Shown: one piece after another, positions 1-64,000 of the stretch
Numbering within the stretch: position 1 is the stretch's first letter
How the letters are laid out: the number at the start of each line of letters is the position of its first letter
From: a phage
Strand: one strand, 5' to 3'
Sequence record: PZ347775.1
Length of the DNA: 64,000 nucleotides
Position numbers and translations under genes: made by a program
Notes under the pieces: model-generated
Database searches by the model: none
The model's input: only the letters and a program-made list of their open reading frames with translations
Told to the model about the DNA's origin: nothing

Positions 1-329
1 TGGACAGTACGAGAACCAAAGTTTCCTTGACCATCTAACAAAGGAAAGTTATTATTCCAAGTATTAGCCATCAAAGCCCCCGCGTCTTGCGCAGAGTTTT
101 CACCATGATGATATCCAAGGTCAGCTACACCACCTGCAATAGAAGCGAGTTTGTGAAACTTATCTTTATTTCCTCGCGCCAAATCAAGAGCTCGAGCAAT
201 AACAAATCGTTGGACTGGCTTAAATCCATCAATCATATTTGGAATAGCACGATTTTCAACCGTGTACATAGCATAAGCCAATGCTTCATTATCAATGATA
301 CTTTTTAAATCGCGATTATTCAGTTGCAT
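1..329 (-). CDS. 52: DNA topoisomerase II medium subunit gp52, N-terminal part (gene continues beyond window start)
   Basis: Minus-strand ATG at 327-329; translation MQLNNRDLKSIIDNEALAYAMYTVENRAIPNMIDGFKPVQRF matches the GyrA-like N-terminus of T4 gp52. Confidence 0.85.
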   Translation of the reverse strand, partial: MQLNNRDLKSIIDNEALAYAMYTVENRAIPNMIDGFKPVQRFVIARALDLARGNKDKFHKLASIAGGVADLGYHHGENSAQDAGALMANTWNNNFPLLDGQGNFGSRTV

Positions 330-466
330 AAATTTACCATACTAGTGAATGTAGTGCCATAATAACATCAGAAATGAAAAGCACGACTTGAATTAATCCG
401 AACATTACTCCATAATATAGTGCTACCAATAAAGCAGCAAGGGCTACTGAGTAGCCCAAGATTTTC

Positions 467-625
467 TTAATCATTAGTAGATAACAACACAAATGTTAAA
501 TATGCACACATACCCTGAGCTAAAGCTTGCGAAAACACACTGCTGGCATCAATACAGATAGTTAAAACGCATGCTACTATCCAACAAATAAATGAAATAA
601 CTCCTAATAATTTTGCAATATTCAT
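467..625 (-). CDS. 52-aa hydrophobic membrane protein at the ac position
   Basis: ORF below the 60-aa track cutoff (MNIAKLLGVISFICWIVACVLTICID...); GAGGA SD 5 nt upstream; lies between stp and gene 52. Confidence 0.5.
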   Translation of the reverse strand: MNIAKLLGVISFICWIVACVLTICIDASSVFSQALAQGMCAYLTFVLLSTND

Positions 626-632
626 ATTTTCC

Positions 633-713
633 TCACTGGCGTCCGAAGACGCCTTTAGTTTTAAGATTGTTACGATAGAACTGCATCACGTGTTCGTTAT
701 GGAAATTACTCAT
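633..713 (-). CDS. stp: Stp peptide (26 aa), modulator of host PrrC anticodon nuclease / restriction
   Basis: Translation [26 protein letters not shown] matches T4 Stp as I recall it; start overlaps ndd stop (TAATG); absent from ORF track. Confidence 0.8.
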
Positions 714-1168
714 TAATATGCCTGCAAAACAAATTTAAAGTTATCAGCCAACATACGGTTCATTTCTTCAAGTGTTTGATACTCAGAATGATGATTACGA
801 GTAAACGCCAAAGCTAACTGACCCTTTCCAAATCCCGTCGTCAGAGGTTTCATCTTAGAAGCAGGCAAATAAAATACTGTATATGGAACATTGTTATTTG
901 CAATAGTACGCGCAAGCTGAGATCGACGCTGGCGAATATGACTTAGAACTGCACTGAATCCTTGCTTAGAACGCTGATTACCTACATAAAATCGTGCAGA
1001 TACACACGGATTATCAAATGGACCGCCAAATTTGCTCACTAAAAAGTAAAATCCAGGTTTAGATAAAATATCTTTATGTGGAACTCCCAAAAACCATTCA
1101 CCGTTCTTGATTGTACCAATAACGGTAGCGCCTGCATTGTTCAGATCAGTAACAGTCATATATTTCAT
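713..1168 (-). CDS. ndd: Ndd nucleoid disruption protein (151 aa)
   Basis: Starts at [25 protein letters not shown] with GAGGA SD; track ORF is extended upstream by a non-ATG start. Confidence 0.85.
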
Positions 1169-1228
1169 ATTAATTTCCTCTAAATTATTTTCTACTCCAA
1201 GGCCGCATGAATACACACGGCCATTAAA

Positions 1229-1444
1229 TTAATCATCGCAGTCGACGCTTAATTCCCAGAACTCTTCTACAGTATAAGTTTCAGTATCATTTTCAATACA
1301 GAAACGTTCATTGCTGTTATTTGCTAAAGTAGCGTTAACTGTCATTTTCTCGCTAGTGCTTTTAAGAGGCGAAATACGAATTAACTGATCACCATTATCT
1401 AAGCAAAAAATTTCACCAACTTTTACATCTTTAAAGATTTTCAT
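1229..1444 (-). CDS. hypothetical protein (ndd.1 position)
   Basis: 71-aa ORF with ATG and GAGGTGA SD; synteny. Confidence 0.5.
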   Translation of the reverse strand: MKIFKDVKVGEIFCLDNGDQLIRISPLKSTSEKMTVNATLANNSNERFCIENDTETYTVEEFWELSVDCDD

Positions 1445-1559
1445 AATTCACCTCAAGGAGTATAAAATCCAAATGCAGTTGTTGACCATCCCATCCAATA
1501 TGGGAAATTTGCACCAATGTAAAACATAAGAATATAAAACCAAATGCTTAGTAAATTCA

Positions 1560-1757
1560 TTATTTTACACCATTCCAAATTGTTTCAACCACAGATTTTA
1601 AGCCATTTTGGTGAATATCCATTCCGACAACTGCCATCAAATAGATTCCAACTACAACTGAACCTAAGGCAAAAATCAGCATGAAAATGAATAAAGCTGG
1701 AAAAATATTATCGAAAAACCATTCAATAAATGTAAAAGCACTGCGTTTACGCTTCAT
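1560..1757 (-). CDS. small membrane protein (65 aa)
   Basis: ATG MKRKRSAF preceded by GAGGAAA SD; strongly hydrophobic core; track start is an upstream TTG. Confidence 0.5.
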   Translation of the reverse strand: MKRKRSAFTFIEWFFDNIFPALFIFMLIFALGSVVVGIYLMAVVGMDIHQNGLKSVVETIWNGVK

Positions 1758-1764
1758 ATTTTCC

Positions 1765-1878
1765 TCACATAAATCCAAAGTAAGCGTTTAATACATCAAT
1801 CATTAAAACGATTGGGAATATACTCAAAACTACTAGTATTATAACTACATTCCATATAGCTTTAACAATATTTTTCAT
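1765..1878 (-). CDS. small membrane protein (37 aa)
   Basis: ATG at 1876-1878 (MKNIVKAIWNVVIILVVLSIF...) directly downstream of early promoter and GGAGGAACAG SD; track ORF extends through the promoter. Confidence 0.4.
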   Translation of the reverse strand: MKNIVKAIWNVVIILVVLSIFPIVLMIDVLNAYFGFM

Positions 1879-1906
1879 TTTCTGTTCCTCCGTAGTTGAT
1901 AAGATA

Positions 1907-1936
1907 ATAATACCACAGAGGAACAGTCTTGTAAAC
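1907..1936 (-). promoter_or_regulatory. T4-type early promoter (GTTTAC, 18 nt, TATTAT)
   Basis: Minus-strand -35 GTTTAC at 1931-1936 and -10 TATTAT at 1907-1912; flanked by inverted repeat ctgttcctc/gaggaacag. Confidence 0.5.
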
Positions 1937-2121
1937 AACTTTTTTAAAAATATTCGTAATAAATGTGAATGCCAATCACTACTGCCGAAACTTGCGCAAC
2001 CCACCACGCACACGCAATAAGTACAGAATTCAAAATTTTCATAATAACCTCATCACAAAAGTAAATGTTAAACAAATTAATGGAATACTAATTAACCAAA
2101 TAAAACACCACCATAATGAAC

Positions 2122-2385
2122 TCATAGTTCAATCTCAGCGATTTTCATTTCATTACTACTAATAGACGCTTTAAGACTATCTGAAAGAATTACATTCCAG
2201 TGGTCATTCATATGACCATTAACTAAGCGTGTAATTTCTTCGGGAGTTGAAAAATAAGGCGTATCAGACTCCCAGTGCGATAGTCCCAAGCGAGTATAAA
2301 TCATACCTTCATCATCGCTAGAATATTCAACTGACACAAACTCATCAGTTATTTTATGCTTAGCGTAATAAAATTTAAATTTCAT
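2122..2385 (-). CDS. hypothetical protein
   Basis: ORF with ATG MKFKFYYAK; synteny in ndd-denB interval. Confidence 0.45.
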   Translation of the reverse strand: MKFKFYYAKHKITDEFVSVEYSSDDEGMIYTRLGLSHWESDTPYFSTPEEITRLVNGHMNDHWNVILSDSLKASISSNEMKIAEIEL

Positions 2386-2390
2386 TTTAC

Positions 2391-2597
2391 TCAATAATCC
2401 GCTAAAAGATCGACGATTGCATCACGAAGACACTTATTCGCAATACGCTTAAGAGCAATTTCAGTTTCTGGAGCATTTTGAATAATCATTGAATTCAATT
2501 CAGCCTCAGCAAACTGAAGTTCTTTGACTAATTCAGCTTTATATTTTCCTTGCCCTTTCTTAGCTTTTGCTCGTTTTAATTCAGCTGTAGTAAACAT
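2391..2597 (-). CDS. hypothetical protein (68 aa)
   Basis: ATG at 2595-2597 preceded by conserved GGAGAATAAA cassette and early promoter; track ORF runs through the promoter. Confidence 0.5.
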   Translation of the reverse strand: MFTTAELKRAKAKKGQGKYKAELVKELQFAEAELNSMIIQNAPETEIALKRIANKCLRDAIVDLLADY

Positions 2598-2631
2598 TTT
2601 ATTCTCCAAATCCGCATCAGTTGATAGTTGT

Positions 2632-2661
2632 ATAGTACCACAGTCCTTGTGGTTTGTAAAC
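2632..2661 (-). promoter_or_regulatory. T4-type early promoter
   Basis: -35 GTTTAC (2656-2661), 18-nt spacer containing palindrome ccacaaggactgtgg, -10 TACTAT (2632-2637). Confidence 0.5.
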
Positions 2662-2677
2662 CGTTTTGTGAAAATTT

Positions 2678-3235
2678 TTAAATGGAAAGATACCATCCGT
2701 TGTAGTTGCTTTTTCTTACAACTTTACGAAGGTCTTCTCTATCACCGATGAACTTCGGAGTGTACTGGATGACACCTGGATGAATTTCTTTAGTGTTGAA
2801 TATAATTATACAGTCAGCGACTTGGTGATTCAGAATGGGCCCTAGATTTATTCCAGAACCGTATGGATACTCTCCGCTGCATCCGGTTGTTACCGAAATC
2901 CAACGTGAGTCAGTTTGGTGTGTCTTAACTTCTACACGAAGCCCGCAATATCTTGGATGCGCCAATACATCCCATGCGTATGTATACGGGTCATTAACAT
3001 CCTCTTGGCCTTTGTTAACATACCCGCTCAGCCAATCTGCTACAAAAAACTCTGCATACACAGCGATACGGCATCTTTCGATAACTTCTGCTTTATCCTG
3101 ATTAGGATTTTGTTTTAAAGAGTATCTTGCTGTATCAGCAATTTTGACCTTCATTTCACTAGTCAAATCATTGTTCGATAGGGTAAATGTTGGAATCTGA
3201 AATAGTCTCTGTAAACCCGGATTCGTTTTCTGCAT
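2678..3235 (-). CDS. denB: DenB, endonuclease IV (dC-specific ssDNA endonuclease)
   Basis: 185-aa ORF, T4 DenB length; synteny immediately upstream of rIIB region. Confidence 0.8.
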   Translation of the reverse strand: MQKTNPGLQRLFQIPTFTLSNNDLTSEMKVKIADTARYSLKQNPNQDKAEVIERCRIAVYAEFFVADWLSGYVNKGQEDVNDPYTYAWDVLAHPRYCGLRVEVKTHQTDSRWISVTTGCSGEYPYGSGINLGPILNHQVADCIIIFNTKEIHPGVIQYTPKFIGDREDLRKVVRKSNYNGWYLSI

Positions 3236-3300
3236 TAAACTTTCCTTTTACGTCGGAATCACTGATATTCATATAATAAATCATAGTTTCTCTTAAAACA

Positions 3301-3318
3301 AAAGGGCCGAAGCCCTTT
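3301..3318 (-). terminator. UUCG-tetraloop hairpin / intrinsic terminator
   Basis: aaagggccgaagcccttt; on the minus-strand RNA reads GGGC-UUCG-GCCC followed by U-rich tract. Confidence 0.5.
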
Positions 3319-3321
3319 ATT

Positions 3322-3516
3322 TTATTTGAATTGTGCAATTCTTTTCTCTAAACAATCTGCATAAGATTTCATTGAGATAAACTGCGAAAGCAGTAATTCT
3401 TGCTCGACTTCATTAATCGTTAGAAACTTTGTGCTTTCTAAAAATTTGCTTAGTGCATTAATTTTGAGCATTAATTGATCGTATTCTTCTTTTACTCGTG
3501 CTTGATAACCTAACAT
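3322..3516 (-). CDS. hypothetical protein (denB.1 position)
   Basis: 64-aa ORF with ATG and AAGGAAA SD. Confidence 0.5.
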   Translation of the reverse strand: MLGYQARVKEEYDQLMLKINALSKFLESTKFLTINEVEQELLLSQFISMKSYADCLEKRIAQFK

Positions 3517-3530
3517 AATTTTCCTTAGTT

Positions 3531-3546
3531 AAGGGCCGAAGCCCTT
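3531..3546 (-). terminator. UUCG-tetraloop hairpin at rIIB 3-prime end
   Basis: aagggccgaagccctt overlapping rIIB stop codon. Confidence 0.5.
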
Positions 3547-4483
3547 ATTTAAATTGTTCAGTAACGTCTTCAACTACTTCGTATTGGCAGGTACGCATTT
3601 TAGCATCGTTGTAATCAATCGGAATTGATACTACATCGCGAGGATGTACTTTAACTTTTACAACTCGGCTGGTTGAACTGCCAAAGTGACGAATATAAGA
3701 TTTAGAACACACATGCAGACCACGAGAACAAGTTTGTGTATCATCGTCATTCACACGAGTACGTGGCATTTTAACTACTTTACCAGGACTGTTATCAAAA
3801 GTATTTGAATGACAGTCAAAGTAATTACTGCGAACTACTTTCCAAGCATAGAAGTAACCGTCTTCTGTAATTTCAATATCGTTTGCTACCAAGAAATCAA
3901 AGAGTCGAGATACCGCTTTTTGGCTCGGGTTTTCTAACAGATTTTCCAAGAACGGAAAATAAAATTCAAAGTTTTCGCCTTTTTCCATCGAATCGAGAAT
4001 ACGATCAACTAAACCAGACCGCAATTCAATATTTTGATAGAACAAGCTTCCACCTTCAATTCGAACATCACCGGAAATATATTTTTCAACAGCGCGACGA
4101 ACGTTAATTTTTTGCGCCGCTTCTTCCAATTTATCTGCAACAAGCAGATTAAGAATTTCCTGGAAGTTTGAATGAGTATTAGGAGTTGCGTTATAAGTTA
4201 CACCGTCAACAGTAATTGAAATGAATTTTTTAGATGCATTCCAAATAATGTCAGATTTAGCAACTGGAGCAATAGCTGCATCGCTCTTAACTGTAACTGT
4301 AATGTCACCGCTAATGGTAACTTTGGAGCGCTCAGCTTCTTCAGCATTTTTCAAAACACGACGGATTGTGTCCACCGATACACCTTGCCAATCAGCCAAT
4401 TCCTGTTGGGTGTAATTACCACTTGAATACAGTTTGACAATTTCAGCTTGTTCGTTTTTGGTCAGGCATTTAATATTGTACAT
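3545..4483 (-). CDS. rIIB: rIIB membrane-associated protein
   Basis: 312-aa ORF, MYNIKCLTKNEQAEIVKLYSSGNYTQQELADWQGVSVDTIRRVL; T4 rIIB length and sequence. Confidence 0.92.
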   Translation of the reverse strand: MYNIKCLTKNEQAEIVKLYSSGNYTQQELADWQGVSVDTIRRVLKNAEEAERSKVTISGDITVTVKSDAAIAPVAKSDIIWNASKKFISITVDGVTYNATPNTHSNFQEILNLLVADKLEEAAQKINVRRAVEKYISGDVRIEGGSLFYQNIELRSGLVDRILDSMEKGENFEFYFPFLENLLENPSQKAVSRLFDFLVANDIEITEDGYFYAWKVVRSNYFDCHSNTFDNSPGKVVKMPRTRVNDDDTQTCSRGLHVCSKSYIRHFGSSTSRVVKVKVHPRDVVSIPIDYNDAKMRTCQYEVVEDVTEQFK

Positions 4484-4494
4484 AATTTTCCTTA

Positions 4495-6672
4495 TTAGGC
4501 CGCAAGGGCCTTCATAGTTTTAGCGATTTGGGAAACTTCATCATCACTTAAAGAATTGCGATAACCGATGAAGTCGGAAACAATACGGAATTTCTTGGTA
4601 AACTCAGCAACCATTTTATCACTGTTTTTTAAAGCATTACGTGATAATTCATCAAAAAGATTAGTTACGGTCCAGATGTCATGACCGATGGTATCTTTTC
4701 CACCATTGAAATATACACCCCGCAATGAACTAACCATATTACCAAGGCGAGTATATTCTTCGGAAACTTCATCTGTACTGAAATATTTCATCATAAAATT
4801 AAGTTCAGGATACTTAATAATTTTATCAATATATCGCTGAGCTGAACTTGAATAACCTACATACTTATCATAATCTACATCGTCAAAAGCATCTACATAT
4901 AAATCACGCAGAGTTTCAAAAATACATTGGCACTGACCAAGTTCTTTTACCTTTTTCTGCAAAAGTGGACGAATAACATAAAATTCATTAATGCCAATAA
5001 GATTAGCCATACGGGTCAAAATACTCGTAGATGGATTACAAAGCGATGTAGTACCATCCATAGAGAAAATATCAGAACGATGCATATATGCTACATAACC
5101 AGTAATTTCATCTGCTTCTGATGTGAGCGTAAACAGTTCCTCTTTTTCCCAGCGCCCGTCTTTAATTTCAAACTTAAATGCAGTAGCAGTTTTAGGACGA
5201 GGAGCTGCGCTTTTTACTACCTTTGGAATATAACTTTTAACTAAAGCTTCGATTTCTGACAAATAATGAATGTTAACTTCATCACTTTCAAACATTGCCA
5301 TAATGTCAGGAAGCAAATCAATCTGCGATTCTACTTCTGGATTAATAAACAGAAGCCGCTCATTGTGATGAATATTTAAGGTGTTATTAAATTCGCTATC
5401 ATCTAATGCACGTGCTAATCCACGGACAATATTAACACGATTTTTAGTATTATCAATAACAATATTAATTTTTGACGTATTAATACCAAACAGACGATAG
5501 CTTGACGCAACGGCTGAAGTTTCATGGCTTTGCTTAATGCGTTTCAGTCGAGGGTCAAGATTTACTTCATACACAACCCCTGCATTGCATAACTTACTGT
5601 CAGGTTCAAACATACTCTGCATCTTTTTATATGACAGATTTTTAGTCGTGAATTTGACTGAATTGCTAATCATATAATCTCGGGCAGAATATCCCATCTT
5701 CATCAATTCACGGTATGTATGACGAGGAGATGTAGATTCTTTAAATCGTTTTACATCTTCATTAAACGCCTGCTCACTGAGCTCTTTAACACGCTCAATA
5801 ATATTTTTACGAGTACGATCATCTAGTGAAAGAGCCTCACGCGATGGGGCAATATCAAGTGAACCCATTGGAAACTTAATGTAATTCACTTCATTGCGGA
5901 TGCTTAACCAGTTACGATCTCTAATAACACCTTCGATAGGATAAACAATGCCGCCATAGATAGCATACAATCCACCGCGATCTGGCCAGTATCTTTCTGG
6001 ATTTACGCCGTAATAATCATCAAAATCCGGAAAATAATCAATTTCGCGGTCAAGACCGTTAATGATAGCCAAATCTTTGAATGGTCGCATAATATAAGAA
6101 ACTTCATAAGCAAAGTTTCTAAAGTCTTTTTCTTCAACTGGAACTACGATTTCAATACCAGTTTTATCATCTGGACCCATTTCTTTTACGAATGTAGGTT
6201 TAATCTGTGGACCATCACCATCCATGTAAGCTACATAACCACGAATTTCACCTTTATGATATGAAGTAATACTAAATGTATCAGTATAACTAAACGGAGA
6301 TTTAGAACCTAAACCAAATCCACCAATGAAATCATTAGATTCAGCCTTAGATGAACTAAAGTATGAATTATACAACCCAGGAGAATTATCATCACCCTGA
6401 ATATCAAAATCGCTCATACCTGGACCAAAATCTCGGCAAACAAATCGCGGATCTAATCGTCCTGGAACTTGAATGATAAATTTTTCAGGATTTCCATTAA
6501 GAGCATGGGCATCAATCATGTTGGTAATCAATTCACGGACTACTGCGCGAATCTTGTTTGTATACAAATCAGATGACAGAATTTTAAATACTTTAGGAGA
6601 CGCTGTGATGCTAAATGCTTTTGATTTAGAACCATTACCAAGAATTGTTTCTTTTTCAGTGGTGATAATCAT
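4495..6672 (-). CDS. rIIA: rIIA membrane-associated protein (GHKL-type ATPase-like N-terminus)
   Basis: 725-aa [54 protein letters not shown]; T4 rIIA length and sequence. Confidence 0.95.
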
Positions 6673-6682
6673 AATTTCCTCA

Positions 6683-6886
6683 TTAATTCATATTGCGTTT
6701 AATAACTTCAGCAACTTCTAGTAGTTCATCTTTAGTTGCGGTGTCGGATTGAATTTTATCTCTAATATCCTTAAAGCGGTTTTTAAACTCTTCGGCTTCT
6801 CCCATATCGAAAAAGCGTTGAATGATTCTATATTCTCGATGAACTGCTTTATCAAAAAGTTCTAAATTTACTTTATATGATTTCAT
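6683..6886 (-). CDS. hypothetical protein (rIIA.1 position)
   Basis: 67-aa ORF directly upstream of rIIA. Confidence 0.55.
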
Positions 6887-6911
6887 TTCAATATCCTCAT
6901 TTGCCCAATTA

Positions 6912-6941
6912 ATTATACCACATCCTTGTGGTAAAGTAAAC
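6912..6941 (-). promoter_or_regulatory. T4-type early promoter upstream of rIIA.1/rIIA
   Basis: -35 GTTTAC (6936-6941), 18-nt spacer with ccacaaggatgtgg palindrome, -10 TATAAT (6912-6917). Confidence 0.5.
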
Positions 6942-8758
6942 TATTGGCTCATCCATTCTTTACGAAGGTCAGCATTATCTCCCATAAGCATTTCAAAAAG
7001 CTCTTTCCAGTTCTCAGGAAGTTTAACAACATCATATACTGGATTTTGAATCATCTCACGATATTCAGATTTTTCCAAAGAGCCAAGTCCTTTAATATAA
7101 CGGATGCTATGTTTAGGTAGAGCATCTTTGGCACTCTCATATTCAGCGACTGTATAAAACCATTCTTGTTTTTTACCGACCTGAGCGATGATTACAGGAG
7201 TTTTGACAAAGCGAATTCTTCCTTGTTCAAACAGTTCTGGCCAATTACTAAAAAATCCGAGCAGAGAAGGATAAATGCTTCCTAGACCATCATGGTCAGC
7301 GTCAGTCATAATGGCAATATTGTGATAATTCAAGTTTTCGGCTTTTTCACCAAGAACTAATCCAGTGATTGCGCAAATATCAAACAGTTCTTTGTTTTTA
7401 AGCATATCAGCATAAGACATACCCCAACTGTTGAGAACTTTACCACGCAATGGATAACCACCATGAAGTTCTTTATCACGAACATCAATAAGATATCCGA
7501 TAGCAGAATCACCCTCAGTCAAGAAAAGAGTAGTATCAGCATCTTTACCGCAAAGATTCGCTTTAATATGTTTATGAACCTTAGCTTTAGAAGCCTTTTT
7601 AGCTGCTTTAGTTTCTGCTGCTTTTTCTGCCGCCAATTTACGAGCCAAAGCAGCTTCAATAATTGGCATTAAAATTGCTTCATTATTTAAAATAGCACGT
7701 GAAATCTTTTTAGCATCAAGCTGAATATGACTACGAATTTCACCAAATGGAGAAGTCAAACGCTCTTTAGTTTGAGAATCAAATCGCATGTTTTTCATAT
7801 CACGAACAAACATAACGATAGTCAAACATTCTTTAACACGTGCTTTAGTTACATCAATTTTGAACTTACGTTTGATTTGTGGAATAAGGTCTTCACAAAT
7901 ATCATCCATAACACAGTCAATGTGATGGCCACCATTCTTAGTATGAATGTTATTAACGTATGTTAATTGACGAAAACCGTCGGGTGAACGACCGACCGCA
8001 ATAGAACAGTTTTCCTGTTCTTGAACGATAGCATGCTCATCATATTGGCGTGCATATTTCTTAAAATTACCCTGAACCTTTTTACCGTTAAAGGTAAATT
8101 GAATATCAGGATAAACTACTGCAAGTGTCTGGAGACGATCTAGTGTAATGTCAAGATAAACTTGAGATAGCTCATTAGTTTCAAATGACATAAAATCAGG
8201 AATGAAAGTAACGCGAGTTCCTTTCCATTTTCCAGGAATATCTTCCCATGATTTATTTTCCATGCCATTTGAACAACGAACTACAATATTATTTTGACCA
8301 TCGCCAGTTTCACCGACAAACATCACAGAAAAAATGTTAGTTAAACTAGAACCAACACCGTTCATACCGCCAGTGACGCGTTCTTTGTCATCACCGAAGT
8401 TACCACCTGCTTTTGGAATAGTCCAGGCAGCAACAGGACCAGGAATTTCTTCACCAGTAGGTGTTTTAACCATCGCTTGTGGAATACCACGACCGTTATC
8501 TTCAACTGTTACTTGATTGTTTTTAATAGTAACATTAATTTTATTCGCGAATTTAAACTTAGTACGAATACCTTCATCTACTGAGTTATCGATAATTTCA
8601 TCAATAAGCTTAACAAGACCAGGTACATACTGAACACTTTCCCATTTACCAAACAGAAAGCGCTCATGCATTTCATTAGCAGAAGAACCAATGTACATGC
8701 CGCTACGCTTTTTGATATGTTCAATATCGCTCAGAATTTTAATTTCATTCTTAATCAT
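6941..8758 (-). CDS. 39: DNA topoisomerase II large subunit, single fused polypeptide covering T4 gp39 plus gp60
   Basis: 605 aa from ATG at 8756-8758; GyrB-like ATPase N-terminus and Toprim-like region (LTEGDSA) in one uninterrupted frame. Confidence 0.9.
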   Translation of the reverse strand: MIKNEIKILSDIEHIKKRSGMYIGSSANEMHERFLFGKWESVQYVPGLVKLIDEIIDNSVDEGIRTKFKFANKINVTIKNNQVTVEDNGRGIPQAMVKTPTGEEIPGPVAAWTIPKAGGNFGDDKERVTGGMNGVGSSLTNIFSVMFVGETGDGQNNIVVRCSNGMENKSWEDIPGKWKGTRVTFIPDFMSFETNELSQVYLDITLDRLQTLAVVYPDIQFTFNGKKVQGNFKKYARQYDEHAIVQEQENCSIAVGRSPDGFRQLTYVNNIHTKNGGHHIDCVMDDICEDLIPQIKRKFKIDVTKARVKECLTIVMFVRDMKNMRFDSQTKERLTSPFGEIRSHIQLDAKKISRAILNNEAILMPIIEAALARKLAAEKAAETKAAKKASKAKVHKHIKANLCGKDADTTLFLTEGDSAIGYLIDVRDKELHGGYPLRGKVLNSWGMSYADMLKNKELFDICAITGLVLGEKAENLNYHNIAIMTDADHDGLGSIYPSLLGFFSNWPELFEQGRIRFVKTPVIIAQVGKKQEWFYTVAEYESAKDALPKHSIRYIKGLGSLEKSEYREMIQNPVYDVVKLPENWKELFEMLMGDNADLRKEWMSQ

Positions 8759-8810
8759 CACTTATCCTCGTTTGATTTCGGGAATATTATACTCCGGTAA
8801 TCATAAAGCT

Positions 8811-8829
8811 AAAGGCCCGAAGGCCTTTT
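8811..8829 (-). terminator. UUCG-tetraloop hairpin
   Basis: aaaggcccgaaggccttt just upstream of topoisomerase gene start region. Confidence 0.4.
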
Positions 8830-9088
8830 ATTTAAAACGGATAGTCGAATCCTTGAAGAATAGACCAGAACATACGGTTCCTTCTACTTTCTGCCCTGTA
8901 GGTCCAATAGCACGAAATCCAGTATGCTGGAAATCATTTTCAGAGCAACCGAACCAATTATATCCAGTGATTTCAATATTAGTAAAACCACTTGAAGACA
9001 AAACTTTGGTTGCATTATCAGCATCAGTACATCCTACTAAAGATACTGCTAATACTAATGCCGCGATAGAACGATTAACATATTTCAT
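8828..9088 (-). CDS. small lipoprotein / exported protein
   Basis: ATG MKYVNRSIAALVLAVSLVGC: signal peptide with lipobox LVGC. Confidence 0.5.
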   Translation of the reverse strand: MKYVNRSIAALVLAVSLVGCTDADNATKVLSSSGFTNIEITGYNWFGCSENDFQHTGFRAIGPTGQKVEGTVCSGLFFKDSTIRFK

Positions 9089-9092
9089 AATT

Positions 9093-9470
9093 TCACTCAA
9101 ATTTAATGGCTTGAAGGAGACTAATAATTCTTAAGCGACTTCTTTCATCTTTAACTGTAAAAGAAAGAGGGTCACCAGATTTCATAGTGATGGTGCATCC
9201 AAAATCAAAATCTTCTGTAACTTCTTCGAAGAAGTCAAATTCTTCATCATAAATTAGAACATTACTCTGAAAACTGTGAAGAATTTTTCCATCATTTCCA
9301 GATGCTGTACTAATCATTGTAACATTATGGCCTTTCATATCTTCAACGATAAATTCGCTTGTAGATATTACGGCATTAATAGAACCATTCCTATAAATAG
9401 AAGAAAGCAGATATTTCTTTTCTTCACCTTCGCGAACACGATATTTCTTACCGATTTTAAACATAATCAC
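9093..9470 (-). CDS. hypothetical protein
   Basis: 125-aa ORF; synteny between gene 39 and dexA. Confidence 0.5.
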   Translation of the reverse strand: MIMFKIGKKYRVREGEEKKYLLSSIYRNGSINAVISTSEFIVEDMKGHNVTMISTASGNDGKILHSFQSNVLIYDEEFDFFEEVTEDFDFGCTITMKSGDPLSFTVKDERSRLRIISLLQAIKFE

Positions 9471-9645
9471 CCTTTAAGTAAGTCGTAAAATCCACCATTC
9501 ACATGCTTAGGAGCAGAAGGCAGACGAGTAGACAAACGATGACATTTAGGGCAAACATCATTTTCTCGTTCAGAAATCTTTTTAATTTTTTCATATTCAT
9601 GCCCACAATCTTCGGATTGGCATTTATAATCATACAATGGCATAA

Positions 9646-10065
9646 TTATTCCTTAAAGTGTGCTTTCAACATCTGATACAAGGACCATGCCTGTTCATTA
9701 TTTTCAATAGTAACTTTCATGACTGGGAATTCTGTGAAATCTTCTATTTGTTCTTGCTCTTCCTGCTCTTGTTCTTCAGATGCCTGGTATGGATTTTCCA
9801 CTTCATCAAAGAACCCAGCTTCGTTAGTAGAAAGCCAGATAAAGTTTTCGTCAAGGATATCACCATGTGTTGCATATCCAACTGTGCCAGTAGATGTCAC
9901 AATTTTAGTAGGACGCCCGTAATAGTCCACATCTAAAATTTTAAAAGGTTCCATACCTAAACGTCGTGCATAGATTCCGTTATCAGTATGGTCTTTAATA
10001 AAATTTTCTTGAGCTTGTTTATTTTTAAATTGATACCATTTATTAACTTCAAATCTAATAGCCAT
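9646..10065 (-). CDS. hypothetical protein with acidic EQ-repeat segment
   Basis: 139-aa ORF; internal [14 protein letters not shown] tract. Confidence 0.5.
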
Positions 10066-10280
10066 TAATAAATTTCCTTCCAGTAAGTTGTGCCATCTTC
10101 AGTAATTTCACGGAATACACCGTAAATTGGTTGTTTATCGCCGACTTTCTCATACACATAAACCGAAGTCAAGTGAGTAAACTTAACAGTATGTTCCTTT
10201 TGAACCACTACCAAATCTGGATCAAATAATACATCTTCAAATTCGTCATTAGTGCAGTTCTGAACAATTTTACGTTTCAT
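10065..10280 (-). CDS. hypothetical protein (71 aa)
   Basis: ORF abutting upstream gene stop. Confidence 0.5.
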
Positions 10281-10293
10281 TACAATTTCCTCA

Positions 10294-10563
10294 TTAATTG
10301 AACAGTGGAGCGATGCGTTTCAGAAGAGTAGCAGCACCTTTGGCAAATTTTACATCATGAAAAACAGTTTCTTCTTCCGTTACAACACGAACTTTAATGT
10401 TTTCACAATCCCAATTTTTACGAACAATCTTCAAAAGCTGCAGTAAATCTTTACATTCAGCAATATCGATAACACATCCACGAGAATCTTCCATTATCGC
10501 ACGATAACCATAAGCCATACCATAATCGTTGAAAGATTGTTCGATGATAATTAAGTTTTCCAT
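10294..10563 (-). CDS. hypothetical protein (89 aa)
   Basis: ATG preceded by conserved GGAGAATAAA cassette; track start lies in the SD. Confidence 0.5.
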   Translation of the reverse strand: MENLIIIEQSFNDYGMAYGYRAIMEDSRGCVIDIAECKDLLQLLKIVRKNWDCENIKVRVVTEEETVFHDVKFAKGAATLLKRIAPLFN

Positions 10564-10670
10564 TTTATTCTCCAAGTTGTTTTCTGTATCAGTAGTTGAT
10601 ATTGATATAGTACCATAATCAACTACTGATGTATATAGTTTTATGAAAAAATTTTAAACTTTATGCAAAT

Positions 10671-11090
10671 TTATGCTAAAGCTGCTTCGCACCATTTTTT
10701 AATTTGGAATTCAGGAACTACCATGAACTGGCCTGCAAAAACAATATTGTAGAGCTTGACGCCATCTTCTACCCAACGGTCCGAAATAAAACCAGCGACT
10801 TGATTCGTTGTCCACGGAGTTCCATCTGTTGCCGCCGCAATTGTGAATTTATGGTCTTTTACAACTAAAACTGAAGAACAAAGTTTCCATTTAAATGCGC
10901 TTTCTTCTGGCTCAATGAATTGGCTTGAGACATAACCAATGTTACCATCAGCGTCACGAACTTTAACCTCGTTACGACCAAAAACTGGATCACTTACAGA
11001 AAGAACTTCAACCAGCTTTCCTGCAACTTTAGAACGAGAAGCAACGGATACATATACGTAATCACCAGTAGAGAGATTTACAATATTCAT
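10671..11090 (-). CDS. hypothetical protein, paralog of adjacent 162-aa protein
   Basis: Shares RSK-AGKLVE and WVEDGVKLYN-VF motifs with 11107..11595. Confidence 0.55.
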   Translation of the reverse strand: MNIVNLSTGDYVYVSVASRSKVAGKLVEVLSVSDPVFGRNEVKVRDADGNIGYVSSQFIEPEESAFKWKLCSSVLVVKDHKFTIAAATDGTPWTTNQVAGFISDRWVEDGVKLYNIVFAGQFMVVPEFQIKKWCEAALA

Positions 11091-11106
11091 AATAATTCCT
11101 TAAACT

Positions 11107-11595
11107 TTATGCATAGAGAGCTTTGCTATAGTGTTTAATCCAGCTTTCAGGAATGACTTTGTATGTTCCTAAAAATACCACATTATACAGCTTAACACCG
11201 TCTTCTACCCACTGATCGGTAATGTATGCGCACATAGCACGAGTATAAACAGCCACACCATCATCTTTGATAAATTTAAATTCACAAGGAGCAATGAACT
11301 TAATAGCCTGACCGAGTTTCCACTTAAAGTCTACACCTACATGCGAAGTATCAATCGTTTCAATTCCTTTAGCAGGAACAGCTTTCAAAAACGCAGACTC
11401 AAGAAATTTCGCACGAACATAGCCAAACTGAGGTTTAGACTTTCCATCTTTAGGAATGATACGCACTTTTACTTCAGAATCTTCATCTTTAACACCATGT
11501 TTAAGCTGAATGCTTACAATTTCGACCAATTTTCCTGCTGCTTTAGAACGTGATTTATCAGATACACGAGCAATTTCACCAATATTAATAATCAT
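11107..11595 (-). CDS. hypothetical protein (162 aa), paralog of adjacent gene; possibly MotB-like by size and position
   Basis: Shares conserved blocks with 10671..11090; own early promoter upstream. Confidence 0.55.
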   Translation of the reverse strand: MIINIGEIARVSDKSRSKAAGKLVEIVSIQLKHGVKDEDSEVKVRIIPKDGKSKPQFGYVRAKFLESAFLKAVPAKGIETIDTSHVGVDFKWKLGQAIKFIAPCEFKFIKDDGVAVYTRAMCAYITDQWVEDGVKLYNVVFLGTYKVIPESWIKHYSKALYA

Positions 11596-11639
11596 AGTTA
11601 TCTCTCACTTGTTAAAAAGATTTTATACTCCACAGGACC

Positions 11640-11669
11640 ATTATACTCTGGTCCCAAGAGTTTGTAAAC
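11640..11669 (-). promoter_or_regulatory. T4-type early promoter
   Basis: -35 GTTTAC (11664-11669), 18-nt spacer, -10 TATAAT (11640-11645) embedded in inverted repeat gggacc/ggtcc. Confidence 0.5.
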
Positions 11670-11671
11670 TA

Positions 11672-11764
11672 TTAATTCAAAATAGCTACCACTGCACTAC
11701 GAGGTACTACGCTAAAATCACCTGCATGAACAACGTTCAGAAGTTCAACACGATAAATTTTCAT
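11672..11764 (-). CDS. 30-aa micro-ORF
   Basis: ATG with GAGGA SD and own GTTTAC/TATTAT promoter (11792-11821); MKIYRVELLNVVHAGDFSVVPRSAVVAILN. Confidence 0.3.
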   Translation of the reverse strand: MKIYRVELLNVVHAGDFSVVPRSAVVAILN

Positions 11765-11791
11765 TTTATTATCCTCAGTAGCTATGGTGTT

Positions 11792-11821
11792 ATAATACCA
11801 TAACTAACCGAGGAAGTAAAC
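11792..11821 (-). promoter_or_regulatory. T4-type early promoter
   Basis: -35 GTTTAC (11816-11821), 18-nt spacer, -10 TATTAT (11792-11797). Confidence 0.45.
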
Positions 11822-11827
11822 AACTTT

Positions 11828-12511
11828 TTATCGTTTTGTTGGAAGGGATAGAGGATCGCAATCTTCCTCTGACGGAGCATCTTCAAGACCCATAGCATAT
11901 CGCAAAGCATACTTCATCATCAGGATGTCTTTCGCACAGTCATGAATAGAATCATGTGCAACGAATCCATCTAAAGTTCCCTTTGGAAGAGGACATGTGG
12001 TCATATCACGAACAAGCAAAAGTGCTTCAATTCTAGTACGAATATCACGTTGATTCCAGAATTTACATGGTTCTAACTTAAATGTATCAAGCTCATTCTC
12101 AGAAACGCCATTAAGACGTTGAATATCGCGAATGAGATCGACTAAAATTGGAAAATCAAACGACATTCCACGGCACCAGCCTTGAGATTTCCAAGGATCG
12201 ATGTTATGTGCATTGATGTAATCATTAAATTTTGCAATACCATCGATAGTGCTTACATCTTCATCTGATGGCGCAATATTTTTTCGAGCTTCAGGAGACT
12301 GATTTTTCCACCATTCGATAGTGCTTTTAGTAAAAAGACGATGTCCTTTTTGGCTTTTTAAATCAAACTTGATTTTAATGCCGCGTGAAACTAATTCATC
12401 AAAGGATTCAACTACTTCTGGGTTAGGGTCAAAGGCAATAACAGCTAAGTCAATAACAGCTGCTTTTTCACCGCTTCCCATTGTTTCAAAATCTATAATA
12501 AAATCAAACAT
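11828..12511 (-). CDS. dexA: DexA exonuclease A
   Basis: 227-aa ORF MFDFIIDFETMGSGEKAAVIDLAVIAF; T4 DexA length and DEDD-type exonuclease N-terminus. Confidence 0.9.
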   Translation of the reverse strand: MFDFIIDFETMGSGEKAAVIDLAVIAFDPNPEVVESFDELVSRGIKIKFDLKSQKGHRLFTKSTIEWWKNQSPEARKNIAPSDEDVSTIDGIAKFNDYINAHNIDPWKSQGWCRGMSFDFPILVDLIRDIQRLNGVSENELDTFKLEPCKFWNQRDIRTRIEALLLVRDMTTCPLPKGTLDGFVAHDSIHDCAKDILMMKYALRYAMGLEDAPSEEDCDPLSLPTKR

Positions 12512-12786
12512 TAAATTTTCCTCGCTAAATCGCGAATTTGACCTACAGTATAATCTTGGATATAAACTTTATTAATGGGCTCATCAATAAATTTTGCCAT
12601 AGATTCAATATCTTTTTGTATCTCTTCAAGACTGTATACTATCTTTAAAGCTTTTTCGCGAATAGTAACATTATCAGGTCCTGAATTTTCTTGAATGACA
12701 GCTTTAACATTTGTCATAAGAGATTTAAACTGCTGCAAACTTAATTCAATCATTAATAACCGCCTTATAAAGATGGCTAATTTCAC
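12511..12786 (-). CDS. hypothetical protein
   Basis: 91-aa ORF between dda and dexA. Confidence 0.5.
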   Translation of the reverse strand: MKLAIFIRRLLMIELSLQQFKSLMTNVKAVIQENSGPDNVTIREKALKIVYSLEEIQKDIESMAKFIDEPINKVYIQDYTVGQIRDLARKI

Positions 12787-13006
12787 CTAAAACATAATCA
12801 CTGATTGTAACAGTTTTCACTTCACCACAAAAGAATTCTAACGCAATCAAATCTCGTTCAATTTCTTCCAATTGAAGCATTAACTTGCCTGATTCAATTT
12901 TCACGTTTTTGCGATTTTTACTATAAGCTATTTCATATATTTCGCTCACTTTATCTTGAAGTAGATAAAACTGGTCTTTAGTTATTTCCACGAATAGCTT
13001 CCTCAA
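12746..13006 (-). CDS. hypothetical protein
   Basis: 86-aa ORF between dda and dexA. Confidence 0.5.
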   Translation of the reverse strand: MRKLFVEITKDQFYLLQDKVSEIYEIAYSKNRKNVKIESGKLMLQLEEIERDLIALEFFCGEVKTVTISDYVLGEISHLYKAVIND

Positions 13007-13012
13007 ATTTAA

Positions 13013-14332
13013 TCATACATAAAACACATCATAACGACCACGTGTTACACCAACATAAAGAAGCTGCTGAGCCAATTCAGCATCTGCATAATGGATACAA
13101 GGCGTATAGATAAAAGCACGGTCTACAGACATGCCCTGAGCTTTGTGGAATGTTGATGCAGGAAGTGCTTTCACTTTACTAAACTGTGATTTAGCATCCC
13201 AAAAATCACTCCATGGAGCTTTTCCACCTTTATTCCAATTTTTATAAGTTTCTGCCGTTTTACCTAAAAATAAGTTAAACTTATACAGCTCTTCATCAGA
13301 TGAAATTATTTTAATCTTTTCACGATAATATTCATCATCGCCGTAAGTTTCTACTGTTAAATCCCAATGACGAATTAGATATTCTCCAGGAACACCACGA
13401 GCTTTAACAAATGTTGATGTATACTCTGCTTCTATAATACGAACTAATTGTCCGTTATTAAAAATAATTTCTGACACAGGCTTTCCATCAATTTTATATG
13501 TTTTAATTAGTGGTTCCTGCATTACAATAATTTCACCAACGATAAAATCTTTATCAGTTTCAAAAATCTTTTTACGAATAATGCTATTTAACTTGTCAAC
13601 AGATTTATTCGTAAATGCCATTACACGATTTTCAAACAAATCATCTAGTGATTTTACGATTGAAAAATAATTTACCATAAAATCGCGTAAAGCGGTATCA
13701 CCAGTAAATCCACGTACTCCATGTCCGTCAACAATTTTATCATAAATCCACTTACCATTACGAACATCAGTAGCTACATCAATAATAGGAGCATTACTGC
13801 GTTTAACTTCAGTGAGTTCACACTGATAAAAATCTTTATGTGTAAAGAATGGACTGATATAAGCAGTGTTTTCTCCTGGGTCAACAGGTCTAATTTGCTT
13901 ATTATCGCCTATTCCAATTATAGTACACCATGGCGGGATAGTTGAAAGCAAAATTTTAAATAGCTTTCTATCATACATTGACACTTCGTCGCAGATTAAT
14001 ACCCTGCATTTAGCCAAATCCGGTACTTCTTTTTGCTCAAAAAGAACGTTTTCTTCGTATGTTACTGGGTTAATTTTGAGAATACTGTGAATAGTACTCG
14101 CTTCTTTCCCTGACAGTTTTGAAAGAATCTTTTTAGCTGCATGAGTAGGAGCTGCTAAAATAATGCCAGTTTCGCCTGTAGATATTAAGGCTTCAATGAT
14201 GAACTTAGTAAGAGTAGTCTTACCAGTACCAGCAGGTCCATTAATAGTTACATGATGTTTCTTTTCTTTAATAGCCCTCATAACGATGTTAAAGGCATTT
14301 TTCTGGCCTTCTGTCAAATCATCAAATGTCAT
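13013..14332 (-). CDS. dda: Dda DNA helicase (SF1)
   Basis: 439-aa ORF; Walker A GPAGTGKT; T4 Dda length and sequence. Confidence 0.93.
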   Translation of the reverse strand: MTFDDLTEGQKNAFNIVMRAIKEKKHHVTINGPAGTGKTTLTKFIIEALISTGETGIILAAPTHAAKKILSKLSGKEASTIHSILKINPVTYEENVLFEQKEVPDLAKCRVLICDEVSMYDRKLFKILLSTIPPWCTIIGIGDNKQIRPVDPGENTAYISPFFTHKDFYQCELTEVKRSNAPIIDVATDVRNGKWIYDKIVDGHGVRGFTGDTALRDFMVNYFSIVKSLDDLFENRVMAFTNKSVDKLNSIIRKKIFETDKDFIVGEIIVMQEPLIKTYKIDGKPVSEIIFNNGQLVRIIEAEYTSTFVKARGVPGEYLIRHWDLTVETYGDDEYYREKIKIISSDEELYKFNLFLGKTAETYKNWNKGGKAPWSDFWDAKSQFSKVKALPASTFHKAQGMSVDRAFIYTPCIHYADAELAQQLLYVGVTRGRYDVFYV

Positions 14333-14640
14333 CGTAAATTCCCTGCAATTGGTATACTAACAATACGCCCAGTATCTAAAATTCGCCGATATAATCTTTG
14401 TGTGTCTACATCAGGCTTAACATGTTTAACTTCTATTTTATTAAACCAAAACTTGCGTGGAGTCTCAACTAATCTCGGAATTCCCATACCTAAAGCTAGT
14501 CGATACTGCTCTTTAAGAGTTGTAAAAACTTTATCGGCAATCTCCCTTTCAAAAAATACAGCAGGACGATGTTCATCAAGAGGAACAGGCACCGCAAATC
14601 CATCTTTATCTCTATACACTATCGCATATACATAAAACAT
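14329..14640 (-). CDS. hypothetical protein (dda.1 position)
   Basis: 103-aa ORF overlapping dda start by 4 nt. Confidence 0.6.
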   Translation of the reverse strand: MFYVYAIVYRDKDGFAVPVPLDEHRPAVFFEREIADKVFTTLKEQYRLALGMGIPRLVETPRKFWFNKIEVKHVKPDVDTQRLYRRILDTGRIVSIPIAGNLR

Positions 14641-14641
14641 A

Positions 14642-15388
14642 TTATCCTCGGATAAGTTTAAAAATTGAACAATTTAGCGGGTATCCTCTTTTCAGTTTAA
14701 GTTTATCAATAAAAGACAAGTTTTGATACCGCTCTACACCTTGAATAATTTTATCACACATATCATATTGCATTTCTGCTTCTGACAACTTTTTCACAGT
14801 TTTCCAATCCGAGCCTTTAAGAAGAACGTTCAATTTAACAACTTCAGCGCCTTCTGCTATACGAGAACCATCAATACGAGCTTTGAGTGCTACAATCGTT
14901 AGCTTAATGTCAGAGGTTTGTTTTGATTTAGAAAGCTGAGAAATGTGTTCAATTCGGTTTTCGCGTTTTTTCTGTATAGCTTTAATTTGATTATAAGTCT
15001 TTTTGATTTTAGCCCATTTCTTTTCATCTAAATTTAGTTTATGAACTTTTTTCGCAGATGAACGACCAATTCGTAAAGCAAACAAATCACGCTTTTCAAT
15101 CAACTCTTCTAAAGTATAATCAGAACGAAATGTATTGTACTTTTTCTTTACTGCAATAACATTCCCTTTAATGTATCCAACGTTATTATCAAAACGTTCT
15201 AATGATAATTTCTCTCCTTCAATACGATTATCAAAAGGTTCTCCCGAGTAAGCGCAAACTTTCTGATCTAAAATGTTCTTAATGTAATTGAAGTCTAAGT
15301 TAAAATCTTTAGAACGTCTTTTGGCAGATGCCTGAGTATGCTCTAAACGACGTGTAATTTTACGAATTTGATTTTTAGACAGTTTCAT
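14642..15388 (-). CDS. srd: Srd-position protein (248 aa)
   Basis: Location between dda.1 and modA as T4 srd; identity by synteny and size only. Confidence 0.5.
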   Translation of the reverse strand: MKLSKNQIRKITRRLEHTQASAKRRSKDFNLDFNYIKNILDQKVCAYSGEPFDNRIEGEKLSLERFDNNVGYIKGNVIAVKKKYNTFRSDYTLEELIEKRDLFALRIGRSSAKKVHKLNLDEKKWAKIKKTYNQIKAIQKKRENRIEHISQLSKSKQTSDIKLTIVALKARIDGSRIAEGAEVVKLNVLLKGSDWKTVKKLSEAEMQYDMCDKIIQGVERYQNLSFIDKLKLKRGYPLNCSIFKLIRG

Positions 15389-15418
15389 ATTTTTCTCACG
15401 GACGGGTTAACTACTTAT

Positions 15419-15448
15419 ACTATAACATTTTTACTTCAGCTTGTAAAC
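15419..15448 (-). promoter_or_regulatory. T4-type early promoter upstream of srd-position gene
   Basis: -35 GTTTAC (15443-15448), 18-nt spacer, -10 TATAGT (15419-15424). Confidence 0.5.
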
Positions 15449-15504
15449 AACTTTATGAAAAATGCTTTAAAACTTTCATGGTATAATGAATCTAAGTCCT
15501 TCCA

Positions 15505-16107
15505 TTATAGATTAAATCCTTCAAAATCAAGAGTATAGATAGTGTATGTTGAATACTTTTTATACTCGTATCTATCCGCAATTCTAAATACACTTCCAGC
15601 TGGTATCATTACTTCCTGTTCATCTGAAACTAATTCCATATTACGATAACGATGGCTATCCGGAAATTTAAAACTCGGACTATATTCTTTACAACGTAGA
15701 GCTTTTATAGCATACTCCTGAAAATTAAATACCATAGGAGCTTTGAATTCAAAAATAACTTGTGTGTTGTATTCTAATCCAGAAGCAAAATGCAGAGCTA
15801 TATTTTTATCATATGAAGCTGATACTACTTTATCGAATGTAATAATATCAATTCCTTGATTTAACACCTGTTTAGTCTCAACTGGAACACCTCTCCAAAG
15901 AGGTTTATCGTTTGGAACCAAACGAGATTTGATTATTTCATTTAACCAAGAATGATCGTCTGGCTTATTAGTAATACAATGAATTAAAAGTTCAATTTCA
16001 GATAAATTAAATCCTTCAGAAAGTAATTCTTCACGAATAGAAGCACGCACCGATGCATCCATTGATTTTATTTTAAAATCTTTTAATTGCATTGCTGAAT
16101 ATTTCAT
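15505..16107 (-). CDS. modA: ModA ADP-ribosyltransferase
   Basis: 200-aa ORF; R-S-E motifs LWRG / SASYD / DEQEVMIP; T4 ModA length. Confidence 0.9.
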   Translation of the reverse strand: MKYSAMQLKDFKIKSMDASVRASIREELLSEGFNLSEIELLIHCITNKPDDHSWLNEIIKSRLVPNDKPLWRGVPVETKQVLNQGIDIITFDKVVSASYDKNIALHFASGLEYNTQVIFEFKAPMVFNFQEYAIKALRCKEYSPSFKFPDSHRYRNMELVSDEQEVMIPAGSVFRIADRYEYKKYSTYTIYTLDFEGFNL

Positions 16108-16727
16108 TCAACTACCTCAATATCATACACTTTAAATGTTCCAAACGAATCATGTAATTTTTCTTTTGAAATAGAAGTTATTTTATACTTTCCAATTGGA
16201 ATCATCCATTCTTGTTCACGTACAATCATCATTAAGTTATCAGTACGTTCTGAATCTAATCCATCAGTATCTTCATATGTATACTTAAACTCAGTATTAG
16301 GAGAAGAAAGTATAATATCGCTGATATGGTCAGAGTAATTAAAAGCTTTATCAGTTTTTAAGCGAAGTACTATTTCAGTGAAATATTCAGCATAGGAAAA
16401 AGAACACGCTGTATGCAAACTAGTAGTAAATGAATCTACTCTGTTCGTTGAAAACACTTCTCCAACTTGTAAATCTTTAATGAGTTCTTTTGTCGATTTT
16501 GATATACCACGATATAACTGATAAGGTGATTCAGTTAAATGCTTTTTAATGATTTTATTCAACTGCCGATGAAGAGCTTCATTCTTTTTGGCTTCCATAC
16601 ATTGCCAAAGAATTGACTGTTCAAAGTCAGTAAATTTTTCACAGACCTTTTTATACATATCATATTGAAAATCGACACTTTCAGCTTTTATAGATAACTG
16701 TTCAACATCTGCGAGATTAATAATCAT
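16104..16727 (-). CDS. modB: ModB ADP-ribosyltransferase
   Basis: 207 aa from second ATG after GGAGG SD; motifs LYRG / SFTTS / REQEWMIP. Confidence 0.88.
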   Translation of the reverse strand: MIINLADVEQLSIKAESVDFQYDMYKKVCEKFTDFEQSILWQCMEAKKNEALHRQLNKIIKKHLTESPYQLYRGISKSTKELIKDLQVGEVFSTNRVDSFTTSLHTACSFSYAEYFTEIVLRLKTDKAFNYSDHISDIILSSPNTEFKYTYEDTDGLDSERTDNLMMIVREQEWMIPIGKYKITSISKEKLHDSFGTFKVYDIEVVE

Positions 16728-16753
16728 GATAGCCTCCATATACTTCAGAAGCT

Positions 16754-16783
16754 ATCATATCATTGTTAGGAAGGAAAGTAAAC
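16754..16783 (-). promoter_or_regulatory. T4-type early promoter upstream of modB
   Basis: -35 GTTTAC (16778-16783), 18-nt spacer, -10 TATGAT (16754-16759). Confidence 0.45.
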
Positions 16784-16794
16784 AACTTTTTGAA

Positions 16795-16977
16795 TTATTT
16801 TGCCCAGGGAGCCCAGGGCGGAGGGTCAAGATGGTATGAAGCTAGTTCTTCTAGAAGAGCATCTGGGGCTTCAATTCCATAATTCTGTAATACTATACGG
16901 TACTCTTTCTTATAATCACTAGAATCATTCTGGATATTCGTAGAATGATTATCTTCTAACATCTCAAATAAATCCAT
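16795..16977 (-). CDS. hypothetical protein (modA.2 position)
   Basis: 60-aa ORF. Confidence 0.5.
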   Translation of the reverse strand: MDLFEMLEDNHSTNIQNDSSDYKKEYRIVLQNYGIEAPDALLEELASYHLDPPPWAPWAK

Positions 16978-16985
16978 ATTAATTC

Positions 16986-17456
16986 CTAGCGATAAAAACC
17001 AAAATAACGATTAGTTTCAATAATCTTTCTTTCTTCTTCGGACATTCTCCAGCGTAGTCCAACATCAAAATGAGCCCAGACCATCTTAACAAATGCATTT
17101 ATATCTTTAATATCTTCAATAATGAATGTTTTACTTTTAGAAGGTTGACTCGCTAATTTAACTTTATCGTCTTCAAACAGGTCAAAAAGACCATATTCAT
17201 GAGCTCTTTTATAGCCTTTAATAGTTAAAGCTTCAGAAGAAGAAAATGGTGAATCAGTATTCTGCAAAATATCTTCAGTATGCTTTATAATTAGAATAAC
17301 ATTTTCTGGATATTTTCTTTCTTTTATATCTTTAATTAAAAGATCCGGATTTTCTGCTAAAGGAATAATTAATGAGCACTTTTTATCAAGTGTATTTACT
17401 GATTTACCTTCTTTGGACATAAATTCTATTGAATAATGTTTTGCTACTTCAATCAT
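16986..17456 (-). CDS. hypothetical protein (156 aa)
   Basis: ORF with ATG; synteny. Confidence 0.55.
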
Positions 17457-17601
17457 GTGATTTCCTCTTGCCTACTAATGGGCCGTCAGGAATTTTGTTT
17501 TCCTGGATATATTTCTCATTTTCTTCCATCATTTTACTGCCAATTTTAAGAAGCAAATCCAATGCTTCATTTGCTTTAGCCTTGGCCTCTTCTAGCGTCA
17601 T
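17449..17601 (-). CDS. 50-aa ORF
   Basis: ATG at 17599-17601; stop overlaps start of downstream gene (ATGATTGA); weak SD. Confidence 0.3.
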
Positions 17602-17609
17602 ATCTCTGT

Positions 17610-17813
17610 TCACGATTTATCCCCATAGATGTCTCTCATCAATTTAAGCGCTGAGCGTTCTAATTTCTTTTCTTTCTCAACGCTAATCATTGATTTCATC
17701 CATTCTTCTGATTCGTTCTGCATTTCTTTATTTGCTTGTTCAACCCAACCATCATCAATGTACATTGAGTTTGGTCTATTGAACCATTCAAACATTTTCT
17801 TCAGAACTTTCAT
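17610..17813 (-). CDS. hypothetical protein (67 aa)
   Basis: ORF; synteny. Confidence 0.5.
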
Positions 17814-18285
17814 TTGTTTTACCTAAAACAACAGTAGGAGCATCATCAAATTCATGAATTTTTAGCAAATTTGGATGTAAACTATTCCACACAGAAGAAA
17901 TAAAGTATGATAAAGCATCTTCGTCCACAATTATAAATTTATTTCCTTTATCTATTTTCCAACTATATACTGAATCGTACGAATAAAAAGATAAAGGTTC
18001 ATCATTATATTTTTCTGTGTTAACATTAATGTATTCTGATTTAGTAAATGCTTCAATTGCTCTAAACGGAATATTTGGTACAGTTTCAATAATACCAATC
18101 TTTTTAAGTTTTATTTCAGCATCTTCTGGAACTGGCATTGAAACAAAATTTTCTACGAGATACATTGGGTCACAATAACCCTTATCAATCATTACTGCTA
18201 CTGTAATTGGAATATCTTTAGCAAACGCCATGCTATCACTGCTAATATACATTTCAAACAAAATCGCTTCCATAATTTTCCTCAA
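17788..18285 (-). CDS. hypothetical protein (165 aa)
   Basis: ORF; synteny. Confidence 0.55.
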
Positions 18286-18623
18286 TCACAAGATGTAGAT
18301 GAACAACTAGAATCACAAGAACTTCCACACGAATCGCCCGTCCATACATGAACAGGAACATTAGTGTCATATGAATCAGAACTAGACTGCGTATTCTGCG
18401 TATTAGATGATGTAGTAGGTGTTGACCAGCGCCAAGGATTTTTATAATATTCTTGGGCTTCTTCATAAGTCATAGTAACTGCTTCTACTGTTCCATCTCC
18501 CATATAAACATATTCAACTACAGTTAAAGGAAGGTAGTCATTTGAAATAGGAACTACACCTTCCCCAGGAGTCGTAGAGAAAAAATCCGTAAAGAAGCTT
18601 TTAAACCAATTAAAGATAAACAT
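18282..18623 (-). CDS. hypothetical protein with Cys/Ser-rich C-terminal tail
   Basis: 113-aa ORF ending [18 protein letters not shown]. Confidence 0.5.
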
Positions 18624-18829
18624 TACAAAAAGCCTCTCTTGAATTCGACTTGCTTCTCGCCATAATCATATCGAATCTCTGCATTAAATTCGACAGAACC
18701 ATCTGCGTACATCATAAATGAATGCACAACAACTTCTGTAGACCATGGCTGTAGTTCATATTTCTTCATTACATGCCGTGAAATGATAATATCTAAATCT
18801 TCATTTGGTTTAATCCAGCGATTTAACAT
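18623..18829 (-). CDS. hypothetical protein (68 aa)
   Basis: ORF with GAGGAG SD and early promoter upstream. Confidence 0.5.
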   Translation of the reverse strand: MLNRWIKPNEDLDIIISRHVMKKYELQPWSTEVVVHSFMMYADGSVEFNAEIRYDYGEKQVEFKRGFL

Positions 18830-18855
18830 AGTGCTCTCCTCTATAAGATAATTTT

Positions 18856-18885
18856 ATTATACCATACTCATTTTGGAAAGTAAAC
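18856..18885 (-). promoter_or_regulatory. T4-type early promoter
   Basis: -35 GTTTAC (18880-18885), 18-nt spacer, -10 TATAAT (18856-18861). Confidence 0.5.
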
Positions 18886-18900
18886 CGGTAAAATGAAAAA

Positions 18901-18920
18901 AGGACTCCCGGAGGAGTCCT
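18901..18920 (-). terminator. intrinsic terminator downstream of soc
   Basis: aggactcc-cgga-ggagtcct hairpin followed on minus strand by U-run. Confidence 0.55.
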
Positions 18921-18925
18921 TGAAA

Positions 18926-19171
18926 TTATTCACCAGTTACTTTCCACAAATCTTCGTTTGCAGTAATCCATTCAGTACGTTGATTTTCTTCATATACTGT
19001 AGAATATGCTGCTTTTTCTGAAGGGAATGTCTGGTAATGAGAGCCAGAAATTTTGTGAACGTCAGAATAAAGAGGGAAAGCTACAGAAATTTCCTTTCCT
19101 TCAATTTTCTTATTTCCATCTAATTTTTGCTCAAATGTTTTGATATTAACATAACCGCGAGTACTAGCCAT
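18926..19171 (-). CDS. soc: Soc small outer capsid protein
   Basis: 81-aa ORF MASTRGYVNIKTFEQKLDGNKKIEGKEISVAF matching T4 Soc; late promoter TATAAATA upstream. Confidence 0.92.
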   Translation of the reverse strand: MASTRGYVNIKTFEQKLDGNKKIEGKEISVAFPLYSDVHKISGSHYQTFPSEKAAYSTVYEENQRTEWITANEDLWKVTGE

Positions 19172-19187
19172 GTAATTCTCCTTTTAT

Positions 19188-19397
19188 TTAAATTACATGA
19201 CTATTTATAATAAATTCTTGCGGAACGCTAAAATATCCAATTTTAGTTAATATAACAACATCACCGTTAATAACTACCGGAGAATAATCGGCTGGAGCAT
19301 TAAACTTCCAATGAGCTCTAATATTATATCCATCAGAACCAAATGCTCGACTAGCCGGTCTCCCGGCTTTTTGCCATGCATAAAAATCAAATTTCAT
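19188..19397 (-). CDS. hypothetical protein (69 aa)
   Basis: ORF between soc and gene 56. Confidence 0.5.
   Translation of the reverse strand: MKFDFYAWQKAGRPASRAFGSDGYNIRAHWKFNAPADYSPVVINGDVVILTKIGYFSVPQEFIINSHVI
19202..19209 (-). promoter_or_regulatory. T4 late promoter TATAAATA for soc
   Basis: Plus-strand tatttata at 19202-19209, about 30 nt upstream of soc ATG. Confidence 0.55.
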
Positions 19398-19594
19398 TTT
19401 GAATGCTCTATAATTAATTTTAAGGCTTCTTCATGCACCTTACCTAATTGTATATGTCCAGTTTTAATTGTGTAAGCTTTGTGGAGCTGATTAGATAAGA
19501 GCTCACATACGAGCTCCTTGTCATAATTTTTAAATAGCTGGTCAATACGTTTCTTGTGGGCTTTCTTAAGCTGGCGTTTATTTAAACGAGCCAT
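19394..19594 (-). CDS. hypothetical protein (66 aa, basic)
   Basis: ORF between soc and gene 56. Confidence 0.5.
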   Translation of the reverse strand: MARLNKRQLKKAHKKRIDQLFKNYDKELVCELLSNQLHKAYTIKTGHIQLGKVHEEALKLIIEHSK

Positions 19595-20112
19595 TAATAA
19601 CCTCGGTCTTGACGAGCGAAGTTTTCAGCATTTTTCAGATAATAAAGTTTAAAGATTTCTTCAGCCGTAAGACCAAGACCTTGGAACATGTTCAGAACGA
19701 AATGAAGAATATCAATCATTTCGAATTTAATTTCCAACTGGTCTTGTGGAGACAAATCAGTAATTAGAGTTTCACGGCGTTCACCATGTTGAGCTTTCCA
19801 AGGCTTCCATACAGCAGATGCATCTTTTTCGCCATTGCTCATACCGCCAAGAGATGTCAGAAGTTCACGGAATTCATCGTCAATATAATCTTTCTGATTA
19901 CGTAGCCAATCAACAACTTCACCAGCAGTAGCCAAATCATCAGGATGACGATTATATTCAGGTTTATCTTTAGCTAAACGAACTTGCAGAGATTTCTGCA
20001 TATCAAGCATAACCTGCAGCGGGTCTTTTTCATCACAGAGAATATCCCAGTATTCATTTTGAGCTTTATCAGCGCCTTCGATCAGATGACTACATTCGTT
20101 GAAATGTGGCAT
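19594..20112 (-). CDS. 56: gp56 dCTPase/dUTPase (MazG-like dCTP pyrophosphatase)
   Basis: 172-aa ORF; T4 gp56 length; synteny. Confidence 0.88.
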   Translation of the reverse strand: MPHFNECSHLIEGADKAQNEYWDILCDEKDPLQVMLDMQKSLQVRLAKDKPEYNRHPDDLATAGEVVDWLRNQKDYIDDEFRELLTSLGGMSNGEKDASAVWKPWKAQHGERRETLITDLSPQDQLEIKFEMIDILHFVLNMFQGLGLTAEEIFKLYYLKNAENFARQDRGY

Positions 20113-20113
20113 G

Positions 20114-20764
20114 TTATTTTTCCTTTCTTATGAAGTTTTCTATCATATGTCTATAGCAGATATTAGGATAACCTGCCTTGACAGCTATTTTATTAAATTT
20201 TGTGCGCTTAGGTCTATTATTATAAACCCATAATTCATAAAGCGCATCATAACTATTCCATATTTCTCCTCGCCTAGGATTTGGTAAACCGTATCGAGGC
20301 GAATTTTTACCGCTAAATCTTCCTTTTCGGGCTTTACTCATATTAGCCTTGGCTTCATCGGATATAATTTTACCTTTATGAGCTAGACGCATTTTGGCTT
20401 TAGTTTCTTCTGGGGTCTTTTTGCCTTTAATCCATGACGGCTTGCCATATCTAGGATTATTTTCACCCGAGAAAAGAACAGAGTTTTGGATTTTAAGAGT
20501 TTCTATTAATCTACTTGTTAATTTAACACCTTTATTATATCGCATTAAATTTACAGCATAATGCAATCCTCTCACATCTGGATATATTTTAGTTAATAAT
20601 CTATGAGCTATAAAATGCTCACGCGCAGTTAACTCAACAAGATTGTTTTTGTCATCTGCTCCTCCTATACATCTAGGAATTATATGATGGCGTTCTTTAT
20701 ATCCGCCAAGATGCCGGCATTTAGCTTTTGTAATTAAAGCCGAGTAAATTTTTTGGTAATTCAC
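20114..20764 (-). CDS. free-standing HNH homing endonuclease with NUMOD-like DNA-binding repeats
   Basis: N-terminal His-Me finger ERHHIIPRCIGGADDKNNLVELTAREHFIAH; repeated basic K-G-K modules; GTG or nearby start with AAGGA SD. Confidence 0.8.
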   Translation of the reverse strand: MNYQKIYSALITKAKCRHLGGYKERHHIIPRCIGGADDKNNLVELTAREHFIAHRLLTKIYPDVRGLHYAVNLMRYNKGVKLTSRLIETLKIQNSVLFSGENNPRYGKPSWIKGKKTPEETKAKMRLAHKGKIISDEAKANMSKARKGRFSGKNSPRYGLPNPRRGEIWNSYDALYELWVYNNRPKRTKFNKIAVKAGYPNICYRHMIENFIRKEK

Positions 20765-20834
20765 ATATATCCTTTCAATTCATTGGTTAGTAGATTAATT
20801 ATACAATAAATATATAAAGCAATAAGGAGGATAT

Positions 20835-21035
20835 ATGGTACAAAAATTAATGGCACTTGTTAATGCCATCAAAGGTAATAAAAAACGTATAGCTTTTACT
20901 ATTTCTGCTATGATAGGAATTTTACTTTGGAATTTTGTTTTATCGCCAGTTGCTATTGCTCATGGCGTTAGTATTCCAGTAATTACTCTTGATACATTCG
21001 TAGATTTAGCATTTGCTTTAGTTGGGTTAATTTAA
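20835..21035 (+). CDS. 66-aa small membrane protein on the opposite strand
   Basis: Strong SD AAGGAGG 4 nt before ATG at 20835; predicted TM helix IAFTISAMIGILLWNFVLSPVAIA; only convincing plus-strand gene in window. Confidence 0.55.
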   Translation: MVQKLMALVNAIKGNKKRIAFTISAMIGILLWNFVLSPVAIAHGVSIPVITLDTFVDLAFALVGLI

Positions 21036-22060
21036 ATCTTAGCATATTTAGATAGCCGCATTTTAGCCATCAACCCTTGGGCAATATTATTTTTCATATA
21101 TTCCATAATTTGTTCAGGGGTTGCACCTTCCTTTCTAATCATATCATTAACATCTTTTGATTTCCAGGGAGATTTGTCCCAAAACATAACCCTTTCTCCT
21201 GCATCAACTAATTTAGTCATTCGTTTAATAGTGTCAGGATGACGAGGTTCATTATCTAAAACCCATACACGTCTATCTTTAAATGGAACAATTTCTAGGT
21301 CTAATTGACCACCCGTAATAGCTATACCATTTTCAATAAAAAGCGAATCTATAGGTCCTTCTAGAACATATACATCACCATCTTTAACCCGTTCAACACC
21401 ATAGATTTTTGTTGCCTCAGGATAAGCTTTGATGGTGATATATTTTTGGGGAGCATCTTTCTTTAATGCACGCCCTTGAAAAGACTCAGCTTTTCCATTA
21501 GCATTATAAATTGGAATAACAAGACGAGGCTCAGGTATTTCCTTTTTGTATGTTCCTGGTGCTATACTATTAACTAATTTAGGCCATTCGGTTGTAAACC
21601 AAAGATATTTCCATTTGTCCTTTGGAATACAACGAGCTTTTACGTATTTTATAATTGGATGGTCTTCCGCCAGTTTATCTAATCTAACACATGACGGAAG
21701 AGATTTAATTATTTTCTTCTCAGGTTGTTTAGGAAGTTCTTTAGGTTTTTCTACTGGACGACTTTTACCTTTTTCTTTTCTTATTTCAAAGATATACTCA
21801 CGATATAAATCGGGTTCAAACTCCTTTAAATATATTCCGATTGGTGCATGATAGTTGCAGTTATAACAATGAATATTTCCTTCATTATTATCGCCATAAT
21901 ACCATCCACGGGCTTTATTTTGGTCGGTTTTTGAATCTCCACAAACAGGGCATCTAAACCGCAATTTAAAAGTTGAACTATTATTTACTTGTGTGAATTT
22001 AGGTAAATGAGCTAATGCACGATATGCAAACTCATTATCAATCCAAGGTATTGATGACAT
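21032..22060 (-). CDS. 61: gp61 DNA primase
   Basis: 342-aa ORF; N-terminal zinc ribbon CPVCGDS...CYNC and Toprim core; T4 gp61 length. Confidence 0.93.
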   Translation of the reverse strand: MSSIPWIDNEFAYRALAHLPKFTQVNNSSTFKLRFRCPVCGDSKTDQNKARGWYYGDNNEGNIHCYNCNYHAPIGIYLKEFEPDLYREYIFEIRKEKGKSRPVEKPKELPKQPEKKIIKSLPSCVRLDKLAEDHPIIKYVKARCIPKDKWKYLWFTTEWPKLVNSIAPGTYKKEIPEPRLVIPIYNANGKAESFQGRALKKDAPQKYITIKAYPEATKIYGVERVKDGDVYVLEGPIDSLFIENGIAITGGQLDLEIVPFKDRRVWVLDNEPRHPDTIKRMTKLVDAGERVMFWDKSPWKSKDVNDMIRKEGATPEQIMEYMKNNIAQGLMAKMRLSKYAKI

Positions 22061-22062
22061 TT

Positions 22063-22227
22063 TTACTCTTCTTTTTCTTTAGATTCCTCTTTTTTCTTTT
22101 TAGGAATCTGTTCAGGACCTTTATTTACTACAGCGCCTGATGTTGTTCCAGTGGAGATATTTTCAGGATTACCACCTGAATCTCCAGCTACCATATCTTC
22201 TTTGATAAATTCTTTATATGTTTTCAT
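22063..22227 (-). CDS. hypothetical protein (54 aa, 61.1 position)
   Basis: ORF below track cutoff: MKTYKEFIKEDMVAGDSGGNPENISTGTTSGAVVNKGPEQIPKKKKEESKEKEE. Confidence 0.5.
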   Translation of the reverse strand: MKTYKEFIKEDMVAGDSGGNPENISTGTTSGAVVNKGPEQIPKKKKEESKEKEE

Positions 22228-22228
22228 A

Positions 22229-22855
22229 TTAACCTCTATTCATAAAAGCATTAAAAATTTGGTCATCAATAGAAACATTCACTTTAGACTGTTTTTCTGA
22301 TGGTAATTCATATCCACATATTACAATTTTGTGATCAATATCAAAATACACAGAAGCAATATGATTAATGATGTTTTCAGTAAAGTCTAAATCAACATCA
22401 ATATCTTTTTGACCACAGCCCAAAGGATAAATAATGCGAGTAATTCGATTATCTTTAACAAAGATTCCACCGACATACTCTGTGCTGCGTTTAAAGTCTA
22501 CACGCCGACGAAATGAAAAATATTCAGGCTCTTTATGAGCTCGGCTCATAGGACACAACGAGTAACTAGAATAAGAAATGTCAAATCCTACGCCTTCAAT
22601 ATGAGCCAAATTATCATGATTAAACCAATTATAATCGTACGCCAAGTCCATTAGATTATAATATGTAAAAGGCACCGGATTAACGTCATTAGTCACAAGC
22701 ATGTAATTAGCAACTGCTATAATTTCATTGTTTTTAACGAATACAAACCGTGATTGATGCGAATGACCTGGACCCGCGTTTTCACGATTAATGATATAAC
22801 ACTGGGCACCTTTATATTTGTATGTATCTTTGCACTTGTGCATTTGGTAAAGCAT
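22229..22855 (-). CDS. hypothetical protein (208 aa), 61.2 position (AdfA-like anti-DarT candidate by synteny)
   Basis: Size and position match T4 61.2; function inferred only from literature on homologous locus. Confidence 0.55.
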   Translation of the reverse strand: MLYQMHKCKDTYKYKGAQCYIINRENAGPGHSHQSRFVFVKNNEIIAVANYMLVTNDVNPVPFTYYNLMDLAYDYNWFNHDNLAHIEGVGFDISYSSYSLCPMSRAHKEPEYFSFRRRVDFKRSTEYVGGIFVKDNRITRIIYPLGCGQKDIDVDLDFTENIINHIASVYFDIDHKIVICGYELPSEKQSKVNVSIDDQIFNAFMNRG

Positions 22856-23148
22856 TATTCACCTACCACTTCAGCGACGATATTTTTATTATTAAAGTTT
22901 TTATCGCAATATAGAACATAATTATACTGCATTACACCACCAGACTTAAGCTGTTTTTGCACTTCAGCTTTCATTTCAGGACGATCACGCTCAACGATAT
23001 TCATAATATCTGCTTCAATTTGAGTTTCAACTTCAGTCTGATCTGCAGTCATAGACCACTCACACAAATCTTTATCATATCCTGCCATAGCAGGCTGAGC
23101 AGCGCAAGAAGATAAAGCAAAAATTGCAGCAAAGATAAATTTTTTCAT
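22855..23148 (-). CDS. sp: Spackle-like periplasmic protein (superinfection exclusion / lysozyme inhibitor)
   Basis: 97-aa ORF with signal peptide MKKFIFAAIFALSSCAAQPAMA; position of T4 sp. Confidence 0.7.
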   Translation of the reverse strand: MKKFIFAAIFALSSCAAQPAMAGYDKDLCEWSMTADQTEVETQIEADIMNIVERDRPEMKAEVQKQLKSGGVMQYNYVLYCDKNFNNKNIVAEVVGE

Positions 23149-23251
23149 GATAATCTCCTCAGTAGTTTATGTTTATAGTATCTCAATTTTCAACAAAAGT
23201 AAACACTAGTAGAAGCAAACAGACAAATTACAATAATTGGTGATTTCAGTT

Positions 23252-23431
23252 TCATTCTTCTCCTCCATGTTGATGAACATATTCTTTTTCAAGTCTAGAG
23301 CACAAGTTTTCATATTCAACTAATAAAAATGAATCAAGTGCGTTATTTCTATGCTGACACCGTTCTTGTAAAGAATCCATCTCTGAACGTTGTTCTTGTG
23401 TTAATAATTGATAACCTGATACTTTAGACAT
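23252..23431 (-). CDS. hypothetical protein (59 aa)
   Basis: ATG after GGAGAACAAA cassette and perfect early promoter. Confidence 0.5.
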   Translation of the reverse strand: MSKVSGYQLLTQEQRSEMDSLQERCQHRNNALDSFLLVEYENLCSRLEKEYVHQHGGEE

Positions 23432-23467
23432 TTTGTTCTCCATTTACTCGTTTGTTTTGATAGGTCT

Positions 23468-23496
23468 ATAATAACATGTTTAAAACAAAAGTAAAC
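23468..23496 (-). promoter_or_regulatory. T4-type early promoter
   Basis: -35 GTTTAC (23491-23496), 17-nt spacer, -10 TATTAT (23468-23473). Confidence 0.5.
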
Positions 23497-23750
23497 TATT
23501 TTATTTCCTCAAGTTCGTTAATCAATAAAAGTTCTCTGACGCTAAAAATAAAGAAAAATGTGTTCCCATCAACCAGAGCATGACCGCTAATAGAACACCC
23601 TCTGCGGAATTTAGAAACTTCACAATCTAGAACTGTAAAGGGTTTTAATCCTATGACTTTAGCTGTGCGTCTATTCAGTTCACAACCACTCGCGAATTTT
23701 TCCAAATCTTCTTCTGATTTAAACTGATATTCTCTATTAACTAGCATCAT
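23496..23750 (-). CDS. hypothetical protein (84 aa)
   Basis: ORF with early promoter upstream. Confidence 0.5.
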   Translation of the reverse strand: MMLVNREYQFKSEEDLEKFASGCELNRRTAKVIGLKPFTVLDCEVSKFRRGCSISGHALVDGNTFFFIFSVRELLLINELEEIK

Positions 23751-23781
23751 TTTCTTTTCTCCGCGATTAGCTGATAGAATT

Positions 23782-23811
23782 ACTATAACACAACTCTATC
23801 AGCTTGTAAAC
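23782..23811 (-). promoter_or_regulatory. T4-type early promoter
   Basis: -35 GTTTAC (23806-23811), 18 nt, -10 TATAGT (23782-23787); inverted repeat agctgatag/ctatcagct flanks -10. Confidence 0.5.
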
Positions 23812-23813
23812 TA

Positions 23814-24113
23814 CTATTTTAAAACTTCTGTATAATCACATGTTACAAACTGTTTCTCTAACTTGACGATTTTACGAAAGTATCTTTTGCATTGGCGAAT
23901 CTGCCGCTTTGTAGGGCGCACAGCAAACTTAATAAATTCCACTCGACCAAATGGAGGGCTTTCTTCTGCTGGAATATCTAATACCAATTCCCACGTATCT
24001 GCGATAAGTGCTTTGAATTGAGTATTTTTCCTGACGTTATACGGAGTAGGTTTAAATAAAACAATATGCATATTATCCTCGGCAATCCACTTCACATACT
24101 TTCTTGTCATCAA
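23814..24113 (-). CDS. hypothetical protein (99 aa)
   Basis: ORF between 61 and 41. Confidence 0.5.
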   Translation of the reverse strand: MMTRKYVKWIAEDNMHIVLFKPTPYNVRKNTQFKALIADTWELVLDIPAEESPPFGRVEFIKFAVRPTKRQIRQCKRYFRKIVKLEKQFVTCDYTEVLK

Positions 24114-24255
24114 TGAAAGCTTTAACTAATGCTTTATTAACTTCAGCATATTGAGTAGTAGCCCATTGAACGTCATCTTTCATCATTGTGATTTCTTTAG
24201 TAAACATGCTTTCATTCTTAAACCACCCCATAAAAACTACTTTTACCAATTCCAT
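24073..24255 (-). CDS. hypothetical protein (60 aa)
   Basis: ORF with early promoter upstream. Confidence 0.45.
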   Translation of the reverse strand: MELVKVVFMGWFKNESMFTKEITMMKDDVQWATTQYAEVNKALVKAFIDDKKVCEVDCRG

Positions 24256-24284
24256 AAAAATCTCCTCATTTAACCAACAAGACT

Positions 24285-24314
24285 ACTATACCATAGTCTT
24301 GTCGGCTTGTAAAC
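24285..24314 (-). promoter_or_regulatory. T4-type early promoter
   Basis: -35 GTTTAC (24309-24314), 18 nt, -10 TATAGT (24285-24290); inverted repeat around -10. Confidence 0.45.
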
Positions 24315-25741
24315 TAAAATTTTAATTCATTTGCCAAAGCATCTAACTGAGCTCGAGCGGATTCGTTTCTTTGATAGCGATTCTGTTCAGCCTGAATCTG
24401 CTGTGAACCTGCTACTTCGTTCACTTCAGTTGGAGTAGAATCTTGTTCAATTTCTACCCATTTCTGATTTCCTTTTTGAACACCCATCAAAAACTTATTC
24501 CATTTATTCTTATCACCGTATCGTGATTTGATTTGCTTAATGAGTTGTTGTTCAGCAGCTGCTAACTCCTCGGTTTCAATGACCGCAAGCATAAAATCGG
24601 CTGTTGCTGGAAGACCGGCAGATTCTGCAATATCGCTCATGTTAACATCAGAAGAATCCCAAGCTTGTTTACCAACCTGTGCTGCAGTCCAAAGAACAGT
24701 TTCGGTTTCAACAGCCAGAGCACGCAATTCCTCTGCGATAGCTTTAACAGTTGTGTAACTATTTTCTGAATAAACTCTAATGCGGCAAGATTTACAAATA
24801 CCTAGATAGTCGACAATAATGATTGTTGGAACAAAATTCTTCTTGAGCTTCAATTCGTTTAAAAGCGATCGAAATGTATTAGCGTCTGCTCCACCAGTAG
24901 GATATTGCTTAACGATTAAACGACCGAGAGTAGATTTCTCACGCCATTTTTCCATCTTTCCTTTATACTCAGCGTAAGAAATATGCCCATCATCAATGTC
25001 ATCAAGAGAAACATCAAGCATATTAGCATCAATACGTTTAGCACAGACTTCTTCAGCCATTTCCATGGAAATGTAAAGAACATTATGTCCGAGCTGCAAA
25101 TAATCTGCTGCCAATGAACACAGACCTAATGACTTACCAACGTTAACACCAGCCATTAAAACGTTCAGTGTTCCAGTTTCAGCTCCGCCTTTAGTAATTT
25201 TATTTAGAATTTTGAGTTTAAATGGAACCTTACGAGCTTTATTCATATAAGATAGCCAACGTGCTTCGTAGTCATCCATCCAATCATGACCAACGTAACT
25301 ATCAAATGAAATTGATAATGCTTGGCGCATGATGTCAGGAATAGCACCTACATCCGGCATTTTCTTATTGCGTTTTTCCGGAGGAAGCTCAGCATTGGTT
25401 TGAATTTCAATTATTTTAGATGTGGCGTTAAACATCGCCCTTTGCTGAACATATTTTTCTGTTTCTTTTACTAACCAGCTGTGGTCTTCCGGAGAATCGG
25501 CCAGTTTTGAAATAAGTGTTTTTATACCAGAATATTCTGTTTCAGTAAATGAACTATTTTCTAACGCAACATTTAACGCATTAATAGATGGAACGCTATG
25601 ATACTCGTTAACATGAGATTTAATTAATTTGAATGTATTTTTAGCTGGACCACTTTCAAAATATTCTGAATCCATATATGGCCAAACTTTTGAAAAATAA
25701 GCTTGATCAAATATGAGATGAGAAAGAATAATTTCTACCAC
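24314..25741 (-). CDS. 41: gp41 replicative DNA helicase (DnaB-like)
   Basis: 475-aa ORF; Walker A GVNVGKS; T4 gp41 length and sequence. Confidence 0.95.
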   Translation of the reverse strand: MVEIILSHLIFDQAYFSKVWPYMDSEYFESGPAKNTFKLIKSHVNEYHSVPSINALNVALENSSFTETEYSGIKTLISKLADSPEDHSWLVKETEKYVQQRAMFNATSKIIEIQTNAELPPEKRNKKMPDVGAIPDIMRQALSISFDSYVGHDWMDDYEARWLSYMNKARKVPFKLKILNKITKGGAETGTLNVLMAGVNVGKSLGLCSLAADYLQLGHNVLYISMEMAEEVCAKRIDANMLDVSLDDIDDGHISYAEYKGKMEKWREKSTLGRLIVKQYPTGGADANTFRSLLNELKLKKNFVPTIIIVDYLGICKSCRIRVYSENSYTTVKAIAEELRALAVETETVLWTAAQVGKQAWDSSDVNMSDIAESAGLPATADFMLAVIETEELAAAEQQLIKQIKSRYGDKNKWNKFLMGVQKGNQKWVEIEQDSTPTEVNEVAGSQQIQAEQNRYQRNESARAQLDALANELKF

Positions 25742-25750
25742 ACTTACTCC

Positions 25751-26113
25751 TTAAAAGAATTTAAATTTTTTCTTTGACCTTTTATTAAATGCATCTTGTA
25801 GTTGCATTGTAATACATTTTTCTACATGAGGAGCTAACTCAGCTTTTCTTTCTTGGTCAAGAACAGCAAAGTCCATTACGACTTTTCCATCAACCCAATC
25901 TAATTTTGTCACATACACAATGTGTGTAGAACCGTCTTCTAGTTTAATGACAATCTCCTGGATAACATTTTCCATGGCAGATTTAATTATCTTAAGAGAT
26001 TCATTAAAAAGACGTTCTTTTCTTTCTTCTTCCCCCTCCGAAGAGGGGGATTCATCGATAATTTCTAGATCTAAATCTAAATCATCTTTATTCATTAAAT
26101 TCTTCCATATCAC
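25751..26113 (-). CDS. 40: gp40-position protein (120 aa)
   Basis: Synteny between uvsX and 41. Confidence 0.5.
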   Translation of the reverse strand: MIWKNLMNKDDLDLDLEIIDESPSSEGEEERKERLFNESLKIIKSAMENVIQEIVIKLEDGSTHIVYVTKLDWVDGKVVMDFAVLDQERKAELAPHVEKCITMQLQDAFNKRSKKKFKFF

Positions 26114-27269
26114 TTAACTGATCTAGGTCAGTTTCTAAATCAGCTGCTGATTTACTTTTACTTTCTGGAGATTTAAATTTTTCAACCTTTGAGTTAATCA
26201 ATTCATCAACTTCAGCTTCAACAATTTCATTACTATCAATAGCACCTAACTGATAAGCGCGTTTAATAGCATCTCGGAATGGTTGATGCTTAAATAAAGG
26301 ACCCCAGAATGTAGTGCAATTGGTATCTTTTGCACGCCAAGATTTTTCTTCGCGAATCATCTCGCCGGTTTCTTCATCAAGAAATTCACGAGCATACCAA
26401 CCATTTTTAGGTTTTACTACAAATCCTAGTTCAAGAGCCATATCTAACAATCCAGAATAAGGATCGATACCACCGTCAAATTTAACATCAATAAAGAATT
26501 TACTTTTTTCTTTGACGGTACGAGATTTTTCTACATTTAGAACAAATTGATACCCCTGAAGATCAGAACCATCTTTAATCTGACGCTTACCGATAATGAA
26601 TACAGTATCAGCTGAATACATTACGCCTGTACCACCTGTCATCACGGTTTTACTAAACATTTCAATTGTTTCAATTGTGTGGTTAACCGCAACACATGGA
26701 ATATTTTTAATGCTAAAATAAGGAGTAACAATACGGAATAATGACTTCAGTGATTTAGCACGAGTCATATCTGCCACAGATTTTTCATTCAAGGCATCTT
26801 CCGTTTCTTTCTTAGAAGCCATATTACCGATTGAGTCGATGAATACAATAACTTTTTCACCGCGCTCAATAGCTTCAAGCTGATTCACCATATCAATTTT
26901 CAGTTGTTCAACTGACTGGATTGGTGTATGAATTACTCGTTCCGGGTCAACTCCCATGGATCGCAAATAAGCTGGAGTAATACCAAATTCACTATCATAA
27001 AATAGACAAACCGCGTCAGGATATTTGTTCAAATACGCCGCAACCATAGTCAAAGACATATTTGATTTAAAGTGTTTAGAAGGACCTGCAAAAATGGTTA
27101 AACCAGACTGCATACCACCATCAATCGCGCCGGAAATAGCGATATTGAGCATTGGGATTTTTGTACGGATTACATCCTTTTCATTAAAGAATTTAGATGT
27201 AGTCAGTTCAGCAGTCATTTTAGAAGTGGAAGCTTTAATCAAACGGGATTTTAAATCTGCAATAGACAT
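26088..27269 (-). CDS. uvsX: UvsX RecA-like recombinase
   Basis: 393-aa ORF MSIADLKSRLIKASTSKMTAELTTSKFFNEKDVIRTKIPMLNIAISG; T4 UvsX. Confidence 0.95.
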   Translation of the reverse strand: MSIADLKSRLIKASTSKMTAELTTSKFFNEKDVIRTKIPMLNIAISGAIDGGMQSGLTIFAGPSKHFKSNMSLTMVAAYLNKYPDAVCLFYDSEFGITPAYLRSMGVDPERVIHTPIQSVEQLKIDMVNQLEAIERGEKVIVFIDSIGNMASKKETEDALNEKSVADMTRAKSLKSLFRIVTPYFSIKNIPCVAVNHTIETIEMFSKTVMTGGTGVMYSADTVFIIGKRQIKDGSDLQGYQFVLNVEKSRTVKEKSKFFIDVKFDGGIDPYSGLLDMALELGFVVKPKNGWYAREFLDEETGEMIREEKSWRAKDTNCTTFWGPLFKHQPFRDAIKRAYQLGAIDSNEIVEAEVDELINSKVEKFKSPESKSKSAADLETDLDQLSDMEEFNE

Positions 27270-27322
27270 TCATTTTTTCCATAGGCATCATTATATTTTC
27301 CTCACTGGTTAAAGATAGAGTA

Positions 27323-27350
27323 ATTATAACACAATAAATTTAGGCATTAA
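27323..27350 (-). promoter_or_regulatory. candidate middle promoter for uvsX (MotA-box-like TGCCTAA plus TATAAT)
   Basis: Minus-strand ttaaTGCCTAAatttattgtgtTATAAT, 11-nt gap; one mismatch to TGCTT core. Confidence 0.35.
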
Positions 27351-28195
27351 TCAACCGCTATTGGATGAATAGCATTAAACTTATGAAACGCTTCTGATTT
27401 TTCTTTGCGTGAAACACACATGCGAAGAACCTTTAATGGCTCGTCTTCTTCACCTAATGATTTTCGTTTTTCAATATTAGAAGTTTTCCAACGAGCTTGC
27501 TCTGGAAACTCTCTATTGATTTGCTCAAGAGCTCTATTATGTTTTGAATTACTACGAATTGAACTACATCCACCGGGGGCTTGTGCTTTTCCAGATACAA
27601 CTAGATATTTGAACAAGGCCAAATGCGGATAACCTTGATTAATTAAATTGAGAAATGCATACATATCTTCGCATAAATCAATTTTTCCATACCCAATTTG
27701 TTCTGTTGTAAGTTTTCCTAAATCATACCAGGTATTCGTGAATCCGTATGAATTTTCACGATAATTACCCCAAGATGAAGTAATTTTAAAAATAGGTAGA
27801 CGAGCATGACCATGATAATACCCGCAATCCATGGCATCTTCAACGTATTGAATCAATTCATAGAACTGTTCACGAGTTAACTGATTAATTTTATCTACGC
27901 AGCGACGATCATCTTTCTTTCGCATTGAACTCATACGAATAGTAGTATCATCATCAATCATCCAAATTCGTTGACCTGCATACATATCAGTAATTGCTTT
28001 ACGAGTTCCAGCAATTCCATTAACATCATCAGGAATAGTTATAATTTTAGCCCTAGACCCGTAAGCGTCATAATAAGCTTTTTCTTCATGTTCACGTACT
28101 ACAATATGAGGTTCATAATCAGTCGGAAACATATCAAGGGCAGAAACTGCCCCTACGCGTTGATAGCTTGGAATTACGAATTGAATCATTTCCAC
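27347..28195 (-). CDS. glycosyltransferase at the beta-gt locus (GT-A-like, DDD motif); candidate HMC-DNA glucosyl/gentiobiosyl transferase
   Basis: 282-aa ORF, IWMIDDDTTI DxD motif; does not resemble T4 beta-gt; occupies position between uvsX and 42. Confidence 0.6.
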   Translation of the reverse strand: MEMIQFVIPSYQRVGAVSALDMFPTDYEPHIVVREHEEKAYYDAYGSRAKIITIPDDVNGIAGTRKAITDMYAGQRIWMIDDDTTIRMSSMRKKDDRRCVDKINQLTREQFYELIQYVEDAMDCGYYHGHARLPIFKITSSWGNYRENSYGFTNTWYDLGKLTTEQIGYGKIDLCEDMYAFLNLINQGYPHLALFKYLVVSGKAQAPGGCSSIRSNSKHNRALEQINREFPEQARWKTSNIEKRKSLGEEDEPLKVLRMCVSRKEKSEAFHKFNAIHPIAVD

Positions 28196-28926
28196 TCACC
28201 GTTATAATCTTTTTTCGCAATATGGGTTTCGCCAGTTTTCCACCAATGGTCAACCAAATAAAAATGACGGGAATACACATGAAGGCTCCCGACATTCCAT
28301 ATAATGGAACCTGCTTTATACTGACGAGTTGAATCACCTGCATTCAAATCAGATACTAATTTATCTAGTACGTATTTTTGCCATGCATAATCATTACGGA
28401 ATCCGAAGACCACGTCATTTGAACGCATGTTAACCACTGCATTAATTTTCTTATCACGAATCAGGTACTGTACTGTATTAGTACACATGAAATCTGACAT
28501 GCCATCTTTATTGTAGTCAAATTGCATGGATGGACGAGTATAAATCATGATACCACGTCGAGAATCAGGATTTTGACCAAGTTCAGCTAAACACATATCA
28601 TATTGGGCATAGTTATCTTCTGACCAGATGGCCCAACCATAATTCGAGTTAATTTCGCCTTTAGAAGATGCTACCTGCTGCCAAATCTTTGGTGTTTCAC
28701 CTGGAATATCTTTAACAAACAGACTTTGAGACTTATACCATTCAAGTTCACGCTGAATGTATTCATCATTAAGAGCGCCAAAAATAAAAGGTTCATCTGC
28801 TACAAATGATGCACCAATAATTTCAATAGTTTTAACCCCGGTTTTATCAATTACGAAATCTTTTTCCTTTAATGCAAGACCCAAATCAAGACGGATTTCT
28901 TCAACTGTCATATAATCGTTAATCAT
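28186..28926 (-). CDS. 42: gp42 dCMP hydroxymethylase
   Basis: 246-aa ORF MINDYMTVEEIRLDLGLALKEKDFVIDKTGVKTIEIIGASF; T4 gp42. Confidence 0.93.
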   Translation of the reverse strand: MINDYMTVEEIRLDLGLALKEKDFVIDKTGVKTIEIIGASFVADEPFIFGALNDEYIQRELEWYKSQSLFVKDIPGETPKIWQQVASSKGEINSNYGWAIWSEDNYAQYDMCLAELGQNPDSRRGIMIYTRPSMQFDYNKDGMSDFMCTNTVQYLIRDKKINAVVNMRSNDVVFGFRNDYAWQKYVLDKLVSDLNAGDSTRQYKAGSIIWNVGSLHVYSRHFYLVDHWWKTGETHIAKKDYNGEWK

Positions 28927-29079
28927 TTAAACCTCAATTGATGCATTCATATTTAATTTGTAACAGTAATAAACTCCAACCTATAATAAGTGGCGGAATC
29001 ATAAGAGGAACTGTTACGCTATAGTATATACTTATTATAATCATTAAGATTAAAAGCAATACTGCTAAAATTTTGCTTT

Positions 29080-29331
29080 TCATTCCTTCTCTCTGATGAT
29101 AATTACTTGATTTGGCTGTGTTGACTTTTTAGTTTCACCGGCAATTGACCAAATAAATGTAATAAACCAACCAATGATTGACCAGTTAAACAGTAAAGAT
29201 GTGAAAAAGATTCCTACTGTCGATTTTGACCCACGCATCAAGGCGATGAACCAAGGAAGCATGTATATAATAATAGCCAACACGCCTGAAACTAAAACCA
29301 TAAAAATTGAACCTGCTACTAAAGTTTCCAT
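29080..29331 (-). CDS. imm: Imm immunity (superinfection exclusion) membrane protein
   Basis: 83-aa ORF with two TM helices; T4 Imm size and position. Confidence 0.85.
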   Translation of the reverse strand: METLVAGSIFMVLVSGVLAIIIYMLPWFIALMRGSKSTVGIFFTSLLFNWSIIGWFITFIWSIAGETKKSTQPNQVIIIREKE

Positions 29332-29338
29332 GTTTTCC

Positions 29339-29719
29339 TTACTTAGTCAAATTTTTTACACATGAATTATAAGAATTTACTACATACTCCATCGGAGCAT
29401 TTTTACCGGTACGCCATTGGTAATTATTAGCCCAATTTGCCCAAAGTTCAGCACAGTAGTTTTCAATTTTTTCTTCACGCGTAATCACATCTGAATTACG
29501 ATATGCTTGTGCAGATTCATCTGGACGAATAGCTTCGTCAAAATTCGCCTGCATTTGTTCTACTGTCTGTTTTGGAGCCTCTTTATAACACTTGACGTTA
29601 GGATTATAAAATTTGCTTGAACAGTTTACAATTTTTCCTACATCAGACTGATTTACTACTGGTCCTTGAGCTACACATCCAGTAAGACCCAATGCAATAA
29701 CCAAAATAGCGATTTTCAT
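29339..29719 (-). CDS. lipoprotein (imm.1 position)
   Basis: 126-aa ORF; signal peptide with lipobox LTGC. Confidence 0.6.
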   Translation of the reverse strand: MKIAILVIALGLTGCVAQGPVVNQSDVGKIVNCSSKFYNPNVKCYKEAPKQTVEQMQANFDEAIRPDESAQAYRNSDVITREEKIENYCAELWANWANNYQWRTGKNAPMEYVVNSYNSCVKNLTK

Positions 29720-29729
29720 AATAATTTCC

Positions 29730-29966
29730 TCAAATACAAGTAGTAATTACTCCAGTAGTGCTTACACAGGTATTACCTAATTGAACACCCAGCGTTCCAT
29801 TAGTATTCATATGAAGATTATCATCAATTTTTGTTGATACTTTACCATTCATGTGAATAATAGTATTAGATTCAATCACATTCTGAGTGTCATTTTCAAT
29901 ATCAATAAATGGAACAGTTGCTAATGCAACTAAACACACTGCTAAACAACCATAAACAATTTTCAT
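29730..29966 (-). CDS. small exported protein (78 aa)
   Basis: ATG at 29964-29966 after GGAGAATAAA cassette; N-terminal signal-like hydrophobic segment; track ORF runs through promoter. Confidence 0.5.
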   Translation of the reverse strand: MKIVYGCLAVCLVALATVPFIDIENDTQNVIESNTIIHMNGKVSTKIDDNLHMNTNGTLGVQLGNTCVSTTGVITTCI

Positions 29967-30000
29967 TTTATTCTCCAAATCCGTATCAGTTGATAGTTGT

Positions 30001-30030
30001 ATAGTATCATGGAAGAACGGGAATGTAAAC
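30001..30030 (-). promoter_or_regulatory. T4-type early promoter
   Basis: -35 GTTTAC (30025-30030), 18 nt, -10 TACTAT (30001-30006). Confidence 0.5.
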
Positions 30031-30118
30031 AGTTTTGTGAAAAAATTTTTAATGAATTTACAGGACCTAGAATCATCTATTTTTCCTAAGTATAGATTTA
30101 TATTACTTGTATGAAAAA

Positions 30119-30134
30119 GGGACCCGGAGGTCCC
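30119..30134 (-). terminator. hairpin downstream of gene 43
   Basis: gggacc-cgga-ggtccc followed on minus strand by U-rich sequence. Confidence 0.5.
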
Positions 30135-30147
30135 TAGATTTATTCTA

Positions 30148-32844
30148 TCAGCCAAACAGGAAGTCTAACGAAGCTTTTTCCTCATAGTCCATACCTGCCG
30201 ATTCACACATACCCGCAAGCGGTTTAACAAACGATTTTTGGAACAAAGTTGAGTAGTCAATCCAAGACAGCACGTCAGAACGAATTTCTTTTGGAAGTTC
30301 CGTACCCGATGGCCAAGCAATGCACTTGTCACCAAATGGATTTCCTTCACGTAATGGAAGAACCATTACCTTATTTCCATCCAAAATTGGAGCTACACCT
30401 AAACCGCTAACAGCTCGACGATAAGTTAGCACACCACGAATATGGAACGGACATTTAAATCCTGGCCAACCTTTATCATCATATTTCGCTATATCGTTCG
30501 CAGTTTTTACTTCAGCAATAACTTTATAGTCAAGTTGACGATATTCTTTCTCAAAGTTCTTGTAGTATTCTTGGACAGACTCTTCGCCTTCCTGAAGAAT
30601 ACGACGAATACTTTCTTCGAGAGCTTCTTGTACTGCTTTTGGTGTTGAGCTCTGCTGAGTTTCCATACCCATGATTTTTAGATGCGGTTCGGCAAATCGC
30701 TTATCTTCCATATCATAAACGTTCAGAGCATAACGTTTTTTCGCTTTCCAAAATCCACCAACGCCCTTTGAACCAAGCGGAGGGCAAGAAATAGCTTCAC
30801 GGTCCATATGCATCAGATGCTCGCGGTTATTCATATAATCACATAACTCACGATATGCAACATCAATCATAGGTTCCATCTTTTTCTTACCAAACTGATT
30901 CATGAATTCAACTAAATCATTTTGTTCTTTAAAGCGATCAAGACCTACTTTTTCAATAACTTTATCTACACAAACATATACCGAATCAGTATCACCTGCT
31001 GCGATGAAATCTTCACCATTAGTTCCACATACTTTATTCAGATATTCATTAATTTTGCGAGCAATCCACTGAATACCAACTTGTCCAAAAATCGTGATAG
31101 CAGTAGCATTTCGCAAATCATAGTAGCGGAAATGAATATTACCAAGAGCACCATAAAGACTGTTGATAAGAATTTTACGGTTCAGCTGATTTGTGTTAGC
31201 AAGTGTAGCTGCTTTTTCACATTCTTCAATCAAACTATTGAGAACAGATTCAGTATAATTCGATAGTTCATTTAAGAAATCATCACTGAACTTAACATAT
31301 CGTTCAACTTCAGGTTTAGTTGAACAGGACCCTGCACCTTTCATAATAATCTTTTTAATAGCTTCGGCATTCATTTCTTCGGCGAACATTTTCTTTTTCC
31401 AATCTTTACGCTGGAAAAATACTTTAGCGATTTCCTTTGGAATGATACCTTCTTGATGCTTATCATACATCCATCCATTCGGAGAACATGAATACTCATC
31501 ACTTGGCTTAGGAGCTGTTCCTGCGATATATTCATGAATTGGATGAACTTTAAACTGTCCACGAATAGTCTCAGGACTAATGTTAACCTGACGAATAATG
31601 CTAGGATACAGAGACGTCAAGTCAAAACTCATAATGTATCGACGAGCAATTGGTTTAGGTTCAAACACAAATGCACCCGGAAAACTCTGTTTAACGTGTG
31701 AACCTTGTTGAGGAATAACCTTATGTTCACTTTTCAACGAGTTAAAAATAATAGCATCCCAAGTTTTAATAGGACTCATTACACCAGAAAAAGGCATTTT
31801 AGCATAATAAGACATACTTAAAACTAGATCGATAAACCCACGAATTTTATCAATTGCTTGAACTGATTCTACGTCAATAATGTTATAACTAATGTATCGT
31901 TGATGATTAGTCTCACGAAGTTTATTAATAGGACCATCGTACGGCAATTTACCTTTTTTGGTTTCATGTTGAGCAACTGATTCCAAAGAGAATGATGGCA
32001 AATTAGTAAATGCGAATTTCTTGTACAAATCTAAATAATCAAGAATAGATACGCCATCAATAGAATAAATTTCTTTGCTACCGTACATATTTTGAATTAG
32101 TTTAGATTTTACTCGACCGATTGGAGAGAAGCGTTTCATACTGCGTTCGCCCAGAACCATTTTAACACGATTCATGATATACGGAACGTCAAATCCCTCA
32201 ATATTCCAACCAGTAAAAATAGCAGGTCGTTTCTGTTCCCAGAGATTAATATATTCCATGAGCATATCACGCTCATTATCAAATGGCATATAAATTACTC
32301 GGTCAAGAATTTCTTGAGGAACTTCATCACCACCTTCACAGTCAAGTTTAGCAGCTAACTTTGCATCCCATTTTGATACTGAACCGTACATTGAATTCAA
32401 CAAATCAAAGACGTAAAAACGGTCGTCAATTGAATCATAATGAGTGATAGCATCAATTTCATATTCTGCTTTCATTGGGTCAGGAAATTTATCGCCAGTA
32501 ACCTCAATGTCACAGTTAGCTACACGAACAAATTTTCGGTCATAAACAATTTCTGAACCATATGTATCACTGATATAAGCGAGTTTAAAATCGTTCATAC
32601 CGAGAGCTTCGAGACCGATGTCTTCCATTCGTTTCATCCAATCTCGGGCATCTTTCATTGATGGAAATTTTTGAGGAGCACAGTTTTTACCATAAATGTC
32701 TTTGTATTTTGACTCTTCCTTACAATGCCTAAACATAGTCGGAAGATATTCTACTTCGCGAGTACGTTCCTTTCCGTTTTCATCAATATAACGTTCAACA
32801 ATGCTATTTCCGACTGTTTCAATAGAGATATAAAATTCTTTCAT
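30148..32844 (-). CDS. 43: gp43 DNA polymerase (family B)
   Basis: 898-aa ORF MKEFYISIETVGNSIVERYIDENGKERTREVEYLPTMF; exo and pol motifs (DTDS); T4 gp43. Confidence 0.97.
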   Translation of the reverse strand: MKEFYISIETVGNSIVERYIDENGKERTREVEYLPTMFRHCKEESKYKDIYGKNCAPQKFPSMKDARDWMKRMEDIGLEALGMNDFKLAYISDTYGSEIVYDRKFVRVANCDIEVTGDKFPDPMKAEYEIDAITHYDSIDDRFYVFDLLNSMYGSVSKWDAKLAAKLDCEGGDEVPQEILDRVIYMPFDNERDMLMEYINLWEQKRPAIFTGWNIEGFDVPYIMNRVKMVLGERSMKRFSPIGRVKSKLIQNMYGSKEIYSIDGVSILDYLDLYKKFAFTNLPSFSLESVAQHETKKGKLPYDGPINKLRETNHQRYISYNIIDVESVQAIDKIRGFIDLVLSMSYYAKMPFSGVMSPIKTWDAIIFNSLKSEHKVIPQQGSHVKQSFPGAFVFEPKPIARRYIMSFDLTSLYPSIIRQVNISPETIRGQFKVHPIHEYIAGTAPKPSDEYSCSPNGWMYDKHQEGIIPKEIAKVFFQRKDWKKKMFAEEMNAEAIKKIIMKGAGSCSTKPEVERYVKFSDDFLNELSNYTESVLNSLIEECEKAATLANTNQLNRKILINSLYGALGNIHFRYYDLRNATAITIFGQVGIQWIARKINEYLNKVCGTNGEDFIAAGDTDSVYVCVDKVIEKVGLDRFKEQNDLVEFMNQFGKKKMEPMIDVAYRELCDYMNNREHLMHMDREAISCPPLGSKGVGGFWKAKKRYALNVYDMEDKRFAEPHLKIMGMETQQSSTPKAVQEALEESIRRILQEGEESVQEYYKNFEKEYRQLDYKVIAEVKTANDIAKYDDKGWPGFKCPFHIRGVLTYRRAVSGLGVAPILDGNKVMVLPLREGNPFGDKCIAWPSGTELPKEIRSDVLSWIDYSTLFQKSFVKPLAGMCESAGMDYEEKASLDFLFG

Positions 32845-32862
32845 AGATATTCCTTAGTTTAT

Positions 32863-32881
32863 AGCCCGAGTTATTAGGCTC
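32863..32881 (-). promoter_or_regulatory. gene 43 translational operator hairpin (autogenous repression site)
   Basis: Minus-strand RNA AGCC-UAAUAACUCG-GGCU hairpin immediately 5-prime of gp43 SD, as described for T4 gene 43. Confidence 0.45.
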
Positions 32882-32902
32882 TTGATATATTATACTCCAA
32901 AT

Positions 32903-32920
32903 AAGGGGCCGAAGCCCCTT
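32903..32920 (-). terminator. UUCG-tetraloop hairpin
   Basis: aaggggccgaagcccctt between regA-proximal ORF and gene 43. Confidence 0.45.
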
Positions 32921-32922
32921 GC

Positions 32923-33186
32923 TTAAATTAATACCATTTGTCGGTGAAAAATTGTCAATCCATCTGCATTAATTGACTTAACCACTGCGGTAAAGTGTTT
33001 TTGTTCTGGGTGAACTAATTTTTGAAATTCTACCTGAAATTTTAGTTGGAGATTTTCTGGTAAATCAAAAAGTGTTTCTGTTGCAGAAAGATTATATTTT
33101 TCTTTAAGAGACGCCATGTATTCTTGCGGGGTTATAGCAGTCATATTAATTACCAATCGTATATTTTGGAACGAGTTTCCATTCAT
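32923..33186 (-). CDS. hypothetical protein (up to 87 aa)
   Basis: ORF between regA and 43; start uncertain, overlaps regA end. Confidence 0.35.
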   Translation of the reverse strand: MNGNSFQNIRLVINMTAITPQEYMASLKEKYNLSATETLFDLPENLQLKFQVEFQKLVHPEQKHFTAVVKSINADGLTIFHRQMVLI

Positions 33187-33514
33187 GTTTTTGTTTAAAA
33201 GAAATAACTCGGAAGTTATTGGTTAAATCTTTCATAAAAGTTCTTTGACCAGGAACGATTTCAATCAGCCCCCAATCTTCTAACAGCCATGCAATCGAAT
33301 CACGACGAACTTCATCTTCTTCTGTCATTTCAACCTGGCGACCATCCATACGAAGCATTTCTTTAAAATGAACGATATAGTATAGTCCTTTTTTCTGAAG
33401 AATATGACAGGACTGATACAGAACTTTATCTTTATTATTAGCAATTCCCATACGAGTCAGAGTTTCTTTAACTTTCAGAAAATCTTCAGGTTTTTTAAGA
33501 GTAATTTCAATCAT
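33146..33514 (-). CDS. regA: RegA translational repressor
   Basis: 122-aa ORF MIEITLKKPEDFLKVKETLTRMGIANNKDKVLYQSCHILQKKGLYYIVHFKEM; T4 RegA. Confidence 0.92.
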   Translation of the reverse strand: MIEITLKKPEDFLKVKETLTRMGIANNKDKVLYQSCHILQKKGLYYIVHFKEMLRMDGRQVEMTEEDEVRRDSIAWLLEDWGLIEIVPGQRTFMKDLTNNFRVISFKQKHEWKLVPKYTIGN

Positions 33515-33515
33515 T

Positions 33516-34079
33516 TTACCATTCCAATGCTAGTTTTTTGAGTTGTTTCTGTTCTTTTACGTTCTTAGTCACTTCTTTCAAAAAATCATCCGTGACTAAA
33601 CCTTTTAGTTCTTTTAATACTAAAGGAAGTTTTCCATTTTTAGTAAGAATTGATTTATAGTTAATTGCATCATTTGTATTAACTTGATACCGCTTAGCAA
33701 GTAACTTAATAATCAATACTTCAGTAGAATCTTCGACCAGTTTTGCCCATTTACCATATCTTTTACCCCGAGGAACAGCAGCCATCAGGTAATTAAAATG
33801 GGCTTCATCGCTTAAACCTGATCCAATTAAATTCATAGCATATACAGCTGGCATGCATTCAGGAAATTGTGATAATGCATTCTCAACCATGTATTTTGAA
33901 TAATCTTTTTGAGCAATAGAGCATTTAGTTTTATTATTAATAGCTCCAATTATTTCAAAAAATTCATTTTCAGCTTTTTCTTTAAAAGAATCAGCAGCAG
34001 ATTGGACAGCTGTCCAATCTTTTGAATACCAAGCAACTTGATGCTCGTTTAATTGAATATCATCTTCAAATAAGCTCAT
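33516..34079 (-). CDS. 62: gp62 clamp loader small subunit
   Basis: 187-aa ORF; T4 gp62 size; synteny. Confidence 0.9.
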
Positions 34080-34080
34080 A

Positions 34081-35040
34081 TCACTTCCACTGCATTTCGC
34101 ATGCTAATTGAATGAAAAGATATGCTAAATGTAATTCCGTATTAGCCGCAATTCCATGATACTGGTTATTTTCACCAACAATTTCATACATACGAATAAT
34201 ACTTTGCGGAGTTACGCGTGTATAGATTTCTTCGGCAAGTTTACCTACGAACCACGAATAATCAGCTGCATATTTTGGTGCTAAAGCTCTGAGTTGTTTA
34301 ACATCTTTATTTTTGAGAGACTCAAGAACATCATCAATAGCACCACGATCGTTAGTAACCAGTGATAAAATACCAGCATCCAAAACACCTTTAGATGAAT
34401 AACTATCGAGCTCACCAATAGTTTTACGAAAATCAGGAAAATTCTTTTTAACCAAAGCTGCTACAACTTTCATATCAGCTATAGCAATTCCTTCATGCTT
34501 ACAGATTTCAGTCAATCGACGAATCATCTGCTTCATCATTTCAATTTTATCTTCATCGGTCGGTTGACCGAACGTAATAACTCGGCAGCGTGACTGAAGC
34601 GGTTTAATAATACCATCAATATTGTTAGCAGTAATAATAATACTACAGTTTGAACTATAAGCTTCCATAAAGGAACGAAGATGTCGCTGAGACTCTGCTA
34701 ATCCTGAACGGTCAAATTCATCAATAACAATTACTTTTTGACGACCATCAAATGAAGCTGCACTAGCAAAATTAGTCAAAGGACCGCGAACGAAATCAAT
34801 TTTACAATCTGACCCATTCACAAACATCATATCAGCATTTACGTCATGACACAATGCTTTCGCTACGGTTGTTTTACCTGTTCCCGGAGAAGGAGAATGA
34901 AGAATAATATGTGGAATCTTACCTTTACTTGTAATAGATTTAAAGGTTTCTTTATCAAAGGCGGGAAGAATACATTCATCGATAGTAGATGGACGATATT
35001 TCTGTTCAAGAATGTGTTCTTTTTCATTTACAGTAATCAT
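34081..35040 (-). CDS. 44: gp44 clamp loader ATPase subunit
   Basis: 319 aa from [25 protein letters not shown]; Walker [11 protein letters not shown]; T4 gp44. Confidence 0.93.
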
Positions 35041-35071
35041 AATTTCCTCATTCAAGTTTAGTGTAAATTAT

Positions 35072-35089
35072 AAAGGGCCGAAGCCCTTT
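35072..35089 (-). terminator. UUCG-tetraloop hairpin
   Basis: aaagggccgaagcccttt between genes 45 and 44. Confidence 0.45.
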
Positions 35090-35090
35090 A

Positions 35091-35777
35091 TTAAAAGTCG
35101 TGGGTAGAATCAGCTTCAAGAGCTACTACATAATTCGCATGTTCACCTTCAAATTTAGCAGCGCCTTGTTTACCTTTTGCCCAGAGAAGAAGTTTATAAT
35201 TTCCTGGTTGCATTTTCATATTTGCCATATTGATAATGAAATTAAATGTATTTTCACCATCATAATCACCAAGAGTCAAAGAATATTTAACACGGGTCAA
35301 AGCAGAATCTTCTACTTTGTTAAAACCGTTAATTACAATTTTACCTTCTTTTACTGTGATAGCAATTGTATCAATCTGCAGACCGCGAGATACACGCAAC
35401 AGCTGTTGAAGGTCTTCAGCTTTAATTTCAGTAACAACAGATGCTACCGGGAATGGAATTGGTTTATTAGGAGCAACTACTGTACTCGGATCGGCTGCTG
35501 GCCAAAAAATTGTTGAACGAGCATCAGCAATTTTAATATTACCATCTTCTGACTGGGAAATTTCTGCATCATCATTAACTAGAGACAGAATACCGAGAAA
35601 ACCGTTCAAATCGTAAATCGCTACATCAAAATCAATAGTGTCAGAAATATTTGCTTCTGCATAAGTTGTACCATTAACCGCGCGAGTCATAATAAATTGA
35701 CCGGATTTAAGCATAATACCAGAGTTAATAGTAGCGAAATTTTTAAGCAGAGCAGTAGTATCTTTAGACAGTTTCAT
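35091..35777 (-). CDS. 45: gp45 sliding clamp
   Basis: 228-aa ORF MKLSKDTTALLKNFATINSGIMLKSGQFIMTRAVNGTTY; T4 gp45. Confidence 0.95.
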   Translation of the reverse strand: MKLSKDTTALLKNFATINSGIMLKSGQFIMTRAVNGTTYAEANISDTIDFDVAIYDLNGFLGILSLVNDDAEISQSEDGNIKIADARSTIFWPAADPSTVVAPNKPIPFPVASVVTEIKAEDLQQLLRVSRGLQIDTIAITVKEGKIVINGFNKVEDSALTRVKYSLTLGDYDGENTFNFIINMANMKMQPGNYKLLLWAKGKQGAAKFEGEHANYVVALEADSTHDF

Positions 35778-35832
35778 GTAATTTCCTTCAATTCAAATGA
35801 GATTTAATTTTATAACTAATTTAATAAAGCAA

Positions 35833-36222
35833 TTAACGATTAAAATCAGCAGCAATTGTTTCCGCAACAATTTGAGCAGCAACAATTAGACGTTCATCTG
35901 CATTACCACAATAATCGTCTTCAAGGCGTTCACCACATGAAGTCATAATAAATTTGGCACCAGCGTTTAGAGATTCTGCCGTATGTTTGCGCATCAGTTC
36001 AATCCATTTATCACTCACTTCACGATCGATAGCTTCATAATACGCATGACGAGCAGGTGCAGATTTAATTTTATTCTGAATAACTTCCATTGCGTTATCA
36101 GAAAGAGACAAAACCCATGCTCGACGAATTTTATTTTGGTTTTGCGGATTTGATTCAGAACGCACGTGTTTTGGCTGAATATCTTTTACATCAACAGTAT
36201 AATTCACAGTAATTTTAGTCAT
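35833..36222 (-). CDS. rpbA: RpbA RNA polymerase-binding protein
   Basis: 129-aa ORF at rpbA position upstream of gene 45. Confidence 0.7.
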
Positions 36223-36231
36223 AATACACCT

Positions 36232-36420
36232 TTAGTCATAATAATCAGTAACAGTCCAAGCTTCATTTCTGTTGGACATTATTTTCGTATATTCTGATTT
36301 AAATGCATTCTTAAGCATAGATTCAGTAACTATATGCTCTTCATTAGAAAAATTATTTCTCAGAATATATCGTTTTATTTCAGGAATAGTTAATAGATGC
36401 TGTCCAGTTGAATATTCCAT
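36232..36420 (-). CDS. hypothetical protein (45.2 position)
   Basis: 62-aa ORF. Confidence 0.5.
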   Translation of the reverse strand: MEYSTGQHLLTIPEIKRYILRNNFSNEEHIVTESMLKNAFKSEYTKIMSNRNEAWTVTDYYD

Positions 36421-36475
36421 GTTTTTCCTCCATAGAGATTATACTCTAATAAATTAAAGCATAATCTCTTATAAA

Positions 36476-38158
36476 TTAAACCATTACAGTAAACCGACCA
36501 ACTTTCTTCATTTGAAGATGCTGACCATATTCTTGCGGGTCGTGGTCTTTATGCGAAATTATAAAAACATTAGTATTTTTCATTGAATTTATAATATTAG
36601 CTACACCTTTAATACCTTCAGCATCAAATGACCCATCAAACACTTCATCAAGAATTAATGTACTAATACTAACACCAGATACGATAGAAGCAATATCACG
36701 CCAAGTAAATAAAAGAGCAATATCGATTCGTGCTTTTTCACCTTCACTAAATGAAGCATAACTAAAATCTTCACGACCACGGGATTTAATTGTCTCATTA
36801 AATTCTTCATCTAATGTAAACACATAATCCGCTTCCATTATTTTAAGATAATGGTTAATTTGCTTATTAAATAATGGAATGTACTTTTTAATAATAGCAC
36901 CTTTAATACCAGAATCTTTGAGCATGTCAGTCAAAATTCCTCTGTGGTATTTTTCCATTACTAAATTAGTTTTTGTCTTAACAATTTTATCAAGTTCTTC
37001 TTGAAGCAGTGCTATTTCATCAGCATGGTCAATAAACTCGGATGATGCTTTTTCTATAGCTGCTTTAACTTTTTTAGCTTTATCTACAGTCGTGATTAGA
37101 GATTGCTTTTTATTGCGAATATCATTTGCCAACGTCTGCTGGGTTTTAATATTATCTCGGTATTCATCAACAAGAACTTTTAAATTATCACGATGTGTTG
37201 AAAGCTGTTCAAACGAATGCGTGCATTCAGAAACTTTATCTTTAATTTTAGAAACAACTTTATCACCGGAACTTAATTGTGACAAACAGGTTGGACATAA
37301 TCCACCTTCGTGATACATATTAATGACTTTATTATACGAGTCAATTTTTGATTTAATTAAAAATGCTTCTTGACCGATTTTATTAAATGCATCAGTCGGG
37401 TCTTCATCCAAAACAATATTAACTAATCTTTCATTAGCTTCTTCTATTTCCGATTTTAACGTTCTAGCTTCTTTTGCCAAATCATCATACATGTTCTGCA
37501 GACGAGTAAGGTTATCACCAGTTAATTTTTTCTGGCGTTCAACGTTATCATTATATATTTTAATTTGTTGGATAATACTATCTTTTTTAACATCAAGCAC
37601 TTGGTTTTGTGAATTTAATTCACGTATTAGTGCTTTATTAAGCTTATCCATTTCAGCTAATGTTCCTACCTCGAGCAGGTCTTCCACAAGCTTTCTTCGC
37701 GCAGGGGTCGACAAACCCATGAAAGGGGTATACCCTGCTGTACCAAGGACAACAATCTGCTTGAAACTGGCATATGACATTCCGATAAGCTGTTCAAATT
37801 CTGCTTGGAAATCTTTACTGCTGGCAGATTCATTAAGACGTGTACCGTTAACGGTGATTTCGAAAACGTTTGGTTTTTGTCCTCTTTTGATATAGTACTT
37901 TTTCTCATCATATTCCATCCACAGTTCAACTAAAAGTTCTTTCTTATTTGTGCTGTTTATTAATTGACCTTTCTTTACATCACGAAATGGCTTGCCAAAA
38001 AGCCCAAATGTGATGGCTTCTAACATAGTAGACTTACCGCCGCCATTTCGCCCAGTAATAAGAGTTTTTTGAACCTTATCTAGTTGAATGTCAATAGGAT
38101 TTCCACCTACTGACATTATATTTTGATACCTAACTCGGTTTAGTTTAAAATTCTTCAC
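36476..38158 (-). CDS. 46: gp46 recombination endonuclease subunit (SbcC/Rad50-like)
   Basis: 560-aa ORF; Walker A GRNGGGKST; long coiled coil; T4 gp46 length. Confidence 0.93.
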   Translation of the reverse strand: MKNFKLNRVRYQNIMSVGGNPIDIQLDKVQKTLITGRNGGGKSTMLEAITFGLFGKPFRDVKKGQLINSTNKKELLVELWMEYDEKKYYIKRGQKPNVFEITVNGTRLNESASSKDFQAEFEQLIGMSYASFKQIVVLGTAGYTPFMGLSTPARRKLVEDLLEVGTLAEMDKLNKALIRELNSQNQVLDVKKDSIIQQIKIYNDNVERQKKLTGDNLTRLQNMYDDLAKEARTLKSEIEEANERLVNIVLDEDPTDAFNKIGQEAFLIKSKIDSYNKVINMYHEGGLCPTCLSQLSSGDKVVSKIKDKVSECTHSFEQLSTHRDNLKVLVDEYRDNIKTQQTLANDIRNKKQSLITTVDKAKKVKAAIEKASSEFIDHADEIALLQEELDKIVKTKTNLVMEKYHRGILTDMLKDSGIKGAIIKKYIPLFNKQINHYLKIMEADYVFTLDEEFNETIKSRGREDFSYASFSEGEKARIDIALLFTWRDIASIVSGVSISTLILDEVFDGSFDAEGIKGVANIINSMKNTNVFIISHKDHDPQEYGQHLQMKKVGRFTVMV

Positions 38159-38418
38159 AAAAGATTCCTTTTAATGTATCTTTTAGACCATTCTATCATA
38201 TCATCATAATCTAAAAAGTATTCATCAAATTCAGCCATGCAAACAACACCTTGTGCTGCTTTTGATGTGATATAAATTATTCCAACATATCTAGAATCTT
38301 CTTCGGTGTATTCAATATTTGCTATGAATTCATCGTTAATGTCAAATGTCGAAAACTTCACAGTATGCATCCTTAATACAAGATACAGCCATATCTTGTA
38401 ATGATTTAGGTGTGTCAT
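38155..38418 (-). CDS. hypothetical protein (46.1 position)
   Basis: ORF between 47 and 46; start uncertain. Confidence 0.4.
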   Translation of the reverse strand: MTHLNHYKIWLYLVLRMHTVKFSTFDINDEFIANIEYTEEDSRYVGIIYITSKAAQGVVCMAEFDEYFLDYDDMIEWSKRYIKRNLL

Positions 38419-38605
38419 TATCTAAAATGTTGAAGTTAAAAGATACTGCCCAGTCAGTGCAGACCGTGACCTTTTTAATACAATTATCTTCAACCTCTAG
38501 TGGTTCAAACCAATATTCAATAATTTCTTTATGCCCAATATCATCTTTTACTTCGCATTCAAAATGCTGACTCATCATAACATTTTTAAATTCATCAAAA
38601 GTCAT
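38342..38605 (-). CDS. hypothetical protein (46.2 position)
   Basis: 87-aa ORF overlapping gene 47 stop. Confidence 0.45.
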   Translation of the reverse strand: MTFDEFKNVMMSQHFECEVKDDIGHKEIIEYWFEPLEVEDNCIKKVTVCTDWAVSFNFNILDNDTPKSLQDMAVSCIKDAYCEVFDI

Positions 38606-39621
38606 TGTGTTGCCTCTACATATAACTGATTTGCATATTGAATAAGTGCTTCGCGGTCAGAATCAGTGATGTCTGGAATTGCATTAATGTATTCTTCCAT
38701 CAACGTCTGAAGAGATTGAACTTCAACTTCTTCACTATCATCTGACTCGACAGAGTTATCAATCTTTGACACAACTCGTAATGAATGCACAACTTTTTCT
38801 AGTTCAGATTCGAACTTCGTCAGATTTTTGTCTACCTCAGTTACTATAACACGTACTGATAGATTTGTAAAATCTTTATAGTCAATTTTTCCCTTAAATG
38901 GATATTGAATTCGACGATGCCAGGTAGTGTTGTTTGGAATAAATTCCATTCGTTCTGTTTCTGTATCAAACACCCAGAACCCACGAGGGTCATTCTCGTC
39001 ACCTGCAGTTAGTGTCCATGGTGTCCCAATATATCTGACGTTAGCAGCCTCAGAGATAGTATGGAAGTGACCAGACCACACTTCTTTATAAGTCTTAAGG
39101 AAATCAGGTTCAAGACCGTGAGATTTCATTCCTTTATAAAAATAAAATCCATTCAGTTCCCAGTGACCAACACAAAAAGAAGCAGATGAAGTTTTGATAT
39201 GTTCAAGAATTTCACCAGTATTTTCTTCGCACATCCAAGGAATTAAATCAATCAAACATCCGTCAAAATCTACTGTAGTAGGCTTATCATATACTTTAAC
39301 ATTAGGATATTTAGCCAAAAGCTCAGTAGAAGCATTTGGAGTTAAAGTATTTTTAAAGTGCATATCATGGTTTCCTACAACAGTATGCAGGGTAATACCA
39401 GCATCATCAAGCATTTGAACTATTTCACGAGCGAACTCCATAGTTTTATGCGTGATTGCTTTTCGCACATCAAAAATATCGCCGTATTGAATCCATGTAG
39501 TAATTCCATTTTTCTTAGAATATTCTATTGCTTGTTTAATTCCATCCAACTGAATGGATTGAATCCACTCATCATCGGCTTTAACACCTAAATGCCAATC
39601 ACCTAAATTTAAAATTTTCAT
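38602..39621 (-). CDS. 47: gp47 recombination endonuclease subunit (SbcD/Mre11-like)
   Basis: 339-aa ORF; metallophosphatase motifs (GDWH, GNHD); T4 gp47 length. Confidence 0.93.
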   Translation of the reverse strand: MKILNLGDWHLGVKADDEWIQSIQLDGIKQAIEYSKKNGITTWIQYGDIFDVRKAITHKTMEFAREIVQMLDDAGITLHTVVGNHDMHFKNTLTPNASTELLAKYPNVKVYDKPTTVDFDGCLIDLIPWMCEENTGEILEHIKTSSASFCVGHWELNGFYFYKGMKSHGLEPDFLKTYKEVWSGHFHTISEAANVRYIGTPWTLTAGDENDPRGFWVFDTETERMEFIPNNTTWHRRIQYPFKGKIDYKDFTNLSVRVIVTEVDKNLTKFESELEKVVHSLRVVSKIDNSVESDDSEEVEVQSLQTLMEEYINAIPDITDSDREALIQYANQLYVEATQ

Positions 39622-39781
39622 ATATCAAGAACCGTCATTGAAATGCAAAATAAAATTATTGAAATAAATCCATCTGGAGTGCTAAAGAACCCAATCCAAC
39701 ACGCTCTAGTGAATAGATAAAACGCTAGAAAAAGTATCACATATCCAAGAAATATCATTATATCAAACTCCGTATAAAGCT

Positions 39782-39799
39782 AAAGGGCCGAAGCCCTTT
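39782..39799 (-). terminator. UUCG-tetraloop hairpin
   Basis: aaagggccgaagcccttt overlapping alpha-gt stop. Confidence 0.45.
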
Positions 39800-41000
39800 A
39801 TTTTGTAATAATGTCAAACTGTTCTTTAAAGCAGAAGCTTGAATCTTGATGCTGATACAAAAATTCATAAGCTTTTTCGCGTTCACGGTCATAAAGAGCT
39901 CGGTCAGATGACAGTTCTTTAATACGCTCAAATGTTGATTCCATGTCATTTTCATCAAACCAAACGATACCGCTATCATGAGAAATTAACGGAGTATTAT
40001 CAACACGGAATTTTAAATTTTCACCAGTAGATTTCCAAAATACTGGAATTGTTCCGCATGCACCAAGCTCGAGATGAGTGTATTCTAAAGAACGTTGTAG
40101 ATATTTTTTATCTAATTTACTCAGCTGATAACCAAATCCGGATTTACTCATACGTTCAAGCATTTCGCTATTTACATAACGGTCGAGAATTTGCGTTGGC
40201 AAATTAGGAGCAATTTTAATTTGGTCTACCTGATGAAGACGATAATACTCATATGGAATTCCTTTTTCTTTAATAGGAATGAACGCTGGAGAACGTTCCA
40301 GACCTTCCATAATAGTACTCAATCCCGCAGGTTTAAGATGTTTTTCATGAAAATCAAACATCTGATAAAAGCCTTTCCATGTAGTAGTACGACCAATCCA
40401 ACGGTTGATATTCATGTTAATTTCAGAAACATCTTTCCAGTAGGTTGATCGAACCTTCGCAATATCCATAGGAGGCTGAAAGTTATATACGGTCGGTGCT
40501 TCTTCAATATCATCAAACAGAGAAACTGTTTCTGGATACCATTCTTTCATCAGAACTTTATTAAAATCACCATTATCAGAATGACTAAAAATAACATCAG
40601 CTCGACGAACAGTTTCTTCTAATCCCAAATTTCGGCGCAAAGAAAGAGAAGAATGGTCATGTTGATAAACTACAACACGAACCGAAGGTTTAATGTTATC
40701 AATAATTTTTTTATAGTTATTAATAGTGTCTTCTTCGACTGAAGTAGCAGGAACTGAATTGATAACTAGAATATCACAATCATTTACCAGCTTAAGTGTT
40801 TTATCGTATTCTTTTGCCAATAAAACCGGAATTGAAAATGATTTATAATCATGCGCGCAATTACGGGTAAATGATTTATCTTTAGCATAAACCAAAGTTA
40901 CTTCATGACCATTTTTAATAAACCAATCACGCTGCTCAAGAGAAAATTTAGTTACACCACAACCTTCAAGACCTCGAGCCATAAAAATGCATACTTTCAT
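39798..41000 (-). CDS. a-gt: alpha-glucosyltransferase (HMC-DNA)
   Basis: 400-aa ORF CIFMARGLEGCGVTKFSLEQRDWFIKNGHEVTLVYAKDKSF; T4 alpha-gt. Confidence 0.92.
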   Translation of the reverse strand: MKVCIFMARGLEGCGVTKFSLEQRDWFIKNGHEVTLVYAKDKSFTRNCAHDYKSFSIPVLLAKEYDKTLKLVNDCDILVINSVPATSVEEDTINNYKKIIDNIKPSVRVVVYQHDHSSLSLRRNLGLEETVRRADVIFSHSDNGDFNKVLMKEWYPETVSLFDDIEEAPTVYNFQPPMDIAKVRSTYWKDVSEINMNINRWIGRTTTWKGFYQMFDFHEKHLKPAGLSTIMEGLERSPAFIPIKEKGIPYEYYRLHQVDQIKIAPNLPTQILDRYVNSEMLERMSKSGFGYQLSKLDKKYLQRSLEYTHLELGACGTIPVFWKSTGENLKFRVDNTPLISHDSGIVWFDENDMESTFERIKELSSDRALYDREREKAYEFLYQHQDSSFCFKEQFDIITK

Positions 41001-41050
41001 TTAATATCCTCATTGTTTTGGTTTATTTTACCAAAAATTTATAAAGCAAT

Positions 41051-41070
41051 ATAGGAGCCGAAGCTCCTAT
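41051..41070 (-). terminator. UUCG-type hairpin
   Basis: ataggagccgaagctcctat upstream of alpha-gt. Confidence 0.4.
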
Positions 41071-41243
41071 CCGCATAATACACCATACAGAGGCTCATTA
41101 GAGCTTCTAAATTTTATACGTTTATGTGTTATAGTTCCTTCTGCTTTAGCTTTATCATGAGACTCTTTAAAGCGCCTCATCATTTCTACTTTAGAGGAAC
41201 GAATTTTATTATAATCTATTTCAGAAGTCTGGGTGTTCATCTT

Positions 41244-41450
41244 TCACAGTTGCCACCATTTTTTGACTTGATAAGAATCAACCCACACTTTCATATTAGG
41301 GTCTGCTCTTACAATAGGAGGATTAACTTCTTTAATTGAACTATCATGGTATTCTTTTTCAGAAATTTTCACACAAAGATGACCATTCAAAGATTCAGTA
41401 AATCCTGCATTAATTTTAAGACGCTTGAATTTTACGCGTGTAAGCATCAA
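41244..41450 (-). CDS. hypothetical protein (68 aa)
   Basis: ORF between 55 and alpha-gt. Confidence 0.45.
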   Translation of the reverse strand: MMLTRVKFKRLKINAGFTESLNGHLCVKISEKEYHDSSIKEVNPPIVRADPNMKVWVDSYQVKKWWQL

Positions 41451-41733
41451 TCATATCCTCAATCTGCGATCTAGTAGTCTTCCAAAGAATACTAATGAGT
41501 TCATCGTTATATGGCTGTTTTAGAATATCCCGACTTTTCTTGATAGCATATTCGTATTGAGCAAAATTATTGTTTTCAGCTGCAATCTGAGCGTGCTTAT
41601 AAAGACGGTTCAGTTCGCGTTTGTTTTTAGACAATAACTTATTTGCTTTTCTTTCTGCTTCAAGACGGTTCTTTTCTTCAATAGAAGAAATAAGCTTTTC
41701 CACTTCATCATTAATTTCGGGTTTATCAGTCAT
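41416..41733 (-). CDS. hypothetical protein (105 aa)
   Basis: ORF between 55 and alpha-gt. Confidence 0.5.
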   Translation of the reverse strand: MTDKPEINDEVEKLISSIEEKNRLEAERKANKLLSKNKRELNRLYKHAQIAAENNNFAQYEYAIKKSRDILKQPYNDELISILWKTTRSQIEDMIDAYTRKIQAS

Positions 41734-41734
41734 A

Positions 41735-41953
41735 TTATTTCTCTAATATAAAATAAAAATCATCATCTGTTAAATGATACCGATAGTTTAATTCTACACC
41801 ATTAGATTTAAAAGCGGTATCATACGGATTTTCTGGATCAATATCAATGTCAAGAGCTAAAACTTCCCTGAGATACATTTTAAGTAAATAGGGAATAGCT
41901 TCAACTTCAGGTATTTCTTCCAAGAATCCGGAGAGGTTAATCGTTAGCCTCAT
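41735..41953 (-). CDS. hypothetical protein (72 aa)
   Basis: ORF abutting gene 55. Confidence 0.5.
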
Positions 41954-42494
41954 ATAAAAAATCCAAACTAGGAGAATCGTCTACAACACTTTTCTTTTCA
42001 GCCCCCGGTGTTCTATAGGTTGATTCTTCGTAATGCGTCATTTTATCGTAGATGTCTTGAATAAAAGTTTCATCTACTAACGCAACCATATCGTCGTCAC
42101 GACTGTCATAGACATTGTGAACGAAGTAACTGTATTTCTTTGCAACTTCCTTACGTTCTTTTTTAATACGTTGGACGAATGCATTAAAACAAGCTTGAGT
42201 TATATATGCATGTGGGTTTTTATATTTCGTTTCATCAAAATTATGAAGCCCCTTAATAGAAGCTTCTATACCATCTGCAATCATTTCTTGTTTCCAGGAT
42301 TGGGTGTATCCTGAAAAGTTGAAACGTTTAGATAAGCCTTCTGCGATAAGCATAATGGCTAATCCGATAGTATCATTCTGACGAACTACTTTATTTGGGT
42401 CTTTATTATTTGCTAATTCTGTTTTCCAATCAATAATAGCTTGTAAAAGCTCTTTATTGTTTACGTAATTATATTTAGGCTTAGTTTCTGACAT
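41937..42494 (-). CDS. 55: gp55 late-transcription sigma factor
   Basis: 185 aa from [32 protein letters not shown]; T4 gp55. Confidence 0.93.
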
Positions 42495-42572
42495 TTTCAC
42501 CTCTTAGCTCAATTCATAGATCTATTATATCATAATATTTGAAGATCTATCTTAAAGCATAGAGGATATCAG

Positions 42573-42842
42573 TTATCTAAGTAAGCAGTATGCTTGGAAC
42601 ACTTTTTCCATCATCTTTTTAAATTCATGAATATCTATATAATGACTAGTTAAATCAGCATGATATAAAAAGTCTAAAAACTTTTCATGTGTGCTAGCAT
42701 ATTCACTTTCATTTAATTCAGAAACATGGCTTTCCCAATATCCAACACCAGTCTTATTTGGGAAAAATGAAATTTTCATGTATTGATCAACATAGAAAAT
42801 GCCATAATTTTCAATAGTGATAGAAATATTAATAAATTTCAT
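42573..42842 (-). CDS. hypothetical protein (55.x region)
   Basis: 89-aa ORF. Confidence 0.5.
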   Translation of the reverse strand: MKFINISITIENYGIFYVDQYMKISFFPNKTGVGYWESHVSELNESEYASTHEKFLDFLYHADLTSHYIDIHEFKKMMEKVFQAYCLLR

Positions 42843-43060
42843 GCATTCATCAACTTAGCCGCTTCAAGAGCTGCATCTAGTGAATCAAACTGGTCAACGT
42901 ATTCAATCAATTCGCCATAATTAGCGTATAACCACCATTGGCTAAATTCATACTCAAGGATGAATCCATTTCCTTCAATTTGAGTTAAACCAATGCCATT
43001 TGTATTTACTTCATATCCGGCAAGACGCAAATCGTTAATAAGAGCTTCGTTCATATTCAT
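42839..43060 (-). CDS. hypothetical protein (55.x region)
   Basis: 73-aa ORF. Confidence 0.5.
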   Translation of the reverse strand: MNMNEALINDLRLAGYEVNTNGIGLTQIEGNGFILEYEFSQWWLYANYGELIEYVDQFDSLDAALEAAKLMNA

Positions 43061-43383
43061 ACCTTAGCAATTTTCAGGTCAGCAAATTTTTTCTTGCGTT
43101 GATTTTTCATACGACGAATAGTTTTATCAGAAATTTCATGCTTTTGATAAGCTTTAGATTCTACACCAAAAGCTTTAACATCAAATTCTGACAAGATATA
43201 TTGAACCAACAATTCACGGATAGTATTTCGTCCAATTTTTTGATCATTCTGTTTCATCGTCTGATGAAGCTCTTTTTCCCATTTATCCAAAATTTGAGGA
43301 GTAACAATATCGCCTTTTTCTAGCAGAGAAACTACTTTATCATATGCGTAAGAATTGATGGCGTTTTTAATTTGAATAGTCAT
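43057..43383 (-). CDS. hypothetical protein (55.x region)
   Basis: 108-aa ORF. Confidence 0.5.
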   Translation of the reverse strand: MTIQIKNAINSYAYDKVVSLLEKGDIVTPQILDKWEKELHQTMKQNDQKIGRNTIRELLVQYILSEFDVKAFGVESKAYQKHEISDKTIRRMKNQRKKKFADLKIAKV

Positions 43384-43421
43384 ACATTATCCTCAATTAC
43401 ATTAAAATTTTATTATCCAAA

Positions 43422-43437
43422 AAGGGCCGAAGCCCTT
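43422..43437 (-). terminator. UUCG-tetraloop hairpin
   Basis: aagggccgaagccctt. Confidence 0.45.
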
Positions 43438-43636
43438 AGCTAAACTGTTTGGCACCCTTCCAGCCTTCGTACATCATTGCAGCTGATATTAATATTGCTC
43501 CTGAGCAACTTGAATATTTGTGATTCCAAAACCAGTTTAGAAAAACTTCGTCATCAATACCTTGAGCTATCATATTTTCAAAGAACTGACGACGAGCTTC
43601 GGCAATTCGTTGTGATAATTTAGATTCAGGATTCAT
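43436..43636 (-). CDS. hypothetical protein (66 aa)
   Basis: ORF. Confidence 0.45.
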   Translation of the reverse strand: MNPESKLSQRIAEARRQFFENMIAQGIDDEVFLNWFWNHKYSSCSGAILISAAMMYEGWKGAKQFS

Positions 43637-43768
43637 TTAAATTTTCCAGTTACCGTTTTCATCAATGAATTTAATCCAGTCATTTACTGACCACTTGGTC
43701 GTATCGCCTTTTGGAGCAATATTTAAAGTGTATAATCCTTGTTTAAAAAGCATGCGTTTGATATTCAT
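43637..43768 (-). CDS. hypothetical protein (43 aa)
   Basis: ATG MNIKRMLFKQ with GAGGA SD; track ORF extended upstream. Confidence 0.4.
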   Translation of the reverse strand: MNIKRMLFKQGLYTLNIAPKGDTTKWSVNDWIKFIDENGNWKI

Positions 43769-43775
43769 ATTTTCC

Positions 43776-44069
43776 TCAGCTGTAACGATAGCACTCGTTT
43801 GATTTGCGCTTAGCAACTCGTTGAGAAGTATTATAATCAAAATCATCATCAATGTAAACTGATTTTTTCAACTTTCTTACTTCACCACGTAATTGGCGAT
43901 TTAGCTCATCTTTAACTTCTGAGTCAATGCCTTTCATTCTACGCCATTTATCTGAGCGAAAAATGTTTTCAACCATATCTTTATGACTTACACCATCAGG
44001 AGCTTTACGCTTTCCGAAATAGTCATAATCACGAACTTTTAAGTCTTTACGACGATACGTTTTACCCAT
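43776..44069 (-). CDS. hypothetical basic protein (97 aa)
   Basis: ATG MGKTYRRKDLK with AAGGAAA SD. Confidence 0.45.
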   Translation of the reverse strand: MGKTYRRKDLKVRDYDYFGKRKAPDGVSHKDMVENIFRSDKWRRMKGIDSEVKDELNRQLRGEVRKLKKSVYIDDDFDYNTSQRVAKRKSNECYRYS

Positions 44070-44244
44070 TGAGTTTAATTTCCTTAGCAACTGAACTAAA
44101 TACAGCACGATCACAAATCATCTGTTTATGTAACTTGAGTATAAGATAATAAACTTCAAAACCGTTTACATAAGTAACACGAACAACATTACCATTAATA
44201 AAATAATATTGTCCCTTTTTAATTTCTTTATCAACCACAATCAT
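44062..44244 (-). CDS. hypothetical protein (60 aa)
   Basis: ORF with early promoter upstream. Confidence 0.45.
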   Translation of the reverse strand: MIVVDKEIKKGQYYFINGNVVRVTYVNGFEVYYLILKLHKQMICDRAVFSSVAKEIKLNG

Positions 44245-44274
44245 ATCAAATCCTCAAAGGCAATTCATATGTTA

Positions 44275-44304
44275 ATAATACCACAGTTTGAACTTCTTGT
44301 AAAC
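44275..44304 (-). promoter_or_regulatory. T4-type early promoter
   Basis: -35 GTTTAC (44299-44304), 18 nt, -10 TATTAT (44275-44280). Confidence 0.5.
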
Positions 44305-44384
44305 AACTTTGTGAAATTATTTTAGGGAATGATAAGAAGGGAACGATAGCTTAGAATGGTAATATACAGAATGTGTGAAAGAAA

Positions 44385-44398
44385 GGCCCAGAGGGCCC
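44385..44398 (-). terminator. hairpin downstream of nrdH
   Basis: ggccc-aga-gggcc followed on minus strand by UUUCUUUC. Confidence 0.45.
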
Positions 44399-44401
44399 GT
44401 C

Positions 44402-44710
44402 TTAGTCTTCTATGATATCTCTATCATATCCAAGTGAAATGAGAGTTTCTTTGAAGTGTTTAATGTTCTTTTGTCTAGAATCATTGATGAAAATGACTGG
44501 ATAACGAATGTTAAGAGATGTGAATCCAGCGCGTTTAGCAAGAGATACAATCAGTGGACGATCATACTCAATCTTACCATTATTTGTAAGAACTTTATAG
44601 AAAGTAAAAGGAGCATTGAGCTCCTTTAGAAGTTTTGTAACTGATTGACATCCAGGACAACGACCTACTTCATCTGGAATTCCATAGACTTCAATCTTGT
44701 TTTGTTTCAC
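44402..44710 (-). CDS. nrdH: NrdH glutaredoxin-like protein
   Basis: 102-aa ORF with CPGC redox motif; position next to nrdG. Confidence 0.8.
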   Translation of the reverse strand: MKQNKIEVYGIPDEVGRCPGCQSVTKLLKELNAPFTFYKVLTNNGKIEYDRPLIVSLAKRAGFTSLNIRYPVIFINDSRQKNIKHFKETLISLGYDRDIIED

Positions 44711-44712
44711 AA

Positions 44713-44949
44713 CTATTCCTTACTAAGAGCAGCATTCAGCTTATTAGTAATTTTATCCAGACGCTCATTGAACTCACTAGAAGATAGTCCTTTTTCTGGA
44801 GAAATCAAACTAATCACGAAAAATATAGCAATAAAAGGAATAAGGAAAATAGCTCCAACTGCCATAAACAAAAAGAATGTTACGGTTGTAAGAAAATCAG
44901 CTAAACCTTTACGAAATTTATACATATTTACCCTTAATTGATTAACCAA
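44713..44949 (-). CDS. small membrane protein (78 aa)
   Basis: Hydrophobic TM segment; between nrdG and nrdH. Confidence 0.5.
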   Translation of the reverse strand: MVNQLRVNMYKFRKGLADFLTTVTFFLFMAVGAIFLIPFIAIFFVISLISPEKGLSSSEFNERLDKITNKLNAALSKE

Positions 44950-45039
44950 GCATTGATAAGCACTAAACTATATTGCGAATAAAATTCTGGACCAAAATGA
45001 AAAATCATATCATTTATAGTGTCCATAATATAATTCAAT

Positions 45040-45510
45040 TTAATCATGTTTCCACACCCCATCGGTATTTGACCAAAGTCGCTGATTATCTGAACCTCGC
45101 CACAGCTTTTTGGTCGGAAGATTTTTCTCATACTTCCCATCAATAATAACATCAACATATTTAAGCATTTCTAGTTGTTTAATATCTTCAAACTTATATC
45201 CTGTCCACAACCAAATGCTTTTATTCGGATAAAGATTTTTTACTGTTTGAACAATGCAATGAACAACATCTCGGTTATCTGGATAGAGAGGGTCTCCTCC
45301 AGTTATAGTTAATCCTTCTATATAATCATTATTCAAACATTTAATTAATTGTTCTAGTGTTTCACCAGTGAATGGAACGCCATTTCTAGCATTCCATGTT
45401 GATTTATTATAACACCCTTCACATTTATGCAAACAACCTGTAACGAAAAGAACGACCCTGCATCCAGGGCCATTCACAAAATCACAGGGATAAAATCTAT
45501 CGTAATTCAT
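45040..45510 (-). CDS. nrdG: NrdG anaerobic ribonucleotide reductase activase (radical SAM)
   Basis: 156-aa ORF with CxxxCxxC cluster motif. Confidence 0.9.
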   Translation of the reverse strand: MNYDRFYPCDFVNGPGCRVVLFVTGCLHKCEGCYNKSTWNARNGVPFTGETLEQLIKCLNNDYIEGLTITGGDPLYPDNRDVVHCIVQTVKNLYPNKSIWLWTGYKFEDIKQLEMLKYVDVIIDGKYEKNLPTKKLWRGSDNQRLWSNTDGVWKHD

Positions 45511-47324
45511 TGGTGTTTAACCCTATGCATGATTTCTTTATTTTTGCCGAGATTAAATCCGCGTTCATTCGGATTTCCCAAATAACCACAAGTTCTTCTT
45601 ATTGTGTTCATCTTTTTAGGATCAGTTTCTCCACAAATAGAACAAACAAATCCGTTTTCAGTAGGAGTCATTTCATGGGTACTTCCACACGTAAAACATT
45701 TATCTACTGGCATGTTAACACCAAAATAATCTAAATGTTGTGCAGCATAATCCCATACAGCCTCAAGACCTTTTAGGTTATTTTTCATATCAGGAAGTTC
45801 AACATAAGAAATGTGACCGCCTGTCGCAATGAAATGATATGGGGCTTCGCGAGAAATCTTTTCAAACGGAGTAATATTTTCTTCTACTGAAACGTGGAAA
45901 CTATTAGTGTACCAGCCTTTATCAGTAACATCTTTTACACTTCCATATTTCTCAGTATCAAGTTTACAGAAGCGATAGCACAGGTTTTCAGCAGGAGTAG
46001 AATACAAGCTAAAAGCAAAACCAGTTCTTTCAGTCCACTGCTTAAGACGAGCATTCATTTTAGTTAAAATTTCCTGTCCAATATCACGCCCGACAAGAAT
46101 ATTCAATTCGTGAATACCAATGTATCCTAAGGACACTGAACTTCTACCGTTTTTAAATAACTCAATTATATCGTCATCAGGTTTAAGACGAACCCCGAAT
46201 GCACCTTCTTGGTAAAGAATAGGAGCAACAGTAGCTTTAACTCCTTTTAAGGAACTAATTCTACACATCAATGCTTCAAAACATAAATCCATTCTCTCAT
46301 TGAACAATTCGGCAAATTTCTGTTCATTGAACTGTGTTCCAATATAAGAATCTAGTGCAATGCGAGGAAGATTCAGTGTTACAACACCAAGATTATTACG
46401 TCCATCAAGAATTTCATTACCAGTCGAATCTTTCCATACACCCAAGAAACTACGACAACCCATTGGAGAAACAGGAATAGATGAACCGGTGATAGCTTTA
46501 TTGTTCTTAGCCGAAATGATGTCAGGATACATTCTTTTACTTGCACACTCTAGAGCAAGCTGCTTAATATCATAGTTCGGATCGTCTTTATAAAGATTAA
46601 CACCTTCTTCAACGAACATAACAAGTTTAGGGAAAATAGGAGTTATCCCATCACGACCAAGGCCTTTAATACGATTTTTCAGAATTGCTTTCTGAATCAT
46701 TCGTTCAGTCCAGTCAGTTCCCGTACCAAATGTAATTGTTACAAAAGGCGTTTGTCCGTTTGAACTAAAGAGAGTATTTACTTCATATTCATAAGCTTGG
46801 AATGCATCGTATACGTCTTTTTCTGTTTTAGATTGGGCATAATTCAACGCATCAGCGATTTGCCATTTTTCTGCATCCTCAATATGTTTTGCATAGGTGC
46901 GTTTAACATAAGGAGAAAGGACTTTATCTACATTCGCAAAAGTCGTTCCACCATATTGATGGGAAGCAACCTGTGCAGTAATTTGTGCCATAATTGCAGT
47001 AGCAACACCGATTGATTTAGGAGTTTCAATCTGTGCATTACCGAGCTTAAATCCGTTCTCAAGCATTCCTTTTAAATCTACTAAACAGCAATTAGTAAAT
47101 GGAAGAGCAGGGGAATAATCAATATCATGGAAATGAATAATTCCGCTTTCATGCGCTTTCATAATAAAAGACGGGACCATATTTTTGGCAATGTGTTTAG
47201 ACACAATACCAGCCATAAGGTCCCGTTGAGTTGGAAAAACACGAGAATCTTTATTAGCATTCTCGTTTAAAAGGTCTTTATTAGTTTTATGAATCAATCC
47301 TTCAATTTCTTTTTCAATTGTCAT
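45507..47324 (-). CDS. nrdD: NrdD anaerobic ribonucleoside-triphosphate reductase (uninterrupted)
   Basis: 605-aa continuous ORF; C-terminal glycyl-radical region RRTCGYLG; no intron. Confidence 0.95.
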   Translation of the reverse strand: MTIEKEIEGLIHKTNKDLLNENANKDSRVFPTQRDLMAGIVSKHIAKNMVPSFIMKAHESGIIHFHDIDYSPALPFTNCCLVDLKGMLENGFKLGNAQIETPKSIGVATAIMAQITAQVASHQYGGTTFANVDKVLSPYVKRTYAKHIEDAEKWQIADALNYAQSKTEKDVYDAFQAYEYEVNTLFSSNGQTPFVTITFGTGTDWTERMIQKAILKNRIKGLGRDGITPIFPKLVMFVEEGVNLYKDDPNYDIKQLALECASKRMYPDIISAKNNKAITGSSIPVSPMGCRSFLGVWKDSTGNEILDGRNNLGVVTLNLPRIALDSYIGTQFNEQKFAELFNERMDLCFEALMCRISSLKGVKATVAPILYQEGAFGVRLKPDDDIIELFKNGRSSVSLGYIGIHELNILVGRDIGQEILTKMNARLKQWTERTGFAFSLYSTPAENLCYRFCKLDTEKYGSVKDVTDKGWYTNSFHVSVEENITPFEKISREAPYHFIATGGHISYVELPDMKNNLKGLEAVWDYAAQHLDYFGVNMPVDKCFTCGSTHEMTPTENGFVCSICGETDPKKMNTIRRTCGYLGNPNERGFNLGKNKEIMHRVKHQ

Positions 47325-47794
47325 TTTAAACTCTTTCTAAGCTGCTTCTTAAATGAAGCTATTAATTGTGTTTTAGTGTCAGATTCATTATATTCAAATC
47401 CTCTTTGAAGCATCTCAGCCATCATTTCCTCTTTTCCTAAACGAGAAAATTCCTTTGATTTATCTCCAACGAAGTTAGGGTGAATATTATTTTGGGTGTA
47501 ATCGGATTTTAAATAAGTAAGTAAATTTTCTAGCCATTCAAGATAATCAACACCTTGTCCCTTTAAGCCAGAACGATTGAATTTATGCTTCATTTGACCT
47601 TCTGCAGCATTACAGAGATTACATAGCAACCCACGTACCTTTCCTGCTTTTGGTCCATTTAATTCATGGTCATGGTCAAGGTGATTAGCTTGAACATCAG
47701 GATTTAGTTCTCGTTGGCAAATTAAGCATTTACCGTTTTGTGCATCATAAAATTTTTGTTTTTCTTCTTTGTATAATTTGCCAGTCAATAACAT
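47321..47794 (-). CDS. 49: gp49 endonuclease VII (Holliday junction resolvase)
   Basis: 157-aa ORF; zinc motif CLICQ and HLDHDHELNGPKAGKVRGLLCNLCN; T4 EndoVII. Confidence 0.92.
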   Translation of the reverse strand: MLLTGKLYKEEKQKFYDAQNGKCLICQRELNPDVQANHLDHDHELNGPKAGKVRGLLCNLCNAAEGQMKHKFNRSGLKGQGVDYLEWLENLLTYLKSDYTQNNIHPNFVGDKSKEFSRLGKEEMMAEMLQRGFEYNESDTKTQLIASFKKQLRKSLK

Positions 47795-47843
47795 AATAAA
47801 ACCCTTACCTTGAATAGATAAGGGTATTTATTATTTTCAAGTA

Positions 47844-48308
47844 TTAAAACGCTCGGTCAGAAAAAGAAATTTGAGTTTCAAGCCATTCAATATATTCTGC
47901 CGCAGCTTGCATCAAATTTCCTTCGTAATCATCAATTTCTTTTTTCAACGCCGATTTAGATAATGCATATGAAATGCGTTCACCTTGAAAAGCGGCTTTA
48001 GGTTTATGAATAGCTTGATCAACTCGTTCTACGACTTCTTCAATTTCGCCGTTTTCTGCGGATTCAGTATTCCACAAGCACCAATATGTAATTGGCTTAT
48101 CGTAAATGTTAATAATCTTTCCATCAGAAAGTTCAATTTCAATAATTCCAGTATCAGGTTCTATATCATCTTCGCATTCTTTTGTAAGTTCACGAACTTT
48201 AAAGACAGTACCTGCACTAAGTTCCGGCCAGTAATTACACAGCCCTGTATCAGCACGATTAATTCTAAACCACTTATCTACTGTAATCATGTCCCATCTC
48301 CATATCAA
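47844..48308 (-). CDS. hypothetical protein (154 aa, pin position)
   Basis: ORF upstream of gene 49. Confidence 0.5.
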   Translation of the reverse strand: MIWRWDMITVDKWFRINRADTGLCNYWPELSAGTVFKVRELTKECEDDIEPDTGIIEIELSDGKIINIYDKPITYWCLWNTESAENGEIEEVVERVDQAIHKPKAAFQGERISYALSKSALKKEIDDYEGNLMQAAAEYIEWLETQISFSDRAF

Positions 48309-48413
48309 TTAAGTCATTTATCGTTGGTTCATTATATACTGTTTCTTCATCAGTGTAAACCGGTTCTTCCGGCTCTGGCTCTACTGTTTCCCATCTAGCC
48401 GCCCACCAAGGTT

Positions 48414-48734
48414 TTATAGCGTAATCCATTCTCGTATTGTCTGAGTTACTACACGTTCATGGGGCTCGACTAGTTCAACAGTTGGAACTGCATAATACCA
48501 GTCAGAATGGTAAGAACCTGAGCGAGATTCATTTACGGAAACATGTACATTATGTTTTGGACTAAAATAAACGCACTGCCGATATTGGCATTTGCCATCT
48601 TGTACCCAATCTTCTATTTCGACAGGTTTAAGATAATCCGAAAAATCGAAATCATAATTTTCTGAAAATGCATCATGGTCTTCGATGATTTCACTCAGAA
48701 CTGCATCAACATCTAATTTATTTTCAATAGTCAT
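48414..48734 (-). CDS. hypothetical protein (106 aa)
   Basis: ORF. Confidence 0.5.
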   Translation of the reverse strand: MTIENKLDVDAVLSEIIEDHDAFSENYDFDFSDYLKPVEIEDWVQDGKCQYRQCVYFSPKHNVHVSVNESRSGSYHSDWYYAVPTVELVEPHERVVTQTIREWITL

Positions 48735-48744
48735 TTGTCACCAA

Positions 48745-48954
48745 TTAATTTCGCAATTTATTAAGTTCTTCATAATCAATCCAGGATTCTAATCCTGATG
48801 GCAAATCAGATTCAATTTCCCAAAGAAGCTCTTCAATTTTCTGAAGACGATCTAATTCTTCGGCTGGAATAGTAACCATTGACGGAGTTCTTGATACACT
48901 AATATCGTAAATCATATTTACCCCAGTTTGACCATGCAATCGCCATATTTCCAT
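48745..48954 (-). CDS. hypothetical protein (69 aa)
   Basis: ORF. Confidence 0.45.
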   Translation of the reverse strand: MEIWRLHGQTGVNMIYDISVSRTPSMVTIPAEELDRLQKIEELLWEIESDLPSGLESWIDYEELNKLRN

Positions 48955-49133
48955 TTAGAAATAGACTTTTCACCGTTAGAATAATAAACTTCGAGTTTAG
49001 CACGATTATTTTTAATTTGAATAACCTTTGCTGTCATCAAAGTTCCATACCCGTAATAAACTGCAACCTCATCACCTACATATACCGCGCTTCCGCGGTA
49101 GTCATGGATATAATCAGTTCCTTCGAGCATCAT
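48918..49133 (-). CDS. hypothetical protein (71 aa)
   Basis: ORF. Confidence 0.45.
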   Translation of the reverse strand: MMLEGTDYIHDYRGSAVYVGDEVAVYYGYGTLMTAKVIQIKNNRAKLEVYYSNGEKSISKWKYGDCMVKLG

Positions 49134-49393
49134 TTAAAGTATTCCCGCAATTGGTCAAATCCACCAATATGACTTCCATCAGGAGCAAATACTTGTGGCA
49201 TTGTCAAACCAATTTGAGTATCACGACCCAGTTTAGTTAGAAGCTCAGCGATTTTCTCATCATCAAAAACACCTTTTTCCGGCATAATATTGATAAATTC
49301 AAACGGCTGTTTCTTCACAGTCAAAAGACGTTTTGCATTATCGCAATACACACATTTATGGATGCTGCTATCATAACCATATACTTTAAACAT
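49130..49393 (-). CDS. nrdC: NrdC thioredoxin/glutaredoxin
   Basis: 87-aa ORF MFKVYGYDSSIHKCVYCDNAKRLL; CVYC redox motif; T4 NrdC. Confidence 0.92.
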   Translation of the reverse strand: MFKVYGYDSSIHKCVYCDNAKRLLTVKKQPFEFINIMPEKGVFDDEKIAELLTKLGRDTQIGLTMPQVFAPDGSHIGGFDQLREYFK

Positions 49394-49394
49394 A

Positions 49395-49637
49395 TTATTC
49401 CTTAATTCCTAGTACTTGTTTAAAAGTCTCGTCGTAATCAAGACTTTGACCTGTTTGTTCTTTATGTTTGTATATAATATCACTTACTTCTGATAGCATA
49501 TTTTTATATGAACGAGTTAAAGCAGATTTAAGCACGCTGTATCTATCAGGAAATTTACCATGTTCATTATAATACGCTATTGCTAATTCACGGACTGCCT
49601 TTTCAGCAATCTCCATATATTCTTTACGCTTTGTCAT
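49395..49637 (-). CDS. hypothetical protein (80 aa, nrdC.1 position)
   Basis: ATG MTKRKEY immediately after upstream stop (TAAAATG); track ORF extended. Confidence 0.5.
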
Positions 49638-49638
49638 T

Positions 49639-50028
49639 TTAATCCAAAATATTATTAGGCATTGGTTGAACACTCGCAAGTTCTTTAAAGAACTCAGTAG
49701 AGTCAGGTAATTTAACCATTTCCGGAGCATGCTTGCTAAATTTGTGTTTACAATGACGGCATTTATATTCAAGTTCCGGTTTACGCCAGTTAATCAATTG
49801 AACCTGTTCAGTACCGCATTCAGGACAATTAGGAACGTTTTTAGAAGCCCTTTCGCGACGTTCAACCATAGCCATAATAGCATCCCAGGCTGGAGGTTTA
49901 AAATCTAAATCGTCACAACCATGAATCTTTCCACGCATTTCTAAATCGTCTTCTTCACCAGCCATAATAATTTTAATTAGACTGGAATTACTTGAAGCTG
50001 CAATATCTTCTAATAGACGCTTTTTCAT
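49639..50028 (-). CDS. zinc-ribbon protein (129 aa)
   Basis: CPECGTE ... CRHCKH four-cysteine motif. Confidence 0.55.
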
Positions 50029-50954
50029 TTCAGTACCTCAATAGCATTACGTAAACCATTTGCTTTTGCATTAAGAGCTTTTAACAATTTAGTGTGTTCG
50101 GCAATTTGGGCTTCAACTTCAATCAAACGAGCATTGAGATATTCGCGTTCTTCGCTCAAGCTATCAACCTTTTCTACTTTAGGTTCTTTTACAACTGGCT
50201 TATATGTATTAGGGTTCTTCAGTTTAATTAGAATACGTGAACTGTATAACATTGAACCATTATTTTCGATTTCGTCATACATTTCTACTACGTCCATGAT
50301 TTTTAACATCATGCGGAGTTTATAAGATAACGAACGAATAGTTTTGTTGTGCTTATTAATTTCTCTAGCTGTCATGGTGCCGAGATTACGTGAGTAATAA
50401 TAAGGAACCTGGATATTAATTAATACTGATGAACCACCTGGCTTGTGTGTTACTTCATCAGCAATAACCCAGTCCTTAACATGAACTGTATTTGTACGGT
50501 CATCGCCCGCGGTAAATAGTTTACGAGCATGCTTAAAAAGCATATTCACTTGGTCATTGAAATGACAAGCAAATTTATCAGCAAATTTAGTTTCAGGAAT
50601 GGTAGATAACCAATCAGCCAAATGGGTCTTTTTAACATCGTTAACAATAGTAAATTCAACCAAATCAGTTATAGATGTCTCAGATTTAATAAAGCTCGGC
50701 TTCATAAAGTTTTTAATGTTATCGCGAGCTACAGTAGAAGATAACATACGAGAACGTTTAAACCATTCAAGCAAATTGCCTAACGAATAAGAATAAGCGT
50801 TTTGAGTATCTTTACAGATATGATTTTCCTGGCCAACATATTGAAGGAAATCACGAAGAATATTATTAATTACTGCTCTGTGTCCGATCTGATAATTACG
50901 GTGTTTAGTAATAAGACTGTCAAAATAATCAATATAATGTTTACGAGTTTTCAT
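50025..50954 (-). CDS. paralog family member 1 (309 aa) with C-terminal coiled coil
   Basis: Shares MTARE/YMDVV blocks and C-terminal heptad region with next three genes. Confidence 0.6.
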   Translation of the reverse strand: MKTRKHYIDYFDSLITKHRNYQIGHRAVINNILRDFLQYVGQENHICKDTQNAYSYSLGNLLEWFKRSRMLSSTVARDNIKNFMKPSFIKSETSITDLVEFTIVNDVKKTHLADWLSTIPETKFADKFACHFNDQVNMLFKHARKLFTAGDDRTNTVHVKDWVIADEVTHKPGGSSVLINIQVPYYYSRNLGTMTAREINKHNKTIRSLSYKLRMMLKIMDVVEMYDEIENNGSMLYSSRILIKLKNPNTYKPVVKEPKVEKVDSLSEEREYLNARLIEVEAQIAEHTKLLKALNAKANGLRNAIEVLK

Positions 50955-51006
50955 GTTCTTCTCACTTGGTTAATGATTTATACTCCGAGCCATCCTTGGC
51001 TTTAAA

Positions 51007-52008
51007 TTACTTAATTAACTGTAAAGCTTGTTCAAGACGATTCAGGCGATTAACAGATTCTTCCCAAATACTTTTAGCCTGCTCATATTCTTTCTGCGCT
51101 TTATTAGAAATTTCTAGAACTTCTTTATAAGCTTTTTCTAGTGCAATAACTTCTGGACGAATTTCTACCGGTTCAGGCGAATCGTCAAGATTATCCATTA
51201 GTTCCTCAAGGGTAGTTTCTTCTTTAGGAGTATTCACAATTTCTTCACATTTTTGTTGGTAAATTTCTTTATCAGTCGGTAAATAAGCACATTTCACTTC
51301 ACGAAGACTAACTACAATTTTATATCCTTCCCAACCGCATATATTCTTAAAAGGATACGTATGAATATTTTCTACTGTTTCCATACAAAGTAATGCGGTT
51401 TCTAATTGACGAGTTATAGTGCTAGCAATTGAGAAAAATTTATTAATGTTCTTTTGGTTAGTTTCTGGTGTAAAAAATCCATAATTCACAAAAATAGATA
51501 CTTTATTTTTATCAAGTTCATATTCTTTTACGATAATCATATCAGAAGCCAAAGGATGAATTTGACGATAATCGCCATAACATAATTTAGAAGCTGATTT
51601 TAGAATTTGCTTTTTGAAAAGTCTGAAATTACTAATCCAACGACGAGTAAAAATATTCTCAGGGTCTTCTTTATTATTAAGATGATAAGAATTAACATCA
51701 CCGAACCAATTATATCCTACTACATCTTTGGTTCGTTTAATTTCTTTCCCAAAATTACCAAGAATATCCCGATTAACCAAATATGAAAGAAGACGAGACT
51801 CTTTAAAGGTTTTCTTGATAACATCTTTATCTACACGACTAGAAATTTTACGAATTTCATGAATAAATTTAGTAGAAGAAACAATACCTGCATCAACACT
51901 ATTGAGCCATTGATTGATAATAGAAATAACGCTATTTTGACCAAACATCGGTATAGCTTTATCATCAATAACACTATTGAATGATTTGATATATTCGTTA
52001 CGAGTCAT
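51007..52008 (-). CDS. paralog family member 2 (333 aa) with C-terminal coiled coil
   Basis: ATG MTRNEY after GAGGAG SD; RRW...FKKQILKSASKL block shared with member 3. Confidence 0.6.
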   Translation of the reverse strand: MTRNEYIKSFNSVIDDKAIPMFGQNSVISIINQWLNSVDAGIVSSTKFIHEIRKISSRVDKDVIKKTFKESRLLSYLVNRDILGNFGKEIKRTKDVVGYNWFGDVNSYHLNNKEDPENIFTRRWISNFRLFKKQILKSASKLCYGDYRQIHPLASDMIIVKEYELDKNKVSIFVNYGFFTPETNQKNINKFFSIASTITRQLETALLCMETVENIHTYPFKNICGWEGYKIVVSLREVKCAYLPTDKEIYQQKCEEIVNTPKEETTLEELMDNLDDSPEPVEIRPEVIALEKAYKEVLEISNKAQKEYEQAKSIWEESVNRLNRLEQALQLIK

Positions 52009-52065
52009 ATTAATCTCCTCAGTAGAAAGTAAGAACATTATACCACATCCTTGTGGCAAAGTAAA

Positions 52066-53094
52066 CTAGTTCAGTGCATTTAGTGCATTGTTCAGTTTAG
52101 AACGTTGCTTCGTAAGATTTTTGACTTTTTCTTGAGCTTTTTCTAGTATCTTTTCAGCTTCTAGCACTTCATTAGTTGCTTTAACGAGTTCATCATCTAC
52201 TGCCTTGATAGACTTCTCAATCGCATCGGCATGCCATTTTTCAACAGGTTTAAGACTCGGATTTTCAACAGGAAGAAAATTCACTTTATTGAATTTCCAT
52301 GCATCCTTATTACCTGAACTATACATCCAAAATTTAGGATCGTTTGATGAGTAATTGGATAAATTTAAATTTAAGTTATCTTGTACTTCTTGCTTTTTCT
52401 CTTGTGGGACTTCGTCCTTTCTCAAAAAATCGTATTTAAATGAAACGATCATATCAAGTTCATATGTTGTTGTGTCTAATTTAAATCGCTCAAAACGAGG
52501 TAAAATCTTAGACTGAACTGCAGCAACAACGTCCATATACTTAAATGCTTCTGTCAACTGCGATTTAAGGCATTCGCAAATTGAAAGAGAATTTTTTGTA
52601 TTAGGTTTAAAGCTAATTCGTGCAGTTCTGTTATTTTCTTTTAATGGTCTTACTTCCATCTGAAGAGTATAACCATCAAATTTCAGGTTCTTTAAGTTAA
52701 TATCAGAACCTTTTAATCGACTCGCAGTTGATAAAATTTGCTTTAATTGTCTACGGAACAGAGCAATAAATCTCCATTCAATACGATAATGATTTGGATT
52801 GAAAAATCCAGATGATAAATCGACCTTACTTTGACCAACGCCTTGAACAAATAAAGGATTTTTATAATCAATAGTTTTACAGAAATCGGTGAGTTGCTCA
52901 CGAGCAGTCATTTGTGTAATATAACCCGCTTTACTAAAATTACGCACCCATTCACTGCTATTCGTATACTTAAAGTGATGAATAACACGATTAACTTTAT
53001 CAGGGTCTAAATTATTTTCACACAAAAATGTCATAACATCACGAGTATAGCTGGCGTTACGAACCATATCTTCAATTTGAGAACGAGTTTTCAT
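52066..53094 (-). CDS. paralog family member 3 (342 aa) with C-terminal coiled coil
   Basis: RIEWRFIALFRRQLKQILSTASRL and KYMDVV blocks; C-terminal coiled coil. Confidence 0.6.
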   Translation of the reverse strand: MKTRSQIEDMVRNASYTRDVMTFLCENNLDPDKVNRVIHHFKYTNSSEWVRNFSKAGYITQMTAREQLTDFCKTIDYKNPLFVQGVGQSKVDLSSGFFNPNHYRIEWRFIALFRRQLKQILSTASRLKGSDINLKNLKFDGYTLQMEVRPLKENNRTARISFKPNTKNSLSICECLKSQLTEAFKYMDVVAAVQSKILPRFERFKLDTTTYELDMIVSFKYDFLRKDEVPQEKKQEVQDNLNLNLSNYSSNDPKFWMYSSGNKDAWKFNKVNFLPVENPSLKPVEKWHADAIEKSIKAVDDELVKATNEVLEAEKILEKAQEKVKNLTKQRSKLNNALNALN

Positions 53095-53102
53095 GGTGTT
53101 CC

Positions 53103-54014
53103 TTAAGATTTAAGTAAATCGACAATTTTAATTAACTTTTCACGCTCAGATTTAGCTTTACTACTCAGTCCAGATAGTCTGAAAATTTCATCATCATATT
53201 GTTGAATAGAAATATTCAGCTCTTCAATCTGCTTATTAAAATAATCAATTTGTTCAGAATGTTTTTCGTTACTACGAACTGGTACAGGTTTTGTAGGCAA
53301 TGTAGTTGAACTGGATTCATCCGGGCGATAAATTAAAATACAACTTGAACCAATAGGGCATTTTGCACCAGATGAATATTCTAATGTTCCAGCTTCTTTT
53401 AAAACTTCAAAAGCTAAACAGAGATGATGTCCCATATTAACATAATCTGTAGAGTGAGCTCTGATGTAATAATCATCTCCACGAATACTAAATTTAAAGC
53501 ATTTAAGGTCTTCTGTATTATTGGTCTTAAAAATCATTTGTTTATCTAGACCTTTAGCTAATCGAGCGCCCAATGCTAATAATCGTCGTTGATTTTCCCA
53601 CAAATCCGCAATCATTTGATCGAATGATAATTTCGGCATTAGTCGACCATAAAGGTCATATCCTTTATTATAATTACGAAGAATTTCACTCGCATTAATA
53701 CGAGACAACGCTCCAATTTTATTAAGGGCTTTCATAATGCGATTAGATAAACTCATTCCAGACCCATTTGTTCGCTGTAAATGTTTTTCTAATCCAAAGC
53801 CAATATCAACTTTAAACTTATCTAAAATTTCGGCATGAACATCTCTGTCAATAACATTCAAATCCAAAGTTGGGTTAAATCTATGAAAAAATTTATCTGG
53901 CTCTCCACGACGAAATACAGTCCATTCATTCATCATTTTTTTATTAACTAAAGATTTAATTACTGCATTGACATTATTAATTGCTACTGACATATTTTCC
54001 TCACTCAATTTCAA
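53103..54014 (-). CDS. paralog family member 4 (303 aa) with C-terminal coiled coil
   Basis: Divergent member; ADLWENQRRLLALGARLAKGL block and C-terminal coiled coil. Confidence 0.55.
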   Translation of the reverse strand: MKLSEENMSVAINNVNAVIKSLVNKKMMNEWTVFRRGEPDKFFHRFNPTLDLNVIDRDVHAEILDKFKVDIGFGLEKHLQRTNGSGMSLSNRIMKALNKIGALSRINASEILRNYNKGYDLYGRLMPKLSFDQMIADLWENQRRLLALGARLAKGLDKQMIFKTNNTEDLKCFKFSIRGDDYYIRAHSTDYVNMGHHLCLAFEVLKEAGTLEYSSGAKCPIGSSCILIYRPDESSSTTLPTKPVPVRSNEKHSEQIDYFNKQIEELNISIQQYDDEIFRLSGLSSKAKSEREKLIKIVDLLKS

Positions 54015-54408
54015 TTTTACTAAATATACAGAATAAGATGGAACAGACTACATAAGCACCACACACAGATTGAACTAATACCATCCCAAAGAACCAAACA
54101 ATATTATCAAACAGTGTCTGTTTTACGTCGAAAGGACGTAAACTTACAGTAATATTATCACCTTTTTCTATTGAAGAATACATCTCTGGGGAAATATATT
54201 CACTAAATCTATAACCGTCTTTGAGTTCATATACGGCAATAAACGATAAACTAGACCCTTTTCCTTGTGTTCCTGTAATGGTATTAACTACAGTAACATC
54301 ATAATCTTTATAATGCATATAATCATTAATTGCGTAATAACCGTATGCAACTACTACACATAAACAGCATATCAATAAATTCAATCTTTTAATTATCAAC
54401 CGTTTCAT
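54001..54408 (-). CDS. membrane protein (135 aa)
   Basis: N- and C-terminal hydrophobic helices. Confidence 0.5.
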   Translation of the reverse strand: MKRLIIKRLNLLICCLCVVVAYGYYAINDYMHYKDYDVTVVNTITGTQGKGSSLSFIAVYELKDGYRFSEYISPEMYSSIEKGDNITVSLRPFDVKQTLFDNIVWFFGMVLVQSVCGAYVVCSILFCIFSKIEIE

Positions 54409-54463
54409 AATAATCTCAATTAAAATGGCTTAGAACCATTATACCATCCTTGGTATAAAGCGG

Positions 54464-54991
54464 TTATGCGAGTACCGTCTTTAACCGTTCTTCAAACTTC
54501 CGAAGAGTATTTTGGCGTTCAGCTCTTTGCTTTTTGTAAGTTTCAATACGCTCTGAAATGAGAGTGTATCGTTCATTTACTGATTCTTTCATAAAATCAG
54601 GAATTTCACGAGAAGCTTTAATCTCGTCAAATTTATCAATAACAGCTTGCTCTTCAGCAATTAAGTTATCATACATTAAAATATCTTTCTTGATAAACTC
54701 AATATCTTCTTGAGTTACACGAGATAACTTAGATGCTTTATCCTTTTTGTACTGTTCATTAGTATCACGAGACCAATGTAATGTACGATTTTTATTCGTA
54801 TTTTTGTAAATTTCGACAATACCAATCTCATCAATAATAACGATCCAATTCCAACGGGATTTGTAAATTTGTCCTCCATCAACAGTGATTTCACCTCCGA
54901 TTGAGATGTCGTTAAAGAACTTGCTTTGTGCTTCAGATTTAAATTTACCATCATTGTAATTTACCAAGTTGAAAATATCTTTAGCGTTCAT
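54464..54991 (-). CDS. hypothetical protein (175 aa)
   Basis: ATG after early promoter/SD module. Confidence 0.55.
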   Translation of the reverse strand: MNAKDIFNLVNYNDGKFKSEAQSKFFNDISIGGEITVDGGQIYKSRWNWIVIIDEIGIVEIYKNTNKNRTLHWSRDTNEQYKKDKASKLSRVTQEDIEFIKKDILMYDNLIAEEQAVIDKFDEIKASREIPDFMKESVNERYTLISERIETYKKQRAERQNTLRKFEERLKTVLA

Positions 54992-55019
54992 TTTCTGTTC
55001 CTCCGTAGTTGATAGTTGT

Positions 55020-55049
55020 ATAGTACCACAGAGGAACAGTCTTGTAAAC
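55020..55049 (-). promoter_or_regulatory. T4-type early promoter
   Basis: -35 GTTTAC (55044-55049), 18 nt, -10 TACTAT (55020-55025); same module as at 1907-1936. Confidence 0.5.
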
Positions 55050-55051
55050 CA

Positions 55052-55366
55052 CTAAAAGAAACTTCTTTCGCAATTTTTTCCACTGAACCATGCGCTCACT
55101 GCTTTCTTAGTCTCAGGAGCAGTGTTATCCATAAACCATTCAAAGGCAGCCTTTTTATGATTCTGGAGGGCTTCTCGGGCTTTAATCTGCTCACGGTCTA
55201 TTAACACTAACATATGAGCCTTTCTTGTCACCATGGGCTTCTTATGATTTTTTGAATACTCCCAGTCATTTGTCCATCGCATTGTCGTTGCGAACTGAAA
55301 TACAGCTTCTTTAATCTTAGTTTCGTAAATTTCACGAGCCTTTGAGTATAACATCACTACCTCCAT
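55052..55366 (-). CDS. hypothetical protein (104 aa)
   Basis: ORF. Confidence 0.5.
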   Translation of the reverse strand: MEVVMLYSKAREIYETKIKEAVFQFATTMRWTNDWEYSKNHKKPMVTRKAHMLVLIDREQIKAREALQNHKKAAFEWFMDNTAPETKKAVSAWFSGKNCERSFF

Positions 55367-55436
55367 TCACCAGTTTAATTCTAGTCATCTTTTTGATGGC
55401 AGTCCATATAATCTATTTCTGAACTGTCTTTTTGTC

Positions 55437-56156
55437 TTAGGATTCTTCTAAATGTCTTTTCTGAAAAGTTGATACCATACTACGATACGGTTCATTTGGA
55501 TACCCGTGTTTTATAGCTTCCTTTGTAAATTTTCTCCATCCATATTTAGTTTCTTTCCAAAGCTCGAATAATTCATCTTCATATTGCCATATAGTTAAAT
55601 GAGAACGCTTTGCAGCTTTAATTCCATTAATATGCTTTTCTTTTACTACAGGATTACTTAGTTTCTTTTTAATAATATTACTAACTTTTCTAACAAAAAC
55701 TGGGTCCTTATATCGTTGCGAAGTTTTTATTGAAGTGTTTAATTTAGCTTCCGGTGTGGATGTGACCTCTTTCATCTTTTTCTTCATATGCTGTATATGA
55801 TTAGGATTTTTCCATAAATTTATAGAATGCTTTTTGCATTTTATCCTAGTTTCATCTGCAACCTTTCCTCCTTCACCTCCGTATGACAGGTTAACACAGT
55901 TTTTTCCATATTTCAATTTACCTGCCATGATATATAATATTTCAGCTTGTACCATTTTATCATAATTATCAAAAACTTCTAAAACCGTTTTTGTTAATAT
56001 GTGGTCATTTGACACTTTTACACGTTCTATATAATTTCCACTACCAACATACGAATCATTGATGTTATTAGTTATATGTCGACCATAATAGTATTTCTTA
56101 ATACCTGTCTTTAAATTTAATATTTCAGTTTTATAGATAGTAAAATATTTTTTCAT
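55437..56156 (-). CDS. free-standing GIY-YIG (Seg-like) homing endonuclease
   Basis: N-terminal TIYKTEILNLKTGIKKYYYGRH ... SYVGSG; NUMOD-like repeats; C-terminal ELW...GYPN...YR module shared with the HNH endonuclease. Confidence 0.8.
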   Translation of the reverse strand: MKKYFTIYKTEILNLKTGIKKYYYGRHITNNINDSYVGSGNYIERVKVSNDHILTKTVLEVFDNYDKMVQAEILYIMAGKLKYGKNCVNLSYGGEGGKVADETRIKCKKHSINLWKNPNHIQHMKKKMKEVTSTPEAKLNTSIKTSQRYKDPVFVRKVSNIIKKKLSNPVVKEKHINGIKAAKRSHLTIWQYEDELFELWKETKYGWRKFTKEAIKHGYPNEPYRSMVSTFQKRHLEES

Positions 56157-57121
56157 TTTAATAATACCGTTTCAGCAATTTCTTCCCAACCGTTTTTGTC
56201 GGTCATAATAAAGTCAGCAAGATAAAGAGCAGTACGCAGTGAAACATTGCGTAAACGATTAACATTAACTTTCATCCATGATAATGCTTTATAAGTTTCT
56301 TCATCAGAAAGACCGCGCTTTTGCATCATGTCAGTTGAAAGAATAACATCTTCAACCCTGACCATAATTTCTTCATTAGTGTGAACACCCAAATCCAAAT
56401 AAACTGAGCGGGACACCAATGCTTGTAAGTGTGGAGCAAGTTTAGTACCACGGTCTAATTCGCGGTCAATGTCAACGTTTGTGATAAAAACAATCGTTCC
56501 TTTAAATTCAAACTCACGGTCAATGCCTTTTTCTTCTAAGTAAGAAGATGCAGTGCTCCAGCAGACTTTACGGGTCTCTCCAGTGTCCAGAGCAGCTTTT
56601 AGAAGATTAAGAATGTCCATATCAGAGAAAACATCCACATCATCAATCAAAAGGACAGAATTCTCTTCACGATTATTCCAAAGCTGTTCATAAAGACCAA
56701 TACCAGAGATTTTACCATTAATGCTTTTATATTCAATGTATCCATTATCATTTGCTTTATTTAAAGCTTTATCTAAAGAATACGTTTTACCAATACCTGC
56801 TGCGCCAGAGATAATTAATGAACGAATATTTCCATTAATAATACCATTCGTCATCATTCCCATAACATTAAATCTTTTATTAATGCGGGTTTTCATATCT
56901 TCATATGATTCTTTAACTTCTTCAACTTTTACACCATCATATGAAATATCTGATTTGTAAACCCAAACACCGCGACGTTTACCGTCAATTTCAACAAAAA
57001 CTTTACCATCTCCTTGTGCATCTACCGGAGCATTATCTGGGAACCATTCGCCTAAGAGCTCAAAAGTTCCAGAGATTTCTTTACCGAAGTAGATACCCTT
57101 ATTGATAGTTACAGTTTTCAT
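56153..57121 (-). CDS. AAA+/P-loop ATPase (322 aa)
   Basis: Walker A GAAGIGKT, Walker B LLIDDVD, sensor-1-like FITN; ATG after GGAGAATAAA cassette. Confidence 0.7.
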   Translation of the reverse strand: MKTVTINKGIYFGKEISGTFELLGEWFPDNAPVDAQGDGKVFVEIDGKRRGVWVYKSDISYDGVKVEEVKESYEDMKTRINKRFNVMGMMTNGIINGNIRSLIISGAAGIGKTYSLDKALNKANDNGYIEYKSINGKISGIGLYEQLWNNREENSVLLIDDVDVFSDMDILNLLKAALDTGETRKVCWSTASSYLEEKGIDREFEFKGTIVFITNVDIDRELDRGTKLAPHLQALVSRSVYLDLGVHTNEEIMVRVEDVILSTDMMQKRGLSDEETYKALSWMKVNVNRLRNVSLRTALYLADFIMTDKNGWEEIAETVLLK

Positions 57122-57182
57122 TTTATTCTCCAAATCCGTATCAGTTGATAGTTGTATAGTACCATACCCCCTTTGTGTTGAT

Positions 57183-57668
57183 TTATTCCATTTCTACTAT
57201 ATGCATGTTCTTTTTGCTATCAAAATATATGTTTTTAACTATTAACTCAGAATTAATTGGCAGTAAAAACTCTCTTTCATAATCTACCATACAAAGATTA
57301 TCATAAAGCTTGTTAAGCTTATCATCGTCAGTTTGGCCAGATTCTTCAATTGCGATTAAATTTTCTAAAATGTCAATCATAGCAGTCGAATAGTCAAAAA
57401 CGTTTGCATTTTTTAACACTACTAAAACATTAGTCATATAGCGTTCTGCCGCAAACGTTTCAGCTATATGAGACTCACTGCTAAAGGAAGTTATTCTTTT
57501 AAATTTGATTCTCCTATTAACTTCAAACTTATAAGATAACACTTCCTCTATTGTAAGTCCTCTAAAAAGTGTGTCTTTAATCTCAAGTTTGTCTTTAATG
57601 TAATCATTAACACGCTTATGATTAAAATCATTAATTTTGTTGCCAAGGCATTGCATTAAAATATGCAT
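57183..57668 (-). CDS. ModA/ModB-like R-S-E ADP-ribosyltransferase candidate (161 aa)
   Basis: LFRG / SFSSES / YEREFLLP in ModA-like order and spacing; GAGGAG SD; own early promoter. Confidence 0.6.
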   Translation of the reverse strand: MHILMQCLGNKINDFNHKRVNDYIKDKLEIKDTLFRGLTIEEVLSYKFEVNRRIKFKRITSFSSESHIAETFAAERYMTNVLVVLKNANVFDYSTAMIDILENLIAIEESGQTDDDKLNKLYDNLCMVDYEREFLLPINSELIVKNIYFDSKKNMHIVEME

Positions 57669-57714
57669 TGTATTCTCCTCAATTTTTAAAGAGCAATTAA
57701 TTAACTACACATAT

Positions 57715-57744
57715 ATTATAATATGCTTTGCGATAGAAGTAAAC
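57715..57744 (-). promoter_or_regulatory. T4-type early promoter
   Basis: -35 GTTTAC (57739-57744), 18 nt, -10 TATAAT (57715-57720). Confidence 0.5.
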
Positions 57745-57772
57745 AACTTTGTGACGTCATTTTAAACAAAAA

Positions 57773-57790
57773 AGGGAGCCCGAAGGCTCC
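57773..57790 (-). terminator. UUCG-tetraloop hairpin / terminator after nucleotidyltransferase operon
   Basis: gggagcc-cgaa-ggctccc immediately 3-prime of the 57794 ORF. Confidence 0.5.
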
Positions 57791-57793
57791 CTA

Positions 57794-58807
57794 TCATTTA
57801 TAATAACTTCGGTGGTTTTCAAGATAAACCCTCTCAAGGAAGTCATCCCAGAAACCCATGTCTACTTTTTGCTGCATACCGTTCTTAGAAGCTTCAATGG
57901 ATGCTGCTTCTACTTGATCGACCACATCTTCCAAAAACTCTTGAACAGTTTTAAATGGATGCTTACCCAACTTCACGTCGAGAATAAACGGAGCATCTTG
58001 GAGTGGATAAACCAAGTCACCAGTTTTGTAAATTTCCAATAGTTGGAGTCCACCACGACAAGCATGGCTCAAAGCTTTCCAGTCAATGCCCTCATTCGCT
58101 TCAGCTTTACGAGCGCGTTCACCGTATTCGGCATCAAGTTTATTCAAAGACTGCTTAAGCTCAATAAGAGAAAGTGTTGTCTGATATTTACGACCCAACA
58201 CGGTATAGAACGTTTGAGGGCCTGTTTTCTCATGATTATGGAATACCCATTCGCAGAATTCGTTCTCTGGAAGACGATGCTTAATATCTTCAACTTTAGT
58301 GCGACGTTGCTTAATAGAACCATCTTCTTGGTAATCAACCCACTGGTCAGGGATTTGATTAACTACTTTCAATACATCACGTAATGCGGCCAAACGAGAA
58401 CCCTTAACACCATATTTAGAAGCTTGCTTGCGAACATATCCTAAATAGGATTTCATGTTAGTTGTATAAAACCGTGAACGATTGTCTTGAATAAACTTCC
58501 ATACATCAGGCAAATCAGATTTAACTACCAGTTCAGGTGGAGTGTGGAGCATATCCAATGCTACGGTTTCACCATCTGCTGCTAATTTAAAGAAATACTT
58601 AAGACTGTATAGTTCATGGTCAATATCATTTTTAGTGTTTTTAGATGATGTGTTGTTAGTGTTTTTACTCATATGCTCTTTAACATTTCCGATAAGAATA
58701 TCGCGAGCAGGAGGAACAAAGATTTCTTTAAAATCTACATCAGATTCTGGTGTAGAAGTTCCATAAAGATGACTACCAAAATAGCTTTTCATTACTGTTT
58801 TCATCAT
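57794..58807 (-). CDS. Pol-beta superfamily nucleotidyltransferase (337 aa)
   Basis: N-terminal hG[GS]x10DhDh motif: YFGSHLYGTSTPESDVDF; remainder helical; overlaps upstream gene by ATGA. Confidence 0.65.
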   Translation of the reverse strand: MMKTVMKSYFGSHLYGTSTPESDVDFKEIFVPPARDILIGNVKEHMSKNTNNTSSKNTKNDIDHELYSLKYFFKLAADGETVALDMLHTPPELVVKSDLPDVWKFIQDNRSRFYTTNMKSYLGYVRKQASKYGVKGSRLAALRDVLKVVNQIPDQWVDYQEDGSIKQRRTKVEDIKHRLPENEFCEWVFHNHEKTGPQTFYTVLGRKYQTTLSLIELKQSLNKLDAEYGERARKAEANEGIDWKALSHACRGGLQLLEIYKTGDLVYPLQDAPFILDVKLGKHPFKTVQEFLEDVVDQVEAASIEASKNGMQQKVDMGFWDDFLERVYLENHRSYYK

Positions 58808-59265
58808 TCAGCCTTATATTCAATAACAGGACATACTTTAGCTTTACGCGCTTTTAAAAATTCGACGATAATAGATTTCTTTGGTTGAATAGGAGGTAAA
58901 CCTTTATACGCCCTATCAATATTTTCTACATGTAAAGCATAATCCTTTTTCCATTTATAATCTTTATATTTTTCATGCAGTTGTGCAGGAATAACAAATG
59001 AACCGATAATAAGTAAAACAAGCAAAATGGCAAGTATAAATGCCGATGGAATAAGAGTCCATAAACTACCAAAAATAAGCCATTTCTGCATGATTTCTGC
59101 GCAGATGATAGTTAGACCTGCGAGTATAGTACATCCGAAAAAAGAAACAAAAAATGTAGGAATAACAATAGACCAAAAGTATGCACACAGTGTCTTAGGT
59201 CGTTTCCATTCATCATTAAACATTTTGAATAATTTATAGTGCCAAGAGCTTTCATTAATAATCAT
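58804..59265 (-). CDS. membrane protein (153 aa, about three TM helices)
   Basis: Hydrophobic segments; translationally coupled to nucleotidyltransferase. Confidence 0.6.
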   Translation of the reverse strand: MIINESSWHYKLFKMFNDEWKRPKTLCAYFWSIVIPTFFVSFFGCTILAGLTIICAEIMQKWLIFGSLWTLIPSAFILAILLVLLIIGSFVIPAQLHEKYKDYKWKKDYALHVENIDRAYKGLPPIQPKKSIIVEFLKARKAKVCPVIEYKAE

Positions 59266-59267
59266 AA

Positions 59268-59789
59268 TTATCCTTTCATTGAAGGTGTAACGGTTGTTAA
59301 ATACTTAATCATGGCTTCAGCTTCTGATTTTGATAATGAAATTTCTCCATTGTTTTGACGAATAGAAATAAAATCCGGATGACGGTCACCACCAGCTTTT
59401 AAAACACACATATAAGTATCAGTTTCATCTTCAATATTTGAAATGATTGAAGCAGTTCCGCATGAATGTGGTTTTTGATAAATCAATACAGCTTTTCTTC
59501 CACCGTTTGACTGTTCATAAACTTTTAACACATCAAACAAATCGCTTCTTTTATCAATAGCTAAGATGTTGTTTTCATCTTCAATGTTAAATCCTTCGGA
59601 TACTTCATAAAGTGTCACCCATAAATCGCCAATATCGATAGTAGTATTTTCCTTTCCATGACTTTCAAGAGCGTGACAAATTTTCTTAATTTCGTCATAA
59701 CTCATTTTAACAATATCATCTCCTTGAATAAGGAAGATGTCATTTTTAAATTCAACACGAATTAAACCGCTTTCACTTGAAATAAACAT
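59268..59789 (-). CDS. hypothetical protein (173 aa), paralog of next gene
   Basis: Shares GFNIE and C-terminal EAEAMIKYLTTVTPSM block with 59796..60338. Confidence 0.55.
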   Translation of the reverse strand: MFISSESGLIRVEFKNDIFLIQGDDIVKMSYDEIKKICHALESHGKENTTIDIGDLWVTLYEVSEGFNIEDENNILAIDKRSDLFDVLKVYEQSNGGRKAVLIYQKPHSCGTASIISNIEDETDTYMCVLKAGGDRHPDFISIRQNNGEISLSKSEAEAMIKYLTTVTPSMKG

Positions 59790-59795
59790 ATTTCC

Positions 59796-60338
59796 TCACT
59801 TTGAAATCATAGTTGGAATGACAGAATCAAGATAAGTCTTTAGCGCAATAGCTTCATCTTTGGTAAATGTGACAATATGCGCTCGAAAATCATCAATTTG
59901 ACGAATAGTTAAGACATCTCCTTCTTCATAACATTTTGATACATTTAAAACAGTTTCATCATTCTGATCGCACTGATCGCAAGCGTTAGTAATAATAGCA
60001 TTGCAATTTTTAAGCCATTTTAAACTATGTTTTCTTTCATTAGAATAATAAAAATATTTAATGTAAGTTATAAAATTATCCCAATTATTAATTGATAAGC
60101 ATATTGACTCGCTTTCAATATTAAATCCTGGGCATAAAGAATAAAAATGAATTTTATGCTCATCATTAATGCTTACAATTTTATCGGTGTAAGGTTTTTC
60201 AATTTGGGTTAAATGAATAATTTCGCTAGGCGTAAAATATAGCATATCGTCTTCTTGCGTCAAACGATACATATTATTTACTTTTTCTATAGCCAATTCA
60301 CCAAAAAGTGAACTAACTTCTAGTACTAATCGTTTCAT
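59796..60338 (-). CDS. hypothetical protein (about 180 aa), paralog of previous gene
   Basis: C-terminal DEAIALKTYLDSVIPTM; start either ATG 60338 or GTG 60362. Confidence 0.55.
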   Translation of the reverse strand: MKRLVLEVSSLFGELAIEKVNNMYRLTQEDDMLYFTPSEIIHLTQIEKPYTDKIVSINDEHKIHFYSLCPGFNIESESICLSINNWDNFITYIKYFYYSNERKHSLKWLKNCNAIITNACDQCDQNDETVLNVSKCYEEGDVLTIRQIDDFRAHIVTFTKDEAIALKTYLDSVIPTMISK

Positions 60339-60364
60339 ATTGATTCTCTTCGACTCACTCACAA

Positions 60365-60469
60365 TTACATACTCCTTTGAATAATATCAATAATATTGTT
60401 CACCAGATTATAAGTAAACATCGGGTGATTATATTGAATCATCACATACACAACAAACAAAACTTTCAT
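60365..60469 (-). CDS. 34-aa hydrophobic micro-ORF
   Basis: AGGAG SD 6 nt before ATG; own GTTTAC/TATAGT promoter; MKVLFVVYVMIQYNHPMFTYNLVNNIIDIIQRSM. Confidence 0.35.
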   Translation of the reverse strand: MKVLFVVYVMIQYNHPMFTYNLVNNIIDIIQRSM

Positions 60470-60497
60470 TCTCTTCTCCTTGGCAGTTGACAAGATT

Positions 60498-60527
60498 ACT
60501 ATACCATAACCTTGCCAACTTGTAAAC
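60498..60527 (-). promoter_or_regulatory. T4-type early promoter
   Basis: -35 GTTTAC (60522-60527), 18 nt, -10 TATAGT (60498-60503). Confidence 0.5.
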
Positions 60528-60692
60528 TGTTAAATGACGTTTTCAATAAAATTCTGGAGTTTTGTGTGAGCATCAACCATGATTTTCATTTCTTCCTTTG
60601 CGAAAGCTATACCTCTTTCCCGAGAAGAACACTCATAGTCAGAAACTGCATTAGCATATTCTTCAATTAGCTTCATTAAAAACATCTGCTTT

Positions 60693-60923
60693 TCAGTTTT
60701 CATTATTCCACCTAATCATTTCAAGATATTGAACTAACTTAGCTTTGGATTTATCTAAATCCTTTTTAGCTGCTTCTATACCGTCGTATGAATATCCTTC
60801 ACAATGCTCAACTGCTAATTGATATGAATCTATTTCAATATCACGTGCTAATTTAATGATTTTTTCAAACTGTTCGCCTGTCAGCATACTAAACTCTCGT
60901 ATTGTGATCGATAATTTCATCAA
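60693..60923 (-). CDS. hypothetical protein (76 aa)
   Basis: ORF. Confidence 0.5.
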   Translation of the reverse strand: MMKLSITIREFSMLTGEQFEKIIKLARDIEIDSYQLAVEHCEGYSYDGIEAAKKDLDKSKAKLVQYLEMIRWNNEN

Positions 60924-61107
60924 GAAACATATCTAAAGCTTCTAAAGCATTATCAACTTTAGCTTCAAATTCTTCAATACCTGATAAGGCAAAGTTAATG
61001 CGTTCCTCATCTGCTTTGCGAATTAAAGCTACCAATTCTTTAATTTTATCTGCTTGTTCGATACTAATCATTATTCCACCACATATGAAAGAGAGAATAT
61101 TGCACAC
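60889..61107 (-). CDS. hypothetical protein (72 aa)
   Basis: ORF. Confidence 0.45.
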
Positions 61108-61259
61108 GCCATATGAGTTGCAGCTTCATCACACATACTATAGCGTTTCTTAAGAAGTTCTACAAGTTCTTCACTAGTAACTTCATCCATGTCGACGAAA
61201 AAATCACCATTAATGATGACGTAGATATTTCCTTCTTGATTAAGTGCTTCAATTTTCAT
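61071..61259 (-). CDS. hypothetical protein (62 aa)
   Basis: [13 protein letters not shown] after GAGGAGAA SD and early promoter. Confidence 0.5.
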
Positions 61260-61277
61260 GATGTTCTCCTCTTTATC

Positions 61278-61307
61278 CGATGGTTGTATAGTATCACAGC
61301 TCAAATG
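61278..61307 (-). promoter_or_regulatory. T4-type early promoter
   Basis: -35 GTTTAC (61302-61307), 18 nt, -10 TACTAT (61278-61283). Confidence 0.5.
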
Positions 61308-61333
61308 GAAAGTAAACCGGTAAAATGAAAAAA

Positions 61334-61349
61334 GTCTCCCGAAGGAGAC
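61334..61349 (-). terminator. UUCG-tetraloop hairpin
   Basis: gtctcc-cgaa-ggagac directly 3-prime of rI.-1-position gene. Confidence 0.5.
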
Positions 61350-61354
61350 TAATG

Positions 61355-61741
61355 TTATTCGAGGGAAAGAAGATACTTACTCTGGTAAAACATTCCAGTA
61401 ATATCATCTATCGTGCTTTGAATGGCTGGAGGCATTTCTTTATAAATGCTGTTAGATTGGTCTAGTATACGATCAATCATTTTAATTGTGTCGGTAGGAA
61501 GTTTACTAGCATCTGGAATTGAAGGCGTGTATTTTCTACCAGAATACCCCAAATACTGCTCACCAAATTTGTCAATCAAATCTGGCAACTCAGAGAAAAT
61601 AAAATCGTATGCTTTGTGTCTAGCATAACTTTTAGTTTCAAAATGCGCAGAATGAAAATAAGCTTGTGCAGCCATTAATAAACCTAAGTATTCATCTGCC
61701 TTTGAAGGTTTTCCACTTTGTGAAAAGTCGCTGAATTTCAT
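61355..61741 (-). CDS. hypothetical protein (128 aa, rI.-1 position)
   Basis: ORF immediately downstream of rI. Confidence 0.6.
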
Positions 61742-62031
61742 TCAGTCTCCAATTTAATGTTCATAATTCTAGCGTATGATTGTGCCATCTCCGCGCCTCG
61801 CTCTATACATTCAAAATCAGAAGAGCACGGGTCATTTTTATAGGTCGTTCTCATAAAACTATAAAATCGTTCAGACGATTCTACGCTTTTATTTTCAAAA
61901 AGTGTATAAACGTGCCTAATACCAGATTCCATAAATTTATCAAAATGAGGATCGACGTTCGCTTCAATCGGCGGAGATAAAACAAACGCTAATCCTAGCA
62001 TGGCGAATAATGCCGCTGCTTTTAAGGCCAT
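61738..62031 (-). CDS. rI: rI lysis-inhibition regulator (antiholin)
   Basis: 97-aa ORF MALKAAALFAMLGLAFVLSPPIEANVDPHFDKFMESGIRHVY; closely matches T4 RI. Confidence 0.93.
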   Translation of the reverse strand: MALKAAALFAMLGLAFVLSPPIEANVDPHFDKFMESGIRHVYTLFENKSVESSERFYSFMRTTYKNDPCSSDFECIERGAEMAQSYARIMNIKLETE

Positions 62032-62043
62032 AAAGGCCTCCTA

Positions 62044-62256
62044 TCATTTTTGTCCTGTATTTACTTTATGCCGATGCACGGCCTTAACTTTATCAAGGTA
62101 TTTTTCAAAATTTCGCAATCTAGTATAGTCTGCCGGAGATTGGTTGAGTGATACTTCTCGACGCAAAGCTGAAATGATATTTCCAACTTCCCTACGAATT
62201 TCATCTAATTGAAGAACAGTAAGATTGCGAAGTTGCTTTTCAGTTAATTGTAGCAT
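62044..62256 (-). CDS. hypothetical protein (70 aa, rI.1 position)
   Basis: ORF with late promoter upstream. Confidence 0.55.
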
Positions 62257-62281
62257 ATATACCCCTTTAGTTAGATAAACC

Positions 62282-62289
62282 TATTTATA
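62282..62289 (-). promoter_or_regulatory. T4 late promoter TATAAATA upstream of rI.1/rI
   Basis: Plus-strand tatttata at 62282-62289, 26 nt upstream of ATG. Confidence 0.5.
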
Positions 62290-62298
62290 ACTTTTGTA

Positions 62299-62880
62299 CT
62301 AACCAAGCTTTTTAGTTAATTCATTCCAATGTTTTCTACACAAAGAAACATAAATTTCATCACCAATACAGATTTGATTACCTTCTTTAACTGGTGTTCC
62401 ATCTTCCATTAATCGAGCTGTCATAATCGCTTTTTTACCACAATGACAAACTGCTTTTAGTTCAATAAGTTTATCTGCAATCGCCAAAAGTTCTTTAGAA
62501 CCTTCAAATAATTTTCCAGCGAAATCAGTCCTTAGACCATAAGCCATAACAGGAACATTATATGTATCGACAATTCGGCTTAATTGATGTACCTGTTCAG
62601 TTTTTAAAAACTGGGCTTCATCTACAAATACGCAATGAATATCTTTTTGTGCTTCAGCCCATTTATAGAACTCAAAAATATCCATATCATCCGTAATAAT
62701 ATTCGCTTCCTGCTTAATTCCAATGCGAGAAACGACTTCACAGACAGAATCGCGAGTATCAATAGCAGGCTTAAGAACTAATACACTCATTCCACGTTCT
62801 TTATAATTATGTGCAGCAGTCAAAAGAGAAGCAGATTTTCCAGCATTCATTGCTGCATAAGTAAAAATTAAACTCGCCAT
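62299..62880 (-). CDS. tk: thymidine kinase
   Basis: 193-aa ORF MASLIFTYAAMNAGKSASLL; P-loop and zinc-binding Cys pairs; T4 Tk. Confidence 0.93.
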   Translation of the reverse strand: MASLIFTYAAMNAGKSASLLTAAHNYKERGMSVLVLKPAIDTRDSVCEVVSRIGIKQEANIITDDMDIFEFYKWAEAQKDIHCVFVDEAQFLKTEQVHQLSRIVDTYNVPVMAYGLRTDFAGKLFEGSKELLAIADKLIELKAVCHCGKKAIMTARLMEDGTPVKEGNQICIGDEIYVSLCRKHWNELTKKLG

Positions 62881-62881
62881 C

Positions 62882-63070
62882 TTAGTCCTTAGTTAAATTT
62901 TCTAAATATGTTTCTAAATCATTTTCAGCTTTATCGATAGATTTTACTAATTCGTAGTATGTTTCAGCATCTCCATAATCCGAAGCCAATTCAAAAGATA
63001 AATCTCGTTCTAAACTAATAATTTCGCTGATTAAAAATCGTATTTCATTCTTTTGTTCGCGAGTAATCAT
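62882..63070 (-). CDS. hypothetical protein (tk.1 position)
   Basis: 62-aa ORF. Confidence 0.5.
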   Translation of the reverse strand: MITREQKNEIRFLISEIISLERDLSFELASDYGDAETYYELVKSIDKAENDLETYLENLTKD

Positions 63071-63273
63071 AAGGAATTTATATAATCAATAAGTTCTTGT
63101 TCTTTATCGTCGAAATCTTTACACAGTTCTTCGTATTCGTCGGTATTAAAAGGACCGCATTCATCGCAAACTTTTTCCAATTCACTATTTTTATCAATAA
63201 CTTCGTGAATAAGAGAAAACAGTCTGTCTTTTTGTTCTTTACTTAAACTCATAACCATGTAACCTTTAAGCAA
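63067..63273 (-). CDS. hypothetical protein (tk.2 position)
   Basis: 68-aa ORF. Confidence 0.5.
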   Translation of the reverse strand: MLKGYMVMSLSKEQKDRLFSLIHEVIDKNSELEKVCDECGPFNTDEYEELCKDFDDKEQELIDYINSL

Positions 63274-63461
63274 TATTCTTCTACATGTTGTTTACGACCT
63301 TTCTTATCAATAAAGGTATATTCAACGAATGTTCCGATGTAGTCTTTATCTACATCATGTAGACTATTAATTGGGCATTTAGTACGGCAAATGCGTTCCC
63401 ATTGACGAATAATTTCCACTTTATTTTTAGGGTCAAACGGATGTGGGTAATGTGCTTTCAT
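63249..63461 (-). CDS. hypothetical protein (tk.3 position)
   Basis: 70-aa ORF. Confidence 0.5.
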   Translation of the reverse strand: MKAHYPHPFDPKNKVEIIRQWERICRTKCPINSLHDVDKDYIGTFVEYTFIDKKGRKQHVEEYCLKVTWL

Positions 63462-63912
63462 AATCCACCACTATTAAATCAATATCAGGAGTAAACATGT
63501 CGATTAATTTAGAAACCTTATCCCAATCACCGCCAGCAATACCACAACCTATGCGTGGAATGTAAATTACTGGTTTAAACAAAAGGGTTTCTGCCTGTAG
63601 ATTTAATTCTATCATGCAATTTACTAAAGCACCATAATCAAGATTAGGACCCGGTTCGTATTGCGTATACAGGTTATAGCATATACCAAATCCCGTAGGA
63701 CTATGCTTAAAAACAATAGACATATCGCCTAATTTATCACGAGAACCGTATTCGGTAGTGGTTTTATCTATTTCTAAAATTTTGGGATAGGCTCTTGCTA
63801 ATTGACCCGCTACGCCAGAGCCCATTGTGTGGAAGCAATTGCATCCGTGCGCAATAATATTACCTTGAAGAAATAGGGCGACAATATCGCCCTTGATATA
63901 TTTTACAATCAT
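63433..63912 (-). CDS. macrodomain-like protein (ADP-ribose binding/hydrolase candidate)
   Basis: 159-aa ORF; N-terminal GDIVALFLQGNIIAHGCNCFHTMGSGVAG resembles macrodomain signature; tk.4 position. Confidence 0.6.
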   Translation of the reverse strand: MIVKYIKGDIVALFLQGNIIAHGCNCFHTMGSGVAGQLARAYPKILEIDKTTTEYGSRDKLGDMSIVFKHSPTGFGICYNLYTQYEPGPNLDYGALVNCMIELNLQAETLLFKPVIYIPRIGCGIAGGDWDKVSKLIDMFTPDIDLIVVDYESTLPTSV

Positions 63913-64000
63913 CTAGTACTCAATCCTCGATTATAAGAATCTACCAAACGGTCAACCATTGAATGACAAGCGGCTTTATCTTTCTCCTCCGCAACTGAAC

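Follow-up and report, generated by a model that had tools for sequence, protein, structure and literature searches.

Tandem genes nrdC.3 to nrdC.6 of a T4-like phage are strongly diverged duplicates of one ancestral gene, with an ortholog of the T4 anti-Dsr1 gene among them

Are the four consecutive genes between nrdC.2 and nrdC.7 of this phage related to each other, and what might they do? The window, the whole stretch of 64,000 nucleotides analysed here (PZ347775.1), comes from a Tequatrovirus (T4-like) genome with 97–98% DNA identity to vB_EcoM_SA20RB and ime09. An earlier note on this DNA had described four tandem genes at this place, and the open reading frames confirm them: nrdC.3 (50025–50954, 309 aa), nrdC.4 (51007–52008, 333 aa), nrdC.5 (52066–53094, 342 aa), and nrdC.6 (53103–53993, 296 aa), all on the minus strand. 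The T4 nrdC.3–nrdC.6 region had been named for comparison, and the array genes are exactly those T4 genes. They agree in position, strand (the same as nrdC.2 and nrdC.7), and full-length similarity, the gene order is that of ime09 and T4, and the protein identities to T4 are 61% (nrdC.3), 96% (nrdC.4), 96% (nrdC.5; 96.2% over the full length), and 97% (nrdC.6). The HIDEN-SEQ supplement lists nrdC.3–nrdC.6 as non-essential on laboratory E. coli, and a T4 nrdC.1–6 deletion is viable. The array is a set of dispensable accessory genes on one strand of a T4-like phage.

The lengths first proposed (309, 333, 342, and 303 aa) stand for nrdC.3, nrdC.4, and nrdC.5. For nrdC.6, the TTG at 54014 (303 aa) is a less likely start than the ATG at 53993, which has a GAGG Shine-Dalgarno upstream and gives the 296 aa annotated in relatives. 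The MKTR/MTR start ascribed to the genes is present in three of the four and absent from nrdC.6. The nrdC.4 start is the ATG at 52008, behind a GAGGAG Shine-Dalgarno (52015–52020) and a T4 early-promoter-like element between nrdC.5 and nrdC.4 (GTTTAC N14 gtggTATAAT, 52037–52066, minus strand). This element was found by a consensus scan and is a consensus match only; its counterpart in SA20RB carries a T4 early-promoter annotation. Outside the region first described, a middle-promoter-like element (GCTT N13 TATAAT, 54438–54461, minus strand), also a consensus match only, lies upstream of nrdC.7. Annotators of SA20RB marked the corresponding site as a T4 middle promoter, and the putative promoter is likely the start of an nrdC.7-nrdC.6-nrdC.5 transcript.

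Direct comparison of the sequences recovered one part of the kinship. In BLASTP, nrdC.3 and nrdC.4 were the sole significant pair of the array (26% over 227 aa, E 4e-7); both match phrog_1435, and leave-one-out HMMER searches recovered these two only, leaving out nrdC.5 and nrdC.6. The other pairs were linked by profiles instead. We compared family profiles with HHalign, bridged by the gene that other genera of Straboviridae have as a single copy at this locus. The array genes were joined outside the coiled coil in one superfamily at 85–98% probability, with colinear alignments across 130–310 columns. The nrdC.3 and nrdC.4 families matched at 98% (E 7e-14). With the C-terminal 65 residues removed, the core-only probabilities were 98% for nrdC.3 and nrdC.4, 92.6% for the Karamvirus singletons and nrdC.5 (P 4.6e-7), 93.5% for the Karamvirus and Winkler/Jiaoda singletons, 90.8% for the Winkler/Jiaoda singletons and nrdC.3+4, and 85.5% for the nrdC.5 group and nrdC.3+4. 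Outside the coiled coil, nrdC.3, nrdC.4, and nrdC.5 were linked at P 2e-14 to 6e-6 (the core-only links of nrdC.5 at P 5e-7 to 6e-6), whereas 33 unrelated-family controls gave P of at least 0.019 and 10 reversed-sequence controls at least 0.0048.

The link of nrdC.6 is the weakest, and nrdC.6 belongs to the superfamily too. Its full-length profile matched the Karamvirus single-copy gene at 90% (P 1.8e-6; HMMER E 4.6e-8), and the HMMER alignment begins at the basic helix and reaches the first C-terminal helix. In turn, the Karamvirus group has links of 91–95% with nrdC.5 and the rest. The AlphaFold model of nrdC.6 (pLDDT 78, pTM 0.66) matched that of Karamvirus IME523 in Foldseek (E 3.9e-7) and, more broadly, singleton models of T4-like phages that are distantly related (E 4e-7 to 1e-3; TM about 0.42–0.47, except 0.22/0.20 for Merlin). 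Without the C-terminal region, the link to Karamvirus drops to P about 1e-3. This drop would fit a convergent origin, in which nrdC.3 and nrdC.4 are paralogs and nrdC.5 and/or nrdC.6 share with them only a coiled coil and composition. The failure of the pairwise and leave-one-out tests for nrdC.5 and nrdC.6, their placement in separate Pfam and PHROGs families, and the P of 0.005 reached by reversed coiled-coil controls point the same way. We nevertheless consider convergence very improbable, given the strong core-only links of nrdC.5, the long colinear alignments, the three motifs in one order in every group, the common lengths, genomic position, and secondary-structure order, and the structural matches of nrdC.6 to the singletons.

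The claim that the four genes are divergent paralogs is thus borne out by profile links through single-copy homologues, which join all four: nrdC.3–nrdC.6 arose by tandem duplication of a single ancestral gene, about 320–345 aa long, and have diverged strongly. The ancestral-type gene adjoins the nrdC glutaredoxin gene across Straboviridae. Pfam and PHROGs hold the same genes as three unrelated families of unknown function, namely nrdC.3 with nrdC.4 (PF26897, PHROG 1435), nrdC.5 (PF23882, PHROG 2351), and nrdC.6 (PF26899, PHROG 2257), whereas here they form one superfamily with the Straboviridae single-copy genes; we found no earlier report of this link in the literature. In detail, nrdC.5 matches PF23882 (DUF7235) over its full length with 424.7 bits (E 3e-127; gathering threshold 30 bits), and nrdC.6 matches phrog_2257 at E 3e-152. 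Precomputed assignments are carried by nrdC.6 homologues 97–98% identical (PF26899, Phage_T4_Y05B), by nrdC.4 homologues 88–94% identical (PF26897, Phage_T4_Y04OP), and by P0056, a chimera with nrdC.3 as its C-terminal half (PF26897). For nrdC.5, only 13 representative matches were found among 1.84 billion proteins.

All four proteins have one architecture. N-terminal helices, which include a conserved helix motif, lead into a basic helix that closes with A-x-[RK]-L..G.D. After it come a small unit of two beta-hairpins with a helix between them and then a Pro-Val linker, and the C-terminal element is a heptad helix with the tail motif L..A[IL]..L[K] at its end. The three motifs are colinear in all four, and the predicted secondary-structure order is the same, including in the AlphaFold models of nrdC.6 and of nrdC.5, the latter poor overall (pLDDT 44). 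A common fold is suggested by one good model (nrdC.6) together with the profiles. The blocks that had been described as shared are conserved to different degrees. The internal basic block is clear in nrdC.4 and nrdC.5 (50% identical over 24 aa) and weaker yet recognisable in nrdC.3 and nrdC.6. The KYMDVV block is present in nrdC.5 and nrdC.3 (KYMDVV/KIMDVV), but it is degenerate in nrdC.4 (CMETV) and kept as hydrophobic positions only in nrdC.6.

The C-terminal coiled coil was assessed by hydrophobic 3.5-residue periodicity in the final 49 residues of the four family profiles, and this periodicity beat shuffles in all of them. The helices lie, on the minus strand, at 50025–50174 in nrdC.3 (the last ~49 codons plus stop; p = 0.008, with a crude heptad scan marking residues 271–309), 51007–51156 in nrdC.4 (p = 0.0005, the strongest window of the whole protein), 52066–52215 in nrdC.5 (p = 0.0005), and 53103–53252 in nrdC.6 (p = 0.014). 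AlphaFold confidently predicts a helix at residues 283–341 of nrdC.5, where the mean pLDDT of 10-residue blocks goes from about 62 at the start to 88. In nrdC.6, however, two helices are predicted (243–272 and 278–295) around a conserved LSGL break, rather than one long coil. We agree with the earlier note that no catalytic motif is recognisable: none is visible among the superfamily-conserved columns, because these are nearly all hydrophobic. Profile and structure searches gave no enzyme or known-fold match for the array genes. The nrdC.5 and nrdC.6 profiles had no match among PDB chains, and the nrdC.6 model resembled no solved structure beyond generic helical hairpins.

The similar C-terminal helices, with the tail motif in all four, raise the question of whether the paralogs build one hetero-oligomer with a single function instead of acting as four independent inhibitors. 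The co-directional block of genes would suit such a complex, as would natural in-frame chimeras that retain the head-plus-coil layout. Copy number argues against it. The syntenic gene is single-copy in Karamvirus, Winklervirus, and Jiaodavirus, and probably in Lazarusvirus. Mosigvirus and Dhakavirus have three copies, Tequatrovirus has four, and phages with one, two, or three of nrdC.3–nrdC.6 are numerous. The family is therefore duplicated, as had been proposed, with one to four copies by genus. In addition, plasmid-borne nrdC.5 alone restores the growth of a T4 deletion mutant on a host with the Dsr1 defence, in a source whose accessible part leaves the mutant's other paralogs unstated. We regard the hetero-oligomer as improbable.

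The genes have also diverged rapidly. Across genera, the array genes are 26–56% identical while neighbouring genes are 69–98% identical, and deletions as well as in-frame paralog chimeras occur among natural phages. In nrdC.3, two allele classes about 60% identical occur within one genus; the allele here is 96% identical to that of ime09, and the T4 allele is of the other class. The difference is concentrated in a variable central cassette (50100–50850, minus strand), an allelic mosaic whose DNA is 54–71% identical to T4 and UFV09 between flanks of 92–99%, the first ~18 codons included. Between about 50200 and 50101 the identity recovers only in part (66–75%), and it reaches 84% (T4) to 93% (UFV09) over the last ~25 codons. 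The dS between allele classes is about 0.93–1.09, against about 0.1–0.35 for the flanking nrdC.1, nrdC.2, and nrdC.4. In tblastn, 251 records were 95–99% identical, 107 were 90–95%, 4 were 80–90%, 258 were 60–80%, and 34 were below 60%. Among the matches listed, T4-type alleles have about 60–62% identity and so straddle the two lowest bands, and those at 74–78% include a Mosigvirus. The central cassette of nrdC.3 is a swapped one. Rapid diversification, as first suggested, thus holds for divergence and allele classes but not for selection statistics. Gene-wide pairwise dN/dS is 0.05–0.32 for the array genes (0–0.10 for core neighbours) and nowhere exceeds 1; therefore constraint is relaxed, and these statistics demonstrate neither positive selection nor an arms race.

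The most direct indication of function comes from T4. Its nrdC.5 restores infection on hosts that have Dsr1, a SIR2 NADase defence (Srikant, Guegler and Laub, eLife 2022, PMC9391042); the sensor biology of Dsr1 is described in PMC12803255. The nrdC.5 here is the ortholog of that gene, also DUF7235, placed between nrdC.6 and nrdC.4, with nothing material different, and its 96% identity supports a probable anti-defence role. Since the ortholog neutralises Dsr1, the host-interaction or anti-defence reading of the earlier note gains support for one paralog; for nrdC.3, nrdC.4, and nrdC.6, a similar role may be proposed by analogy. PMC9391042 describes neither the mechanism of nrdC.5 nor its kinship to the other three.

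The genes could instead be true paralogs with another shared role, such as nucleic-acid binding or host remodelling by the basic helix. The nrdC.5 effect on Dsr1 would then be indirect, for example through a change in NAD+ metabolism or in when, or in what quantity, the capsid trigger is present. The basic helix is conserved in all members, selection is purifying overall, and the main text on the HIDEN-SEQ screens of several clinical isolates and defence systems reports no phenotype of nrdC.3, nrdC.4, or nrdC.6. Residues 30–86 of nrdC.3 also faintly resemble the N-terminal domain with which tyrosine recombinases bind DNA (Pfam E 0.1; NCBIfam E 0.005), but these matches are far beneath the curated cut-offs. 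We think such a role rather unlikely, as plasmid-borne nrdC.5 alone rescues infection specifically on the Dsr1 host (PMC9391042), the genes can be dispensed with entirely on laboratory hosts and diverge much faster than housekeeping neighbours, and copy number and alleles differ among close phages, which is typical of host-range accessories.

Known systems offer partial parallels to a counter-defence array. The neighbours gp49.2 (48414–48734) and nrdC.1 (49395–49637), which inhibit OLD and Septu, respectively, share the dispensable nrdD-to-nrdC.11 block and its accessory host-range character, although they are small unrelated proteins outside the paralog family. DSAD1 (DSR anti-defence 1) of SPbeta-like phages is a functional analogue. 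According to the accessible parts of PMC10981675 and PMC11087589, it binds and neutralises the defence-associated sirtuin NADase DSR2, and DSR2-DSAD1 cryo-EM structures were determined. It differs in target (DSR2, not Dsr1) and in host and phage lineage. No likeness to DSAD1 emerged from the nrdC.5 and nrdC.6 profiles or the nrdC.6 model against the PDB, where DSAD1 is presumably present judging from these publications. The alt, alt.-1, and alt.-2 duplications of T4-type phages (PMC1524935) are likewise adjacent, diverged accessory genes, but Alt and related proteins are ADP-ribosyltransferases and have catalytic motifs, whereas the nrdC.3–nrdC.6 family has none.

We favour, with somewhat better than even confidence, an account in which the diverged duplicates are a non-enzymatic binding scaffold retargeted to different defences. 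Its variable head would attach to a host immune protein and block it, and oligomers would form through the C-terminal helix. In the case of nrdC.5 the immune protein would be Dsr1, and the simplest way to block it would be to occupy its sensor or to keep the NADase inactive before late capsid protein appears. Duplication, allelic exchange of the nrdC.3 cassette, and deletions or fusions of paralogs would retarget the scaffold, and each retargeted copy would extend host range. Because their paralog nrdC.5 is known to switch off Dsr1, nrdC.3, nrdC.4, and nrdC.6 are good candidates for disabling other bacterial defences.

A 4.6-kb stretch of the window, with matches in 741 phage records, has 97-98% DNA identity to the phages vB_EcoM_SA20RB and ime09, and the window is, on its sequence, a Tequatrovirus (T4-like) genome. 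In ime09 the genes are annotated as nrdC.3, nrdC.4, nrdC.5, and nrdC.6, on the minus strand and flanked by nrdC.2 and nrdC.7. Comparison with the T4 nrdC.3-nrdC.6 region, suggested in the earlier note, confirmed that the window genes are those genes, with protein identities of 61% (nrdC.3), 96% (nrdC.4), 96.2% (nrdC.5), and 97% (nrdC.6). On the minus strand, nrdC.4 starts at ATG 52008, in front of which are a GAGGAG Shine-Dalgarno sequence and a match to the T4 early-promoter consensus (GTTTAC-N14-gtggTATAAT, 52066-52037, minus strand). This putative promoter is a consensus match only and is annotated likewise in SA20RB. A middle-promoter-like consensus match (GCTT-N13-TATAAT) is found upstream of nrdC.7 on the same strand. 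The length of 303 aa first given to nrdC.6 came from an upstream TTG; the gene most likely starts at ATG 53993 (minus strand), with GAGG in front, and encodes 296 aa as in relatives. The T4 RefSeq nrdC.6 (locus L025, 9067-9894) is annotated as 275 aa and lacks the last helix segment, and nrdC.6 has 295-296 aa in other Tequatroviruses and in the T4 annotation of the HIDEN-SEQ supplement (891 nt). The 275-aa form results either from strain variation or from a reference frameshift.

The earlier note described the four genes as divergent paralogs. Among the four proteins, BLASTP and phmmer gave one significant pair, nrdC.3 and nrdC.4 (26% over 227 aa), so that the expected pairwise similarity held for this pair and failed for the others. 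nrdC.4 and nrdC.5 have a common block of 24 residues with 50% identity, and nrdC.6 had no pairwise match to the other three in either search. Leave-one-family-out HMMER on forced mixed alignments recovered nrdC.3 and nrdC.4 but not nrdC.5 and nrdC.6; since it was too insensitive, it was replaced by HHalign with intermediates. We built family profiles from the database homologues of each gene and compared them by HHalign. The nrdC.3 and nrdC.4 profiles aligned at 98% probability, and the remaining pairs without intermediates gave P = 5e-4 to 0.06. A colinear core alignment was obtained in every pair except nrdC.3/nrdC.6, which matched in the C-terminal region only.

The intermediates came from other Straboviridae genera. 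One gene of 322-348 aa occupies the corresponding place, upstream of nrdC.2/nrdC, in phages of Karamvirus, Winklervirus, Jiaodavirus, and Lazarusvirus, and Dhakavirus and Mosigvirus have three copies. HHalign linked nrdC.5 to the Winklervirus gene (probability 95%), Winklervirus to Jiaodavirus (93%), the Karamvirus KMB19 group to CkP1 (97%), and nrdC.6 to Karamvirus (90%). With merged groups, the nrdC.5 group aligned to nrdC.3+4 at 95.7% (P 9.5e-9), the Karamvirus group to nrdC.5 at 91%, and Winklervirus/Jiaodavirus to Karamvirus at 95%. In the 33 control comparisons, which used unrelated families taken from the same genomes, P was >= 0.019, and the lowest P among reversed-sequence controls was 0.0048. 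When the last 65 residues, which include the coiled coil, were removed, most links persisted at 85-98%; the exception was nrdC.6 versus Karamvirus, which fell to P = 1e-3. As added support for nrdC.6, its HMMER match at 4.6e-8 aligns from the basic helix through to the first of the C-terminal helices. An exhaustive search of 1.84 billion proteins with the nrdC.5 profile returned 13 representatives and no library-wide-significant link to the other nrdC.3-6 families; related-locus searches of IMG/VR gave few loci. Convergent resemblance of nrdC.5 or nrdC.6, the third rival in weight, is in our view very improbable. The duplicated family of four was borne out through profiles bridged by the single-copy genes, and we hold the identity and paralogy of nrdC.3-nrdC.6 with high confidence.

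In the representative alignment, the motif order is the same everywhere. Most members have an M-x-T-R leader. The helix motif occurs, for example, as RSRMLSSTVARDNIKNFMK, ESRLLSYLVNRDILGNFGK, KAGYITQMTAREQLTDFCK, or KIGALSRINASEILRNYNK, and the basic helix has the end motif A-x-[RK]-L..G.D. The helix L...L..A[FL]..M[DE]-VV, which is the KYMDVV block of the first reading, is followed by a Pro-Val linker and a C-terminal helix with the end motif L..A[IL]..L[K]. The conserved columns are nearly all hydrophobic, with a few Ala, Gly, Lys/Arg, and Pro, and contain no enzyme-type Asp, Glu, His, Cys, or Ser, in agreement with the earlier statement that no catalytic motif is recognizable. The proposed C-terminal heptad helix was also supported. 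The last 49 residues had significant heptad periodicity in all four family profiles, and the AlphaFold model of nrdC.5 has a confident helix at residues 283-341. This model, made from a shallow alignment of its own family, is otherwise poor (pLDDT 44) and hence unusable for fold search; its elements follow the order in nrdC.6. In structural support of the nrdC.6 link, the nrdC.6 model (pLDDT 78, pTM 0.66) retrieved uncharacterized 304-346-aa proteins of PM2, IME523, Acj61, Acj9, Merlin, Mineola, and CBH8 (E 4e-7 to 8e-3), with TM of about 0.42-0.47 in five of them and about 0.2 for Merlin and CBH8. The CBH8 match, at 346 aa, has the length of the syntenic single-copy gene. For the single-copy gene of Lazarusvirus (Acinetobacter phages), HHalign gave no link by sequence (P about 0.004); it is probably a family member, judging from the Foldseek matches to the Acj9 and Acj61 models.

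Our local Pfam copy recognized nrdC.5 alone (DUF7235), and in newer Pfam and in PHROGs the genes fall into three families annotated as of unknown function. PDB sequence and fold searches gave nothing past helical hairpins, and the family fold appears to have no solved relative. Matches in Pfam, NCBIfam, and PADLOC (Phage_int_SAM_1/XerD N-terminal domain, BrxC coiled coil, and PgrA coil) were sub-threshold and taken as noise. The first of these is a faint likeness of nrdC.3 residues 30-86 (50697-50867) to the SAM-like DNA-binding domain at the N terminus of tyrosine recombinases, with E 0.1 in Pfam and E 0.005 in NCBIfam, where it scored 16 bits and the cut-off is 279.

The view of the family as rapidly diversifying needs to be divided. 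Between genera, its members have 26-56% identity compared with 69-98% for nrdC.10, nrdC.8, and nrdC. Within Tequatrovirus, dN/dS was 0.10-0.32 (nrdC.3), 0.21-0.23 (nrdC.4), 0.05-0.16 (nrdC.5), and 0.06-0.14 (nrdC.6), and 0-0.10 for nrdD, gp49, nrdC, nrdC.8, nrdC.9, and nrdC.10, save one nrdC.10 pair at 0.13. Pairwise dN/dS gave no gene-wide positive selection. Divergence is therefore fast, under purifying selection overall. The gene directly upstream of the single-copy gene (L006 10974-11777, L008 11680-12453, and L017 2432-3250, loci from other phages) is 74% identical between Winklervirus and Karamvirus and is also present in Jiaodavirus. The family members of these two genera have no pairwise BLAST similarity: evolutionary rate differs sharply between these adjacent genes.

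The array is also mosaic. DNA identity of nrdC.3 to T4 and UFV09 is 54-71% over 50100-50850 and 92-99% on either side. dS between the nrdC.3 alleles is about 1, and a Mosigvirus allele is nearer than the T4 allele to that of the window. The Karamvirus single-copy gene has two allele classes too, at about 92% and 63%. nrdC.2 (129 aa, 49639-50028, minus strand), with a zinc-ribbon signature from a Pfam Zn_ribbon_8 match (E 1.5e-5) under the family cut-off, has DNA identity to T4 of about 41-44% only over 49600-49800, which indicates a further mosaic patch adjoining the array. A 239-aa ORF between nrdC.9 and nrdC.10 (55437-56156, minus strand) has a match to phrog_314, a homing-endonuclease family (E 1.8e-30), and none in Pfam; ime09 has no gene at this position, so the ORF looks like a mobile-endonuclease insertion. 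The nrdD gene (45507-47324, minus strand) is an uninterrupted ORF of 605 aa, whereas T4 nrdD is split by an I-TevII-encoding intron.

Gene content varies as well, with nrdC.6 in 742 records, nrdC.3 in 654, nrdC.5 in 582, and nrdC.4 in 554. In ACG-C40 (L003 5805-6216), a deletion removed all of nrdC.4 and spared only 71 codons at the start of nrdC.5 and 72 at the end of nrdC.3. In Pinarejo (L029 2439-2652), a frameshifted nrdC.6 remnant retains about the first 20 and last 47 codons. The 299-aa protein P0056, on metagenomic T4-like contigs (L027 4001-4900 and L028 2362-3261; four contigs, up to 167 kb), is a fusion in which the central part of nrdC.5 runs into the C-terminal half of nrdC.3. nrdC.4 is deleted there, and upstream of the fusion is an N-terminal nrdC.5 fragment of 115 aa. 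Salmonella phage Manna lacks nrdC.5 and has an in-frame chimera of 345 aa (L030 2215-3252), consisting of nrdC.6 residues 1 to about 262 and nrdC.4 residues 251-333, joined at a DEI/EEI microhomology. The 173-aa protein P0230 has an unrelated 117-aa N-terminal part, without a match in 50,697 phage genomes, and a C-terminal coiled coil nearly identical to that of nrdC.5. Either a head swap or a chimeric assembly could account for it; found on one 803-bp ENA contig with its head unmatched, the protein was left out of the evidence. The common C-terminal tail motif speaks for an obligate hetero-oligomer of the paralogs, the second-ranked rival, and the many phages with one, two, or three of the genes speak against it; we consider it improbable.

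For Dsr1 (WP_029488749.1 in E. coli), a SIR2 defence, PMC9391042 describes that dsr1 cloned into MG1655 protects against a T4 deletion mutant and that T4 nrdC.5 on a plasmid brings back infection by that mutant on the dsr1 host. According to a 2026 preprint (PMC12803255), Dsr1 and Avs7 each have a TPR sensor that recognizes phage major capsid proteins. In T4 transposon mapping (HIDEN-SEQ supplement), none of the four genes was essential, and nrdC.1-6 are jointly deletable in T4. Nearby gp49.2 inhibits OLD and nrdC.1 inhibits Septu, and the block thus has the behaviour of a counter-defence region. The dispensability of the genes and the plasmid phenotype of nrdC.5 speak against the first-ranked rival, a non-defence role common to the family whose effect on Dsr1 would be indirect; we regard it as unlikely. 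What has been demonstrated is the architecture, the paralogy, and, in the literature, the phenotype of nrdC.5. We infer that the proteins may be non-catalytic binders whose variable head would block a host immune protein and whose C-terminal helix would oligomerize them, with nrdC.3, nrdC.4, and nrdC.6 targeting other defences. For the whole family, we judge this binder and anti-defence mechanism to be evenly balanced. More tentatively, the family may be a modular, recombining immune-evasion scaffold at one Straboviridae-wide locus. The N-terminal leader, basic helix, and C-terminal oligomerizing helix would form its constant frame, and the head would be swappable, each paralog or allele blocking a different host sensor. 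nrdC.3 in both of its allele classes, nrdC.4, and nrdC.6 would then inhibit defence systems yet to be assigned.

The genes, the nrdC.5 phenotype, and the grouping of nrdC.3 and nrdC.4 as one Pfam family are already known. We found no report or database grouping in which the four are united with their single-copy counterparts in other genera of Straboviridae. The superfamily link is a useful, testable extension of something known, not a new kind of system.

T4-like phages are the chief model for Enterobacteria and major therapeutic candidates against them, and the majority of the phages' dispensable early genes lack a known role. The present analysis ties nrdC.3, nrdC.4, nrdC.6, and the single-copy gene of many Straboviridae genera to one member with demonstrated counter-defence activity. 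Four 'hypothetical proteins' become a defined family, and the question for each copy or allele is which defence it disables. The nrdC.3 allelic cassette and the in-frame paralog chimeras are natural material for specificity swaps. Dsr1 sensitivity would be predicted by whether a phage has nrdC.5, a gene lost in, for example, Manna and ACG-C40, and Manna is accordingly predicted to be sensitive. If the scaffold reading is true, the composition of the array would predict the host range of T4-like phages.

What the first reader, a model, noticed from the sequence alone, without database searches (positions are those of the whole stretch)
55437..56156. GIY-YIG homing endonuclease inserted between accessory genes
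The N-terminus TIYKTEILNLKTGIKKYYYGRH...SYVGSG matches the Seg-type GIY-YIG pattern. The gene is wedged between the 104-aa ORF and the AAA+ ATPase with a 4-nt overlap, typical of a free-standing homing endonuclease that has invaded an intergenic site. Its presence predicts marker exclusion of this locus in mixed infections.
Basis: partly seen in the sequence, partly recalled or inferred. Interest (0 to 1): 0.5.

Follow-up and report, generated by a model that had tools for sequence, protein, structure and literature searches.

The report
Seg-type homing endonuclease beside nrdC.10
This is an intact copy of an already annotated but never tested selfish nuclease gene that sits just after the nrdC.10 gene in about one in seven T4-like coliphages, so it is a real but ordinary feature.

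Summary
The ORF is real: 55437..56156, minus strand, 239 aa, with an ATGA overlap onto nrdC.10. The window is a Tequatrovirus (T4-like phage) nrdC–mobD region.

The protein is a Seg-type GIY-YIG endonuclease.
- BLASTP matches T4 SegB, F, E, A, C and D (E 1e-11 to 8e-6, at most 33% identity).
- A family profile aligns to I-TevI with Y8, Y23/G25, E72 and N89 on Y6, Y17/G19, E75 and N90.

It lies on a 733-bp cassette (55441..56173) that replaces 36–38 bp of the empty site. In the phage collection, 434 records have the empty site and about 67–69 carry the cassette. Boundaries are identical in all nine occupied alleles examined. The cassette recodes the last six codons of nrdC.10. It has about a quarter of the flanks' polymorphism (Fisher p 9e-8).

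The same gene is RB32ORF093c, also present in T6, RB14 and RB51 and annotated "similar to seg". I found no experimental paper. Cleavage and marker exclusion remain predictions. Verdict: interpretation supported, already known, low interest.

The parts
55437..56156 (-). Seg-type GIY-YIG homing endonuclease gene (239 aa). It is the same gene as RB32ORF093c and its copies in T6, RB14 and RB51. The copy here is intact.
55866..56156 (-). N-terminal GIY-YIG catalytic domain (about aa 1-97). Topology is strand, strand, helix, strand, helix. Key residues are Y8, Y23, G25, H27, T29, D34, Y36, G38-S39-G40, E72, N89 and G93-G94.
55602..55856 (-). Five tandem 17-residue helical units (aa 101-185), each followed by a Pro. 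This is a diverged NUMOD3-like linker and DNA-binding region.
   Evidence: Helices H101-116, H118-132, H135-150, H152-166 and H169-185. The 17-aa register is printed. 27 of 70 homologues hit Pfam NUMOD3; the query itself does not. P0012 and SegA hit NUMOD3 at residues 102-124.
55440..55601 (-). C-terminal three-helix module (aa 186-239), presumably DNA-binding. It is shared with T4 SegA and with the Mob-like HNH protein elsewhere in this window.
   Evidence: BLASTP to SegA extends to residue 232. 48% identity over 44 aa to the ORF at 20114..20764 (E 9e-9). Helices H188-203, H207-216 and H225-238.
55441..56173 (-). The 733-bp cassette that is present or absent between phages. It replaces 36-38 bp of the empty allele.
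   Evidence: Alignment to T4. Identical boundaries in 9 of 9 occupied alleles and 36-38 bp in 9 empty alleles. 14 segregating sites in 733 bp against 160 in 2407 bp of flank among 8 occupied phages.
56153..56173 (-). Recoded 3' end of nrdC.10, carried on the cassette. It reads GAAACGGTATTATTAAAATGA (E-T-V-L-L-K-stop). The empty allele reads GAGGTTACTCTTCTGAAATAA (E-V-T-L-L-K-stop). 13 of 21 nt differ with an almost unchanged peptide. This is my candidate for the disrupted recognition or cleavage site.
   Evidence: Junction sequences. It lies within the only stretch that differs consistently between occupied and empty alleles, since the flanks have no fixed differences.
56153..57133 (-). nrdC.10 (P-loop ATPase-like), the upstream neighbour. 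It is the only neighbour shared with the Jiaodavirus homologue, so it is the likely target gene.
   Evidence: The Nispero nrdC.10 is 74% identical and is directly followed by the 46%-identical Seg homologue. No nrdC.9, nrdC.8 or nrdC.7 lies downstream there.
55052..55366 (-). nrdC.9 (DUF7203), the downstream neighbour.
55437..55439 (-). The seg stop codon TAA lies in the flank (CTAAGAC), just outside the cassette. All 9 occupied alleles have A at the middle position of the codon. Six of 9 empty alleles have T (TAT), which would extend the ORF.

Best explanation
The ORF encodes a free-standing homing endonuclease of the T-even 'Seg' branch of the GIY-YIG superfamily. It is a separate lineage from T4 SegA-G. 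The proposed mechanism is as follows. In a cell co-infected by a phage that lacks the gene, the enzyme binds through its C-terminal helical repeats and three-helix module. Its N-terminal GIY-YIG domain then makes a double-strand break in or near the 3' end of nrdC.10 of the empty allele. T4-type recombinational repair copies the 733-bp cassette and some flanking DNA from the donor genome (intronless homing), so donor markers at nrdC.10/nrdC.9 are over-inherited. The donor is protected because the cassette has replaced the junction. It re-encodes the last six nrdC.10 codons with a different nucleotide sequence, which keeps nrdC.10 intact. The gene is probably transcribed with nrdC.10 and translated by coupling at the ATGA overlap.

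Shown here: the fold, the family, the conserved active-site residues, the presence/absence polymorphism with fixed boundaries, the recoding, and the low diversity of the cassette.

Inferred: nuclease activity, the position of the target, homing, marker exclusion, and the mode of expression.
For: Family and fold.
- PHROG 314 at E 1.8e-30.
- BLASTP to T4 SegB 1e-11, SegF 2e-8, SegE 4e-8, SegA 6e-8, SegC 6e-7 and SegD 8e-6.
- Of 70 aligned homologues, 27 hit Pfam SegE_GIY-YIG, 19 hit GIY-YIG and 27 hit NUMOD3.
- hhalign of the family profile against I-TevI: probability 88.6%, E 2.6e-6, with Y8/Y6, Y23-G25/Y17-G19, E72/E75 and N89/N90 aligned.

Intactness.
- Every invariant and near-invariant family column is kept.
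- The reading frame is full length, unlike the AR1 and G157lw records.

Mobility signature.
- 434 phage records have the contiguous empty junction and about 67-69 the occupied one. Occupied phages fall in several ICTV species (T6, RB32, ar1, snuabm) and host genera.
- Boundaries are identical in 9 of 9 occupied alleles.
- There is no fixed difference between 8 occupied and 7 empty phages in 1400 and 1000 bp of flank, so the cassette sits on mosaic backgrounds.
- The cassette has 14 segregating sites in 733 bp against 160 in 2407 bp of flank in the same 8 genomes (Fisher p 9e-8). Nucleotide diversity is 0.0066 against 0.022-0.026.
- A 46%-identical homologue sits directly after the 74%-identical nrdC.10 of Klebsiella Jiaodavirus phages with different downstream genes.

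The behaviour of T4 Seg enzymes (intronless homing, marker exclusion) is taken from PMC2988022.
Against: - No direct hit of the query to Pfam GIY-YIG, SegE_GIY-YIG or NUMOD3, to NCBIfam, or to PDB sequences. However, T4 SegF and SegG, both listed as active in PMC2988022 Table 1, also get no Pfam hit.
- The equivalent of I-TevI Arg27 cannot be identified.
- No T4 late promoter (TATAAATA) lies near the gene. There is no obvious Shine-Dalgarno sequence and no significant RNA structure at the start codon, so expression is assumed, not shown.
- Free-standing T4 endonucleases often cut hundreds of bp from their gene (PMC2988022), so placing the target at the recoded 21 nt is a guess.
- The diversity comparison rests on 8 genomes.
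- No experiment on this protein was found.
Confidence: 0.75

Rival explanations
1. The gene is a relic, not a currently mobile element. It was present in an ancestor of the T-even phages downstream of nrdC.10, was inherited vertically, and has been lost from most lineages by recombination with empty alleles. The present copy may be inactive or on its way to decay.
For: A homologue occupies the same position relative to nrdC.10 in another genus. Two of eight sampled copies (AR1, G157lw) have 1-nt deletions that break the frame. Only about 13-14% of Tequatrovirus records keep it. No dedicated promoter or ribosome-binding site was found.
Against: The cassette has about a quarter of the flanks' polymorphism in the same genomes (p 9e-8). 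This fits recent spread across diverged backgrounds better than ancient vertical inheritance. The flanks show no haplotype linked to the cassette. The window copy keeps all conserved residues and the full frame. Both frameshifts lie in homopolymer runs and could be sequencing errors.
Confidence: 0.13
2. The nuclease is kept mainly for a function useful to the phage rather than for its own spread. Examples are creating breaks that drive segmental amplification of nearby accessory or anti-defence genes, as recently reported for SegB in T6, or cutting competitor phage genomes.
For: SegB of T6 promotes amplification of anti-defence loci in cis and in trans (PMC13096335). The neighbourhood is a variable accessory region: a P-loop ATPase (nrdC.10), a nucleotidyltransferase (nrdC.11), and a ModB/Alt-like ADP-ribosyltransferase ORF at 57183..57668.
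Against: Nothing in the sequence data speaks for such a role. The sporadic distribution and possible frameshifted copies are what a dispensable selfish gene shows. This role would add to homing rather than replace it.
Confidence: 0.08
3. The protein is a catalytically dead GIY-YIG derivative that acts only as a DNA-binding protein, such as a regulator.
For: No residue equivalent to I-TevI Arg27 can be assigned. The query misses all curated GIY-YIG models.
Against: The same two observations apply to T4 SegF and SegG, both listed as active in PMC2988022 Table 1. The Glu and Asn that bind the metal, and the GIY and YIG tyrosines, are all conserved.
Confidence: 0.03

Closest known systems
RB32ORF093c and its copies in phages T6, RB14, RB51, RB68, AR1 and about 60 other Tequatrovirus records
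   Same: It is the same gene at the same site. Amino-acid identity is 98.7-99.6% for full-length copies, and the cassette boundaries are identical. GenBank annotates it as 'putative site-specific intron-like DNA endonuclease, similar to seg'. Seg-like genes of RB32, RB14, RB51 and T6 are counted in Table 5 of Petrov et al. 2010 (PMC2993671).
   Different: The window copy has one private substitution (T55 where the others have S). In this phage a ModB-like ORF also lies between nrdC.10 and nrdC.11, as in W143, N2 and SYGD1.
T4 SegA-SegG (free-standing GIY-YIG homing endonucleases)
   Same: It shares the N-terminal signature Y-x-Y-K-T ... Y-x-G-x-H-x-T ... D-x-Y-x-G-S-G ... E ... N-x-x-x-G-G. 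It has a similar size, a NUMOD3-type middle region, and a C-terminal module shared with SegA. It is free-standing between genes, next to a conserved gene. SegA, B, C, E, F and G are listed as active, and Seg genes are over-inherited in T4 x T2 crosses (PMC2988022).
   Different: Identity to any T4 Seg is at most 33%, so it is not an orthologue of any of them. The label 'segE' in the AR1 and RB68 records is a misnomer, because T4 segE lies between inh and uvsW. It occupies a different site (nrdC.10/nrdC.9) that is empty in T4 and T2. Activity is untested.
I-TevI (td intron endonuclease of T4), the structural archetype of GIY-YIG homing endonucleases
   Different: It is not intron-encoded. The helix that carries R27 and H31 in I-TevI is replaced by the loop H-x-T-x4-D-x-Y-x-G-S-G. 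No Zn-finger linker is evident. Sequence identity is about 14-18%.
Jiaodavirus (Klebsiella phage Nispero gp68, JD18-like) Seg homologue
   Same: 46% identity over the full length (E 1e-68). It lies immediately downstream of the nrdC.10 orthologue, whose C-terminus also ends ...EIAEVTQLR.
   Different: It is in a different genus. It starts after a short spacer instead of overlapping the nrdC.10 stop. The downstream genes are unrelated to nrdC.9, nrdC.8 and nrdC.7.

Membership tests
GIY-YIG nuclease superfamily | A 'GIY' Tyr in strand 1 and a 'YIG' Tyr-x-Gly in strand 2, about 10-15 residues apart | tested here: met
   TIY (Y8) and YYG (Y23, G25). G25 is invariant and Y8 and Y23 are at least 90% conserved in 70 homologues. 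They align to I-TevI Y6 and Y17/G19.
GIY-YIG nuclease superfamily | Conserved Arg in the helix after strand 2 (I-TevI R27) | tested here: inconclusive
   In hhalign and MAFFT the I-TevI segment K22-H31 falls opposite a gap for this protein and for T4 SegA-F alike. That segment is replaced by a conserved H27/T29/D34/Y36/G38-S39-G40 loop. Which residue takes over the Arg role cannot be told without model coordinates or an experiment.
GIY-YIG nuclease superfamily | Metal-binding Glu (I-TevI E75) | tested here: met
   E72 is invariant in 70 homologues and aligns to E75.
GIY-YIG nuclease superfamily | Conserved Asn (I-TevI N90) | tested here: met
   N89 is invariant and aligns to N90.
GIY-YIG nuclease superfamily | Three-stranded antiparallel sheet flanked by helices (the GIY-YIG fold) | tested here: met
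GIY-YIG nuclease superfamily | Match to a curated family model (Pfam PF01541 or PF19835) | tested here: not met
   No hit even at E<=10 and none in NCBIfam. As calibration, T4 SegF and SegG also give no Pfam hit, and SegA-E give only E 3e-9 to 3e-6. Of 70 homologues of the query, 27 hit PF19835 and 19 hit PF01541. This is a sensitivity limit of the models, not a defining biological feature.
T-even Seg family (free-standing GIY-YIG homing endonucleases) | Significant sequence similarity to T4 Seg proteins | tested here: met
   BLASTP gives SegB 1e-11, SegF 2e-8, SegE 4e-8, SegA 6e-8, SegC 6e-7 and SegD 8e-6. SegG is only 0.026.
T-even Seg family (free-standing GIY-YIG homing endonucleases) | Own ORF between phage genes, not inside an intron or intein | tested here: met
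   It lies between nrdC.10 and nrdC.9. Both neighbours stay complete.
T-even Seg family (free-standing GIY-YIG homing endonucleases) | C-terminal modular DNA-binding region (NUMOD-type repeats and/or a helix-turn-helix) | tested here: inconclusive
   There are five 17-residue helical repeats and a terminal three-helix module. The module is 48% identical to that of a Mob-like HNH protein and aligns to the SegA C-terminus. Homologues hit NUMOD3, but the query does not. DNA binding was not tested.
Homing endonuclease (functional class) | Sporadic presence/absence among close relatives, with a precise and constant insertion boundary | tested here: met
   434 empty against about 67-69 occupied records. 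Boundaries are identical in 9 of 9 occupied alleles. The cassette has about a quarter of the flanks' polymorphism.
Homing endonuclease (functional class) | Site-specific cleavage of the allele that lacks the gene | not testable with these tools
   This needs protein and DNA substrates. No published assay of this protein was found.
Homing endonuclease (functional class) | Endonuclease-dependent unidirectional transfer of the gene and flanking markers in mixed infection | not testable with these tools
   This needs phage crosses. It is shown for the seg genes of T4 (PMC2988022) but not for this gene.

The most novel reading that the evidence does not exclude
The 21 nt that the cassette rewrites at the end of nrdC.10 are the enzyme's recognition or cleavage site. 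Thirteen of the 21 positions change while the peptide goes only from EVTLLK to ETVLLK. On this reading the element carries its own built-in immunity by re-encoding the host gene's C-terminus. T4's rare frameshifted nrdC.10 end (ACGGG for GAGG plus one extra A) would then be a repair scar or a resistance allele left by past attack. A further possibility is that, like SegB in T6, the enzyme's breaks also drive amplification or exchange of the adjacent accessory genes (the ATPase, the nucleotidyltransferase and the ModB-like ADP-ribosyltransferase).
Probability: 0.25. Interest if true: 0.4.

Novelty: already known. Interest (0 to 1): 0.2.

Why it matters
It matters little beyond careful annotation. 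The gene has been in GenBank since the RB32 genome, labelled 'similar to seg', and seg-type homing is a textbook phenomenon in T-even phages.

This analysis adds five things:
- A firm fold-level assignment for a protein that escapes Pfam and NCBIfam.
- A correction of the 'segE' label used in some records.
- The exact 733-bp mobile unit and its empty site.
- A concrete, testable guess at the target: the recoded nrdC.10 stop region.
- Population evidence that the cassette has spread recently across diverged backgrounds.

T6, RB32 and T2 are standard laboratory phages, so the predicted cleavage and localized marker exclusion could be tested quickly. That would add one more mapped Seg/target pair to the T-even system.

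Tried and rejected
- Direct family searches of the query found nothing: Pfam at E<=0.1 and E<=10, NCBIfam, phmmer against PDB sequences, and a 70-sequence profile against PDB sequences. I treated this as a sensitivity limit after finding that T4 SegF and SegG behave the same way.
- The word-indexed protein search gave only two hits. The exhaustive representative search was needed.
- I looked for flank haplotypes (co-conversion tracts) linked to the cassette. There were no fixed differences in 1400 and 1000 bp.
- I looked for a late promoter, a sigma-70-like promoter, a terminator, or a start-codon-sequestering hairpin specific to the gene. There is no TATAAATA nearby. The only promoter-like site next to the start codon is a weak 9-of-12 match. 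Folding z-score was -0.72.
- Base composition does not mark the cassette as clearly foreign. Windows within the gene have GC about 0.29-0.31; windows in the neighbouring genes have 0.30-0.40.
- IMG/VR pattern scans for the three junction types returned too few contigs (2, 0 and 1) to estimate allele frequencies. Short junction queries against the phage collection served instead.
- Literature searches for nrdC.9, nrdC.10 and RB32ORF093c found no study of this gene.

Full report
**Observation.** Its start overlaps the stop of the upstream 326-aa ORF (56153..57133) in the sequence ATGA. A 70-nt spacer separates its stop from the 104-aa ORF at 55052..55366.

The window is a Tequatrovirus, that is, a close relative of T4. 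Megablast of 54400..57700 finds 750 phage records, most of them 95-99% identical. Alignment to the T4 reference identifies the neighbours as nrdC.10 (weak P-loop/AAA matches) and nrdC.9 (DUF7203).

**What the protein is.** Curated libraries do not see it directly. There is no Pfam hit even at E<=10, no NCBIfam hit and no PDB sequence hit. Only PHROG 314 'homing endonuclease' matches, at E 1.8e-30.

Four independent lines nevertheless place it in the Seg branch of the GIY-YIG superfamily.
- *Pairwise similarity.* BLASTP against the T4 proteins gives SegB 1e-11, SegF 2e-8, SegE 4e-8, SegA 6e-8, SegC 6e-7 and SegD 8e-6. Identity is never above 33%. The SegA alignment runs nearly the full length.
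- *Homologues.* An exhaustive search of 1.84 billion representative proteins gives 1447 relatives at E<=1e-3. In an alignment of 70 of them, G25, Y36, G38, G40, E72 and N89 are invariant, and Y8, Y23, H27, T29, D34, S39, G93 and G94 are at least 90% conserved. Of the 70 members, 27 hit Pfam SegE_GIY-YIG, 19 hit GIY-YIG and 27 hit NUMOD3.
- *Profile comparison.* The family profile aligns to I-TevI with probability 88.6% and E 2.6e-6. It puts Y8 on Y6, Y23/G25 on Y17/G19, E72 on the metal-binding E75, and N89 on N90.

As a calibration of the Pfam miss, T4 SegF and SegG, both listed as active in PMC2988022 Table 1, also get no Pfam hit.

**The catalytic Arg.** Glu and Asn are present. The Arg cannot be scored. 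The I-TevI helix that carries R27 lies opposite a gap in this protein and in T4 SegA-F alike, where a conserved H-x-T...D-x-Y-x-G-S-G loop takes its place. The window protein keeps all of those subfamily-conserved residues. I therefore read it as probably active, on the same footing as its characterised relatives.

**Rest of the protein.** Residues 101-185 form five helices with a 17-residue period, each unit followed by a proline. This corresponds to the region where homologues and SegA hit NUMOD3. Residues 186-239 form a three-helix module that aligns with the C-terminus of SegA. This module is 48% identical (E 9e-9) to the C-terminus of a Mob-like HNH protein encoded elsewhere in the window. 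That is an instance of the known sharing of DNA-binding modules between nuclease families.

**Is it an insertion, and is it mobile?**
- T4 lacks the gene. Window 55005..55440 and 56174..57166 align to T4 at 97%. Between them, 733 bp (55441..56173) stand in place of 38 bp.
- Across the phage collection, 434 records hold the contiguous empty junction. About 67-69 hold the gene: 65 records cover at least 80% of the DNA query, 67 have at least 90% protein identity, and 503 minus 434 leaves 69.
- Carriers include T6, RB32, RB14, RB51, AR1, a Salmonella phage, Shigella phages and Yersinia phages, in several ICTV species.
- In nine occupied alleles the boundaries are identical to the base. In nine empty alleles the replaced segment is 36-38 bp.
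- The common empty allele ends nrdC.10 with GAG GTT ACT CTT CTG AAA TAA (EVTLLK-stop). The cassette supplies GAA ACG GTA TTA TTA AAA TGA (ETVLLK-stop), and its stop overlaps the seg ATG. Thirteen of 21 nucleotides differ, yet the peptide is almost unchanged.
- T4's own ending (…ATGYSSEINS) is a frameshift variant that is rare. Only 3 records are at least 99% identical to the T4 junction, whereas 392 records cover at least 80% of the T2-type junction query.
- Comparing 8 occupied with 7 empty phages, no site in 1400 bp of left flank or 1000 bp of right flank separates the two groups. The cassette therefore sits on mosaic backgrounds.
- Within the 8 occupied genomes the cassette has 14 segregating sites in 733 bp, against 160 in 2407 bp of flank (Fisher p 9e-8). 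Nucleotide diversity is 0.0066 against 0.022-0.026. This is what a recently spread element looks like. It is harder to reconcile with an old gene that was merely lost many times.
- Two of the eight records (AR1, G157lw) have single-base deletions that break the frame. That fits the decay phase of a homing-endonuclease life cycle, but both deletions lie in homopolymer runs and may be sequencing errors.

**Likely target.** A 46%-identical homologue (E 1e-68) sits directly after the 74%-identical nrdC.10 of Klebsiella phage Nispero, a Jiaodavirus. The downstream genes there are unrelated to nrdC.9, nrdC.8 and nrdC.7. The conserved neighbour is therefore nrdC.10. This fits the rule that free-standing T4 endonucleases target a conserved gene next to their own (PMC2988022 Table 1).

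The replaced junction is the only sequence that consistently distinguishes occupied from empty alleles. I therefore propose that the recognition or cleavage site overlaps the nrdC.10 stop region, and that the recoding gives the donor immunity. This is an inference. T4 Seg enzymes can cut hundreds of bp from their genes.

**Expression.** No T4 late promoter motif lies near the gene; there are three TATAAATA in the window, all far away. The only promoter-like site next to the start codon is a 9-of-12 match whose -10 element lies within the recoded segment, and I give it no weight. The start region has no significant structure (z -0.72). Co-transcription with nrdC.10 and translational coupling at ATGA is the simplest reading, but it is unproven.

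**Comparison with what is known, and novelty.** This is the gene annotated in RB32 as RB32ORF093c, 'putative site-specific intron-like DNA endonuclease, similar to seg', and copied into the T6, RB14 and RB51 annotations. Seg-like genes of these phages are counted in Table 5 of Petrov et al. 2010 (PMC2993671). Some records call it 'segE' (AR1, RB68), which is wrong. T4 segE lies between inh and uvsW and is only 33% identical over 111 residues.

Full-text searches for nrdC.9, nrdC.10 with 'homing endonuclease', and RB32ORF093c found no study of this gene. The review of T4 mobile elements lists only SegA-G for T4. The element is therefore already known as an annotation and belongs to a well-understood class. 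Its activity, target and homing have, as far as I could find, not been tested.

**Rivals.**
- *Vertically inherited relic being lost.* This is supported by the same-site homologue in another genus and by the possible frameshifts. The low cassette diversity and the unlinked flanks speak against it.
- *Beneficial role such as SegB-type amplification of anti-defence genes* (PMC13096335). This is possible in this accessory-gene neighbourhood, but nothing here supports it.
- *Catalytically dead DNA-binding derivative.* This is unlikely, given the conserved Glu, Asn and Tyr residues.

**Verdict.** The feature is ordinary for a T-even phage and already annotated. Interest is low.

Noticed in passing
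window 20114..20764 (-): A 216-aa Mob-like HNH homing endonuclease (HNH and NUMOD3 Pfam hits; 62% identical to the first 81 residues of T4 MobE and 34% to MobD). It lies just upstream of gene 56, where T4 has dam. No T4 Dam homologue was found anywhere in the window. Its C-terminal 44 residues are 48% identical to those of the Seg protein under study.
   Followed up: partly
window 57183..57668 (-): A 161-aa ORF between nrdC.10 and nrdC.11 that matches the C-terminal part of the Alt/Mod ADP-ribosyltransferase PHROG (E 7e-24). It is annotated 'ModB ADP-ribosylase' in UFV-AREG1. It is present in T2, AREG1, W143 and SYGD1, and absent from T4, RB32 and T6. JB75 and F1 carry a different pair of small ORFs (one a DUF4031 protein) at this spot, and SYGD1 carries both. 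This intergenic site is a second variable slot, independent of the Seg cassette.
   Followed up: partly
window 58804..59265 (-) and 59268..60362 (-): T4 mobD is absent. A 153-aa predicted membrane ORF takes its place (RB32ORF096c type, annotated 'replaces mobD'), followed by two ORFs of 173 and 188 aa. Within the window, mobC, the nrdD intron with I-TevII, segA and segF are also missing relative to T4.
   Followed up: partly
window 19188..19594 (-): Two small ORFs (69 and 66 aa) occupy the position between soc and gene 56, where T4 has segF.
   Followed up: no
L001 (T4) 14336..14373 compared with window 56153..56173: The reference T4 nrdC.10 ends with a frameshifted C-terminus (…EIATGYSSEINS). 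It has ACGGG in place of GAGG, plus an extra A. Most empty-site phages encode …EIAEVTLLK. Only 3 records match the T4 form at 99% identity or more. It could be a repair scar or a resistance allele at the presumed Seg target.
   Followed up: partly
window 56190..56192 region (17-19 nt upstream of the cassette); loci L002, L009, L015: A 3-nt cluster in nrdC.10 (CGG to TCA, Gly to His) is seen in 3 of 9 occupied alleles (W143, SYGD1 and an IMG/VR contig) and in none of 9 empty alleles. The window itself has CGG.
   Followed up: no
L016 (AR1) 2757..3254; L017 (G157lw) 2536..3254: In AR1 and G157lw the Seg gene carries single-base deletions in a T-run and an A-run. These truncate or split the ORF. 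They are either decaying copies or homopolymer sequencing errors. AR1 and RB68 label the gene 'segE', which it is not.
   Followed up: partly
window 56161..56189 (-): The recoded end of nrdC.10 creates a TATTAT hexamer 17 nt after TTGGGA, a 9-of-12 sigma-70-like match that ends 5 nt before the seg ATG. It is probably meaningless, but it is made by the cassette.
   Followed up: no
window 51007..54014 (-): Three consecutive ORFs of 303-350 aa (T4 nrdC.4, nrdC.5 and nrdC.6 by position) all end in similar coiled-coil-like, Lys/Glu-rich C-termini. They look like paralogues.
   Followed up: no

Follow-up and report, generated by a model that had tools for sequence, protein, structure and literature searches.

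A predicted N-terminally shortened Mod-family ADP-ribosyltransferase gene between nrdC.10 and nrdC.11 of a T2-like phage

The ADP-ribosyltransferases (ARTs) of phage T4 are usually summarised as Alt, ModA and ModB. In the 64,000-nucleotide stretch of phage DNA analysed here (sequence record PZ347775.1, hereafter the window), a 161-aa open reading frame (ORF) located approximately 41 kb away from modA and modB had been proposed, from a sequence-only reading, to encode a further ModA/ModB-like ART. This locus raises the question of whether the ORF is a genuine member of the same family, whether it is likely to be active, and whether it duplicates the role of its paralogues. T4 has been credited with three ARTs, and a "Mod family" has been placed in the RSE clade of these enzymes (PMC9503650, PMC10468400). 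We consider it probable that the ORF encodes a third, N-terminally shortened Mod ART: an early, arginine-directed host-takeover protein with a target set probably not identical to those of ModA and ModB, carried on a promoter/stem-loop (PeSL) cassette.

The gene, its locus and its existing annotation

The coding sequence occupies positions 57183..57668 of the minus strand, as proposed and as found in the ORF list. It begins with ATG and encodes a protein of 161 aa (19 kDa, pI 5.3). The codons for the putative catalytic residues, read from the sequence of the minus strand, are located at 57561-57563 (R36), 57486-57488 (S61), 57276-57278 (E131) and 57270-57272 (E133). A GAGGAG Shine-Dalgarno sequence (57675..57680, minus strand, read from the sequence) lies 6 bases before the ATG at 57668. 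Further upstream is a T4-early-type sigma-70 promoter (57715..57744, minus strand) with GTTTAC at 57744..57739 and TATAAT at 57720..57715. Both of these signals had been named in the initial reading, and they are supported by inspection of the sequence and by a promoter scan, in which TTTACT-17 nt-TATAAT gave 10 of 12 matches and the top score of the region. The promoter is conserved in T2, as determined by alignment. A longer N-terminus was considered and rejected. The TGA stop of the upstream gene is at 57796..57794 (minus strand) and the ATG at 57668 is the earliest start codon past this stop, so that no upstream extension of the ORF is possible; the N-terminal extension in a 181-aa call for a homologue (P0002, described below) is hydrophobic and non-homologous and is probably spurious. 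No Rfam families were found in 55000..60000.

The window derives from a T2-like Tequatrovirus that is approximately 97% identical to its nearest records. Within it, the ART gene sits between an nrdC.10 orthologue (56153..57133, minus strand), encoding an AAA-like protein of PHROG 1250 (unknown function), and an nrdC.11 orthologue (57794..58807), encoding a 337-aa RlaP-family nucleotidyltransferase (PF10127, PHROG 388). In T4, nrdC.10 and nrdC.11 adjoin with a 114-bp spacer and no ART gene between them. The use of T4 as the point of comparison in the initial reading did not hold up, as the window is T2-like and T4 itself lacks the gene. The suggested check against T4 nrdC.11 and other T-even genomes had the outcome that the ORF is not an nrdC.11 orthologue; this identity was rejected because the true NrdC.11 is the adjacent 337-aa RlaP protein encoded at 57794..58807.

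Two minor observations concern nrdC.10. First, its product has Pfam matches to AAA ATPase and "novel STAND NTPase" models at E-values of 1e-4 to 1e-3, all of which are below the gathering score. Second, a 239-aa ORF (55437..56156, minus strand) shares 4 nt with the 3' end of nrdC.10 and matches PHROG 314, a homing-endonuclease family (E-value: 1.8e-30), with no Pfam match. Because nrdC.9 directly follows nrdC.10 in T2 and ECO07P3, this ORF looks like an inserted mobile endonuclease gene.

The ART gene had been described as novel, but this claim must be withdrawn. Among 515 flank-matching phage records, 44 cover the gene, and tblastn identified 44 phage records with an orthologue at ≥90% identity, nearly all of them matched from end to end. 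Many of these orthologues are already named as ADP-ribosylases. For example, T2 RefSeq gp097 (YP_010073745.1) is annotated as "RNA polymerase ADP-ribosylase", the ACG-C40 protein (AFH20055.1, UniProt K4FJU3) as "ADP-ribosylase, ModB" and the ECO07P3 protein as "modA_2", while other records use ADP-ribosylase or modB_2. Salmonella phage F13076 encodes a 100% identical protein that is likewise annotated. A literature search found no paper on this gene, with most subscription journals lying outside the scope of the search. The gene is thus an already catalogued member of a known family for which no experimental study was found.

Relationship to ModA and ModB and the predicted fold

The two paralogues used for comparison are also encoded on the minus strand of the window: modA (15505..16107) specifies a 200-aa protein with R72, S96 and E163/E165, and modB (16104..16739) a 207-aa protein, counted from MIINL, with R73, S99 and E171/E173. 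The corresponding motifs of the 161-aa ORF are LFRG (R36), S61-F62-S63 and E131-R132-E133 (EREF). The R-to-S spacing is 25 residues in the ORF, 24 in ModA and 26 in ModB, while the S-to-E spacing is 70, 67 and 72 residues, respectively. The proposal of an R-S-E triad in the order and spacing of ModA and ModB was therefore correct, and MAFFT aligns the three motifs column for column. It also aligns the blocks FKRITSFSSESHIAETFA and FDKVVSASYDKNIALHFA exactly as had been done by eye.

In BLASTP comparisons, the ORF is 31% identical to ModB of the window over 142 aa (E-value: 1e-15) and 28% identical to ModA over 152 aa (E-value: 4e-11). Because ModA and ModB themselves share 26% identity (E-value: 6e-15), the ORF is about as near to each paralogue as the paralogues are to each other. 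PHROG 832 (phrog_832, "RNA polymerase ADP-ribosylase") matches ORF residues 2-153 (E-value: 7e-24), and tblastn with the ORF also finds modB of T4 and of many T4-like phages. Judged by these sequence comparisons, the resemblance to ModA and ModB is far beyond chance, and both this similarity and the order and spacing of the R-S-ExE motifs place the ORF in the Mod family.

Assignment to the Pfam family Mod_ADP_RT (PF26816) is very likely on the strength of its homologues, as it is these and not the ORF itself that carry scored matches. Specifically, precomputed PF26816 matches exist for P0001 (93% identical to the ORF), P0002 (61%) and P0003 (52%). Scans of the ORF against Pfam-A and NCBIfam gave no match, even at E ≤ 10, but this result is uninformative because the ModA and ModB controls also gave none (the library used contains no Mod model).

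The putative catalytic residues are strongly conserved. R36, G37 and S61 are invariant in both MAFFT alignments of the ORF with its relatives. E131 and E133 are invariant in one and conserved at ≥90% in the other, being missing only in the truncated P0008, the sequence of which ends before this region. Among 17 family sequences, the invariant residues are R36, G37, S61, A69, F72, Y77, T79, N124, L4, C7 and K11. The [FYW]RG, S-x-[ST] and E-x-E motifs are kept in all 28 full-length family members collected, and the R-S-ExE triad in each of the seven orthologues examined. ModB R73, the residue that aligns with R36 of the ORF, is essential for both ADP-ribosylation and RNAylation (PMC10468400).

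The main departure from ModA and ModB is at the N-terminus. The architecture of approximately 200 aa with an N-terminal helical region, seen in both paralogues, is not found in the 161-aa ORF, the start of which corresponds in the alignments to ModA residue 38 and ModB residue 37. It is thus 37 residues shorter than ModA at this end, close to the 35 or so estimated initially, and its C7 aligns with ModA C44. This short length is variation inside the Mod family and does not exclude membership, as Mod relatives of 175-189 aa also exist.

An AlphaFold2 model of the ORF, built from the 17-sequence alignment, has a pLDDT of 91.4 and a pTM of 0.84 with no disordered segments. In this model, R36 lies in strand 29-37 (the first core strand), S61 in strand 60-63 (the next motif strand), and strand 133-136 begins with E133, so that the ExE motif stands at the opening of the ARTT strand as in the R-S-E clade. 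This order of the R, S and E strands is canonical and is the same in a model of ModB from the window (pLDDT 89.9), in which the elements follow one another as in the ORF and are preceded by two N-terminal helices (5-14 and 18-29) for which the ORF has no equivalent. A Foldseek search against the PDB returned 75 chains at E ≤ 1e-3. The best 50 of these 75 are all R-S-E ARTs, namely C3 exoenzymes, Tre1, XopAI, ExoS, Vis, Certhrax, VIP2 and C3larvin. The best non-orthologous predicted viral structures are annotated as ModB or ModA (TM 0.79-0.87, query-normalised).

At the sequence level, a phmmer search of the ORF against PDB sequences gave no match. The family profile reached only sub-significant scores with SpvB and XopAI (E-value: about 0.3), yet the three motifs were correctly placed: in the weak local HMM alignment, YRG, tSfs and EqE fall on YRG, MSTS and EAE of SpvB. 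A complete ART domain is thus predicted with high confidence, with the pocket geometry deduced from secondary-structure positions and fold matches, and the proposal of an extra ModA/ModB-like ART is borne out by sequence, profile and predicted fold. The absence of the first 37 or so residues, comprising the two helices, could affect NAD binding or stability.

The Mod family is small, as a scan of 1.84 billion representative proteins yielded only 15 clusters at E ≤ 1e-3. In a neighbour-joining tree (constructed without bootstrapping and therefore only indicative), the ORF clusters with P0001, P0002, P0003 and five proteins 175-189 aa in length, and this group is separate from the clade of ModA and from those of the ModB-like proteins.

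These relationships bear on whether the ORF is simply redundant. A redundant active ART would modify the target of ModA (Arg265 of RNA polymerase alpha) or those of ModB (S1, EF-Tu and trigger factor, as well as RNAylation with NAD-capped RNA), providing an extra dose or a backup. We find this reading rather unlikely. The ORF does have the family and triad of its paralogues, is as near to ModB as ModA is and shares the early promoter class of the mod genes, but its identity to either paralogue is only 28-31%, the two N-terminal helices are absent and the unbootstrapped tree groups it with other short Mods, apart from both paralogues. ModA and ModB are equally diverged and yet have different targets (PMC9503650). 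The curators' label "RNA polymerase ADP-ribosylase", which would favour redundancy with ModA, was given by homology and is a transferred annotation. Taken together, the missing helices and an identity of roughly 30% speak against a simply redundant role without proving a new target; because of these two features, the target set of the short Mod is probably not the same as that of ModA and ModB.

Flanking PeSL units, distribution and selection

PeSL cassettes and their recombination in T4-type phages were described by Arbiol et al. 2010 (PMC2839356). Upstream of the ART gene, such a unit is formed by the early promoter described above together with the nrdC.11 intrinsic terminator (57763..57792, minus strand), which was identified in a terminator scan and consists of an 8-bp G+C-rich hairpin (AGGGAGCC-TTCG-GGCTCCCT) followed by a T-run. 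Alignment shows that this hairpin is also found in the nrdC.10-nrdC.11 spacer of T4. A second PeSL, downstream of the ART gene, is intact in T2, ECO07P3, ACG-C40 and CF1 and is deleted in the window. The gene is thus part of a PeSL cassette as judged both by PeSL flanks on its two sides and by its presence or absence between close relatives.

What remains of the downstream PeSL in the window is a remnant at 57134..57182 (minus strand), between the ART stop and the nrdC.10 start, from which 64 bp have been lost relative to T2, ECO07P3, ACG-C40 and CF1, with the junction between 57166 and 57167. The lost 64 bp hold a terminator hairpin (GGGGGCCCTAGAGGTCCCC plus a T-run) and the GTTTAC -35 box of the nrdC.10 early promoter. 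Because the terminator and -35 box are gone, the ART gene and nrdC.10 should be co-transcribed in the phage from which the window derives. This deletion junction is absent from all Tequatrovirus records in the phage collection. Gelderlandvirus STML-198 has a similar deletion with slightly different boundaries.

When the T4 spacer (NC_000866.4 excerpt, 3322..3435) is compared with the window (57100..57200 plus 57660..57830), it aligns as a chimera: its promoter half corresponds to the T2 PeSL downstream of the ART gene and its hairpin half to the upstream PeSL. This structure is consistent with PeSL-PeSL recombination having excised or inserted the ART gene.

Orthologues are found in Tequatrovirus, Gelderlandvirus (Salmonella phage STML-198) and Moonvirus (Citrobacter phages CF1 and Moon). 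The STML-198 and CF1 copies (401..886 of the extracted loci) have a dS of about 0.01 with respect to T2 and differ in the small neighbouring genes, which suggests that the cassette has recently moved horizontally from one Tevenvirinae genus to another. More distant homologues occupy other sites. P0002, from an uncultured T4-like phage, is encoded between regA (Translat_reg) and the gene 43 DNA polymerase at 5001..5546 of a 101-kb Logan contig (ERR12726568), an insertion site unlike that in the window, and P0003 is encoded downstream of an RlaP gene. A functional link to nrdC.10 or nrdC.11 was rejected, as orthologues and homologues have other neighbours. In Escherichia phage BW-1 (OR125554.1, 401..885 of the extracted locus), the annotation divides the orthologue into two CDS (401-691 and 688-885), a sign of a frameshift that would make this viable phage a natural knockout. 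The ART gene is accessory, mobile and dispensable because T4 lacks it, different genera share near-identical copies, its insertion sites vary and the BW-1 copy is frameshifted.

The BW-1 frameshift, the N-terminal truncation and the absence of the gene from most T-even phages might suggest that the ORF arose by duplication of modB and is now decaying or catalytically dead, either as a pseudo-enzyme or as a gene nearing loss. We consider this very improbable. Nei-Gojobori dN/dS between window-type alleles (window and ECO07P3) and T2-type alleles is 0.14-0.19 (about 0.17), a value that rests on about 13 synonymous and 9-13 nonsynonymous differences, and the ORF is intact in all seven extracted copies. 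On this ratio, the gene is under purifying selection. Nonsynonymous differences do exceed synonymous ones among the T2-type alleles (4-9 versus 0.5-2), as would be expected of a decaying gene, but these counts are too small to interpret and the low ratio applies over the deeper split. Every full-length homologue, even at only 52% identity, retains R, S, ExE and eight more invariant residues, and the tblastn matches run from end to end in nearly all 44 records. A confident and complete predicted fold, a promoter and strong Shine-Dalgarno sequence of its own, and horizontal spread across genera also speak against a dead remnant.

Predicted function and comparison with known ARTs

The function that we predict as most likely for the short Mod is that of an early-expressed, arginine-specific mono-ADP-ribosyltransferase. 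Arginine specificity is proposed because the ARTT motif of the ORF has the E-x-E form, the hallmark of arginine-specific ARTs such as ModA and ModB. In the predicted pathway, host sigma-70 RNA polymerase would transcribe the gene soon after infection, and the short Mod protein would bind NAD+ and modify at least one host protein by transferring ADP-ribose to its arginine side chains, a modification that may contribute to host takeover. Recombination between PeSL units would explain both the absence of the gene from T4 and its near-identical copies in three Tevenvirinae genera.

A non-classical activity was also weighed, with the protein being either an NAD+ glycohydrolase or an ART directed against a host defence protein or nucleic acid (counter-defence). 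The gene lies in a hyperplastic accessory region, its presence/absence polymorphism and inter-genus transfer are typical of host-range and anti-defence genes, and ARTs such as AcrIF11 are known anti-defence tools. Against this, neither the ORF nor either of its neighbours matches a PADLOC model, the neighbours vary such that a conserved partner is absent, and the E-x-E motif favours protein-arginine transfer. On balance, we judge such an activity to be quite improbable.

A bolder proposal, which we regard as unlikely, concerns the whole short Mod lineage. The gene, its 52-61% identical relatives and possibly the 175-189-aa proteins with which it clusters in the unbootstrapped tree would constitute a functionally distinct third class of T-even ART. 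Loss of the helices would have redirected the enzyme towards a host protein outside the target sets of ModA and ModB, perhaps one with a role in defence or the stress response, and the class would spread by way of PeSL units as a host-range or counter-defence module. If this were true, the PeSL cassette would spread short-Mod activity among Tequatrovirus, Gelderlandvirus and Moonvirus.

For the preferred reading, that of a third, shortened Mod ART, the implication is that some T-even phages, T2 among them, have a minimal Mod-type enzyme as a fourth ART, encoded on a mobile single-gene cassette. T2 with the gene, T4 without it and BW-1 with a frameshifted copy offer a natural contrast for examining the role of an extra ART in host takeover, and the short Mod bears on whether a 161-aa Mod core suffices for catalysis and target choice.

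Among the systems compared, the closest are the annotated orthologues (T2, ACG-C40, F13076, Moon/CF1 and STML-198), which are 161 aa in length and 92-100% identical to the ORF. Most Tequatrovirus orthologues occupy the nrdC.10-nrdC.11 slot like the window copy, which differs from them only by the 64-bp loss of the downstream terminator and promoter. T4 ModB (UniProt P39423), the RNAylation enzyme, belongs to the same Pfam and PHROG families, has the same R-S-ExE layout and, like the ORF, is encoded by an early-promoter phage gene; the order of secondary-structure elements is shared from the "iLxqC" helix on. In contrast to ModB, the ORF is 46 residues shorter, lacks helices 5-14 and 18-29 and is encoded on a stand-alone cassette 41 kb from the mod locus. 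With T4 ModA, R72, S96 and E163/E165 align with R36, S61 and E131/E133, and the TM score to predicted ModA is 0.79; the ORF differs in having S-F-S instead of S-A-S and an acidic helical insert (EESGQTDDDK) ahead of ExE. The bacterial R-S-E toxins (Tre1 6drh, C3 exoenzymes, Vis, Certhrax, VIP2, SpvB, HopU1 and ExoS) are only 8-19% identical to the ORF. Unlike these toxins, the ORF has no secretion, translocation or immunity partner, its domain is smaller than theirs, and it carries a phage-specific N-terminal "LxxC..K" motif.

Follow-up and report, generated by a model that had tools for sequence, protein, structure and literature searches.

The name RlaP is said to come from Burroughs and Aravind in 2016. 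The RlaP enzymes of P. fluorescens and P. aeruginosa extend RNA 3'-OH ends by one or two NMPs with a preference for Mn2+ (PMC12776372, Carruthers, Fatma and Huang 2025), label many cellular RNAs with little NTP specificity while leaving protein and DNA unlabelled, and partly restore the aminoacylation of tRNA that is short of one nucleotide (PMC12776372). A PfRlaP structure has been published. The RlaP similarity network of Carruthers et al. (PMC12776372) has T4 NrdC.11 in its cluster 5, and the T4 stretch from nrdC.11 to mobD.3 is deletable (PMC9825161). Hailong, as far as the summary of Tan et al. (2025) in PMC13434031 describes it, is a host defence system made of a nucleotidyltransferase, HalB, and a membrane ion channel, HalA.

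The window analyzed here, a 64,000-nucleotide stretch of phage DNA, is from a Tequatrovirus, and the region of interest is 92–98% identical at the DNA level to T-even phages. The five co-directional genes that an earlier note had placed between a promoter and a UUCG hairpin were all recovered at the same coordinates on the minus strand, together with the promoter-like site and the hairpin. The segment is the nrdC.11–mobD.2 stretch of the T-even (Tequatrovirus) early transcription unit in its mobD-free form; the block, the protein family, the annotation and the repair hypothesis are already in databases or the literature, and the block does not represent a novel type of system. The promoter (60498..60526, minus strand) is a strong one of the sigma-70 type and resembles T4 early promoters (TTTACA-17-TATAGT with a TG extension, 10/12 match). 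Its 29-mer recurs exactly in T2, HY01 and one IMG/VR Tequatrovirus locus, and the region shows no enrichment of such sites (34 found, 27 expected). The hairpin with its T-run (57766..57792, minus strand; hairpin proper 57773..57792) resembles an intrinsic terminator, having an 8-bp stem with 6 GC pairs and a UUCG loop directly past the stop codon of the last gene, and its 18-mer core is found exactly after nrdC.11 in T2, HY01, T4 and three IMG/VR loci. The gaps between the genes, in the direction of transcription, are 26, 6, 2 and −4 nt, the last being the overlap ATGA of the stop codon of a membrane protein gene (TM) and the start codon of a nucleotidyltransferase gene (NTase). That overlap, from which translational coupling had been proposed, is present but is nothing special, ATGA occurring at 15 of the 107 junctions between consecutive minus-strand ORFs in the window (14%). 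Searches of NCBIfam and PADLOC gave no match for any of the five proteins.

Comparison with T4 bears out the expectation that mobD occupies the corresponding position there. The likeness extends to gene order, strand and terminator hairpin and to the proteins shared by the two phages (NTase 97.6%, mobD.1 84% and mobD.2 88% identity), whereas in T4 the HNH homing endonuclease gene mobD stands in place of the second of two paralogous genes and the TM gene, and T4 lacks the ModA/ModB-like gene that the window phage has between nrdC.11 and nrdC.10. Phages HY01, W143 and RB32 carry paralog B and TM at the mobD site, as the window phage does, confirming that the mobD-free arrangement is widespread. 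The first gene of the block, a 34-aa micro-ORF (60365..60469, minus strand) with AAGGAG upstream, is the ortholog of T4 mobD.2 (phrog_3515) and is 88–97% identical to its T4, T2 and HY01 counterparts. Its description as hydrophobic holds in part, but no 19-residue window exceeds 1.6 on the Kyte-Doolittle scale.

The last gene (57794..58807, minus strand) encodes a 337-aa ortholog of T4 NrdC.11 (NP_049709.1, annotated 'nucleotidyltransferase'), and the protein can with confidence be identified as a Pol-beta nucleotidyltransferase with predicted catalytic residues G11-S12, D23, D25 and D63. The proposal that it carries the signature of this superfamily is supported by the AF2 model (pLDDT 93.7), in which the GS...DVD segment adopts the strand-turn-helix-strand expected of it and the core strands span residues 3–10, 24–31 and 62–68. 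The third catalytic acidic residue, which the earlier note had left to be located, is D63 on the next core strand; G11, S12, D23, D25 and D63 are invariant across 46 homologs of 34–55% identity, and the three aspartates correspond in the alignment to D50, D52 and D83, which are invariant in canonical RlaP. RlaP (PF10127) is the sole family above its curated threshold (42 bits against a cut-off of 23, E 1.1e-10; residues 7–135 on profile positions 23–142 of 249), and all close homologs of the NTase carry a precomputed PF10127 match. The NrdC.11 clade is a divergent RlaP subfamily: in an hhalign comparison with canonical RlaP only residues 6–132 align (probability 92.6%, E 4.6e-7), leaving the C-terminal helical domain unmatched. 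The C-terminal two thirds as a whole, including a beta subdomain at residues 155–209, are unlike canonical RlaP, and substrate specificity could therefore differ. Searches of the PDB with the single sequence and with a 46-sequence profile gave no meaningful match.

The genomic context of the cellular homologs points to RNA repair. Among 80 loci encoding full-length bacterial or archaeal homologs (31–54% identity), canonical RlaP, Pnkp, Hen1 or RtcB is found within 5 kb at 27, often in same-strand operons such as Hen1–Pnkp–NrdC.11-type–RlaP. In bacteria the NrdC.11-type gene is often a separate gene directly upstream of canonical RlaP, which suggests that the two are probably not redundant. RlaP family membership and these cellular RNA-repair neighbourhoods together make RNA 3'-end addition for tRNA repair the best reading. 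We thus regard it as moderately probable that the NTase of the nrdC.11–mobD.2 block is an RlaP-family enzyme adding to RNA 3' ends for phage tRNA repair and that its neighbours are separate accessories. The NTase would add one or more nucleotides to RNA 3' ends, and one likely substrate would be the 5' half of a tRNA left without its wobble nucleotide after cleavage by an anticodon nuclease of the host, for example RloC; the phage's own polynucleotide kinase/phosphatase and RNA ligase might afterwards join the halves into a working tRNA again. The y05I paralogs, TM and mobD.2 would share the transcript as accessory early genes. A tRNA/RNA-tailing counter-defence, one of several options in the earlier note, fits the family membership and the occurrence of cellular homologs in Pnkp/Hen1/RtcB operons.

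Observations that count against tRNA repair as the role of the phage enzyme include the lack of an adjoining RNA ligase gene, the divergence of the C-terminal two thirds and the 53 of 80 cellular loci with no recognised RNA-repair neighbour. Among the genes that recur in the flanks of the NTase at 78 viral loci there is no RNA ligase gene; NAD-salvage genes are what recurs beside it in distant T4-like phages, and Dcm, UvrD and Band7 genes are also recurrent viral neighbours. The NTase might act on RNA in a manner other than repair, tailing transcripts of host or phage, or the 3' ends of tRNAs, and so altering their stability or function during takeover. Such tailing would draw on the same fold and family evidence as repair, and on the broad RNA labelling and loose NTP selectivity of the assayed enzymes (PMC12776372) as well as on the absence of linkage to RNA ligase genes. 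However, the clade's cellular homologs lie within Pnkp/Hen1/RtcB repair operons and the assayed family members stop at one or two nucleotides (PMC12776372), and we consider tailing for purposes other than repair unlikely.

A substrate other than RNA appears highly improbable. The candidates are a small molecule, as for the aminoglycoside and lincosamide NTases, a protein to be AMPylated, as by MNT and DrrA, or a nucleotide signal, cyclic or linear, such as the CD-NTases make, and for these the resemblance does not go beyond that of a generic Pol-beta core. Pfam, NCBIfam and PADLOC give no CD-NTase, OAS or MNT match, there is no HEPN partner, RlaP alone passes its curated threshold, the assayed RlaPs left protein and DNA unlabelled (PMC12776372), and the cellular context is that of RNA repair. 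Identity as a CD-NTase or cGAS-OAS signal generator was rejected, having neither sequence nor fold support, and identity as an MNT-HEPN toxin-antitoxin was rejected because no MNT-family match and no HEPN partner were found. The suggestion of a module that generates or modifies a nucleotide signal thus finds no backing from CD-NTase or defence-system matches in Pfam, NCBIfam or PADLOC.

The membrane protein encoded upstream of the NTase (58804..59265, minus strand; phrog_944, RB69 ORF104c family, no T4 counterpart) has two hydrophobic blocks of ∼32 residues each (27–58 and 62–95), flanked on either side by termini rich in Lys and Arg, and its C-terminal tail is rich in Lys. It is indeed a membrane protein of 153 aa, but with termini of this kind two or four passes fit the positive-inside rule better than the three assigned to it, although three may also be right. 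Conserved motifs are SWHxxL...LCxYFW and KA(R/K)KxKxCPxIEF. A word-index search returned only close relatives, and tblastn with a local iterated HMM reached wider. A sequence search against PDB chains at E up to 10 gave no match, HalA included, and a HalA-like identity was rejected on this ground.

The earlier note treated the five genes as one coupled module, and their distribution largely contradicts this. Records of the phage collection that contain the NTase number 1514, against 860 for TM and 444 for paralog B, the last nearly all Tequatrovirus. The T4 locus keeps the NTase intact and is missing TM and paralog B, the latter giving no match there at all; in T2 the TM gene and both paralogs are fragmented and the NTase is intact (98.5%); and truncated TM variants occur in several Tequatroviruses. 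TM is positioned upstream of the NTase at 35/36 viral loci with NTase identity of at least 62%, with overlap of the NTase start in the group of at least 76% identity. At viral loci with NTase identity of 59% or less, 34/42 are without a TM gene and none has y05I, and both TM and y05I are absent from all 80 cellular loci. TM, the y05I paralogs and mobD.2 are therefore probably separate accessory early genes on a shared transcript and not obligate partners of the NTase.

These data also bear on the proposal that TM and the NTase, possibly with y05I, make up a dedicated module of two or three components, either a membrane-tethered NTase or a Hailong-like pair in which an oligonucleotide made by the NTase would control the membrane protein and the phage would use the pair for exclusion or as an anti-defence decoy. 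The ATGA overlap and the recurrent position of TM upstream, which extends to some Acinetobacter phages, would be expected of such a module and could reflect either a functional link or an inherited order. Nevertheless, T4-like genomes are broadly syntenic, so the conserved order is weak evidence, as is an overlap type found at 14% of junctions in the window. The NTase persists in T4 without TM and beside a truncated TM in T2 and other Tequatroviruses, three unrelated genes separate TM from the NTase in Jiaodavirus and Karamvirus, most of the distant viral loci and all of the cellular ones have the NTase without TM, and TM matches no PDB chain. A dedicated module is on this evidence distinctly unlikely. 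The tightest conserved neighbour of TM is the y05I C-terminal domain, not the NTase. An arrangement y05I(C-domain)–TM–(0 to 3 genes)–NrdC.11 might in Tevenvirinae constitute a membrane-associated nucleic-acid module, an analogue or decoy of Hailong logic with secondary losses in T4 and T2, in which TM might be controlled by the NTase product or by an RNA or DNA end that the NTase has modified and a PUR/Whirly-like protein has bound; we give this version only a slim chance.

The two genes between the micro-ORF and TM are paralogs, as had been proposed, with 28% identity (E 7e-11) and with both Pfam domains T4_y05I_N and T4_y05I_C (PF24449 and PF24448) above the gathering score in each. Paralog A (59796..60362, minus strand; 137 and 82 bits) is the ortholog of T4 mobD.1 (y05I) and has 180 aa if translation starts at ATG 60338 and 188 aa if it starts at GTG 60362; of the two starts, the GTG has the better Shine-Dalgarno, and homologs of both lengths are in databases. 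Paralog B (59268..59789, minus strand; 173 aa; 111 and 84 bits) is a second y05I-like protein. The modelled y05I N-domain is built from a repeated beta-beta-beta-beta-alpha unit that can be superposed on PUR or Whirly structures. It has a PUR/Whirly-like fold, and the fold suggests that it may bind single-stranded nucleic acid. The y05I_C model has a pLDDT of about 50, too low to interpret.

Among the described systems, the PUR/Whirly proteins (Pur-alpha, trypanosome MRP1/2 and plant Whirly/PBF-2) share only 4–11% identity with y05I and differ by the y05I_C domain, which is poorly modelled and exists as a stand-alone 74–81-aa protein in other genera. Hailong is a host defence system, whereas the nrdC.11 block consists of phage early genes; HalB has 15% identity to the NTase with no profile-level sequence match, and HalA differs from a 153-aa TM that resembles no PDB chain in sequence and whose pairing with the NTase is not obligatory. 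The NrdC.11 clade exceeds canonical RlaP by ∼70–90 residues, has a beta subdomain and differs in its helical C-terminus; only the N-terminal ∼130 residues are alignable, and RNA 3'-OH addition has been demonstrated for two Pseudomonas enzymes only, both outside this clade. NrdC.11 and RlaP share a Pol-beta core with GS and three aligned catalytic Asp residues, T4 NrdC.11 is explicitly in the family network, and NrdC.11-type homologs associate with RtcB and with Pnkp/Hen1 operons. The occurrence of this clade in Pnkp/Hen1/RtcB operons, often in tandem with canonical RlaP, is the context evidence added here and can guide the choice of experiments. If NrdC.11 restores nucleotides lost to "smart" anticodon nucleases (RloC), it would complete the classic tRNA-repair counter-defence of T4 Pnk and Rnl1.

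The 3.1-kb region holding the block is matched by 691 phage records, nearly all from T-even phages of Escherichia, Shigella, and Yersinia; the closest is phage W143 (97.6% identity), with T2 at 92.3%. The five co-directional open reading frames described in the earlier note were all found in place on the (-) strand, with successive intergenic gaps of 26, 6, 2, and -4 nt, the last marking the ATGA by which the membrane gene and the nucleotidyltransferase (NTase) gene overlap. Gene names were taken from annotated relatives and from T4. The 34-aa micro-ORF (60365-60469) is mobD.2 (phrog_3515) and is partly hydrophobic, although not throughout as its description had implied. Paralog A (59796-60338 from its ATG) is mobD.1, or y05I, and may instead start at GTG 60362 (188 aa), which has a better Shine-Dalgarno sequence. 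The proposed paralogy with its neighbor, paralog B (59268-59789), is borne out by Pfam domains T4_y05I_N and T4_y05I_C in both proteins, which are 28% identical. The membrane protein (153 aa, 58804-59265) belongs to phrog_944, the RB69 ORF104c family, and the 337-aa NTase (57794-58807) is NrdC.11, annotated as "nucleotidyltransferase" in RefSeq T4. Comparison with T4 revealed no counterpart there of paralog B or the membrane protein, whose spot is occupied by the HNH homing endonuclease gene mobD. All of it has orthologs among catalogued T-even genes and in Pfam and PHROG families already established; the finding is real but ordinary and already known. Within paralog A, a 9-bp tandem duplication at 59964-59981 (-) (TGCGATCAG twice, giving CDQCDQ) is missing from most homologs. 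Protein P0303 of metagenomic Tequatrovirus contigs is a natural chimera of the N-terminal part of paralog A and the C-terminal part of paralog B, implying recombinational deletion between the two genes.

Both flanking signals noted earlier were recovered by consensus scan on the (-) strand: a promoter-like site upstream (60526..60498, TTTACA-17-TATAGT with TG extension), identical in T2 and HY01, and a UUCG hairpin (57792..57773) with an 8-bp stem, 6 GC, and a T-run, kept directly 3' of nrdC.11 in T2, HY01, and T4. Promoter-like sites are not enriched across the region overall (34 seen versus 27 expected). Two more 10/12 sigma-70-like sites on the (-) strand, at 59006-59033 within the membrane gene and 60236-60263 within paralog A, may be promoters internal to these genes or may have arisen by chance in AT-rich DNA.

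The identification of the 337-aa protein as a Pol-beta NTase is secure. Residues 7-135 alone match the RNA-repair nucleotidyltransferase family RlaP (PF10127), scoring 42 bits where the cut-off is 23, and an exhaustive search gathered 3398 cluster representatives. Across an alignment of 46 full-length homologs (34-55% identity) G11, S12, G16, S22, D23, D25, N57, and D63 do not vary, and D85 is nearly invariant. The AlphaFold2 model (pLDDT 93.7) places strand 3-10, the GS turn, a short helix, strand 24-31 with D23 and D25, and strand 62-68 with D63 in succession, so that the GS...DVD segment forms the strand and loop that a structure check set beforehand had looked for. In profile-profile comparison with 15 canonical RlaPs (92.6% probability, residues 6-132), D23, D25, and D63 align with the invariant D50, D52, and D83, which makes D63 the predicted third catalytic acidic residue, as sought in the earlier note. 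The top matches in fold searches are all Pol-beta NTases, with KNTase, LinB, and DrrA lower and none close. CD-NTase, OAS, and cGAS are not among these matches, leaving the suggested nucleotide-signaling role unsupported, and signal synthesis or another non-RNA substrate is highly improbable.

Relatives outside phages point to RNA. With one genome scanned for each GTDB species, 80 cellular loci were found to encode full-length NrdC.11-type proteins (31-54% identity), in Desulfobacterales, Nitrospirota, Alphaproteobacteria, and some archaea, several on Mb-scale contigs. After their neighbors were clustered and scanned against Pfam, a canonical full-length RlaP (253 bits) was found directly downstream in ∼17 loci, Pnkp in 7, Hen1 in 5, and RtcB in 6, and at least one of the four lies within 5 kb in 27 of the 80. 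This frequency is far above chance, because each such gene occurs about once per genome at most. In one locus (L144, 1088-6802) the order is Hen1-Pnkp-NrdC.11type-RlaP, with stops and starts that overlap; another (L126, 2712-8161) reads RtcB ... NrdC.11type-RlaP-Hen1. These neighbors tie the NrdC.11 clade itself, beyond PF10127 in general, to RNA repair. Of the functions offered in the earlier note, RNA tailing as counter-defence was thus the right alternative, given the family and the operon contexts; tailing of RNA by the NTase unrelated to repair is nevertheless unlikely.

The further proposal that the five genes form a coupled module is not supported by their distribution. By tblastn the phage collection gives nested counts: 1514 records for the NTase, 860 for the membrane protein, and 444 for paralog B. 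Among 78 IMG/VR viral loci sorted by NTase identity, the membrane gene is upstream in 35 of 36 with at least 62% identity; it abuts the NTase only at 76% or above (Tequatro-, Mosig-, and Dhakavirus types), lies 0.4-1.8 kb off at 62-69%, and in Jiaodavirus and Karamvirus is separated from it by three genes lacking Pfam matches. Below 60% it is present in only ∼8 of 42 loci, none of which has a y05I gene, and it is missing beside the NTase in KVP40, Cr30, and Aes012. The 80 cellular loci contain no homologs of the membrane protein, y05I, mobD.2, or NrdC.10. T4, which lacks the membrane gene and paralog B, has an intact NTase, and its nrdC.11-mobD.3 fragment is deletable (PMC9825161). Truncated membrane genes occur in several other Tequatroviruses, and T2 nrdC.11 remains 98.5% identical beside broken neighbors. 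In T2 (LC348380, 3707-5224) frameshifts split the membrane gene and paralog A, and the annotation gives paralog B as two short CDSs; a second T2 record likewise has the membrane gene in two pieces. Nor does the ATGA overlap imply coupling: it recurs at 15 of 107 consecutive (-) ORF junctions in the window, and is thus normal packing of this genome. A module of membrane protein and NTase, with or without y05I, was prompted by a fold match to HalB and by the two-gene logic of Hailong, the defence system pairing the HalB NTase with the HalA membrane channel; given this distribution it is unlikely.

For the membrane protein itself, neither Pfam (above threshold) nor the PDB yielded a match. The protein is hydrophobic as described, but its two blocks of ∼32 residues, with basic termini on either side, favor an even number of membrane passes over the three proposed. 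Motifs conserved in its family are SWHxxL...LCxYFW (N-terminal) and KA(R/K)KxKxCPxIEF (C-terminal). The pair most tightly conserved across genera consists of the membrane gene and, just before it, y05I or a y05I_C domain standing alone (74-81 aa). Such stand-alone proteins immediately precede the membrane gene in Jiaodavirus and Karamvirus (L005, 3274-3992; L006, 3234-3953; PF24448, E 4e-24 and 1e-17), indicating that this pairing is more conserved than that of membrane gene and NTase.

Downstream of the hairpin, between nrdC.11 and nrdC.10, a 161-aa ModA/ModB-like ADP-ribosyltransferase paralog (57183-57668, (-); phrog_832, E 7e-24; no Pfam match) has its own promoter-like site (57743..57715) and readable R-S-ExE-type motifs (LFRG, SFSS, EREF); T2 and HY01 share it, whereas T4 lacks it. 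NrdC.10 (56153-57133, (-)), an AAA/STAND-like ATPase by weak nSTAND3, AAA_16, and AAA_22 matches under Pfam cut-offs, follows nrdC.11 in 33 of the 78 viral loci. In distant T4-like phages, whose NTase is 40-59% identical (L070, 2475-3587; L078, 8417-10015; related IMG/VR loci), the enzyme's gene sits amid NAD-salvage genes, with a NadR-like NMNAT-Nudix gene in 10 loci, NAMPT in 7, and Dcm, UvrD, and Band7 recurrent.

From the fold, residues, family, and contexts observed here we infer a substrate and a role in the phage, and the explanation we consider best, and probably correct, is tRNA end patching. NrdC.11 would be an RlaP-type NTase acting on RNA 3' ends, first patching nuclease-trimmed tRNA, which phage kinase/phosphatase and ligase would then reseal; its four neighbors would be independent accessory early genes sharing its transcript. 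Neither the family assignment nor the repair hypothesis is new to the literature. The match of nrdC.11 to COG3541 was noted in 2006 (PMC1524935), RloC wobble excision and T4 repair of PrrC damage have been described (PMC2610378), and Iyer et al. 2021 (PMC7824862) predicted for phages that RlaP is the antidote to nucleases like RloC. Two Pseudomonas RlaPs add one or two NMPs onto RNA 3'-OH ends, prefer Mn2+, are inactive on DNA and protein, and partially rescue aminoacylation of tRNA missing one anticodon-loop nucleotide; the same study proposes RlaP as antidote to nucleases like RloC, which excise the wobble nucleotide, and assigns T4 NrdC.11 to cluster 5 in its network of the family (Carruthers, Fatma and Huang, bioRxiv 2025, PMC12776372). 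Residual interest lies in the y05I_C-membrane gene pair, the biochemistry of the NrdC.11 clade, and the tandems that this clade forms with canonical RlaP in bacteria. Compared with canonical RlaP, NrdC.11-type proteins are longer, carry a beta subdomain at ∼155-209, and are unalignable past residue 132, and the tandem arrangement of the two in bacterial Hen1-Pnkp/RtcB operons suggests that they are non-redundant RlaP paralogs.
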